Assembly: GCF_022701215.1 (NCBI RefSeq)
Contig: NZ_CP089976.1
Location: 630,001 to 662,000 of the forward strand
Direction: 5' to 3'
Length of the DNA stretch: 32,000 bases
Origin: Moraxella nasovis
GTDB taxonomy: Bacteria > Pseudomonadota > Gammaproteobacteria > Pseudomonadales > Moraxellaceae
Each line of letters opens with the position of its first letter. Within the stretch, counting starts at the first letter, position 1. Under the pieces are notes generated by a model. The model ran no database searches. It was not told the origin of the DNA and was given only the letters and a program-made list of their open reading frames with translations. Of the stretch, positions 1 through 32,000 are shown one piece after another. The position numbers and the translations under genes are program-made.

Positions 1-257
1 GCTTCGATATCTGCACCTTGCTTACCAATGATTACGCCAGGACGTGCTGAGTGAATGGTAATTTTAGCCGCACCAGTAGGACGCTCAATGTAAATGTGAC
101 TGACCATTGCTTCTTTTAGCTTGTTGCGTAGATAATCACGCACTTTAAAGTCATTTAACAAATACTCAGAGTATTGCTTTGGGCTTGCATACCAGTTTGC
201 GTTATGCTTTTTAACAACGCCTAGACGGATACCAATTGGATGTACTTTTTGACCCAT
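1..257 (-). CDS. rpsC: 30S ribosomal protein S3, N-terminal part (gene runs off the window start)
   Basis: The reverse-strand translation from the ATG at 257 reads [26 protein letters not shown]..., the conserved S3 N-terminus. It lies directly downstream of rplV, as in S10 operons. Confidence 0.9.
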
Positions 258-259
258 GA

Positions 260-589
260 TTATGCTCCTACTTTAACAGTGATGTGACAAGTGCGTTTGC
301 TGATACGGTCAGCACGACCCTTGGCACGAGGCATAATACGCTTCAAAGTAATACCTTCATCAACGTAAATGGTAGAAACACGCAATGTGTCAATATCCAA
401 ACCGTTGTTATGTTCAGCGTTAGCAATCGCTGATTGTAGGCATTTCTTAACTAATTTAGCAGCTTTTTTATTGCTAAAAGTTAGGATATCCAAAGCACGC
501 TCGATTGATTTACCACGAACTTCGTCCGCAACCAATCTTACTTTTTGTGCCGAAATGGCGGCACCACGTAATTTTGCAGTTACTTCCAT
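260..589 (-). CDS. rplV: 50S ribosomal protein L22
   Basis: 109-aa ORF with [15 protein letters not shown]...AIANAEHN...MPRAKGRA, collinear with E. coli L22. It occupies the S10-operon position between rpsS and rpsC. Confidence 0.97.
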
Positions 590-598
590 GGTAGCACC

Positions 599-874
599 TT
601 ATCTCTTAGATTTCTTATCAACGCCATGACCACGATATGAGCGGGTCGGAGCGAATTCACCGAGTTTATGGCCAACCATTTGCTCACTTACAATAACAGG
701 TACGTGTGTACGTCCATTATGGACTGAGATGGTTAGACCTACCATTTGTGGTAGAATCATCGAGCGACGAGACCAAGTTTTGATCGGTTTGCGGCTGTTG
801 CTTTCAAGAGCACTCTCAACCTTGGCAAACAAATGCGCATCGATAAATGGACCTTTTTTCAATGAACGAGGCAT
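599..874 (-). CDS. rpsS: 30S ribosomal protein S19
   Basis: 91-aa ORF starting [12 protein letters not shown] and containing ...VHNGR..VPV.., the S19 signature. Operon position fits. Confidence 0.97.
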
Positions 875-886
875 GAAACTTTTCCT

Positions 887-1714
887 TTATTTCTTGGCAC
901 GACGGCGACGGATGATCATATTGTCAGTACGCTTATTAGAGCGGGTTTTTAGACCCTTAGCTTTCTGACCCCAAGGACTTGTTGGATGTTTACCAAAGTT
1001 ACGTCCTTCACCACCACCGTGTGGGTGATCAATTGGGTTCATAGCCGTACCACGAACGGTAGGACGAACGCCACGCCAGCGATTAGCACCTGCTTTACCA
1101 AGTGATTTTAGGTTATTTTCTGTATTAGAAACTTCACCAATTACCGCACGGCAGTTTGCGTGAATACGGCGAGTTTCGCCTGAACGCAAACGTACGATCA
1201 CATAAGCACCATCACGACCAAGCAATTGAACCGCTGCACCAGCAGAACGGGCAATTTGAGCACCTTTGCCGATTTTTAGTTCAATGTTGTGAATGATAGT
1301 ACCCACTGGGATATTTTTAAGTGGCAAACAGTTACCTGGGCGGATTGGAGAACCTTCACCAGATTGAACCTGATCGCCTACTGCCAATTTTTTAGGGGCA
1401 ATGATATAACGACGCTCACCATCTGCATACTTTAATAATGCGATGTGTGCAGTACGGTTTGGATCGTATTCAATGCGTTCAACAGTTGCAATGATACCGT
1501 CTTTATTGCGTTTAAAGTCAATTAGACGATAATGTTGCTTATGACCACCACCGATATGACGGGTAGTGATGCGACCGTTGTTATTACGGCCACCAGTTTT
1601 AGCTTTTGATTCAACAAGCGGTGCATAAGGACGACCTTTAAAAAGGTGTGGATGCACTACTTTTTCAACAAAGCGGCGACCTGGTGAGGTTGGTTTTGCT
1701 TTTACGATAGGCAT
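887..1714 (-). CDS. rplB: 50S ribosomal protein L2
   Basis: 275-aa ORF with [14 protein letters not shown] and RGVRPTVRG motifs typical of L2. Confidence 0.98.
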
Positions 1715-1725
1715 GATTTTAATCC

Positions 1726-2055
1726 TTATTCGTTAGTCGCTGTTTCACTAGTGACTTCTTCACCAGCACCGATTTGTACGTCTGAACCTGCTTTTAAGGT
1801 GACATACGCTTTTTTCACGTCGTTGCGGCGACCAGTAACACGACCAAAACGCTTGGTTTTACCTTTAGTGTTTAGGGTGTTTACTTTAACCACTTCAACG
1901 CCTTCAAACATTAGCTCAACCGCTTGTTTGATTTCACGTTTGGTTGCATTGTTATCAACTTTGAAAACTTGTACACCAAGGCTGTCGCCCAAACGTTGAG
2001 ATTTCTCAGAAAATACAGGTGCTTTTAACACTTGATACAATCTTGCGTTACTCAT
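1726..2055 (-). CDS. rplW: 50S ribosomal protein L23
   Basis: 109-aa ORF with [10 protein letters not shown]...[17 protein letters not shown]. It has a 4-nt overlap with rplD and carries a short acidic C-terminal extension. Confidence 0.95.
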
Positions 2056-2654
2056 GCTAGTGACTCCTCAAATTGTTTGGCAGCATCAACAGTCATGATA
2101 ACTTTATCAAAAGACACTAGGCTGACAGGATCAACTTCACGAGTGCCAAGTACATTGACATGCGGAATGTTGCGTGCAGCTAAGTACAAGTTTTCATCAA
2201 CTTCGCTGGTAACGATCAATGCACGTGGAGCATTTAGCTCAGCTAGTTTTGCAATCATTTCTTTAGTTTTTGGTGCAGATACTTTAATGTCATCAACCAA
2301 AATCAGACGGTCTTGACGAACAAGCTCTGCCAAAATGCATTGCATCGCACCACGATACATTTTGCGGTTTACTTTTTGAGACCAGTCTTGTGGCTTGGCT
2401 GCAAATGCACGACCACCACCAACCCAGATTGGACCACGGATAGAACCCGCACGAGCACGACCTGTGCCCTTTTGACGCCATGGCTTCTTACCACCACCAG
2501 ATACTTCGCCACGAGTTTTTTGTGCACGAGTACCTTGACGAGCACCAGCTAGGTAAGCAGTTACGACTTGGTGAACTAAAGCTTCGTTGAATTCACGACC
2601 AAAAGTCGTTTCTGATAATTCAACCGCCGCACCTGTAACAGTTTTTAAATTCAC
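2052..2654 (-). CDS. rplD: 50S ribosomal protein L4
   Basis: 200-aa ORF with [29 protein letters not shown], the L4 signature. Confidence 0.97.
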
Positions 2655-2664
2655 GTTAATCCCC

Positions 2665-3303
2665 TTAGGCTTTCACTGACGGACGTACGATAACATCGCC
2701 ACCATTAGCACCTGGAAGTGCACCTTTGATGACTAGTACACCTTTTTCAGCATCAACAGACACGATTTCAAGTCCTTGAACGGTAACACGCTTGTTACCC
2801 ATTTGACCTGGCATCTTTTTGCCTTTAAATACTTTACCTGGTGTCTGGTTTTGACCAGTAGAACCAAGTACACGGTGTGATACAGAGTTACCGTGAGTTG
2901 CATCTTGAGTGCGGAAGTTGTGGCGTTTTACACCACCTTGGAAGCCCTTACCTTTTGATTGACCAGTTACATCAACTAACTGACCTGCTTCAAATAAGTC
3001 TGCCAAAATTTCTGTGCCAACTTCACGACCTTCAAGGTCAGCATCTTCAGCACGGAATTCCCAAACACCGCGACCAGCAGCTACGCCAGCTTTTGCGAAG
3101 TGTCCTTTTTGAGCAGCAGTTACACGACTTTCACGACGCTCACCTGTGGTGATTTGAATTGCGTTATAGCCATCGGTATCTACTGTTTTGATTTGCGAAA
3201 TGCGGTTTGCTTCAACCTCAACTACTGTTACAGGAATAGATACGCCTGCTTCAGTAAAAACTCGGGTCATACCGCATTTTTTACCGACTAAACCAATCGC
3301 CAT
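2665..3303 (-). CDS. rplC: 50S ribosomal protein L3
   Basis: The ORF track gives 2665..3315. The conserved L3 N-terminus [16 protein letters not shown] begins at the ATG at 3303, so I prefer that start. Confidence 0.96.
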
Positions 3304-3352
3304 GTTAGACCTCATTAATTAATCATTCGTTTAATATTAAACCAGTTGTTCA

Positions 3353-3664
3353 TTAGCCTAAGGCGATTTGAACATCAACACCAGCAGCCAAATCAAGTTT
3401 CATTAATGCATCAACTGTTTTATCAGTTGGTTGCACAATGTCAATCATGCGTTTGTGGGTGCGAATTTCATACTGGTCACGAGCGTCTTTGTTGACGTGT
3501 GGTGATGTCAATACGTTGAACCGCTCAATACGAGTCGGCAACGGCACAGGGCCACAAACTTGCGCACCTGTACGTTTTGCAGTATCGACAATCTCTTGTG
3601 CCGACTGATCAATCAAACGATAATCGAAAGACTTTAGTCGGATACGGATTCTCTGGTTAGCCAT
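3353..3664 (-). CDS. rpsJ: 30S ribosomal protein S10
   Basis: 103-aa ORF starting [21 protein letters not shown]. It is the first gene of the S10 operon, with an AGGAG Shine-Dalgarno sequence upstream. Confidence 0.97.
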
Positions 3665-3694
3665 GCCAACAAGCTCCTAATTAAGTGCTTTTTT

Positions 3695-3728
3695 AACCTC
3701 TAACTTCACCACTGTGAAGGATTAGGTT
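3695..3728 (-). promoter_or_regulatory. Stem-loop in the rpsJ 5' leader (possible translational operator)
   Basis: aacct-ctaa-cttcac-cact-gtgaag-gatt-aggtt forms a 5+6 bp helix with a symmetric internal loop, about 30 nt upstream of the rpsJ start. No U-tract follows it. Confidence 0.3.
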
Positions 3729-3833
3729 GCCATTTTTTTAATATTTTGTCCAATCGCATTGCTTTTAGACAAAATAAGCCAATCCCTGTCTACCATCCTA
3801 AAGGATAGCAACAGAGAAGTGTTTTATAGTGCC

Positions 3834-3859
3834 AAAAACGATGCTTCGGCTGTATCGTT
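3834..3859 (-). promoter_or_regulatory. Hairpin plus short U-run in the S10 leader (possible attenuator, or the rng terminator)
   Basis: The minus strand reads AACGAT-ACAGCCGAAGC-ATCGTT-TTTGG. This is a 6-bp stem with an inner GC/GC mini-stem, followed by only three extra U. Confidence 0.3.
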
Positions 3860-3952
3860 GTCTTTTTCGCCAATGATGACTACTTTTTAAATTTTTAGTA
3901 AAAGCAAAAACTTATACCAAAAACGACAACGCTAAACAATAAAAGTTCCTAT

Positions 3953-3980
3953 ATTATACACAAAATTTAGACAAAAGCAA
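3953..3980 (-). promoter_or_regulatory. Putative sigma70 promoter of the S10 operon
   Basis: The minus strand reads TTGCTT-16 nt-TATAAT. This would give a leader of about 280 nt before rpsJ. Confidence 0.4.
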
Positions 3981-3996
3981 GTCTATATTATGTTTT

Positions 3997-5166
3997 TTAA
4001 TTCAGATTTATCATAGATGATGTTAAACGATACGATGTACGACGCCTAGCAATTTCAATTAAGCCAAGTCGGCTAAAATCAGATACATAACTGATAAAAC
4101 TGTCTTTTTTCAGGGTATTTTTAAGTGATTTTAACACACTTTTTCGCATTGCAGCGTCTTTTATGTCAATAAAATCTATTATAATGATACCGCCAAGCCC
4201 CCGAAGTTTTAGCTGAGTAGCAATAACAGCAATCGCTTCAAGATTGGTTTGATGAGCAACGTTCACGCCTGCCTTGCCAACAAATGACCCTGAATTAACA
4301 TCAATAACTGTCATCGCCTCACATTCATCAATCAACAGATAACCCCCTGATGGCAAAACCACTTTACGATTCAACGCTCGAGTAAGCTTATCAATAACGG
4401 CAAAATCAGCAAACGCTGCCGCACAATAGCTCACCTTTATAGGTAGTGACTGTAACTGCACACAGATGGCTTGATTATCCGCTAAAATCACATCAGGTAA
4501 GTCTGACACTTCAAAAATAGCGTCATTCACCAGCTGCGATGCTAACGCCTGCTGGTATAAAAGCATCGGCTTTTTGGTGGTTTTGTAGGCGGTTATCACA
4601 TCGTGATAAATCTGCATAAGATACTCAAGCTGTGAATAAATAATGGCGTATATTTCATTAAAAGATTGGGGCTTAAGCAGTGCAAAATTAGTACGGATAA
4701 TCACACTACCCGTCATTTTAATCGTATCTAAAACTTGCTCTGCCATCGCCTTAGCACTGCGATCTAATCGCTTAGAAATGTGGTGCTTGGCAGATGATTT
4801 TGGCAACCATCTTATGTATTGCCCATCAAAGCCGATGTCTGTGCTAATGGTAGCCCCTTTATCGCCAATCTCATCTTTAATCACTTCAACTAAAATGAGT
4901 TCGCCTGTATATAAAGTGGATAGACATTTTTTACCATTTATCATCATCAGCTGATCAGCAGGTAAAAACGCCATCAAATCTCGACCAATATCCACAAAAG
5001 CACAATTTAACTGGGGTAAAATCCGCACAACCTTACCCAAAAAAATTGAACCTACAAGCGTATCGCCAAGCACGCTAAAATTAGTTAATTGTCCATGCTT
5101 TAAGGAGGCTGCCTGCCAAATGTATTCATCAGACTGATGAATTAAAAGGACGTGCCTATCTGTCAT
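3997..5166 (-). CDS. rng: Ribonuclease G (Rne/Rng family), C-terminally short form
   Basis: S1-like segment GSIFLGKVVRILPQLNCAFVDIG. Catalytic-core motifs VIDVNSGSFVG and GGIIIIDFIDI. It follows maf, as in mreBCD-maf-rng clusters. I prefer the start at MTDRHV (5166) over the track start at 5181. Confidence 0.85.
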   Translation of the reverse strand: MTDRHVLLIHQSDEYIWQAASLKHGQLTNFSVLGDTLVGSIFLGKVVRILPQLNCAFVDIGRDLMAFLPADQLMMINGKKCLSTLYTGELILVEVIKDEIGDKGATISTDIGFDGQYIRWLPKSSAKHHISKRLDRSAKAMAEQVLDTIKMTGSVIIRTNFALLKPQSFNEIYAIIYSQLEYLMQIYHDVITAYKTTKKPMLLYQQALASQLVNDAIFEVSDLPDVILADNQAICVQLQSLPIKVSYCAAAFADFAVIDKLTRALNRKVVLPSGGYLLIDECEAMTVIDVNSGSFVGKAGVNVAHQTNLEAIAVIATQLKLRGLGGIIIIDFIDIKDAAMRKSVLKSLKNTLKKDSFISYVSDFSRLGLIEIARRRTSYRLTSSMINLN

Positions 5167-5773
5167 GACACATCTCATCAATTAACGCCACAGTCTGGGC
5201 AAGTGGCAAGCCTACGACATTGGTATAACTGCCATGAATCGCCTTTACCCACGCCATCGCACCGCCTTGTATGGCATAGGCACCTGCCTTATCCTGTGGC
5301 TCGCCTGTCTGCCAATAGCGGTCTTTCATGTCATCAGTTAGCACCACAAATTCAACCGCTGTGGTACAAATAAAATGCCTTTGATGTGTGATGACACCAT
5401 CTTGTAGCCCACTAATACAAACCGCCGTCCAAACTTCATGCGTCCTACCTGACATCTTATCCCACATCATAAACGCATCTGCCCGATCAACTGGCTTAGT
5501 CAGCACCACCCCATCAAGCACACCAATCGTGTCTGCGGTAATGACCCATGAATATTGATGCGTATCTTGTGATGATTGGGTATCTTGTAGTAGCTGTACA
5601 GCCTGCTGTGCCTTATTTTGTACCATACGCACGACATAATCTTTGGCACACTCGCCTGCTTGCCACGTTTCGTCAATGTCAGCCTTTAAAACCTTAAAAT
5701 CCACACCTGCGGCAGCCAAAAGCTCTTGGCGACGTGGCGATGTTGAAGCTAAGATGATGTGTGGATTTTGCAT
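5156..5773 (-). CDS. maf: Maf-like nucleoside triphosphate pyrophosphatase (septum formation protein Maf)
   Basis: 205 aa with ILASTSPRRQELL near the N-terminus and GAYAIQG near the C-terminus, both typical of Maf/YhdE. It overlaps the rng start by about 11 nt. Confidence 0.9.
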   Translation of the reverse strand: MQNPHIILASTSPRRQELLAAAGVDFKVLKADIDETWQAGECAKDYVVRMVQNKAQQAVQLLQDTQSSQDTHQYSWVITADTIGVLDGVVLTKPVDRADAFMMWDKMSGRTHEVWTAVCISGLQDGVITHQRHFICTTAVEFVVLTDDMKDRYWQTGEPQDKAGAYAIQGGAMAWVKAIHGSYTNVVGLPLAQTVALIDEMCHDR

Positions 5774-6007
5774 ATATTTGCCTATTTGCTATTTTAGTTT
5801 TACCATTTTAGTTATTTAAAAATTGATTTAAAAATACCCTGTATGACTAGGGCGTGCCTGCCTTTTGTATTTGCAATGAAAAATGCCTATTAAAAGTAAG
5901 GGTAATCACACGATGATTAGATACAACCAATGCCAATTATACGCTCTCCTTGATTTTTTCGCCACTTCGGACGTTTGGGCAAATTAGACTTAAAAACATA
6001 AATAATT

Positions 6008-6035
6008 TTGAGCAGACAACAAGCTATGATACAAT
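6008..6035 (+). promoter_or_regulatory. Putative sigma70 promoter of gatC
   Basis: TTGAGC-16 nt-TACAAT, about 35 nt upstream of the gatC start. Confidence 0.4.
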
Positions 6036-6074
6036 TATATCATTTTTATTGATGCCTAAATTTAAGGAATGCCA

Positions 6075-6362
6075 ATGACCATCACCGCCCAAGATGTACA
6101 AAATTGTGCCAGACTCTCACGCCTTGCCATTGATGACACCACCGCCCAAAGCTATGCCAGCGGTCTTGATAAAATTCTAGCCATGATGGACGTATTAGAC
6201 GATGTAGACACACAAGACATCGCCCCACTTGCCAATATTCATGAAGCCTGCACCGATTTGCGTGCGGACGTGGCAGATACCAACATTGACAAAGACAGCT
6301 TTCAAAAGGTTGCCCCAAATGTACAAGACGGCTTATATCTTGTGCCACAAGTGATTGAATAA
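6075..6362 (+). CDS. gatC: Asp-tRNA(Asn)/Glu-tRNA(Gln) amidotransferase subunit C
   Basis: About 95 aa with ...VQNCARLSRLAIDD...LDKILAMMDVLDDVDT...LYLVPQVIE, the GatC pattern, lying upstream of gatA. The ATG at 6075 has better spacing from the AAGGA than the track start at 6069. Confidence 0.92.
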   Translation: MTITAQDVQNCARLSRLAIDDTTAQSYASGLDKILAMMDVLDDVDTQDIAPLANIHEACTDLRADVADTNIDKDSFQKVAPNVQDGLYLVPQVIE

Positions 6363-6560
6363 TAAGTAATCATCAAGCACAAGAGTCCAGACAAGTAACC
6401 TAGACAAGCAAATAACAAATACACCGCCCAACAAAAATAAACAAAACAGCTTAGTTACCCAAAGCAGTTAAAGCTTAAAAACGATGTACAGCTTAGGGCG
6501 ATTTCAAAGCAGTTAAACACCAAAAATCATTTAAAATATCCAAATATGACAGGCAATGAC

Positions 6561-8042
6561 ATGACACAATTTCATCAATTATCCGTCCATGAATTGGCAC
6601 AAGGCTTGACCAATAAAGACTTTTCAAGCGTGGAGCTGACAGAATATTTCATCAATCGCATTGGCAAATACGATGACACAATCAACAGCTTTATCACCCA
6701 TGATTTTGATCATGCCCTAAAAAATGCCCAAACAGCGGACCAATTGCGTACCAAAGGCGACACACGCCCCCTGCTTGGCGTGCCGATGGCTCATAAAGAC
6801 AACCTATGCACCAAAGGCGTACTGACTACGGCAGGCTCCAAGATTTTATATAACTTCGTCTCGCCTTATGACGCAACCGTGGTTGAGAATATCGCCAAGG
6901 CAGGATTTATCAACCTAGGCAAGCTCAACATGGACGAGTTTGCCATGGGGTCGGATAACGAATCTTCATACTTTGGGGCAGTGCATAATCCTTGGGATAC
7001 CGCCCGTGTACCTGGGGGGTCATCTGGGGGGTCGGCAGCTGCGGTAGCAAGTGGCTTTACCCCTGTCGCCACAGGCTCAGACACAGGTGGCTCTATCCGT
7101 CAGCCAGCAAGTTTTTGTGGCGTAACTGGCATCAAGCCCACCTATGGGCGTGTGTCTCGCTATGGCATGATTGCCTATGCGTCAAGCCTAGACCAAGCAG
7201 GCACCTTTGGCAAATCTGCCCTTGATTGTGCGTATCTGTTAAACCCCATGCAAGGACACGATGTCAAGGACGCAACATCTATCAACCGCCCCAATGATGA
7301 CTATGTGGCGGACATTTTGGCGGTTAAGACAGACGATAAGCCCTTAGCAGGCAAAAAAATCGGTGTTGCCAAAGCCTATTTTGGTCAAGGCTTGGACAGC
7401 GATGTTGAAAAATCAATCCGCACCGCCTTGGCTACCTATGAAGAGCTGGGGGCGACGATTGTGGAAGTGGACATCACCGACCCTGCAATCACTTTGGCGA
7501 CTTATTATCTGCTTGCCCCCGCCGAAGCCAGCTCCAATTTGTCTCGCTATGATGGCGTGCGTTTTGGCTATCGCTGTGAAGACCCCAAAGATTTGATGGA
7601 TTTGTACACACGCAGTCGCTCAGAAGGTTTTGGGGCGGAAGTGCAACGCCGTATCATCATGGGGACATACGCCCTATCGGCAGGCTATTTTGATGCCTAC
7701 TATACCAAAGCCCAAAAGGTTCGCCGTATCATCATGGAAGATTTCAAAAAAGCCTTTGAAACCTGCGATATCATCGCAAGCCCCACCGCACCGACAACCG
7801 CCTACAAATTGGGCGAATCGCTTGACCCTGCCACCATTTATCTTGGCGATGTCTATACCATTGGCGTAAATTTGGCAGGACTGCCTGCACTCTCCCACCC
7901 AGTCGGACAAGCAAACGGCTTGCCTGTGGGCTTACAGCTGATTGGCAAGCATTGGGCAGAAAGCGAGCTTTTAAAGACAGCTCATATTTATCAGGCGAAT
8001 ACTGATTTTCATGAGCAACTGCCTAAGTTTGCCAACACTTAA
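6561..8042 (+). CDS. gatA: Asp-tRNA(Asn)/Glu-tRNA(Gln) amidotransferase subunit A
   Basis: Amidase signature [12 protein letters not shown]...[12 protein letters not shown]. The sequence is collinear with Pseudomonas GatA from [16 protein letters not shown] onward. An alternative start lies at 6546. Confidence 0.97.
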
Positions 8043-8055
8043 TTTTAAGGAAAAC

Positions 8056-8568
8056 ATGATGGACATCATCATCAAACGCACAGAACAAAAGTACAGCGAT
8101 GGCGTACAAGCACTTTATCTTAGCCCAAGTGTATATAGCCAAACCCTACATCTACCCAGTCAATCGGCGGATAATTGGAAAAAGTGGCTTGGCAATATCC
8201 CTGACCATGTGCATTCTTTTGTGGCGGTATGTGATGATGGTGTCAACCAAAAGGTGGTTGGCAATGTTGCCTTAAAACTTGAAACAGCTGAACGCAGACG
8301 ACATATTGGCAGTTTTGTGATTGCGGTACACGATGAGCATCAAGGTCAAGGCATCGGCAAAAAACTACTAAATACCATCATTGATTTGGCGGATAATTGG
8401 CTTAATTTAACTCGCCTAGAACTCACCGTTTATACCGATAACGAAAAAGCCATTCAGCTGTATCAAAAATTTGGCTTTGACATTGAAGGCGAGCATAGGC
8501 AGTTTGCATTTAGACACGGCAAGTTCGTCAATGCCTATACGATGGCAAGAATTAAGAGCGAAAGCTAA
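8056..8568 (+). CDS. GNAT family N-acetyltransferase (YhhY-like)
   Basis: Acetyl-CoA motif QGQGIGKKLL. The C-terminal half, NWLNLTRLELTVYTDNEKAIQLYQKFGFDIEGEHRQFAFRHGKFVNAYTMARI, closely resembles E. coli YhhY as I recall it. An AAGGA Shine-Dalgarno sequence sits 13 nt after the gatA stop. The track start at 8011 lies inside gatA and is unlikely. Confidence 0.85.
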   Translation: MMDIIIKRTEQKYSDGVQALYLSPSVYSQTLHLPSQSADNWKKWLGNIPDHVHSFVAVCDDGVNQKVVGNVALKLETAERRRHIGSFVIAVHDEHQGQGIGKKLLNTIIDLADNWLNLTRLELTVYTDNEKAIQLYQKFGFDIEGEHRQFAFRHGKFVNAYTMARIKSES

Positions 8569-8577
8569 GGAGTTGGT

Positions 8578-8844
8578 ATGCAAACTGTTACTTTGCAATT
8601 TGATGATGTCTATTATCAAGAATTGGTTAGTCAAGTGGGCGAAGACAATTTATCAGACTTTTTTAAAACAGTATCCGAACCCTATTTATGGCTTCACAAA
8701 AAAAGTCATGAGCCATCAGATGATGAATTAAGCCCAATGCACCGAAAAATCTTAGATGAACGCTTGGCAAGTTACCAATCTGATGGCAATAAAGGCAAGC
8801 CCTATCAATCGGTTTTGGCTGATATTCGCAAAACACTTGGTTAA
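8578..8844 (+). CDS. Putative type II antitoxin (addiction-module component, PF09720/TIGR02574-like)
   Basis: The C-terminal LSPMHRKILDERLASYQSDGNKGKPYQSVLADIRKTL fits the LS..K.LD.RLA.Y......P...V...IR pattern of that family. It lies immediately upstream of a ParE-like ORF. A GGAG Shine-Dalgarno sequence sits 9 nt after the GNAT stop. Confidence 0.7.
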   Translation: MQTVTLQFDDVYYQELVSQVGEDNLSDFFKTVSEPYLWLHKKSHEPSDDELSPMHRKILDERLASYQSDGNKGKPYQSVLADIRKTLG

Positions 8845-8848
8845 CTGT

Positions 8849-9154
8849 ATGGCTTTTAATATTTTAATTCGCAGTGAAGCACAAAATGATATTGCACAAA
8901 TTGCCCATTGGTACAAAAGCCAAGCGAACAATCTGGACAAACGTTTTTTGACTGCTCTTGAACACACCTTGGAAAAATTAAGCTATATGGCAGACAGCCA
9001 TGCAATTATTTATCAAAATACTCGCAAAATTTTATTGCATAAATTCCCCTATGCAGTACATTATCAGATTGATGGTTTTGATGTGATTGTTTTTGCAGTA
9101 TTACACGGTAGCCAAAATCCCATCAATTGGCAAATTAGGGCGGACAATGTTTAA
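8849..9154 (+). CDS. RelE/ParE family toxin
   Basis: 101 aa starting MAFNILIRSEAQNDIAQIAHWY and ending ...FPYAVHYQIDGFDVIVFAVLHGSQNP, the typical ParE layout. The start is 4 nt after the antitoxin stop. The track ORF 8756..9154 starts too early, because it overlaps the antitoxin. Confidence 0.8.
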   Translation: MAFNILIRSEAQNDIAQIAHWYKSQANNLDKRFLTALEHTLEKLSYMADSHAIIYQNTRKILLHKFPYAVHYQIDGFDVIVFAVLHGSQNPINWQIRADNV

Positions 9155-9275
9155 CCTTTATTAAGGCACATTAAACTTTCTAACACTTTTTTATAAAATA
9201 CAAGTTATAAAATGCAAGCGTTCAACATACCCTAATTATTCACAAACTAGTTTATTGTTTAAAAGAGAAAACAAC

Positions 9276-10754
9276 ATGACCATCTCCAATTCACCCAACC
9301 TACTCATTGACGGCTATGAAGTGATTATCGGCATTGAAATCCATTGCCAGTTAAACACGGACAGCAAAATATTCTCAAACGCTCCCACCACCTTTGGGCA
9401 AGCACCGAACACGGCAGCCACGATTGTGGATTTGGGTTTTCCTGGGGCATTGCCTGTCTTGAACGAAGGCGTGATTGAGCGTGCCTTAAAATTTGGCTTA
9501 GGAGTCAATGCCAAACTTGGCACCTATAACACCTTTGACCGCAAAAACTACTTTTATCCTGACCTACCCAAAGGCTACCAAATCACCCAAATGGCAAACC
9601 CTATTGTCGGCAAAGGCTACATTGACGTGCTCGTCAATGCAGGGCAAAAAGACGAATACACCAAGCGTATCGGCATCACACGGGCTCACCTAGAAGAAGA
9701 TGCAGGAAAATCAGTGCATGATGCTGTACCACAGATGACAGGCGTGGACTTAAACCGTGCTGGCACACCCTTGATTGAGATTGTCTCTGAACCTGATATG
9801 CGTTCGGTGGGTGAAGCTGTGGCTTATGTCAAGACCATTCATGAGCTGGTTACTTGGCTTGGCATCTCAGACGCTGTCATGGCAGAAGGCTCGTTTCGTG
9901 CCGACATCAACGTCTCAGTGCATAAGCCAAACACCCCCTTTGGCACACGCTGTGAGCTAAAAAACCTAAATTCATTTCGCTTTATTGAACGTGCCATCAA
10001 ATCAGAAGTGGAGCGACAAATCGATCTGATTGAAGACGGTGGAACAGTCGTGCAAGCCACTCGCCTATACGACCCTGAGCAAGATGAAACCCGTGCCATG
10101 CGTACCAAAGAAGAAGCCAACGACTACCGCTATTTTCCAGACCCCGACCTATTGCCTGTCGTGATTTCTGATGAAACGCTCGCCAAAGTGCGTGCCGATA
10201 TGCCAGAGCTACCTAGTCATCGTAAAGAGCGATTTGTGAATGAATTTGGCTTGACTGCTTATGACGCACTCGTGCTAAACGGTAGCCGTGAATTGTCGGA
10301 TTATTTTTTGCAAGTAGTTGATATTATTGGAAAAAACTACGCCAAGATTGGGGCAAACTGGGTCATGGGCGAGCTGTCTGGGGCATTAAATAAAAATGAA
10401 CTGACAATTGCAAACTCCCCCATCTCCGCCGAACGCTTGGCAGGGCTTATCATGCGTATCAATGACAACACCATCAGCGGTAAAATCGCCAAAGAAGTGT
10501 TTAGTTTTATGTGGGAGACTGACAAAACCGCCGATGAAATCATCAATGAAAAAGGACTAAAACAAGAAACCGACACAGGGGCGATTACCGCCATCATCAG
10601 CGAAGTCTTGGCGAATAATCAAGCGATGGTGGACGAGTACAAATCTGGCAAAGAAAAAGCCTTTAATGGGCTGGTTGGGCAAGTCATGAAAGCAAGTCGT
10701 GGCAAAGCAAACCCAGCTCAGGTCAATCAGTTGTTAAAAGAGATGATTGGGTGA
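9276..10754 (+). CDS. gatB: Asp-tRNA(Asn)/Glu-tRNA(Gln) amidotransferase subunit B
   Basis: [26 protein letters not shown], and the C-terminal GatB/YqeY tail ...[18 protein letters not shown] prefer the ATG at 9276 over the TTG at 9255. Confidence 0.97.
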
Positions 10755-10768
10755 ATTGGGTAAATGAT

Positions 10769-10796
10769 AAAGCCAAATCCAAATAGATTTGGCTTT
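10769..10796 (+). terminator. Hairpin after gatB (weak terminator)
   Basis: aaagccaaatc-caaata-gatttggcttt forms an 11-bp stem. The T-tract is poor (tatcat). Confidence 0.4.
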
Positions 10797-10833
10797 ATCA
10801 TAAAATATATTAACAAAAGGGAATAATATAATT

Positions 10834-12561
10834 ATGTCATTTCAAACACCAGTCACTATTGCGAATGCGATAAGTCAAATTGAAAATAGTAAATACTTAG
10901 TTCCAGCTATTCAAAGAGAATTTGTTTGGAAACACGATCGAATTGAGCAGCTTTTTGATTCACTTATGCAAGGCTACCCAATCAGCTCATTTTTATTTTG
11001 GGAGGTTCAAGAACAAAATGTCAATCAATTTAAATTTTATAAAATCATTAAAGATTTTCGTGAACGCTACAAAACCCACAATGAAGAATACAACACATCT
11101 GGATCCAATGGGTTTTACGCCATTTTAGACGGACAACAAAGATTAACATCATTATATATTGGCTTAAAGGGAAGTTTTGCCTATAAAACCCCTAGAAAAA
11201 AATGGGAAGATAATCAAAATTCATTACCTACTAGGGATTTGTATTTAAATATTACAAAGGAACTATCTGAACAAGAAAATGGAAGAAAATATCAGTTTCA
11301 ATTTTTAGATAGAAATTTAACCAACCAAAAAAATTTCTATGATAAAGATGAGCAAAAATGGTTCAGAGTATCACATATTTTAGACTATACTGATGATAAA
11401 AAATTAGGTGATATGATAAAGAATTTGGACAGCGAATTTGCTAGAAAATCTATCAGACAACTAAAAAGAGTTATTCATGAGAGACAAATTATAAATTTTT
11501 ATCTAGAAGAAGAACAAAATCTAGATAAAGCATTAAAAATATTTATAAGAATAAATAGTGGCGGAATAGCATTAAGTTTTTCGGATTTAATTATGTCTAT
11601 TGCTATTTCAAATTGGAAAACCAAAGACGCAAGAAGAGAAATATTAGGCTTGGTTGATGAGATAAAAAATAAAGATTTTCATATATCAAAAGATTTAATA
11701 TTAAAAACATTTTTATACCTATATAGTACAGATATTGGCTTTAAAGTAACAAATTTTTCATCGGAAAAAGCAAAAATATTTGAAGATAATTGGCTAAGTA
11801 TTAAGAATGCTATTTTATCTACCTTTGATTTGATTAAATCATTTGGTTTTGATGAATATAATTTAACATCAAAAAATTCCATCATTCCTATTATTTATTA
11901 CTTATATCATAGAAATATCTATAAAGACTTTACCCATAAAGTAGAATTTAAGAATGAAAGAAAAATCATAAAAGAATGGCTACATATTGTACTAATAAAC
12001 AGAGTTTTTGGCGGTACTTCTGATAGTACATTATCTCAAATCAGAAAAGTTTTTTCCAATGATGTGGTAAAAGAACCAATTAAATTAGACATTGATATAT
12101 TTCCTAAAATTCAAATGCTTGATAGTATTAGAAAAGACATGGTTATTGATTATGATAATATTTTAAATATACAATATGAAGATAAGTATGCCTTCTCTAT
12201 ATTGTCATTACTTTATCCCAATTTAGATTACAAAAACAACAATTTTCATAAAGACCATTTGCACCCAGAAACTAGCTACGAGCTATTAAGCGATGACTTA
12301 AAAGAAAAATATAGTCGTGAGGTTTATAATTCCATTATCAATTTACAAATGCTCGGTGCAAATGAAAATTCATCTAAACAAAACAAAGAATTAGCAGAAT
12401 GGGTTTCTCAAGAAACGCAAACCAAAAACAAAGAAGAATTTTTGGATAATCATTTAATTCCCGATATTGATTTGAGTTTAATGAATTTTGATGTATTTGT
12501 GGAAAAAAGAAAAGCGTTAATTATCAAAAAGTTAAAAGAATTAGTAGGCACTCTTGAATAA
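10834..12561 (+). CDS. DUF262 (ParB-like NTPase) / DUF1524 (His-Me finger nuclease) fusion protein, GmrSD-like putative type IV restriction/defense nuclease
   Basis: 575 aa. The N-terminus has VPAIQREFVWKHDRIEQLFDSLMQGYPISSFLFWEV and ILDGQQRLTSLYIG, the DUF262 hallmarks. The C-terminus has HKDHLHPE...NLQMLGANENSSKQNK, which is DUF1524/HNH-like. Codon usage is very A+T rich relative to its neighbours. Confidence 0.8.
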   Translation: MSFQTPVTIANAISQIENSKYLVPAIQREFVWKHDRIEQLFDSLMQGYPISSFLFWEVQEQNVNQFKFYKIIKDFRERYKTHNEEYNTSGSNGFYAILDGQQRLTSLYIGLKGSFAYKTPRKKWEDNQNSLPTRDLYLNITKELSEQENGRKYQFQFLDRNLTNQKNFYDKDEQKWFRVSHILDYTDDKKLGDMIKNLDSEFARKSIRQLKRVIHERQIINFYLEEEQNLDKALKIFIRINSGGIALSFSDLIMSIAISNWKTKDARREILGLVDEIKNKDFHISKDLILKTFLYLYSTDIGFKVTNFSSEKAKIFEDNWLSIKNAILSTFDLIKSFGFDEYNLTSKNSIIPIIYYLYHRNIYKDFTHKVEFKNERKIIKEWLHIVLINRVFGGTSDSTLSQIRKVFSNDVVKEPIKLDIDIFPKIQMLDSIRKDMVIDYDNILNIQYEDKYAFSILSLLYPNLDYKNNNFHKDHLHPETSYELLSDDLKEKYSREVYNSIINLQMLGANENSSKQNKELAEWVSQETQTKNKEEFLDNHLIPDIDLSLMNFDVFVEKRKALIIKKLKELVGTLE

Positions 12562-12692
12562 TGAAAAATGATAACACAAAACCAATCAAGCCCCTACTCC
12601 ACCGTGCCGACAGCCTACTCTTTGCCACAGGGGCAGACATTGTGGACAGCAGTCTGCCTGACCTGACTTTCGGAGCAATAGCGGTATATAGC

Positions 12693-12743
12693 AAGGCAAA
12701 CCCTGCACAGATCAATCAGCTGTTAAAGCAGATGCTTGGGTAA
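12693..12743 (+). pseudogene. Displaced remnant of the gatB 3' end (last 16 codons plus stop)
   Basis: It encodes KANPAQINQLLKQMLG*, compared with [16 protein letters not shown] for gatB. By my hand alignment, 42 of 51 nt are identical to 10704-10754. Confidence 0.75.
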
Positions 12744-12762
12744 AGCAAATAATTAAAAATTT

Positions 12763-12794
12763 AGTCAAATCCAACGTGGGTTTGGCTTTTTTTT
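12763..12794 (+). terminator. Intrinsic terminator following the gatB remnant
   Basis: agtcaaatcc-aacgt-gggtttggct forms 10 bp including two G:U pairs, followed by tttttttt. It is related in sequence to the hairpin at 10769-10796. Confidence 0.6.
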
Positions 12795-12876
12795 GGCGAT
12801 AAATTTTATCTTTATTTTTGCCTAACTTCCACTTTAAATTTTAAAAAAAATTAACAACAAAATCATTACTTTTTTA

Positions 12877-12905
12877 TTGCCATTTAAAATACTTTTTGTT
12901 ATATT
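12877..12905 (+). promoter_or_regulatory. Putative sigma70 promoter of the dioxygenase gene
   Basis: TTGCCA-17 nt-TATATT, about 35 nt upstream of the ATG at 12941. Confidence 0.4.
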
Positions 12906-12940
12906 AAGTATGCCTATTTTTTTCATAATAAGGATATCTT

Positions 12941-13576
12941 ATGGCTTCACTACTGCACACAGGAACCCTACCAACCGACATCATCGCTGCCTTAGAGGGT
13001 GATTTTGATGGACTAAAACCTAGCGTCTATAAAGATGGTAGCTATCGCCTGCGTCGTTATTCCAAAATCGTCTATAACAAAGACGACAAGCACATTGATT
13101 TACTGCGTGGCACAAACTTTTGCCAAAGCAGTGAATTTAATAAATTCCAAGGCGATGTGGTGCGTGAATATGACGACATCAGCGATGAACTCATTGCCAG
13201 CGAAGGTTTTTTACGCATTGTTGATACCTTTGCTAACGAAGGCGGTTTACCAAAAGACGCAACTATTGATGTACATCAAATTCGTGTGGTCGCCAAAGAC
13301 CCAGCCAAACCTACCGTAACCACCCCAGAAGGCATTCATCAAGACGGCTACAACCGCATTGGTATGTTCACCGTCAGCTTCAAAAATGCCGAAGGAGCAG
13401 AGCTTCGTATCTATAGCGATAACGACCCTGACACCGTCCTAGAAAAAATCCCCAGCAAAACAGGCGGATACTGCGTGGTAGATGATAGCGATTTATGGCA
13501 TTATGCTACCGAGATTAGCAGTGATGACGGCAATGGTTATTGGGATTTGTTTGTTTTGACTGCCAATATGAACTGA
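12941..13576 (+). CDS. 2OG-Fe dioxygenase family protein (PF10014-like)
   Basis: 211 aa with an HxD motif in PEGIHQDG and a distal His in DLWHYATEI. The overall layout (YRLRRYS...; VHQIRV...) matches my recollection of the PF10014 family that includes L-isoleucine 4-hydroxylase. It is monocistronic, with its own promoter and terminator. Confidence 0.65.
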   Translation: MASLLHTGTLPTDIIAALEGDFDGLKPSVYKDGSYRLRRYSKIVYNKDDKHIDLLRGTNFCQSSEFNKFQGDVVREYDDISDELIASEGFLRIVDTFANEGGLPKDATIDVHQIRVVAKDPAKPTVTTPEGIHQDGYNRIGMFTVSFKNAEGAELRIYSDNDPDTVLEKIPSKTGGYCVVDDSDLWHYATEISSDDGNGYWDLFVLTANMN

Positions 13577-13610
13577 TTTATCTAAGAAACCATCACCATT
13601 TTGATGAATT

Positions 13611-13641
13611 AACGCCAATTTTATATTGGCGTTATTTTTTT
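13611..13641 (+). terminator. Intrinsic terminator of the dioxygenase gene
   Basis: aacgccaat-tttat-attggcgtt followed by atttttttt. Confidence 0.75.
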
Positions 13642-13704
13642 AAATCACCCATCGCACAGTCAATCTGATGACCGTAAAATACTAGGCAATCATACGAATA
13701 TGAC

Positions 13705-13729
13705 AAAACCCCACCATCGTCTGGTAGGG
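13705..13729 (-). terminator. Intrinsic terminator of slyD
   Basis: The minus strand reads CCCTACCA-GACGA-TGGTGGGG (8 bp with one G:U) followed by TTTT. Confidence 0.6.
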
Positions 13730-13771
13730 TTTTGATCGTATTGATAAACAGTAAAAACAAAAAGCCAAAAC

Positions 13772-14257
13772 TTAGTGTTGATGACCGCCAGCACCATGTG
13801 CATGACCGTGTGCGATTTCATCAGCAGTCGCTGCACGCACCTCTACAATCTCCACATCAAAAGTTAAAGCCTGACCTGCCAATGGGTGGTTACCATCTAC
13901 AACCACTTCTTCATCAGTCACTTCTTTGACCGTAACCAGCATCACATGACCGTCATCGGTTTGTGATTGGAACTGCATACCTGCTTCAATGTTATCCACG
14001 CCTTGGAAATTGGCACGTGGCACAGATTGCACCGCTTCTGCGATATATTCGCCATACGCATCTTCTGGGGCGATGGTGGCAGTGAACTTATCGCCTGCTG
14101 ATTTACCTTCCATTTGGGCTTCTAAACCCGGAATGATATTGTGATGACCGTGTAGATATGCCAACGGCTCACCACGAGATTGATCTAATGTCTCGCCTTT
14201 ATCGTTCGTCAGTGTGTAGTTAAACTTAACAACGGTATCTTTTGCGATTGTAGTCAT
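13772..14257 (-). CDS. slyD: FKBP-type peptidyl-prolyl cis-trans isomerase SlyD
   Basis: 161 aa with VVKFNYTLTNDKGETLDQS...LAYLHGHHNIIPGLE and HPLAGQALTFDVEIVEVR, plus a His-rich tail HGHAHGAGGHQH. Confidence 0.9.
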   Translation of the reverse strand: MTTIAKDTVVKFNYTLTNDKGETLDQSRGEPLAYLHGHHNIIPGLEAQMEGKSAGDKFTATIAPEDAYGEYIAEAVQSVPRANFQGVDNIEAGMQFQSQTDDGHVMLVTVKEVTDEEVVVDGNHPLAGQALTFDVEIVEVRAATADEIAHGHAHGAGGHQH

Positions 14258-14471
14258 AAATCACCTAAATTTGCGGTATGTCACCGCTTTAGTTTATTAC
14301 ATTGCCAAATTCATTTTAATAAAATTTAGCAATACCTAAGCATATTATAACAGACTTTCAGCCATTATGTCGTAAATTTACAAAATCGTAACTTGATGGC
14401 GATAATAATATTTGGGTTGAGTTTTTCATTTAGGTGCATTATGATATTTTTCATTTTGACAATCAGATTTT

Positions 14472-16253
14472 ATGAACCACCTAACTTATCATCTAGACTT
14501 TAGCCGATTCAATGAACACCTTGTTAATGTTAAGCTAGACTTCATTGCTAAAACTAACTCGCCCACAGTATGGCTGCCAAGCTGGATTGCAGGCAGCTAT
14601 TTGATTCGTGAATTTAGCAAAAATATCACAAACGTAAAATACAGCACAGACATCACACACAGAGCCGATAAGCTTAGCAAAAACACTTGGCAACTATCTC
14701 ACGTCCATGCAGGCGAGACAGTCAGCATACAGTATGAAGTGTACTGCTATGACTTATCGGTACGGACGGCATTTGTTGATCATCTAAGATTATTTGGTAA
14801 TTTTACATCGCTCTTACTGATGGTGACCCAGTGCGAACAAGCAATGTGCCAAATCACACTGTCTGTGCCAAATGCTTTTTTTGATCGCAATCCAAATGCC
14901 ATACTTGCTTGTGGACTACCGCATGACACACACCACGATGGTGATGCCACGCTTTATCAACTGCGTCCTATCCAAGCCTTTGAAAGCTATGATTATCCAT
15001 TTGAGATTGCATCTCAAGATGAATTTTGCTTTGATGTCAGCTGCAATCATAAGACCATCGCTCATAGGTTTTTTGTTAGTGGTATTCATTTTGGCGACCT
15101 AGATCGTCTAAAAACAGACGTTCGCAAGATTTGCCAAAGCTATGTTACTTGGCTTGAAGATGTACCGTTTGGTGACTACACCTTTATGTTGCTTGCAACC
15201 GATAACGAGTACGGTGGACTTGAACATATTAACTCAACCGCCCTTGTCAGTCCAAGAAGTGACCTGCCAAGTATTCATGAGCCTAAGCAGCCAACGGCTG
15301 ACTATCAACGGCTACTTGGGCTATGTAGCCATGAATATTTTCATGCATGGTGGGTCAAAACTGTCCGCCCTGATGTCATGATGACAAGTAGTCTACAAGC
15401 AGAAGCTTATACGCCACTTCTATGGGTATTTGAAGGCTTTACCAGCTACGTTGATGATTTTATGCTATTACAATCAGGAGTTATCAATAAAGATGACTAT
15501 GCCAAACTGCTGACAGCCCAAATTAATCGCTATCAAGCAACCAATGGGCGACATCATCAAAGCGTTGCCGAATCAAGCTTTGATGCGTGGATTAAGCTGT
15601 ATCGCCCTGACGAAAATTCTAGCAACCACAGCATTAGTTATTATAACAAAGGGGCGTTGGTCGCATGGCTGCTTGATGTTACTCTCATGACGCATTCAGC
15701 GGGTCGGTATCGCTTGTTTGATGTCATAAAAGCCTTTTATAATAAAGCAAAAACCACACCAAATGGTCGCTTTGGCATGACAGATGAAAACTTAAGCGAG
15801 ACTATCAGCTATTTTATCGCACCGTCTGTTTGGCAAGAATTTTATCAAAAATACATTATTGGCACAGATGAGTTGCCTATTAACGAAACTCTGACAATGC
15901 TTGGGGTTACCTATACCAAAAAGAATCTTGATAAACCGTGGGGTATGCAAACTAACAGCACGCCTGCAGGTCTTAAAATCACCCATATTGACACAAATAG
16001 CGATGCCAGTCGTGCAGGATTATCTGCAATGGACACCATTATTGCCATTGATGGCATTCGTGCCACGTCATCAGTACTTAATGCCGCTATCCAACGTCAA
16101 AAGCACCAATCAACGCCAATCTGTGTATGGGCGTTTCACCAAGATCGTCTGTGTCATTTTAACGTGCAAGCAAGAGAGCTTGACCATCAAAATGAACAAA
16201 TCACCATCACTGCTATGCCTAACGGTGCTTGGCTTGATGGATTTTGGGCGTAG
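14472..16253 (+). CDS. M61 family (glycyl aminopeptidase-like) metallopeptidase with C-terminal PDZ-like domain
   Basis: 593 aa. It has the zinc motif HEYFHAWW (HExxH) and a downstream EGFTSY. The C-terminus, GLKITHIDTNSDASRAGLSAMDTIIAIDG, is PDZ-like. Confidence 0.85.
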   Translation: MNHLTYHLDFSRFNEHLVNVKLDFIAKTNSPTVWLPSWIAGSYLIREFSKNITNVKYSTDITHRADKLSKNTWQLSHVHAGETVSIQYEVYCYDLSVRTAFVDHLRLFGNFTSLLLMVTQCEQAMCQITLSVPNAFFDRNPNAILACGLPHDTHHDGDATLYQLRPIQAFESYDYPFEIASQDEFCFDVSCNHKTIAHRFFVSGIHFGDLDRLKTDVRKICQSYVTWLEDVPFGDYTFMLLATDNEYGGLEHINSTALVSPRSDLPSIHEPKQPTADYQRLLGLCSHEYFHAWWVKTVRPDVMMTSSLQAEAYTPLLWVFEGFTSYVDDFMLLQSGVINKDDYAKLLTAQINRYQATNGRHHQSVAESSFDAWIKLYRPDENSSNHSISYYNKGALVAWLLDVTLMTHSAGRYRLFDVIKAFYNKAKTTPNGRFGMTDENLSETISYFIAPSVWQEFYQKYIIGTDELPINETLTMLGVTYTKKNLDKPWGMQTNSTPAGLKITHIDTNSDASRAGLSAMDTIIAIDGIRATSSVLNAAIQRQKHQSTPICVWAFHQDRLCHFNVQARELDHQNEQITITAMPNGAWLDGFWA

Positions 16254-16917
16254 CTTTTTTCTCACTGTTATTTGAAAAGCTTGGTTTTAAATGGGGCTGT
16301 AAGCGATGCTTAATCACCCCTATTTTTAGCAGCTGGTCATCTGATAAGGTTAATGTGCGGTATTCTCCAACGCCAATGATGCCTGCTAACTTAAGCGACC
16401 AAGGTCCCACTTGATAGCGAATCAATCGCAGGCACGGCAAGCCGACATGGGCAACCATGCGACGAACTTGACGATTTTTTCCTTCAAATATCGTCATCAT
16501 AAGCCATGCTGTTGGTATGTTTTTTCGTTCACGAATGGGTGGATTTCTCTCCCAAAGCACAACAGGTAACTCATGCTCATCTAGGTGCTTGACGATGGCA
16601 GGCAATGTTTTGCCATCTTTTAACCAAACACCGTCTGCTAACGCCTTTATTTGTGCCTTGGTGGGGGTGTTTTCTACTTGTACAAGATAAGTCTTACCAA
16701 AGAGTTTTTTGGCATTTGGCGTAGGCGTGGTGATGGCATGGTTTAATGCACCATTATCAGTTAAAACCAACAATCCTTCGCTGTCTTTATCCAAACGCCC
16801 CGCCACTCTTAAAGATTTATCGCTAAAATAATCAAGTAGCGTTGGCATTGTCTCATTGTCTTTTTTAAATTGGCTATGCACCCCAAAAGGCTTGTTAAAT
16901 AAGATTACTTTTGTCAT
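16219..16917 (-). CDS. rluE: RluE/RsuA-family rRNA pseudouridine synthase
   Basis: VILFNKPFGVHSQF... and the catalytic motif GRLDKDSEGLLVLTDNG. I prefer the start at MTKVILF (16917), because the longer track ORF (to 16977) runs through the putP terminator hairpin. Confidence 0.85.
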   Translation of the reverse strand: MTKVILFNKPFGVHSQFKKDNETMPTLLDYFSDKSLRVAGRLDKDSEGLLVLTDNGALNHAITTPTPNAKKLFGKTYLVQVENTPTKAQIKALADGVWLKDGKTLPAIVKHLDEHELPVVLWERNPPIRERKNIPTAWLMMTIFEGKNRQVRRMVAHVGLPCLRLIRYQVGPWSLKLAGIIGVGEYRTLTLSDDQLLKIGVIKHRLQPHLKPSFSNNSEKKATPKIHQAKHR

Positions 16918-16969
16918 AACTTGTCTTTTAAATAAAACCATCATACATTTAATGGGCGTATATCGCAAC

Positions 16970-16997
16970 AAAAACACCGCCCTAAGACGGTGTTTTT
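16970..16997 (-). terminator. Intrinsic terminator of putP
   Basis: aaaacaccg-ccctaaga-cggtgtttt is symmetric with A/T-tract flanks, so it could act in either direction. It lies 20 nt downstream of the putP stop. Confidence 0.65.
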
Positions 16998-17016
16998 AAT
17001 CTTCTTGCCCAAGAAA

Positions 17017-18519
17017 TTAGCCTCTTAGACCTCTTTGCATTTCTTCAAATTTTGCGACGATATTTGCTTTTGGTGGTGCAGTCATTAGACTAACCACAAC
17101 CGTTGCAATCGCACTAAACGTAAAGCCAGGTAAGATAGAATAAATGGCATCATTAGCAGGCTGTCCGCCGATGGTAAAACCACCATACACCCAGATAATT
17201 ACCGTTAATGCACCCACAATCATACCAGCAAGAGCACCGTTACGGTTCATGCGTTTCCACATTAAGCTTAAGATAACCAGCGGACCAAATGCTGCCCCAA
17301 AACCTGCCCATGCATGTGACACTAGGCTCAATACCGAGCTATTTTTATCGCCCGCTAAAATAATAGCGACAACTGCTACCGCCAGCACTGAGATACGCCC
17401 TACTAGTACTTGACGAGCTTCAGAAGCCTCCTTATCAAGAAACAGCTTATACACATCACGAGTCAGCGAGCTTGACACCACCAAAAGCTGACTTGAGATG
17501 GTACTCATAATTGCCGCTAAAATTGCTGCAAGCAAAAAACCTGAAATCAGTGGGTGGAATAAAAGCTGAGAGAACACCAAGAAAATCGTCTCTGGATCTT
17601 CTAATGTCATATTGTGATTTTTAATATAAGCGACGCCAGATAAGCCCACCATTAACGCACCGATTAAGCTAAGAATCATCCAGCTCATACCGATATTACG
17701 AGCCACAGGCACATCTTTTACCGAGCGAATCGCCATAAAACGCACGATGATATGCGGCTGACCAAAGTAGCCAAAACCCCACGCCATCAGCGAGATAACG
17801 CCCATGACGGTTACACCATTCATTAAGTTAAATAGCTCAGGATTTACGCTATGTGCGACCGAAATACCTACATCCCAACCGCCAATGTTAGTAAATGCCA
17901 CGATTGGTACAAGTAGCATGGCGACAAGCATAATCACACCTTGTACAAAATCGGTCATAGACACTGCCAAAAAGCCGCCAAACAGCGTATAAGCCACGAC
18001 CACGCCAGCAGTAACCCAAAGCCCAAGCTGATAATCTAAGCCAAGCGAGCTTTCAAATAGTTTACCACCACCCACTAAGCTTGCTGCTGTATATACTGTA
18101 AAAAATACGATAACAACAATCGCTGAAGTCATACGCAGCATATGCGATGAGTCGTTAAACCGATTTGAGAAATAGTCAGGCAAGGTAATGGCATTATCTG
18201 CCACTTCAGTGAACACACGAAGACGTGGAGCGACGATAATGTAGTTTAAGGTTGCACCAATGGTTAGACCCAGTGCAATCCAAATACTCACAATGCCAGA
18301 TGAATACATATACCCAGGCAAGCCCAAAAGTAGCCAGCCTGACATATCTGAAGCACCTGCTGATAAAGCGGTTACTGCAGGCCCTAGATTACGACCGCCT
18401 AGCATATAGCCTTCCACGTCGCTTTTTTGCTTAAAATACGCATATACGCCAATGCCGATCATCAGCAGAAAATAAAGAGCGAGCGAAATCCACACGCCAG
18501 ATTCAATAACACCATTCAT
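17017..18519 (-). CDS. putP: Sodium/proline symporter
   Basis: 500 aa, polytopic. GGRNLGPAVTALSAGASDMSGWLLLGLPG is nearly identical to the E. coli PutP motif. Confidence 0.95.
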   Translation of the reverse strand: MNGVIESGVWISLALYFLLMIGIGVYAYFKQKSDVEGYMLGGRNLGPAVTALSAGASDMSGWLLLGLPGYMYSSGIVSIWIALGLTIGATLNYIIVAPRLRVFTEVADNAITLPDYFSNRFNDSSHMLRMTSAIVVIVFFTVYTAASLVGGGKLFESSLGLDYQLGLWVTAGVVVAYTLFGGFLAVSMTDFVQGVIMLVAMLLVPIVAFTNIGGWDVGISVAHSVNPELFNLMNGVTVMGVISLMAWGFGYFGQPHIIVRFMAIRSVKDVPVARNIGMSWMILSLIGALMVGLSGVAYIKNHNMTLEDPETIFLVFSQLLFHPLISGFLLAAILAAIMSTISSQLLVVSSSLTRDVYKLFLDKEASEARQVLVGRISVLAVAVVAIILAGDKNSSVLSLVSHAWAGFGAAFGPLVILSLMWKRMNRNGALAGMIVGALTVIIWVYGGFTIGGQPANDAIYSILPGFTFSAIATVVVSLMTAPPKANIVAKFEEMQRGLRG

Positions 18520-18761
18520 GGTATCTCCTTGATTTTACGATATTTTTATATTTGTCTTTGGACTTAACTTCTTAATTTTGTATTATAAAGTGCTAAGACA
18601 AACAAAATTCTACGATACAAATAAGATCTTAAAAAAGACCTTTAGCAACGCTATTATAACAAGATGGCAACTTTTTAGCATAATTATTAAAATTTTTATT
18701 CAATTTACTGTATTTTTATCAATTTTTTAGCTAAATTTATCTTCTTTTGCTTTTAAAATAG

Positions 18762-18770
18762 TGCTATAAT
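18762..18770 (+). promoter_or_regulatory. Extended -10 promoter element upstream of rplY
   Basis: TGCTATAAT matches TGnTATAAT. No good -35 element is present. Confidence 0.4.
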
Positions 18771-18811
18771 ATCTAGTTGTCTTTTTTGATAAATTAATAA
18801 AGGCAGTTCTC

Positions 18812-18836
18812 AAATAAGCTGGTCGCAAGCTTATTT
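18812..18836 (+). promoter_or_regulatory. Terminator-like hairpin in the rplY 5' leader
   Basis: aaataagct-ggtcgca-agcttattt is a perfect 9-bp stem followed by atttttaattttt. It ends 24 nt before the rplY ATG. Confidence 0.4.
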
Positions 18837-18860
18837 ATTTTTAATTTTTAAGGAATCATC

Positions 18861-19568
18861 ATGAGCTATAAATTAAACGCTGTTTTGCGTAGCGAAGACA
18901 AGCAGGGTAAGGGTGCGAGCCGCCGCCTGCGTAAAGAAAACCTAGTTCCTGCCATTGTGTATGGCGGTGAAGGTGAAGCACTGAGCATCGCCATCAAGCA
19001 CAACGAACTTATCAAAGCCCTAAGCGAAGAGTCATTCTTTTCAAGCATCATCACCCTAGTGGTAGATGGCAATACAGAAGAAGTCATCATCAAAGCATTA
19101 CAACGCCACCCATCTAAGGGTCTGCCACTACACGCCGATTTTCAGCGTATTGTTCGTGGTCAAGCCATGCAGTTTACTGTACCTGTACACTTTGTTGGTG
19201 AAGCAACTGGCGTAGAAGCTGGCGGCGTACTACAAACCAACATCACCGAGCTTGACATCAACTGCTTGCCACGTCAATTGCCAGAATTTATTGAAGTTGA
19301 TGTAAGCAAACTTGAAATTGGTGATTTGCTACGTCTATCTGACATCAAACTAGAAGACGGTGTAACCATCGCTGACCTAGATAGCGGTGCAACAGACCGT
19401 GTGGTAGTAAGCGTACAAGCACCGACTGTTGAAGAAGAGCCAGAAGAAGAAGTGGACGAAACCGAAGTCATTGAAGGCGACATTGAGACCGTTGAAGGCG
19501 AAGCTCAATCTGACGACAAAGATGGCAAAGATGAAGATAAAGACGAAGATAAGTCTGACAAAGAATAA
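18861..19568 (+). CDS. rplY: 50S ribosomal protein L25 (long Ctc form) with acidic tail
   Basis: 235 aa with GKGASRRLRKENLVPAIVYGG...LQRHPSKGLPLHADFQR, collinear with L25/Ctc. The last 50 aa or so are Glu/Asp/Lys low-complexity sequence. Confidence 0.93.
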   Translation: MSYKLNAVLRSEDKQGKGASRRLRKENLVPAIVYGGEGEALSIAIKHNELIKALSEESFFSSIITLVVDGNTEEVIIKALQRHPSKGLPLHADFQRIVRGQAMQFTVPVHFVGEATGVEAGGVLQTNITELDINCLPRQLPEFIEVDVSKLEIGDLLRLSDIKLEDGVTIADLDSGATDRVVVSVQAPTVEEEPEEEVDETEVIEGDIETVEGEAQSDDKDGKDEDKDEDKSDKE

Positions 19569-19588
19569 GCCTATGAGTTACTCAAAAA

Positions 19589-19613
19589 AGCCAATGACAT
19601 TCATTGGCTTTTT
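19589..19613 (+). terminator. Intrinsic terminator of rplY
   Basis: agccaatga-cat-tcattggct followed by ttttgtttt. Confidence 0.8.
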
Positions 19614-19671
19614 GTTTTGGGAAATGGCTAAAAAATGTTAGAATATGCGTTTTAGTATCACGGAATATGGT

Positions 19672-20247
19672 ATGATCAAACTCATTGTGGGACTTGGCAA
19701 TATCGGCAACAGTTATCAAGACACTCGGCATAATGCAGGCTTTTGGTTCATAGATTTGATTGCCCAAAAATATGGCATCCGTCTAAATTATGACAAAAAA
19801 TTCTTGGGCGATGTCGGTCGTGGCGTGATTTGTGGTCATGATGTTCGGCTACTCAAACCGCACACGCTGATGAATCGCTCAGGGCTTGCTGTTGCACCGA
19901 TGGCTAAGTTTTATGGCATCAAGCCAAGCGAGATTCTCATCGCTCATGATGAGCTTGACATTCCAGCTGGTAGCATTCGCTTAAAGATGGGTGGCGGACA
20001 TGGTGGGCATAACGGACTAAAAGACATCGTGCCACATCTTGGGGCGGATTTTCATCGCCTGCGTGTCGGTATCGGACACCCCGGTCATGCCAGCCGTGTG
20101 AGTGCTTGGGTACTGTCCAAGCCAAGCTGTGATGATGCCATCAGTATTGAGCGTGCCTTAAATTGTGCGTTGGACAATCTTGACCTTATCATGGCAGGCG
20201 AGCTAGATAAGGCACGCAATATCATCAACGGCTTTAAGCTTGGCTAA
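19672..20247 (+). CDS. pth: Peptidyl-tRNA hydrolase
   Basis: MIKLIVGLGNIGNSYQDTRHNAGFWFID is the canonical Pth N-terminus, and GGHGGHNGLKDI is also present. The track start at 19645 adds 9 unlikely residues. Confidence 0.95.
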   Translation: MIKLIVGLGNIGNSYQDTRHNAGFWFIDLIAQKYGIRLNYDKKFLGDVGRGVICGHDVRLLKPHTLMNRSGLAVAPMAKFYGIKPSEILIAHDELDIPAGSIRLKMGGGHGGHNGLKDIVPHLGADFHRLRVGIGHPGHASRVSAWVLSKPSCDDAISIERALNCALDNLDLIMAGELDKARNIINGFKLG

Positions 20248-20377
20248 ATTTTTAAACTGGCTGACTTAAAGTTGGCTGACCAAGGTAGTTTAACCACGTC
20301 AATCAGTCCAAACGCCAAAGACAAGCTGTGTCATCAGTGCTATAATTAAGCCTAAACTTTGTAAGACAAGGTGCGTT

Positions 20378-21778
20378 ATGAATCCTTATGCCAACTTAGA
20401 GCCACTGCATTTTTGTGGCGTAACTTTTGATGAACAGCTCATCAATAAATACAACCGACAAGGTCCACGCTACACTTCCTACCCCACTGCCTTAGAATTT
20501 TTGCCCATCAAAGACGGCACAGAACAACAAATTCTCCAACAAAAAGACCCAAGTACCCCCTTATCGCTGTATTTTCATATCCCATTTTGTCGGCATTTGT
20601 GCTACTACTGCGGTTGCAACAAAATCATCACCAAGAAAAATAGCGATGCTGGCGACTATTTGGATTATCTCATCAAAGAGATTCAGCACAAAAAATCCTT
20701 GCTCCAAGGCACGCCCATCGTCAAACAGCTACACCTTGGCGGTGGCACGCCGACTTTTTTTAGTGATGATGAACTAATAAGACTTTGGGAATTTTTGCAC
20801 CATGAATTTGATTTTGCTGATGATGGCGACTATTCCATAGAAATTGACCCCAGAGAATTGGGCGAGCATACCCTAAGCACACTCAAAAGTCTGGGCTTTA
20901 ATCGGCTAAGTTTTGGGGTGCAGGATTTAGAAGAAAAAGTACAAATCGCCGTCAATAGAGTTCAGCCTGAATCTCTTGTGCGGGCTGTGATGGCAGAGGC
21001 ACGCCAATTGGACTTTAAATCCATCAACATTGATTTGATTTATGGATTGCCCCATCAGACTACCGATAGCATGGCAAAGACCGTCGCTAAAATTATCGAT
21101 ATCGCTCCAGACCGCCTGTCAGTCTTTAATTATGCACATCTGCCCGAGCGTTTTTTTGCCCAAAAACGCATTAATGAAACTGACTTGCCTAGCCCTTCTG
21201 ACAAGCTGACCATGTTTGGCAATACCATTAATGCACTAGCTTTAGCAAATTATCAATACATCGGCATCGATCACTTCGCCAAGCCTGATGATGAAATGGC
21301 AATCGCTCAGCGAAATGGCAAATTACACCGTAATTTTCAAGGTTATGCCACGCTTGGCGAGTGCGACCTGATTGGTTTTGGCGTATCTGCAATCAGTCAA
21401 ATCGGTCGCCATATCCTACAAAACCATACCGATCTTAAGCAGTACACCACCATGATTGCTGATGGTCAATTGCCTGCGGTCAAACACATCAAAGCCAACC
21501 CAAAAGACGCCCTTCGTCGCTATGTCATTATGAATTTATTATGCCATGATTATTTAGACTACGCTGATGTCAGTGGGCGATTTGGAATTGATGCTAAAAG
21601 CTACTTTGCTGAAGAAATCAACGCCCTACAAGACATGCAAAACGATGGTTTGGTACGTATTGATGAGCATGGCGTTCGTATTCTACCAAAGGGAAGAATT
21701 CTTGGGCGTAATGTCGCTATGGTCTTTGATGAATACTTAAGTAAAAAGCACGCAAGACGTTTTTCTAAGGTGATTTAG
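20378..21778 (+). CDS. hemN: Oxygen-independent coproporphyrinogen III oxidase (radical SAM)
   Basis: 466 aa with GPRYTSYPTALEF and the radical-SAM motif CRHLCYYCGC. It is collinear with E. coli HemN through to the ...FSKVI end. Confidence 0.95.
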   Translation: MNPYANLEPLHFCGVTFDEQLINKYNRQGPRYTSYPTALEFLPIKDGTEQQILQQKDPSTPLSLYFHIPFCRHLCYYCGCNKIITKKNSDAGDYLDYLIKEIQHKKSLLQGTPIVKQLHLGGGTPTFFSDDELIRLWEFLHHEFDFADDGDYSIEIDPRELGEHTLSTLKSLGFNRLSFGVQDLEEKVQIAVNRVQPESLVRAVMAEARQLDFKSINIDLIYGLPHQTTDSMAKTVAKIIDIAPDRLSVFNYAHLPERFFAQKRINETDLPSPSDKLTMFGNTINALALANYQYIGIDHFAKPDDEMAIAQRNGKLHRNFQGYATLGECDLIGFGVSAISQIGRHILQNHTDLKQYTTMIADGQLPAVKHIKANPKDALRRYVIMNLLCHDYLDYADVSGRFGIDAKSYFAEEINALQDMQNDGLVRIDEHGVRILPKGRILGRNVAMVFDEYLSKKHARRFSKVI

Positions 21779-21789
21779 CACGCTAAACT

Positions 21790-21821
21790 AAAAAAATAAG
21801 CCATCATTGGCTTATTTTTTT
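21790..21821. terminator. Bidirectional intrinsic terminator shared by hemN and the RDD gene
   Basis: aaaaaaataagcca-tcat-tggcttattttttt has A- and T-tracts on both sides. It contains the stop codon of the minus-strand gene. Confidence 0.75.
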
Positions 21822-22453
21822 GATCTTTTAAAAGAAGCAAATAGACCTTCGTGTTCAAATTTAGGAATTTTTAGGGTCATGGTATTTGATAAAATATCAT
21901 GAAAAGCCAACCCCTTAGCGTGAAACATACCAAAGATATAATTGCCAAGCAGCCCTAAGAACGCACTGGCAATCACTGCAAGCCGAGCATGATACACCAA
22001 AGCCCCAATCATCGCACACAGTAAAGGCAACAAACAAGCACAAATAATACGTCGCACACTTTGTGACCAGCCTAGTAGTTCACCTGTTGCAGTCACCGTC
22101 TTTAATTGCCATGTCTGCATGCCTAATGTCTGCCCTGACTTACGCCAAAAAACCCCATAAAAACCTATCAACGTCAGCACAAATGCTGGCGACATGACGC
22201 CATTTTGATACCAGACTGGCAGCGATTGAGCATCTGCTGCCGTCTTACCCACCTCACCAAATGCCAAAGTCCCTACCACAGCCAACGCCAATGACACCAA
22301 GAACAGCATGGATAAAATCAGCATGCCATCATAAAGCATAGCAACCAATCGTACGATAGGCTTAGCGATGATGATATCTTGGGCTTGGGTGGTGGCAGTA
22401 GATATCGGACGGTTATTCTTAGCTTGTTTTAGCATGGTGGCTGTATAGATCAA
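21812..22453 (-). CDS. RDD family membrane protein
   Basis: 213 aa with multiple transmembrane segments. RLVAMLYDGMLIL fits the R..A...D motif, and a later WRKSGQTLGM fits the conserved GQTLG of RDD proteins. Confidence 0.75.
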   Translation of the reverse strand: MIYTATMLKQAKNNRPISTATTQAQDIIIAKPIVRLVAMLYDGMLILSMLFLVSLALAVVGTLAFGEVGKTAADAQSLPVWYQNGVMSPAFVLTLIGFYGVFWRKSGQTLGMQTWQLKTVTATGELLGWSQSVRRIICACLLPLLCAMIGALVYHARLAVIASAFLGLLGNYIFGMFHAKGLAFHDILSNTMTLKIPKFEHEGLFASFKRSKK

Positions 22454-22526
22454 TGAAAAGTAGCAAGAATTATAACAGAAAAATAAAAAATCACCAAAAT
22501 CTATGACTTTGGTGATTTACTTTATA

Positions 22527-22603
22527 TGGCGCGCCCGGAGAGATTCGAACTCCCGACCCCTTAGTTCGTAGCCAAGTGCTCTATCCAACTGAGCTACGGG
22601 CGC
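22527..22603 (-). tRNA. tRNA-Arg (anticodon ACG)
   Basis: The reverse complement is GCGCCCG-TA-GCTC-AGTTGGATA-GAGC-A-CTTGG-CTACGAA-CTAAG-GGGTC-GGGAG-TTCGAAT-CTCTC-CGGGCGC-G-CCA. It folds as a full cloverleaf with an encoded CCA. Confidence 0.95.
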
Positions 22604-22635
22604 TTATTTATCAAGCTATTGCTTGATGGTGTGCT

Positions 22636-22663
22636 ATTATACTGGATAAATTTAGTAAGTCAA
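22636..22663 (-). promoter_or_regulatory. Sigma70 promoter of tRNA-Arg
   Basis: The minus strand reads TTGACT-16 nt-TATAAT, about 30 nt upstream of the mature tRNA 5' end. Confidence 0.55.
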
Positions 22664-22706
22664 GCACTTTTTTTATTTTTTAAACTCAATTTTAAAAAAT
22701 AAAAAA

Positions 22707-22796
22707 TGGCGGTGACGGAGGGATTCGAACCCTCGATACAGTTTCCCGTATGCATCCTTAGCAGGGATGTGGTTTCAGCCACTCACCCACGTCACC
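22707..22796 (-). tRNA. tRNA-Ser (anticodon GCU)
   Basis: The reverse complement has GGTGACG...CATCC-CTGCTAA-GGATG, then the long variable arm CATACGGGAAACTGTATC, then GAGGG-TTCGAAT-CCCTC-CGTCACC-G-CCA. It is a class II tRNA. Confidence 0.93.
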
Positions 22797-22809
22797 GTTG
22801 TGGGCGAAA

Positions 22810-22837
22810 ATTATATCAAATTTTCAGGATAATGCAA
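22810..22837 (-). promoter_or_regulatory. Sigma70 promoter of tRNA-Ser
   Basis: The minus strand reads TTGCAT-16 nt-TATAAT, about 13 nt upstream of the tRNA 5' end. Confidence 0.5.
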
Positions 22838-22929
22838 GACATTTTGATAAAATTTTTTAAAATAATTTTAAAATGCACTCGCCACGCAATAAAAATGCTA
22901 TTATAAATACCTAATATGGCGTCTATTAA

Positions 22930-23745
<816 letters not shown>

Positions 23746-23811
23746 GCTGCTTTTTTTATCATAAATGCCTAATAGGGATTTAGGTGCTTTGGGTGCATAA
23801 CCAATAGTAAG

Positions 23812-24381
23812 TTATGCGATGCCTTGCAAGATATTCATCGCTACGATTTCAACGAACTTTTGGAGTAAAAGCAAGCCAAATAATGCTGCAATCGGTGATA
23901 AATCCAGCATGCCTAAATTTGGCACGATACGGCGAAACGGTGCGATAATCGGCTCAGATAACGCCATGACAAGCTCAAGAGCAGGATGCATGACGTTGGC
24001 AAGCATAATCACCCAGCTTGCTACCACAGACGCTAAAATAATGTAGCGAAGCATGGCTAAAAACTTAATAATCGCTTGGATTGTTCCAATAAAAAACACC
24101 TGTAATGCTGTCAGAGATTCTTGCAAAATAAACGCATCTGCCACAAGATTTACCCAATACAGCAGCAACATTAATGCAATCGCTGCCAAACTGATTCGCC
24201 CTGCCATCACATTAGGAAATATGCGGGAAAACACATCAACAACACCCGTAAAACGGCGAACAGCGAGCATATAAGGATGGCGTGGATTAATATCAGCAAA
24301 CTGCATCATAAAACGCAAAAAAAGTGCCAATAAACCAAAATTAATCAGCATATTGACGATAAGATAAATAGGACTGTTCAT
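23812..24381 (-). CDS. yggT: YggT family membrane protein
   Basis: 189 aa with four hydrophobic segments in two repeats. It lies immediately downstream of proC, as in the conserved proC-yggT arrangement. Confidence 0.85.
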   Translation of the reverse strand: MNSPIYLIVNMLINFGLLALFLRFMMQFADINPRHPYMLAVRRFTGVVDVFSRIFPNVMAGRISLAAIALMLLLYWVNLVADAFILQESLTALQVFFIGTIQAIIKFLAMLRYIILASVVASWVIMLANVMHPALELVMALSEPIIAPFRRIVPNLGMLDLSPIAALFGLLLLQKFVEIVAMNILQGIA

Positions 24382-24430
24382 AAAATAATCGTTTTTTTTA
24401 AATTAATTAGGGTAATGTCAATAAATACAG

Positions 24431-25270
24431 CTAAGACTGGCTAAGCTCAATACTACGGTCGGCACAAGCTTGCATGGCATGCTGAATGCATTTACCTACG
24501 CCATTTTGCTCCATACTTGAGATGGCAGCAAATGTCGTACCGCCCTTGGACATGACTTTTTGTTTAAGCTCACTTGGATTGGCGTTGGTTGCCATAACTG
24601 CAGCACCTTGCATGGTTTGGGTAGCTAATGCCAAAGCCTTATCTTTATCTAGACCCATCTGCACTGCTTTATCAACCATCTGTTCTAACATATAAAAAAA
24701 GTATGCTGGTGCTGAGCCTGCCACTGCGGTTACCGCATGCAAATCGCTCTCATCATCTACCCAAACAGCAATCCCAGATGCCGCCATCACCGCTGCTGCT
24801 AGATCCTTATCTGATTGTGCAACTTTCCCAAAAAGCCCAGTCGCTCCAAACCCTACCGTTGATGGTAAATTTGGCATGGTTCGCACCACCCTATCTGACC
24901 CTGTCATAGCATAAAGCTTATCCATACCAAGCCCTGCTGCCACCGAGATGATAAGCTGACCATGACCTAAGGCAGGCTTAATACTCTTACATACGTCCGC
25001 CATCACTTGTGGCTTAACAGCTAGCACGACGATATCGCTTGTGCAGATTAGCTCATCGGCATCGCTTGACAGTACAGACGTTACGCCTTTTTTGGTAAAT
25101 TCATCAAGCTTAGGCTGATTACGATCAGACACACGAATGTCAATGCTGATATTTTTTGTGCGTTTAGCATTGATAAGCCCATCGATCAAGGCAGATGACA
25201 TATTGCCACCACCCACAAAGATGATGGACTTATCATTTAAAACAGTTAAGTCGGTGTTAAAATCAGTCAT
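24431..25270 (-). CDS. proC: Pyrroline-5-carboxylate reductase
   Basis: 279 aa with a Rossmann motif FVGGGNMSSALIDGL and the C-terminal SKGGTTFAAI typical of ProC. Confidence 0.93.
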   Translation of the reverse strand: MTDFNTDLTVLNDKSIIFVGGGNMSSALIDGLINAKRTKNISIDIRVSDRNQPKLDEFTKKGVTSVLSSDADELICTSDIVVLAVKPQVMADVCKSIKPALGHGQLIISVAAGLGMDKLYAMTGSDRVVRTMPNLPSTVGFGATGLFGKVAQSDKDLAAAVMAASGIAVWVDDESDLHAVTAVAGSAPAYFFYMLEQMVDKAVQMGLDKDKALALATQTMQGAAVMATNANPSELKQKVMSKGGTTFAAISSMEQNGVGKCIQHAMQACADRSIELSQS

Positions 25271-25333
25271 GATACGCTCCAGTATTTATTTTATAGGGTT
25301 ATTGGCAATGCCAAAGTAGACTTGCATTGTACC

Positions 25334-26623
25334 TTATTTATAGCATTTCACCAAATCGCTTGACCACGTTACGCCAAGACTCATCAGATGGTCGCCATCT
25401 AACCATAAATGTCGTCTAAGCCATGGTGCAATACGCACTGTTTGGTAAAGTTTTTTGCCTGATAAGGCTCGGTGTTTGATGATAACTTTATCAGTCTTTG
25501 CGAGCGGTCGTGGCTTGGTTTTTGGGGCATTAAAAACGATGGCGTTATCAATCTTACTGATGAAATAGCCATCTTGCCACATAAAATCGCCTTGCAATGC
25601 CTGCCAAAGTCGCACATTCAAGCGATAAAGCACATTATCATATCGCATGAACACAAAACTGTCTTTTACGCCTTGCCAAAACAATCTTGTGGCATGATCG
25701 CCATCATTACGAGTTATCAGATGCGTGATGTCATCAATCAACTGACTGCCACAAGGAGCAATCTCATCGCCTTGTATAAATCTTTGGATAATGAGCGGGA
25801 TAATGGCAGAGTGATGGCAATTAAGCTTATCAATACAAAGCTGGCTTTCAAATGTGTGCCTAACCTGCACGCACTCTTCTATCGCCTGATCCACATGGTG
25901 GGTGATAAATTCGTCAATCTGACCAAGATGGCAGCTGGCTTTAGCAAAGTTTTGAGTAAACTTTGGATTTAGCTTATATAAGTTTGGCAAAACGTTTTGT
26001 CTAAGAATGCTTCTTGTGTTTTTGCCTGTAAAATTAGTGGGGTCGTCGATGTATTGCAACTGATGCGTTTGGCAAAATTGATCAATTAAATCACGACCGG
26101 CAAAAAGCCAAGGGCGATACACCTTGATGGCTTTAGATGTGCCGTCTTGATTGATATTTCGCTTAATTTGAACAGGTTTCATCGCTGTTAGACCATGTAG
26201 TCCTGTGCCATTGATGAGACGCATAAGCATGGTCTCAGCCTGATCATCTGCATGATGCGCCAACAAAATCGCATCGCCATCTGACATCACTTCAAAAAAC
26301 GCCTGATAACGTGCTTGTCTTGCACCATTTTCACTGTGATGGCAGACATCGACCGACACTACTTGACAAGGTAAATGGTGACATTTGGCAAATTGCACCA
26401 CAAAATCTGCCCATAAATCGCTACTACGTTGTAGATTATGATTGACATGGATTAAGGTGGGCAGATAATCTAGCTTACCTGCTTTATGTAGTAGCACACA
26501 AGCAAACGCCAACGCCATAGAATCTCGACCACCACTACACGCCAGATACCATTGGGCTGTATCTTGGGCTTGACTGGCATGACTTTTTAGAAAGTTCGCC
26601 AAAAGCGTCAGCAAGTCGGTCAT
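25334..26623 (-). CDS. tilS: tRNA(Ile)-lysidine synthase
   Basis: PP-loop motif SGGRDSMAL, and HVNHNLQ...LAHHADDQAETMLMRL. I prefer the ATG at 26623 over the TTG at 26632. Confidence 0.9.
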   Translation of the reverse strand: MTDLLTLLANFLKSHASQAQDTAQWYLACSGGRDSMALAFACVLLHKAGKLDYLPTLIHVNHNLQRSSDLWADFVVQFAKCHHLPCQVVSVDVCHHSENGARQARYQAFFEVMSDGDAILLAHHADDQAETMLMRLINGTGLHGLTAMKPVQIKRNINQDGTSKAIKVYRPWLFAGRDLIDQFCQTHQLQYIDDPTNFTGKNTRSILRQNVLPNLYKLNPKFTQNFAKASCHLGQIDEFITHHVDQAIEECVQVRHTFESQLCIDKLNCHHSAIIPLIIQRFIQGDEIAPCGSQLIDDITHLITRNDGDHATRLFWQGVKDSFVFMRYDNVLYRLNVRLWQALQGDFMWQDGYFISKIDNAIVFNAPKTKPRPLAKTDKVIIKHRALSGKKLYQTVRIAPWLRRHLWLDGDHLMSLGVTWSSDLVKCYK

Positions 26624-26824
26624 AAAAAGCAAGCCTTCTTTAAAATAAAATACACCATCAAAATAAAATACGCCATCAAACTCAAACAGTCAAATGAGTG
26701 CCTGCATGAATATAACATTTAGATAAAATGCTTGGCATTTTGCCTAATTTTCTCATCAAAGACAAGTCAAATCCCCACTTTTTATATAAAATCAGTTACA
26801 ATACGCATTTTTGACCATATTACT

Positions 26825-28225
26825 ATGCTCTTAGACATTAATCGCTATTCATTCGCCACTTATAAAAAAGAATTTATCGCCATCTTAACACTTGGGCTGC
26901 CCATGATGCTCTCACAAGTTGCCCAAGTTGGAACAGGCTTTATTGATACTGTCATGGCAGGTGGTGCAGGTAAAGAAGACTTGGCGGCTGTCGCCTTAGG
27001 TAATAGTTTTTTTATCACCATATACATCACCATGCTTGGCGTAATGACCGCCCTAAATCCGATGATTTCCCAAGCTCACGGTGCTGCCGTTAAAGGTGGT
27101 AACTCTCAAGCCATCGGTGAAATGGGGCGTCAAGGCATTTGGTTTGGTGCGTTAATGGGCTTAATAGGCATGCTACTCATGTGGCTTGCTGTTCGTCCAT
27201 TTCAGGCATTTTTTGATCTCACCGACTACACACAAACCGTCGGCTCAAACTACATTTGGTTTGCAAGTCTTGCCATGCCTGCTGCCATGATTCATCGCAG
27301 TCTTCATGCTTATGCTTCAAGCTTAAACCGCCCAAAAGCCATCATGTGGGTCAGCTGGCTTTGCTTTTTTCTAAACATTCCCCTAAACTGGATTTTTGTT
27401 TATGGTGAATTTGGCATGCCTAAGCTTGGTGGTGCTGGCTGTGGTCTGGCAACAGCGATTGTATTTTGGGTAAATGCCATCGTGCTTGGGCTATTCATCG
27501 CTAAAGATAAGTACTTTAAAGAGTTTGGTCTAACCGATAAATTTAGCTTGCCTGATCTTAAGCTATTTGGTGATATTGCACGACTTGGCATACCGATTGG
27601 CTTTTCGTTTTTCATTGAGATTAGCTTATTTACCTGCATTATGTTCTTAGTGGCAAAGCTTGATGGGCATACCGAAAATCTTGTCGCCGCCCAGCAGATT
27701 GTCATCAGCCTTATTAGCTTAATTTATATGATTCCGCAGAGTATCGGAACAGCAAGCACCGTCCGTATCGGCTATGCACTTGGTCAAAACAGACCCGCCC
27801 AAGCTCGCTATATCAGCGGTGTATCGGTGTCTAGTGCGATTGTTGCTGCCATGATAACAGCTATCTTCTTGGTAGTCGCTCGCTATCCACTGGCTAAAAT
27901 GTACACTGACGATTTAGCGGTCATCGGTATCGCCACAAACATCATGCTGTTTGCTGCAGCATTTCAGATGTTTGATGCAACCCAGACAGTGGCAAGCTAT
28001 GCCTTACGTGGCTATAAAGTCACTAAAATCCCCATGATTATTCATGCTACTGCCTTTTGGGGCTGCGGTCTGATACCCGGCTTTATCTTAGCATTTTTTA
28101 TGGGTATGGGAATCTATGGATTTTGGACAGCACTTGTTGTGTCGCTTTGTGTCGGCGCAGGGTTTTTAATGTGGTATCTAGAAAAATACAGCAAAGCCTA
28201 TAAAATCCCTTCGCATACCGCCTAA
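26825..28225 (+). CDS. norM: MATE family multidrug efflux transporter (NorM-like)
   Basis: 12-TM protein collinear with E. coli NorM/YdhE (GFIDTVMAGG...; FGMPKLGGAGCGLATA; VRIGYALGQ). I prefer the start at MLLDINRY (26825), because the track ORF begins at a non-ATG codon 93 nt upstream. Confidence 0.9.
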   Translation: MLLDINRYSFATYKKEFIAILTLGLPMMLSQVAQVGTGFIDTVMAGGAGKEDLAAVALGNSFFITIYITMLGVMTALNPMISQAHGAAVKGGNSQAIGEMGRQGIWFGALMGLIGMLLMWLAVRPFQAFFDLTDYTQTVGSNYIWFASLAMPAAMIHRSLHAYASSLNRPKAIMWVSWLCFFLNIPLNWIFVYGEFGMPKLGGAGCGLATAIVFWVNAIVLGLFIAKDKYFKEFGLTDKFSLPDLKLFGDIARLGIPIGFSFFIEISLFTCIMFLVAKLDGHTENLVAAQQIVISLISLIYMIPQSIGTASTVRIGYALGQNRPAQARYISGVSVSSAIVAAMITAIFLVVARYPLAKMYTDDLAVIGIATNIMLFAAAFQMFDATQTVASYALRGYKVTKIPMIIHATAFWGCGLIPGFILAFFMGMGIYGFWTALVVSLCVGAGFLMWYLEKYSKAYKIPSHTA

Positions 28226-28372
28226 ACACTTACCAATTCACACACCAAACTATGCTTATGAGCAAGTTTGGTGATAACGCTTTAATATTGATTAACCAAT
28301 AAAAACACCCCAAGCGGTTACAGCTTTTGTTATAATTAGACACTCATCACACTTGCGATTTTACAGATTATC

Positions 28373-29689
28373 ATGAAAAAATACACCCCGCTTATCGCCA
28401 TACTGACACTTAGCACGCCTGCAATCGCAGATGATTTGCCAAGCTTATCAAGCAGTCAATTTCATCAATGCCTTGATGGACTAAAATATACAGCAGCTTT
28501 TCGTGACGTATCTGGCGATACATTTGAACGTTATCGCCCAAGCGAGCCTGATCCTACGGTCATTCGCTCTTTAAACTATCAGCCAGAATTTAAAAAGGAT
28601 GTCTGGGATTACCACGCTTCTTTGGTGGATAGTGAGCGTGTGGCAGACGGTCTAAATGCCAAGCGTGAGATGGCTGATACACTGCGTCGTATTGAGGCAC
28701 GTTATGGCGTTAAAGCAGAGCATGTGCTTGGCGTATGGGGCGTGGAATCTAACTTTGGTCAGACGCTGGGTAAAAAAGACCTGTTCACAAGCCTAGCGAC
28801 GCTGTCTTGCTTTGATCGTCGCCAAAGCTACTTTCGCAGCGAATATGCCAACGCCTTAAAAATCGTCCAAAACGGAGACATTTCCCCTGCTGACATGACA
28901 GGCTCATGGGCGGGTGCCTTTGGTCAGACACAGTTTATGCCAAGCACCTTTTTAGAGCTTGCAGTGGATTTTGATGGTGATGGTCGTAAAGACTTGGTAA
29001 ACTCTAAAGCCGACGCCTTGGCAAGCACTGCCAACTTTTTGTCAAAACGTGGCTATCGCACAGGTGAGCCTTGGGGTTATGAAGTTGTGCTTAATGGCTA
29101 TGATGGCACAAGCGGACGCCGAAATAAAAAACCCATCAGCTATTGGCAAAGCATGGGGATTACGCTACCTGACGGCAGACCACTACCATATAATATGACA
29201 TCGGCAGGACTGCTACTTCCTGCTGGTAAAAATGGGCCTGCCTTCCTAGTGGGGAAAAACTTTGACACGTTTTATAGCTATAACGCCTCTGAAAGCTACG
29301 CTCTTGCCATCGCCCATTTAGCTACTTTACTTGAATATGAAAGCACCAATACCAACTTTGCCACGCCTTGGCCAACAGATGATGCAGGTATTGGTCGCCG
29401 TGAAGCCAAAGAAATTCAGCAAGCCTTGCTCAATGCAGGCTATGACATTGGTAATGTTGATGGCATTATTGGGGATAATACACGTCGTGCGATTATGGAT
29501 TATCAGCGTAAAATGGGTGTGAGTGTAGATGGACGAGCAGGTCAAAAATTCCATAGACTGATTACATCTCAGATCAGTACACAACAAGCTTATCCATACA
29601 GCAGCAGTACGCCAACACAGCCTAAGGCGATAACATATCGCAAGGTGCTAAATGCAGATGGCACAGTTTCGCTCATTCCCATGCCTTAG
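28373..29689 (+). CDS. Lytic murein transglycosylase (MltB/Slt35-like) with C-terminal peptidoglycan-binding domain
   Basis: Signal peptide MKKYTPLIAILTLSTPAIA. Catalytic region GVWGVESNFG and GAFGQTQFMPSTF. C-terminal PG_binding_1-like LLNAGYDIGNVDGIIGDNTRRAIMDYQRKMG. Confidence 0.88.
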   Translation: MKKYTPLIAILTLSTPAIADDLPSLSSSQFHQCLDGLKYTAAFRDVSGDTFERYRPSEPDPTVIRSLNYQPEFKKDVWDYHASLVDSERVADGLNAKREMADTLRRIEARYGVKAEHVLGVWGVESNFGQTLGKKDLFTSLATLSCFDRRQSYFRSEYANALKIVQNGDISPADMTGSWAGAFGQTQFMPSTFLELAVDFDGDGRKDLVNSKADALASTANFLSKRGYRTGEPWGYEVVLNGYDGTSGRRNKKPISYWQSMGITLPDGRPLPYNMTSAGLLLPAGKNGPAFLVGKNFDTFYSYNASESYALAIAHLATLLEYESTNTNFATPWPTDDAGIGRREAKEIQQALLNAGYDIGNVDGIIGDNTRRAIMDYQRKMGVSVDGRAGQKFHRLITSQISTQQAYPYSSSTPTQPKAITYRKVLNADGTVSLIPMP

Positions 29690-29704
29690 TGTTTTTTGGT
29701 CAAT

Positions 29705-29733
29705 AAAAACGGCTACTTAGTGTAGCCGTTTTT
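29705..29733. terminator. Bidirectional intrinsic terminator
   Basis: aaaaacggctac-ttagt-gtagccgttttt lies between the convergent transglycosylase gene and the small ORF. Confidence 0.85.
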
Positions 29734-29738
29734 ATGAT

Positions 29739-29906
29739 TTAGGATTCTTCTTCGTCATCATCCCACTTGGCATAACTTTTGGCAGGGTCAATGCCTTGGG
29801 ACTTAAGATAAGCAACTTGCTCTTCTAGCGTACGTGTTTTTTCTGCGTCGTGCATCGCATCTTCTAGTTTGTCCAGCTGATTAATCAGCTCTTTATGATC
29901 GGTCAT
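29739..29906 (-). CDS. Small acidic hypothetical protein (55 aa), not in the supplied ORF track
   Basis: The ATG at 29906 is preceded by AGGAG at a spacing of 6-7 nt. Hand translation gives MTDHKELINQLDKLEDAMHDAEKTRTLEEQVAYLKSQGIDPAKSYAKWDDDEEES*. It ends just before the bidirectional terminator. Confidence 0.55.
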   Translation of the reverse strand: MTDHKELINQLDKLEDAMHDAEKTRTLEEQVAYLKSQGIDPAKSYAKWDDDEEES

Positions 29907-29972
29907 GATTTTCTCCTAAATTAGATATATCTCCATTAAACCAAATTTATCCAAAAAAAGCAAATCTACCCT

Positions 29973-30797
29973 CTAATTCTCAAAAAATCCATCGCCCACA
30001 AAAACAACCCCATCGCCCACCAGCCCCCGAACAGTTGTCTGAATTTTATCATCTAAATGGCTAGCATAAAAAATCAAATCGCTCATCTGCTGTGTTTGAT
30101 GGTCAAGTGATAATTCCACCAATAAATCACAAACTCGATTTGCCACCGCCTCCCCAGAATCCACAAGCTCCATCTGTAAACGACGTGCAGCGATTTCTTC
30201 TGCTAAAAAAGCCTTAAAAAACGGATAATGCGTACAGCCAAGCACAATGGTGTCCACGCCATCATCCGCCCATGCTTTGACTTGCTTAACCAAAAGCTTT
30301 GCCACAGGGCTATCAATCGGCTTACCTGCCTCCACCCACGGCACAAGGCTTGGCTCAAAATGCTTATGAACAGTGATGTTGCTTGGCATGGCGACATCAC
30401 AGATGACCTGTTGTAGCAGTTTACCATCAAGCGTGGCTCTCGTAGCAAGCACAGCCACTTGCTTGGTTTTGGTCAAAAAACAAGCAGGCTTTAGTGCAGG
30501 AACAAGCCCCACGATTGGGATTAAAAACTGCTGCCTTAATACTTCAAGTGCGTGAGCAGAAGCACTATTACAGGCGATGACAATAAGCTTACAGCCTGCT
30601 TGGCATAATTTTTCCACCGCTTGGCAGGTTAGCCTTAAAATCTGCTCTGCAGATTTATCGCCATAAGGTATGTTTTTAGTGTCAGCATAATAGATAAATT
30701 GCTCATTTGGCAAAGTTCGTCTTAAATGCAAGAACACCGACAGACCGCCTACTCCGCTATCAAACACCCCGATTGGTGCATTATTCATCGCATTCAC
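29973..30797 (-). CDS. murI: Glutamate racemase
   Basis: IGVFDSGVGGLSV, IACNSASA and LGCTHYPF motifs. The track start is the GTG at 30797, and an ATG alternative lies at 30788. Confidence 0.93.
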   Translation of the reverse strand: MNAMNNAPIGVFDSGVGGLSVFLHLRRTLPNEQFIYYADTKNIPYGDKSAEQILRLTCQAVEKLCQAGCKLIVIACNSASAHALEVLRQQFLIPIVGLVPALKPACFLTKTKQVAVLATRATLDGKLLQQVICDVAMPSNITVHKHFEPSLVPWVEAGKPIDSPVAKLLVKQVKAWADDGVDTIVLGCTHYPFFKAFLAEEIAARRLQMELVDSGEAVANRVCDLLVELSLDHQTQQMSDLIFYASHLDDKIQTTVRGLVGDGVVFVGDGFFEN

Positions 30798-31399
30798 CGC
30801 TTATCTTGCTTAATCTCAAACGTCTGATTGCCACTTGTTAGGCTTAGCACCGTGCCTGTCCCCTTATCTGTCAGCTGACCCATCTCCACCAAGTGATACA
30901 GCACATTGCGATTCACACGTGCTGTAAGATTAAAGCGAGTATCAATATGCAGGCGCTCATCAAGCACGCCATCATTCATCACCGTCTTAAAATAAGGTAT
31001 ATGCTGTTCATCTAAGAAAATTTCATCGCCATGTGTTGTTGTAAATTTAATCAATGTCATGCCATCTATCGCCACCTCTTCCACTTGATTGATAAACAAT
31101 GGCACATCCGCCACACAGATTTCGTATTGATGGCTTGGTGTTTTTAAAAAATGGCGTTTTTTATCGCCTTCAATCTGTGCCCACAGCACGCTGGCAAATA
31201 AATCCACCAATGATTGGCGGGTTATTTTCACCCCTTCGTGATACCAGTCGCCATTATCGGCAATCCTAATATCAAACGGTGTGATAATCTTAGGCGACCA
31301 CAGCTCAAGCGGTGGTATAGGGCGCTCACTGGGTATCGCTTGAATCAGATGGTCAAGTGCGTTTTGTTGCGTTGGGTGTTTATGGTGATTGGCATTCAT
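30794..31399 (-). CDS. DUF1285 domain-containing protein
   Basis: FDIRIADNGDWYHEGVKITRQSLVDLFASVLW matches the DUF1285 core as I remember it. I prefer the ATG at 31399, which has an AAGGA Shine-Dalgarno sequence, over the upstream track start at 31435. Confidence 0.75.
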   Translation of the reverse strand: MNANHHKHPTQQNALDHLIQAIPSERPIPPLELWSPKIITPFDIRIADNGDWYHEGVKITRQSLVDLFASVLWAQIEGDKKRHFLKTPSHQYEICVADVPLFINQVEEVAIDGMTLIKFTTTHGDEIFLDEQHIPYFKTVMNDGVLDERLHIDTRFNLTARVNRNVLYHLVEMGQLTDKGTGTVLSLTSGNQTFEIKQDKR

Positions 31400-31559
31400 G
31401 GTTATCCTTAAATTATGGCGTGCCGAACACACCATCGCAAACAGCGTTATTATTAAATTTAGACACTCATTGTGCCTAAAAACACCTAAAAAAGCAAATA
31501 GATTGCACCAAAATCCCCAAAAGACGTCCTGTTAAATCTGTTATACACGCATTCGCTAA

Positions 31560-31588
31560 TTGTCAATCTGCCCAATGCTTGGTAAAAT
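31560..31588 (+). promoter_or_regulatory. Putative sigma70 promoter of the ETF-QO gene
   Basis: TTGTCA-17 nt-TAAAAT, about 50 nt upstream of the ATG at 31639. Confidence 0.4.
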
Positions 31589-31638
31589 GACTATCTCACC
31601 CACTAAAAGGCATTAGATAAATAGCCAAAGGAAACCCA

Positions 31639-32000
31639 ATGCAAGAACCAATTCAAAGAGAATCCATGGAATTTGATGTCGTCATCGTAGGCGGCGGCGT
31701 TGCAGGATTGTCCACCGCCATTCGTCTAAAACAGCTTGCCAATGACGCAGGCATGGATGAATTTATGGTGTGTGTTTTGGAAAAAGGATCAGAATTTGGA
31801 GCACACACGTTAAGTGGAGCGGTCATCGAGCCACGTGCATTAAGCGAACTTTTCCCAAACTGGCAAGAGATGGGAGCACCATTAAATGTAAGCGTCAAAG
31901 AAGATCGTGTGTATACGCTAAGCAGTGCCACAAAATCTGTCAAGCTACCAAGCTCAGTTGTGCCTATGAGTATGCATAACGAAGGCAATTACATCGTCTC
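31639..32000 (+). CDS. Electron transfer flavoprotein-ubiquinone oxidoreductase, N-terminal part (runs off the window end)
   Basis: Hand translation gives MQEPIQRESMEFDVVIVGGGVAGLSTAIRLKQLA...VCVLEKGSEFGAHTLSGAVIEPRALSELFPNW, the FAD-binding N-terminus typical of ETF-QO. An AAGGAA Shine-Dalgarno sequence lies upstream. It is absent from the ORF track because the ORF is open-ended. Confidence 0.88.
   Translation, partial: MQEPIQRESMEFDVVIVGGGVAGLSTAIRLKQLANDAGMDEFMVCVLEKGSEFGAHTLSGAVIEPRALSELFPNWQEMGAPLNVSVKEDRVYTLSSATKSVKLPSSVVPMSMHNEGNYIV

Follow-up and report, generated by a model that had tools for sequence, protein, structure and literature searches.

Moraxella genomes have a variable slot immediately behind gatB, filled mostly by modification-dependent (type IV) restriction genes. 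In Moraxella nasovis the slot holds an A+T-rich restriction gene followed by a second copy of the gatB end, and this duplicate is best read as a scar left when DNA was exchanged imprecisely, not as the footprint of a mobile island. With a probability of about 0.7, the sequence points to a slot for defence genes beside a core gene, at which lineages have recombined, probably through natural transformation, one illegitimate exchange having left the duplicated gatB end behind. No report of this gatB defence site was found in the literature, and the slot at the gatCAB operon is new in that sense. Some members of Moraxella are pathogens of the airways and the eye, and the gatA-gatB gap next door is known for acquisition of the bro beta-lactamase. 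The features of the locus are given below in coordinates of the window, the whole 32-kb stretch of DNA that was analysed.

9276-10754, plus strand: gatB, Asp/Glu-tRNA amidotransferase subunit B (Pfam GatB_N and GatB_Yqey; 100% identity to Moraxella nasovis GatB P0001)
10702-10755, plus strand: gatB-tail repeat, copy 1, the functional gatB end (direct repeat D1, 54 nt, 83% identity)
10764-10801, plus strand: hairpin 1, a perfect 16-bp stem with a 6-nt loop and without a T-run (inverted repeat I8, 100% complementary)
10834-12561, plus strand: A+T-rich gene for a predicted BrxU / HEC-05-type GmrSD-family type IV restriction enzyme, 575 aa (Pfam, PADLOC and 7P9K match)
12561-12743, plus strand: chimeric 60-codon ORF, Sir2 N-terminus plus the last 16 GatB codons (ORF list)
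12562-12690, plus strand: what is left of the 5' part of a Sir2-family deacylase gene, some 40 codons containing indels (blastn and protein match)
12683-12695, no strand assigned: putative illegitimate junction between Sir2 stump and gatB tail (junction line-up; 12691-12703 is covered by both the Sir2 and the gatB alignment)
12691-12744, plus strand: gatB-tail repeat, copy 2, encoding KANPAQINQLLKQMLG and a stop, without a gatB body (partner of D1; gatB 3'-end alignments)
12763-12797, plus strand: hairpin 2 with a T-run, a canonical intrinsic terminator (hairpin 12763-12787 plus TTTTTTTT)
12886-13640, plus strand: 2OG-Fe dioxygenase module, including the 55 nt upstream of the gene and a terminator of its own (gene 12941-13576, PF10014, Pfam 9e-41)
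13772-14257, minus strand: slyD-type FKBP gene (Pfam FKBP_C; 85% nt identity to L093 8861-9346)

The contents of the slot differ among relatives, the comparison including a single M. nasovis genome. Window 9259-12548 is colinear with 4440-7733 of the relative L093, and five loci from two related lineages (L093; L111-L114) share the arrangement gatA-(GNAT or bro)-gatB-BrxU-Sir2-slyD(-)-M61-rluA(-), which is syntenic with the window on both sides and has an intact Sir2 gene after the BrxU homologue. At the same junction, L083 carries a 75%-identical BrxU allele followed by PPK2; L090, L091, L095 and L096 carry McrB and McrC (Pfam AAA_5 and McrBC); L081 has a tRNA-Pro; and M. caviae (L082) has no cargo gene, a LysR-family gene coming next. 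The last 26 nt of gatB are common to L110 and L083, which diverge from the stop codon onwards. Identities are incongruent between cargo and anchor: the window BrxU is 75% identical to that of L083 and 63% to that of L093, whereas for GatB the values are 85% and 91%. Sliding identity along gatB gave no clear switch that would mark a mosaic breakpoint, and the relatives returned by a GatB search of genome contigs were, among the matches listed, no more than 63% identical.

Defence hotspots flanked by core genes have been described for E. coli and Pseudomonas aeruginosa. The Moraxella gatB junction is like them in holding BrxU alleles, McrBC or nothing at a single position, with A+T-rich defence genes of deviant composition and no mobility genes; it differs in that its anchor consists of the gatB stop codon and terminator, and in that a readable junction is left in one genome. 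An initial annotation of this DNA had listed, as its third option, a cassette exchanged by transformation and recombination at a fixed hotspot, and the alternative contents after gatB fit that option. The other or missing cargo that it proposed to look for in relatives is seen as McrBC, the BrxU allele, tRNA-Pro and the cargo-free M. caviae. A search for a second tail in the relatives with BrxU after gatB (L093, L111-L114, L083) found none; no score exceeded 16, where the window control reached 45.

By its sequence, the cargo is an intact, full-length BrxU homologue (PADLOC HEC-05) of the GmrSD family of type IV restriction enzymes. HEC-05 corresponds to BrxU (bioRxiv 10.1101/2024.01.29.577857); the PADLOC model covers 2-571 of the cargo (E 8e-209) and matches all three BrxU alleles, and the BrxU structure 7P9K aligns end to end (query 3-567 against chain 2-574, E 1.2e-110). 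The N-terminus matches GmrSD_N (DUF262, PF03235) over the gathering score (E 2.2e-33) and contains ILDGQQRLTSL, which lines up with LDGQQR of BrxU, and a QLFDS motif is aligned to RLFDS. At the C-terminus, FHKDHLHPE and NLQMLGANEN align to FHVDHIYPK and NLQLLEGTIN of BrxU, a DUF1524-type His-Me/HNH nuclease motif that is assigned by alignment to BrxU alone, Pfam DUF1524 having no match in the cargo. DUF262 with DGQQR, the C-terminal nuclease motif and full-length similarity together place the protein among GmrSD / BrxU enzymes. It shares domain, motifs and homology over residues 3-567 with BrxU of Escherichia fergusonii pEFER (PDB 7P9K/7P9M); the M. nasovis gene differs in being solitary behind a housekeeping operon, outside a BREX, Hma or type I R-M system. 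The enzyme most likely cuts phage DNA with modified cytosines. An exact-sequence look-up found no record identical to the window's BrxU homologue or dioxygenase.

The A+T-rich shift noticed in the initial annotation is plain when computed, and the cargo is compositionally foreign: the gene at 10834-12561 has a GC content of 27.1% (GC3 21%), against 47.3% (GC3 50%) for gatB and 42.2% for the entire window. The cargo is A+T-rich in every lineage (27-33% GC vs 47-48% for gatB). The end of the A+T-rich part had been placed near 12585; the Sir2 remnant begins at 12562.

The two gatB ends lie in the same orientation, 1989 nt apart by repeat search. Between 10704-10754 and 12693-12743, 42 of 51 nt are identical in register, as had been counted by hand, and the local alignment score of 45 is far above that of shuffles (10.5 ± 1.3, maximum 16). 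The gapped alignment of the copies extends across both hairpins (~10702-10797 vs ~12691-12790). Both of these fold as annotated, hairpin 1 at -22.1 kcal/mol (z -6.2) and without a T-run, hairpin 2 at -14.2 kcal/mol and, together with its T-tract, as the sole match to the terminator pattern in 10600-13000. They are homologous to each other and to the gatB terminator of M. caviae, to which blastn of the copy-2 region reaches as far as 12792, and tail copy 2 aligns with the gatB 3' ends of L081, L082, L090 and L093 at 76-84%. The copies are separated by five synonymous and three conservative replacement codon differences (P=0.009 vs neutrality); copy 2 keeps its reading frame and stop codon and an intact terminator, and the variant residues are of the kinds found in natural Moraxella GatB ends. 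Because they differ mostly at synonymous sites, the copies must have evolved apart as functional gatB ends of separate lineages, which supports the earlier suggestion of divergence in different lineages, not via target-site duplication.

The BrxU homologue is the one long ORF that the repeats enclose; the claim that the interval carries exactly one gene has nevertheless to be amended, since a remnant of a second gene, the Sir2 stump at 12562-12690, is also present and has a G+C-normal, native composition (49.6% GC). Window 12582-12703 matches L093 7926-8045 at 72% (blastn), the start of a Sir2 gene that matches PF02146, and at the protein level PIKPLLHRADSLLFATGA lines up with PIKTLLQSADSLLITAGA. 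Exactly where the window switches from Sir2 to gatB, the relatives' Sir2 (..ATGTGGCAAGCC..; L093, L111) and gatB (..CCGTGGCAAGGC..; L081, L093) have the 8-nt GTGGCAAG in common. The window junction itself now reads ATAGCAAG, and the 8-nt microhomology is deduced from the relatives. The chimeric Sir2-GatB ORF, whose start ATG overlaps the BrxU stop (TAATG) and which has no Pfam match, is probably a by-product. Sir2 is treated here as a resident gene, not as cargo.

To the right of the second terminator, the spacer (12791-12940) scored at background level against the relatives' gatB flanks. The dioxygenase module matches M. ovis (L104) by blastn over 12886-13567 and 13609-13638. Its closest orthologues (67-68%) are located elsewhere than gatB, dioxygenase orthologues sitting between ETF-QO and an aminotransferase gene; the module is thus displaced from its usual neighbourhood, the left part of which lies at 26.8-32 kb of the window. 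A metagenome scan with the dioxygenase returned marine relatives alone, at 41% identity or less. Between 13577 and slyD no 3' remnant of Sir2 was found, the best score being at background level, and synteny with the BrxU-Sir2 relatives picks up again at the slyD-type FKBP gene. A role for Sir2 as part of a defence system was considered separately and rejected: the gene has no PADLOC match, a GC content of 51.5% against 28% for BrxU, and scores under the CobB equivalog cut-offs.

The second gatB end is the left edge of a ~1-kb block and not an attachment site. This block begins with 53 nt from the very end of gatB, continues with its terminator, the spacer and the 2OG-Fe dioxygenase gene, and is joined to the 5' stump of the Sir2-family gene at the 8 nt shared by the relatives. 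Because a block with a gatB end and a dioxygenase is joined to a Sir2 stump, the locus would merge two lineage versions, gatB-BrxU-Sir2-slyD and gatB-terminator-dioxygenase-slyD. The DNA would have been taken up by natural transformation and then recombined, one end being anchored via homology and the other resolved at microhomology, that is, by homology-facilitated illegitimate recombination. The sequences show directly how the locus is built, its homologies, the junction, the varied contents in relatives and the lack of recombinases; we infer that DNA came in by transformation, that homology anchored it on one side, and what the enzyme does. Both flanks of the scar are homologous to relatives, and on the right-hand side no junction can be seen. 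Neither the orthologue contexts nor the metagenome scan yielded a genome with the partner arrangement that is predicted, gatB-terminator-dioxygenase-slyD.

Homology-facilitated illegitimate recombination uses microhomologies of 3-10 bp, and Acinetobacter baylyi, a member of the Moraxellaceae, is a documented case (PMC6382021). The M. nasovis junction lies within this range, at 8 nt between otherwise unrelated sequences. It adjoins a stretch with homology between lineages, and its family includes naturally competent members; the difference is that the M. nasovis event is deduced from one genome. A second parallel lies close by: according to PMC4073114, citing Bootsma et al. 2000, bro entered the gatA-gatB gap of M. 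catarrhalis and M. bovoculi via transformation-mediated transfer, and the gene is seen in this gap in L081, L094-L102 and L111-L114. The two cases share the operon, the genus and an integrase-free acquisition attributed to transformation. The bro insertion differs in lying in the gatA-gatB gap, not after gatB, and in bringing resistance instead of defence as its cargo. The M. nasovis locus is a rare natural case in which the junction of a cargo swap can still be read, and it supports recombination of transformed DNA, not mobile elements, as the mechanism of defence-gene turnover at such sites.

Either polarity accounts for the structure equally well, and the odds on which side came in, that of BrxU or that of the dioxygenase, are roughly even, with a weak lean towards the dioxygenase side because the outcome would then be the standard replacement-with-deletion product. 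In the opposite polarity, a possible but tentative sub-case of the same explanation that the initial annotation had adopted, the recipient would have carried gatB(tail 2)-terminator-dioxygenase-slyD, and an incoming piece made up of the gatB 3' part with tail 1, BrxU and the start of Sir2 would have used gatB as its anchor, its far end joining illegitimately to the tail already present in the recipient. Import of the BrxU side would suit the window BrxU being nearer to L083 (75%) than to L093 (63%), the closer relative by GatB. It would also suit the dioxygenase, of which just one M. nasovis cluster exists and whose divergence from M. ovis (67%) is like that of other M. nasovis orthologues (54-78%), so that it could be native. 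The illegitimate joint must, however, fall within the anchor-homologous region, which can happen but yields a net duplication, where replacement with deletion would be usual. The L093-type locus is matched on both flanks, down to the GNAT gene between gatA and gatB; an ancestral L093-type locus is the simplest account of this match. No breakpoint is visible in gatB.

It is unlikely that the gatB end is instead a dedicated exchange point, at which Moraxella defence cassettes would carry their own last gatB codons and terminator and the tail would be swapped together with the cargo, no recombinase being involved; the M. nasovis duplicate would then be a trapped intermediate.

The single-gene cassette or island of the initial annotation, bounded by the two copies, is not supported. 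A decayed or trans-mobilised integrative island at the gatB 3' end, bringing a replacement gene end and with the tails as attL and attR, is now very improbable. A direct repeat of a gene end with A+T-rich cargo between the copies does resemble the footprint of 3'-end targeting. Islands that enter a tRNA, tmRNA or protein gene at its 3' end, and restore that end, likewise have foreign DNA lying between two slightly differing versions of the gene end. However, the absence of an integrase, transposase or terminal inverted repeats, already remarked near the cassette, extends to the full 32 kb by ORF list, Pfam and repeat search. The window has 29 ORFs of 120 aa or more, and a Pfam scan of 27 gave housekeeping functions, toxin-antitoxin systems or defence; two window ORFs are homologous to the M. 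ovis racemase and DUF1285 genes. The interval encloses the stump of a resident gene, native in composition and complete in relatives, the repeat is missing in relatives with the same gatB-BrxU cargo, and the longest identical runs between the copies are just 8-9 nt. Nor did the idea of the same cassette lying beside an integrase elsewhere find backing: plasmids gave one distant Kurthia match and no close copy, phages gave relatives at 40% aa identity or less, and viral contigs one partial 48% match. The locus carries a caution: finding A+T-rich cargo between two copies of a gene end does not suffice for calling an integrative island.

It is hardly credible either that the gatB end was duplicated long ago in this same genome (in tandem, or as a target site at insertion) and that the copies then diverged in place, as two direct-orientation copies 1989 nt apart might suggest, for a detached copy would drift neutrally, against the mostly synonymous differences, the preserved frame, stop and terminator and the natural kinds of variant residue, and a simple duplication leaves the adjoining Sir2 stump unexplained.

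Two other classes of site were tried and set aside. An RNA gene or tRNA target at the site finds no Rfam match in 10600-13000, and the window's only tRNAs lie at 22.5-22.8 kb. Integron attC sites do not fit the hairpins at 10764-10801 and 12763-12787, which on inspection are short perfect stems without GTTRRRY cores and are homologous to the M. caviae gatB terminator. Finally, GatB C-termini are variable, and there is a hint that the tail of L093 groups with another lineage than its gene body does, both of them weak signs compatible with a tail-swapping exchange point.

The end of gatB is present twice in the window, and the duplicated end is most likely a recombination scar in a defence slot flanked by core genes, rather than an island. 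The DNA is that of Moraxella nasovis, with 100% identity to database entries of this species for GatB, for the cargo protein and for the dioxygenase discussed below. A repeat search finds 54 nt in direct orientation, at 83% identity, shared by the functional gatB 3' end (copy 1, 10702-10755) and a detached gatB end (copy 2, 12691-12744); in the register of the initial annotation, 42 of 51 nt are identical. The gapped alignment runs on across the hairpin that follows each copy, scoring 45 against 10.5 +/- 1.3 for shuffled sequences, and the gatB terminator of M. caviae is similar to both hairpins. The intervening gene has a GC content of 27.1% (GC3 21%), compared with 47.3% (50%) for gatB. The duplicated tail with its terminator and the compositional shift, both reported in the initial annotation, are thus borne out. 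The features of the locus are:

8011-8568, GNAT acetyltransferase, gatA-gatB gap
8578-8844, weak antitoxin-like ORF, forming a toxin-antitoxin pair with ParE, gatA-gatB gap
8756-9154, ParE toxin, gatA-gatB gap; the pair is at lower GC
10754, stop of gatB
10764-10801, hairpin 1, perfect 16-bp stem without a T-run
10834-12561, cargo ORF, 575 aa, GmrSD_N/DUF262 domain
12763-12787 plus T8, hairpin 2, sole terminator-pattern match in the region

The last 130 nt ahead of copy 2 (12562-12690), missed in the initial annotation, have a normal composition (49.6% GC) and match the start of a Sir2-family gene of the related locus L093 (its first ∼120 nt), with 72% identity at the nucleotide level; the encoded stump and the L093 protein read PIKPLLHRADSLLFATGA and PIKTLLQSADSLLITAGA, with indels. 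In L093 and four loci of a related lineage (L111-L114), the order is gatC-gatA-(GNAT or bro)-gatB-BrxU homologue-Sir2-slyD(-)-M61 peptidase-pseudouridine synthase(-). The window has this order on both sides, with the second gatB tail, terminator, spacer and a 2OG-Fe dioxygenase gene in place of most of Sir2. The sequence switches from Sir2 to gatB at 12683-12695, where GTGGCAAG is common to the Sir2 (ATGTGGCAAGCC) and gatB (CCGTGGCAAGGC) of the relatives, and the 60-codon ORF at 12561-12743 is a chimera produced by this switch. A second gatB tail is absent from all examined relatives with BrxU after gatB. The BrxU stop overlaps the ATG of the chimeric ORF (TAATG, 12559-12563), and in L093 the two genes are separated by 177 nt; the overlap may be due to chance or a sign of former translational coupling of both genes in this lineage.

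From sequence comparison, the structure around the gatB end appears to be two versions of the locus, gatB-BrxU-Sir2-slyD and gatB-terminator-dioxygenase-slyD, merged at a microhomology. Joints of this kind arise in competent bacteria by homology-facilitated illegitimate recombination, which uses microhomologies of 3-10 bp and is described in Acinetobacter baylyi, S. pneumoniae and P. stutzeri (PMC6382021); it is the most likely mechanism in its general scheme (probability roughly 0.7). Foreign DNA would be taken up by transformation, the accepted route of acquisition for bro in the Moraxella gatA-gatB gap (PMC4073114); the incoming DNA would have a homologous anchor on one side, and joining at the Sir2/gatB microhomology would leave the scar.

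Two directions are possible for such a merger. With the dioxygenase block as the incoming piece, the merger is the usual replacement-with-deletion outcome, and the flanks on either side need be no more than ancestral sequence. With the BrxU side incoming, the polarity favoured in the initial annotation, the odd affinities of BrxU are accounted for, and the dioxygenase could then be a native gene. The predicted gatB-dioxygenase arrangement was not found in any other genome searched, nor was a right-hand junction found in the window or a breakpoint within gatB.

An integrative island, another option raised initially, fails its defining tests because the ORFs of the 32-kb window include no integrase or transposase, the site at the gatB end has no tRNA or known RNA gene, the plasmids, phages and viral contigs searched hold no close copy of the cassette, and the hairpins are gatB terminators, so that an attC reading is rejected. 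Target-site or tandem duplication is argued against by the codons of the copies: the 16 shared codons hold five synonymous and three conservative differences with the stop codon kept in place, and a synonymous share of ∼19% is expected had copy 2 drifted after duplication within the genome (P=0.009). This synonymous excess implies that each end diverged while serving a working gatB in a separate lineage, in agreement with the different origins first proposed.

The cargo gene looks intact. Over its entire length, its product matches PADLOC HEC-05 models (E 8e-209) and aligns with the BrxU structure 7P9K (E 1e-110); in the latter alignment the LDGQQR and FHKDHLHP/N..N motifs coincide. The preprint that defines HEC-05 (bioRxiv 10.1101/2024.01.29.577857) equates it with BrxU, a GmrSD-like type IV enzyme whose substrate is modified phage DNA, and the cargo is predicted to have BrxU-like activity on such DNA.

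The region directly after gatB is a variable slot for defence genes, flanked by core genes. BrxU alleles of three lineages occupy it: one is that of the window, one is found in L093/L111 (63% amino acid identity to the window protein) and one in L083 (75%). BrxU relationships are discordant with those of GatB. McrB plus McrC directly follow gatB in L090, L091, L095 and L096, a terminator and then only a LysR-family gene in M. caviae, and tRNA-Pro with unrelated genes in the M. catarrhalis-type locus L081; the post-gatB cargo is A+T-rich in every lineage. Locus L110 (1542-1635) shares the last 26 nt of gatB with L083, diverges from the stop codon on and there resembles the McrBC-type flank. The L083 allele is carried by seven independent metagenome contigs (L083-L089) from different runs, and position 1 of every one falls in the final 26-30 nt of gatB, as expected for an assembly branch point, which suggests that strains with different post-gatB cargo co-occur in those samples. 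In L081, the tRNA-Pro(GGG) lies at 7688-7764, ∼215 nt past gatB, and synteny with other lineages stops there.

The 2OG-Fe dioxygenase beside gatB (12886-13640) is displaced from its usual neighbourhood: in M. ovis, as in other Moraxella, the orthologue sits after ETF-QO. Because the left part of that neighbourhood (MatE-SLT-racemase-DUF1285-ETF-QO) lies at 26.8-32 kb of the same window (26732-32000), continuing past its end, the gene would be ∼20 kb away from its usual place. Amino acid identity to M. ovis is 54-78% for the neighbourhood genes and 67% for the dioxygenase. A 2OG-FeII_Oxy_3 protein after the McrBC cargo of L090 (11233-12036), which matches the PADLOC '2OG, CAS-associated' model (E 2e-20), is of a different family from the PF10014 dioxygenase of the window.

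The gatA-gatB gap (8011-9154 in the window) is a second variable slot: L093 has only GNAT there, M. caviae and L090 have a small ORF, and L081, L094-L102 and L111-L114 have the bro beta-lactamase, an insertion already published (PMC4073114). The gatB gene is itself mosaic between lineages: L093 and L081 share 91-97% identity over the first 400 nt, falling to 81-89% beyond that point, and between L093 and L111 the identity varies from 87% to 100% over the length of the gene. The GatB tail of L093, VNELLKKLIG, is of the type found in more distant lineages.

Follow-up and report, generated by a model that had tools for sequence, protein, structure and literature searches.

A brxU-like gene downstream of gatB

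Immediately downstream of gatB, the window (the whole 32-kb stretch of DNA analysed here) carries an open reading frame whose product resembles the restriction enzyme BrxU. The gene and the two domains of its product lie as follows:

10834-12561 (+): brxU-like (HEC-05 family) gene, assigned by PADLOC HEC-05, phmmer (PDB 7p9k) and Foldseek matches
10864-11601 (+): DUF262 / GmrSD_N NTPase domain, residues 11-256, assigned by Pfam PF03235 (E 2.2e-33) and residue mapping to BrxU
12247-12402 (+): DUF1524 His-Me finger nuclease core, with H472-K-D474-H475-L-H477-P478, N503, N510-E-N512 and E522, assigned by alignment to D474, H475 and E528 of BrxU

The frame runs from ATG to TAA and encodes 575 aa. 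Since stop codons are frequent in DNA of 27% GC, a frame of this length is not a product of chance. The homologue consensus, MSFQTP, backs the start codon. The protein is spanned over 97-100% of its length by hundreds of homologues 571-584 aa long, indicating that the frame is intact. The earlier note, made from the sequence alone, had described a gene with N-terminal QREFVW and DGQQRLTSL motifs and a nuclease motif near the C-terminus, and all of these were located in the 575-aa translation. Q27-R28 lies within PAIQREFVW, S43 within QLFDS, and D99-G-Q-Q-R103 (nt 11128-11142) within ILDGQQRLTSL, while F237-IRIN forms an FxxxN motif at residues 237-241. Towards the C-terminus are H472-K-D474-H475-L-H477-P478-E479 (FHKDHLHPE, with DHLHP at nt 12253-12267) and N503-LQMLGANENSSKQNK; the C-terminal stretch NLQMLGANENSSKQNK is likewise present as the earlier note had named it. 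Only the spelling of the nuclease pattern had to be amended, as 'H..DH..PE' holds one dot too many.

The encoded protein belongs to the BrxU/HEC-05 family

The gene had been proposed to encode a DUF262 module fused to a His-Me finger nuclease of the GmrSD, BrxU and SspE type. Profile, sequence and fold comparisons upheld the fusion and narrowed the likeness to BrxU/HEC-05 specifically, with SspE, DndI and HEC-06 matching weakly. The Pfam profile GmrSD_N (DUF262, PF03235) matched residues 11-256 with 116.5 bits (E 2.2e-33), above the gathering score. Thus, Pfam confirmed the first of the two proposed domains; the second, GmrSD_C (DUF1524, PF07510), scored 16.1 bits and so fell short of the 23-bit cut-off. 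Close homologues are annotated with PF03235 alone. The C-terminal nuclease was therefore assigned by residue-by-residue alignment to BrxU and by fold match rather than by Pfam. The NCBIfam search with the brxU-like protein matched no family, and exact look-ups of this protein, of the 2OG-Fe dioxygenase and of the FKBP encoded in the window returned no record.

Two HEC-05 models of PADLOC matched the protein end to end, PDLC04150 with E 8e-209 and PDLC04151 with E 1.5e-198; the former is the top sub-model of the window protein and the latter that of BrxU. In a phmmer search against the PDB, residues 3-567 aligned to residues 2-574 of BrxU chain 7p9k_A (E 1.2e-110), and BrxU of E. fergusonii (7P9K/7P9M) was the sole real match among the PDB sequences. 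The two proteins are identical at 209 of 554 positions (37.7%). Residues 110-460, in which the earlier note could place no motif, proved to be collinear with BrxU without large gaps, and include the FIRIN sequence at 237-241 (the FxxxN motif) and a helical linker domain; this stretch belongs to the architecture already known rather than to a new insertion.

Structure prediction, which the earlier note had proposed as a check, likewise placed the protein nearest to BrxU. An AlphaFold2 (AF2) model was built on 45 homologues (pLDDT 78.8), and its top three Foldseek matches were all BrxU chains, with E values from 7.6e-27 to 2e-24. The best of these, 7p9k_A (E 7.6e-27, probability 1.00), gave a TM-score of 0.50 over the whole model, a value that probably arises because AF2 does not arrange the domains as in the intertwined dimer. 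AlphaFold has been reported to misplace the DUF262 domain relative to the intertwined crystal dimer (Payne et al., 10.1101/2024.01.29.577857).

Residues essential for BrxU function are conserved

Mutational analysis of BrxU has shown that the substitutions S42A/D, Q101A, R102A, D474A and H475A abolish DNA cleavage and phage resistance, that N519A and E528A are weak in vivo only, and that Q35A, R38A and N485A behave like the wild type (Picton et al., PMC8565348). The corresponding positions of the window protein are as follows:

S43, Q102, R103, D474 and H475: all conserved with BrxU S42, Q101, R102, D474 and H475 (loss of function)
E522: conserved with BrxU E528 (weak in vivo)
R36, Q39 and Y482: differ from BrxU Q35, R38 and N485 (like wild type)
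S513: replaces BrxU N519 (weak in vivo) and stands beside the invariant N512

The D474-H475-L-H-P segment of the window protein aligns exactly to D474-H475-I-Y-P of BrxU. S43, Q102, R103, D474, H475 and E522, together with the N-terminal motif residues and the remaining residues listed for the nuclease core, do not vary among 45 homologues (56-75% identity). Degenerate catalytic residues, which had been named as a possible objection to the nuclease assignment, were not seen, as every BrxU loss-of-function position is conserved. The protein is a member of the BrxU/HEC-05 family with intact catalytic residues and the corresponding fold. The gene product is very probably a type IV restriction endonuclease of this family, within the GmrSD superfamily, that is modification-dependent and works as a single protein.

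The gene stands alone, as is normal for its family

Methyltransferase, BREX, Dnd and Ssp genes were sought among all open reading frames of 110 aa or longer in the 32-kb window and none was found, in agreement with the earlier description of the gene as solitary; nor is it embedded in a BREX, Hma or type I restriction-modification (R-M) locus within the window. The remaining frames of this size encode housekeeping proteins (including ribosomal proteins, RNase G, Maf, GatCAB, FKBP, peptidase M61, Pth, HemN, ThiD, ProC, TilS, MatE and MltB), a GNAT acetyltransferase, a ParE-like toxin and a PF10014 2OG-Fe dioxygenase. The window comes from a Moraxella species: its FKBP falls into one cluster with the FKBPs of M. 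bovoculi, M. ovis and M. haemolytica, and its GatB is approximately 92% identical to M. bovoculi GatB.

Two neighbours were considered as partners and rejected. The 2OG-Fe dioxygenase (12941-13576), which might have served, for example, as a DNA-base hydroxylase, belongs to PF10014, has no PADLOC match and a host-like GC content, has its own promoter-like site, and is separated from the brxU-like gene by a terminator. The 60-aa frame at 12561-12743, a possible partner or antitoxin, is a chimera of a SIR2 N-terminus and a GatB C-terminus with no Pfam match; at the locus of the closest homologue, a terminator hairpin alone occupies its place.

BREX, Hma and type I R-M loci gave the family its names and are not required for its function. 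Among 121 nearest-neighbour frames at metagenomic loci of HEC-05 homologues, HsdM was found 6 times and BrxL once, and a stand-alone gene is normal for the BrxU/HEC-05 family. HEC-05 is BrxU, at 99.2% identity, and protects when cloned alone (Payne et al., 10.1101/2024.01.29.577857); the paper on V. cholerae TgvAB likewise describes BrxU/HEC-05 as functioning independently. Homologues are common on enterobacterial plasmids (379 records), some occur in a few phage records, and a Mannheimia homologue sits in a defence island. The suggestion that the locus might hold an undescribed system was not borne out: a standard PADLOC run would label the gene HEC-05, and its solitary state is usual for the family.

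The site after gatB carries alternative defence genes in related bacteria

The brxU-like gene has a GC content of 0.271 and a GC3 of 0.21, compared with 0.473 and 0.50 for gatB and a GC content of 0.42 for the window. This contrast of 0.27 with surroundings of 0.42-0.47 bears out the view that the gene lies in a laterally acquired cassette beside an essential operon (gatCAB). Several further Moraxellaceae have a HEC-05 homologue immediately behind gatB, repeatedly so in Moraxella and Acinetobacter (identities are to the window protein):

L081, Moraxella-like metagenome contig: HEC-05 after gatB, 75% identity
L093, M. bovoculi-like assembly: HEC-05 after gatB, 63% identity
L178, A. colistiniresistens: HEC-05 after gatB with one extra frame between, 62% identity
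L128, metagenome contig: HEC-05 after gatB, 60% identity
L094-L097, Acinetobacter schindleri: HEC-05 after gatB, 59% identity

Among the other metagenomic loci that retain more than 600 nt upstream of the HEC-05 gene, gatB was found in none of 61. Between gatB and a SIR2-family gene, M. bovoculi and M. ovis carry one of four cargoes:

HEC-05 (L093)
HEC-06-like GmrSD of 557 aa, 22% identical to the window protein in the N-terminal domain (L182, M. bovoculi-like)
Type IIG R-M enzyme with a specificity subunit (L091, L179 and L180; split in L090)
Two frames of 181 and 131 aa of unknown function

Given these four alternatives, the site in M. bovoculi and M. ovis is a slot for the exchange of defence genes with core genes on its flanks. 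A literature search found no description of a defence hotspot linked to gatB.

A recombination scar follows the brxU-like gene

The sequences on both sides of the brxU-like gene were compared with each other and with the related loci. The flanking features are listed below:

10702-10754 (+): 3' end of gatB, copy 1 of an imperfect direct repeat, with gatB intact (local alignment, GatB Pfam domains)
10764-10801 (+): perfect 16-bp hairpin after gatB without a T-run (inverted repeat, 100% complementary)
12582-12703 (+): degraded 5' end of a SIR2-family gene, approximately 40 codons (DNA and protein alignments)
12691-12743 (+): orphan second gatB 3' end (…KANPAQINQLLKQMLG*), identical to copy 1 at 44 of the last 54 nt
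12763-12797 (+): intrinsic terminator, hairpin plus T-run (terminator scan, 12763-12787), aligning to the hairpin after gatB

Local alignment of 10702-10796 with 12691-12789 gave 74 identities in 99 positions (75%) and a score of 71, the maximum among shuffled sequences being 26; the repeated part comprises the last 53 nt of gatB and the hairpin behind it. The SIR2 remnant at 12582-12703 aligned to 9926-10045 of L093 with 91 identities in 124 positions (73%), scoring 77, where shuffled sequences reached 24 at most. The slot after gatB is followed by a SIR2-family gene in M. bovoculi and M. ovis, and the window retains the first 120 nt or so of that gene. The remnant and the second gatB tract overlap in GCAAGGCAAACCC (12691-12703). 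The 180 nt after the brxU-like gene are thus a recombination scar, which joins a truncated SIR2 start to a second 3' end of gatB. The variability of the slot in related Moraxella and the foreign base composition of the gene are, like the scar, directly apparent.

The simplest reading of the scar is illegitimate recombination at a shared stretch. The brxU-like gene would have entered the chromosome by recombination at the variable slot immediately downstream of gatB, and a gatB-brxU-SIR2 arrangement would have been joined to a gatB-terminator-dioxygenase arrangement by illegitimate recombination at the short GCAAGGCAAACCC common to both. Sliding identity comparison of gatB with M. bovoculi revealed no clear step that would mark a breakpoint inside the gene; therefore, neither copy 1 nor copy 2 can be designated the native gatB 3' end. 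The scar would fit homology-facilitated recombination in a lineage capable of natural transformation, and both Moraxella and Acinetobacter are naturally competent. A self-mobile element that targets gatB was considered and rejected: the locus has neither a recombinase or transposase gene nor long inverted repeats on its flanks, and the flanking direct repeat consists of diverged gatB sequence rather than a target-site duplication.

The two hairpins also bear on transcription. The one after gatB lies 33 nt upstream of the brxU-like start and was not called by the terminator scan; it is a weak terminator at best. In the interval from gatB to the next gene, the site at 12763-12797, beyond the brxU-like gene, was the only one found to resemble a terminator. 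The 79 nt upstream of the brxU-like frame yielded no clear promoter. Since the first hairpin has no T-run and the sole terminator lies beyond the gene, read-through transcription from gatCAB into the brxU-like gene is possible.

Proposed mechanism and alternative explanations

By homology to E. fergusonii BrxU, the brxU-like protein is expected to form an intertwined homodimer. NTP binding at the DUF262 domain (S43 of QLFDS; Q102 and R103 of DGQQR) would drive dissociation of the dimer into monomers, and hydrolysis and re-association on DNA would then enable cleavage by the DUF1524 His-Me finger nuclease at the C-terminus (D474/H475). This nuclease would degrade DNA with modified cytosines, such as 5mC, 5hmC and glycosylated hmC; phages and other incoming modified DNA would be restricted, unmodified host DNA would be spared, and no partner gene would be needed. 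A host cytosine methyltransferase, for which the 32 kb of the window gave no gene, would conflict with such an enzyme. The model for this cycle is BrxU itself, an intertwined dimer that any common NTP shifts to monomers, and in which DUF262 hydrolysis and re-association precede cleavage of 5mC, 5hmC and glucosyl-hmC DNA by the DUF1524 HNH/His-Me domain (PMC8565348). Its preferred substrate is glc-5mdC, and it is inhibited by T4 IPI* (PMC12409352); arabinosylated cytosines are also cut (PMC13390438). Enzymatic activity, the dimer cycle, the modified-cytosine target and an anti-phage role are attributed to the window protein by analogy, and at 38% identity to the only characterised member its substrate range may differ from that of BrxU.

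A protein with the fold and chemistry of BrxU might instead act on another target, either, for example, hypermodified thymidine, 7-deazaguanine or N6-modified adenine in place of modified cytosine, or mainly methylated transforming or plasmid DNA in place of phages. Identity to BrxU is no more than 37.7%, the best HEC-05 sub-model is PDLC04150 rather than the PDLC04151 of BrxU, in M. bovoculi and M. ovis a type IIG R-M system can occupy the slot instead, and Moraxella and Acinetobacter are naturally competent. The modification-recognition pocket of BrxU is also undefined, so specificity determinants cannot be compared (PMC8565348). However, modified cytosines are the target of every characterised member of the BrxU/GmrSD branch, BrxU being broadly promiscuous among them, and on PDLC04151, the best-fitting sub-model for BrxU, the window protein still reaches E 1.5e-198; such a change of target seems unlikely to us. 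Far less credible is a protein of the SspE/DndI kind, the effector arm of an Ssp or Dnd system, which would sense host phosphorothioate and nick foreign DNA that lacks it. The DUF262 plus DUF1524 architecture is common to both groups, PADLOC gave weak SspE matches (E 1.4e-6, residues 21-109 only), and Foldseek found, beyond BrxU, DndI 9jfl (E 0.016) and SspE 7drr (E 0.068). Nevertheless, sspABCD and dnd genes are absent from the window, SspE profiles of some 770 positions match the first 90 residues only, and BrxU matches better by about 100 orders of magnitude. The protein also keeps the (R/Q)LFDS motif, reported to be absent from SspE (Payne et al., 10.1101/2024.01.29.577857).

The gene could also be a silent or decaying passenger, an intact frame that is unexpressed or inactive and was left by the recombination that truncated the SIR2 gene. 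The missing consensus promoter between the gatB hairpin and the start codon and the clearly degraded SIR2 gene next door would fit such a fate, and the very low GC content could attract xenogeneic silencing. Against this, the frame is full-length, with 99% coverage when compared with the hundreds of 571-584-aa homologues, it keeps every invariant residue of the family, and read-through from gatCAB is plausible past a hairpin without a T-run, the sole terminator-like site lying after the gene. We consider this fate improbable and favour a functional BrxU/HEC-05-type type IV restriction enzyme. Two broader readings go further: the site after gatB may be one at which recombination exchanges defence genes throughout the Moraxellaceae, and this HEC-05 clade may have a modification spectrum unlike that of E. 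fergusonii BrxU. On the first reading, the slot holds strongly diverged and persistently AT-rich HEC-05 alleles in Moraxella and Acinetobacter, besides the alternative cargoes of M. bovoculi and M. ovis, and the scar in the window would record one such exchange. These readings are tentative and rather doubtful.

Comparison with known systems

The annotation 'DUF262 domain-containing protein' can be replaced by BrxU/HEC-05-type type IV restriction enzyme, with the prediction that the Moraxella host restricts phages, plasmids or transforming DNA with modified cytosines. No new mechanism is opened, and the added value is modest and comparative: restriction genes of types IV and IIG are swapped among Moraxella at a slot behind gatB that has core genes on its flanks and lies within or beside an essential operon, and the scar lets one exchange event be reconstructed.

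The closest known system is BrxU of the E. fergusonii plasmid pEFER (PDB 7P9K/7P9M), whose PDB chain has 587 residues compared with 575 aa here. Both proteins have the QR, xLFDS (with the dimer-switch serine), DGQQR, FxxxN and DHxxP motifs, their whole-length alignment is collinear, and the predicted fold is alike. Both are single-protein systems, as experiment has shown for BrxU. They differ in 62% of aligned residues, including R38 to Q39 and N519 to S513, and in setting: BrxU lies inside a plasmid BREX locus, whereas the window gene is chromosomal, solitary and downstream of gatB.

Eco94GmrSD, EcoCT GmrSD and HEC-06 belong to the same superfamily of DUF262 NTPase, linker and DUF1524 nuclease and follow the same modification-dependent restriction logic. 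However, the HEC-06 profile matches marginally (E 5.1e-6), over residues 15-46 only (about 30 residues), and the HEC-06-like GmrSD that occupies the same slot in L182 has 22% identity to the window protein over the N-terminal domain. GmrSD/HEC-06 proteins are without the RLFDS motif (Payne et al., 10.1101/2024.01.29.577857), and the window protein has QLFDS. SspE and DndI share the two-domain DUF262-DUF1524 superfamily and are distant fold matches, but they rely on modification genes of the Ssp or Dnd type, none of which lies in the window, and the sequence similarity to SspE is confined to approximately 90 N-terminal residues. The brxU-like protein is therefore an uncharacterised member of the known BrxU/HEC-05 family, not a new system; what novelty it may add lies in possible differences of substrate range and in the exchange slot downstream of gatB.

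Variable slots around gatB

In the group formed by M. bovoculi and M. ovis, the interval from gatB to SIR2/FKBP serves as a slot with varying defence genes. A second variable slot is located between gatA and gatB, within the essential gatCAB operon. The features concerned are as follows (window coordinates):

8011-9154, gatA-gatB slot, compared with loci L088, L089, L179, L180 and L185
10755-12940, slot after gatB with variable cargo, compared with loci L088-L091, L093 and L179-L185
12561-12797, 60-aa chimeric pseudo-ORF and terminator
12941-13576, PF10014 2OG-Fe dioxygenase (E 9e-41), directly 3' of the pseudo-ORF and terminator

Downstream of gatB, loci from M. bovoculi and M. ovis carried as alternative cargoes HEC-05, a HEC-06-like GmrSD, a type IIG R-M enzyme with an S subunit, and unknown ORFs of 181 and 131 aa. 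HEC-05 homologues likewise lie immediately 3' of gatB in two Acinetobacter species. The cargo of the gatA-gatB slot in the window consists of a GNAT gene, an 88-aa ORF (8578-8844) and a ParE-like toxin gene; the same slot carries a GNAT or beta-lactamase gene in M. bovoculi, and a PIN-domain protein together with a 78-aa ORF in M. ovis.

Seven independent Logan contigs encoding a 75%-identical homologue (L081-L087) were found to share a common start approximately 95 nt upstream of the gene, within the gatB 3' end. This shared start resembles a branch of the assembly graph at the edge of the slot and suggests polymorphism of the slot within the samples concerned.

Recombination scar and adjacent dioxygenase gene

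The region at 12561-12797 is a recombination scar. Its pseudo-ORF begins as a degraded SIR2 5' end and continues as a second, orphan gatB 3' end; the junction falls at a short stretch common to both (12691-12703). The dioxygenase gene beyond the scar has a host-like GC content and its own promoter-like site (12877-12905). It had no match in PADLOC and was not present at the corresponding position in the examined M. bovoculi and M. ovis loci.

Divergence and distant homologues

The GC3 of all Moraxellaceae brxU-like alleles (window 10834-12561; Moraxella-like contig L081; M. bovoculi-like L093; Acinetobacter L094, L097 and L178) was 21-23%, compared with 43-50% for host gatB. Despite this uniformly low GC3, their mutual identity was only 59-75%, and the low GC3 of such diverged alleles may reflect either import on repeated occasions or the absence of amelioration.

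Three HEC-05 homologues (P0022, P0061 and P0068; alignment A5) are 94-97% identical although their annotated sources are MAGs of Balneolaceae, Saprospiraceae and Crocinitomicaceae. This points either to a very recent transfer across distant lineages or to errors in the binning of the MAGs. In Mannheimia haemolytica (L186), a 57%-identical homologue is situated inside a cluster that resembles a defence island. The other members of this cluster are a WYL regulator, a PP2C, two SIR2 proteins, a PDDEXK_4 nuclease and an AAA/NACHT-like ATPase.
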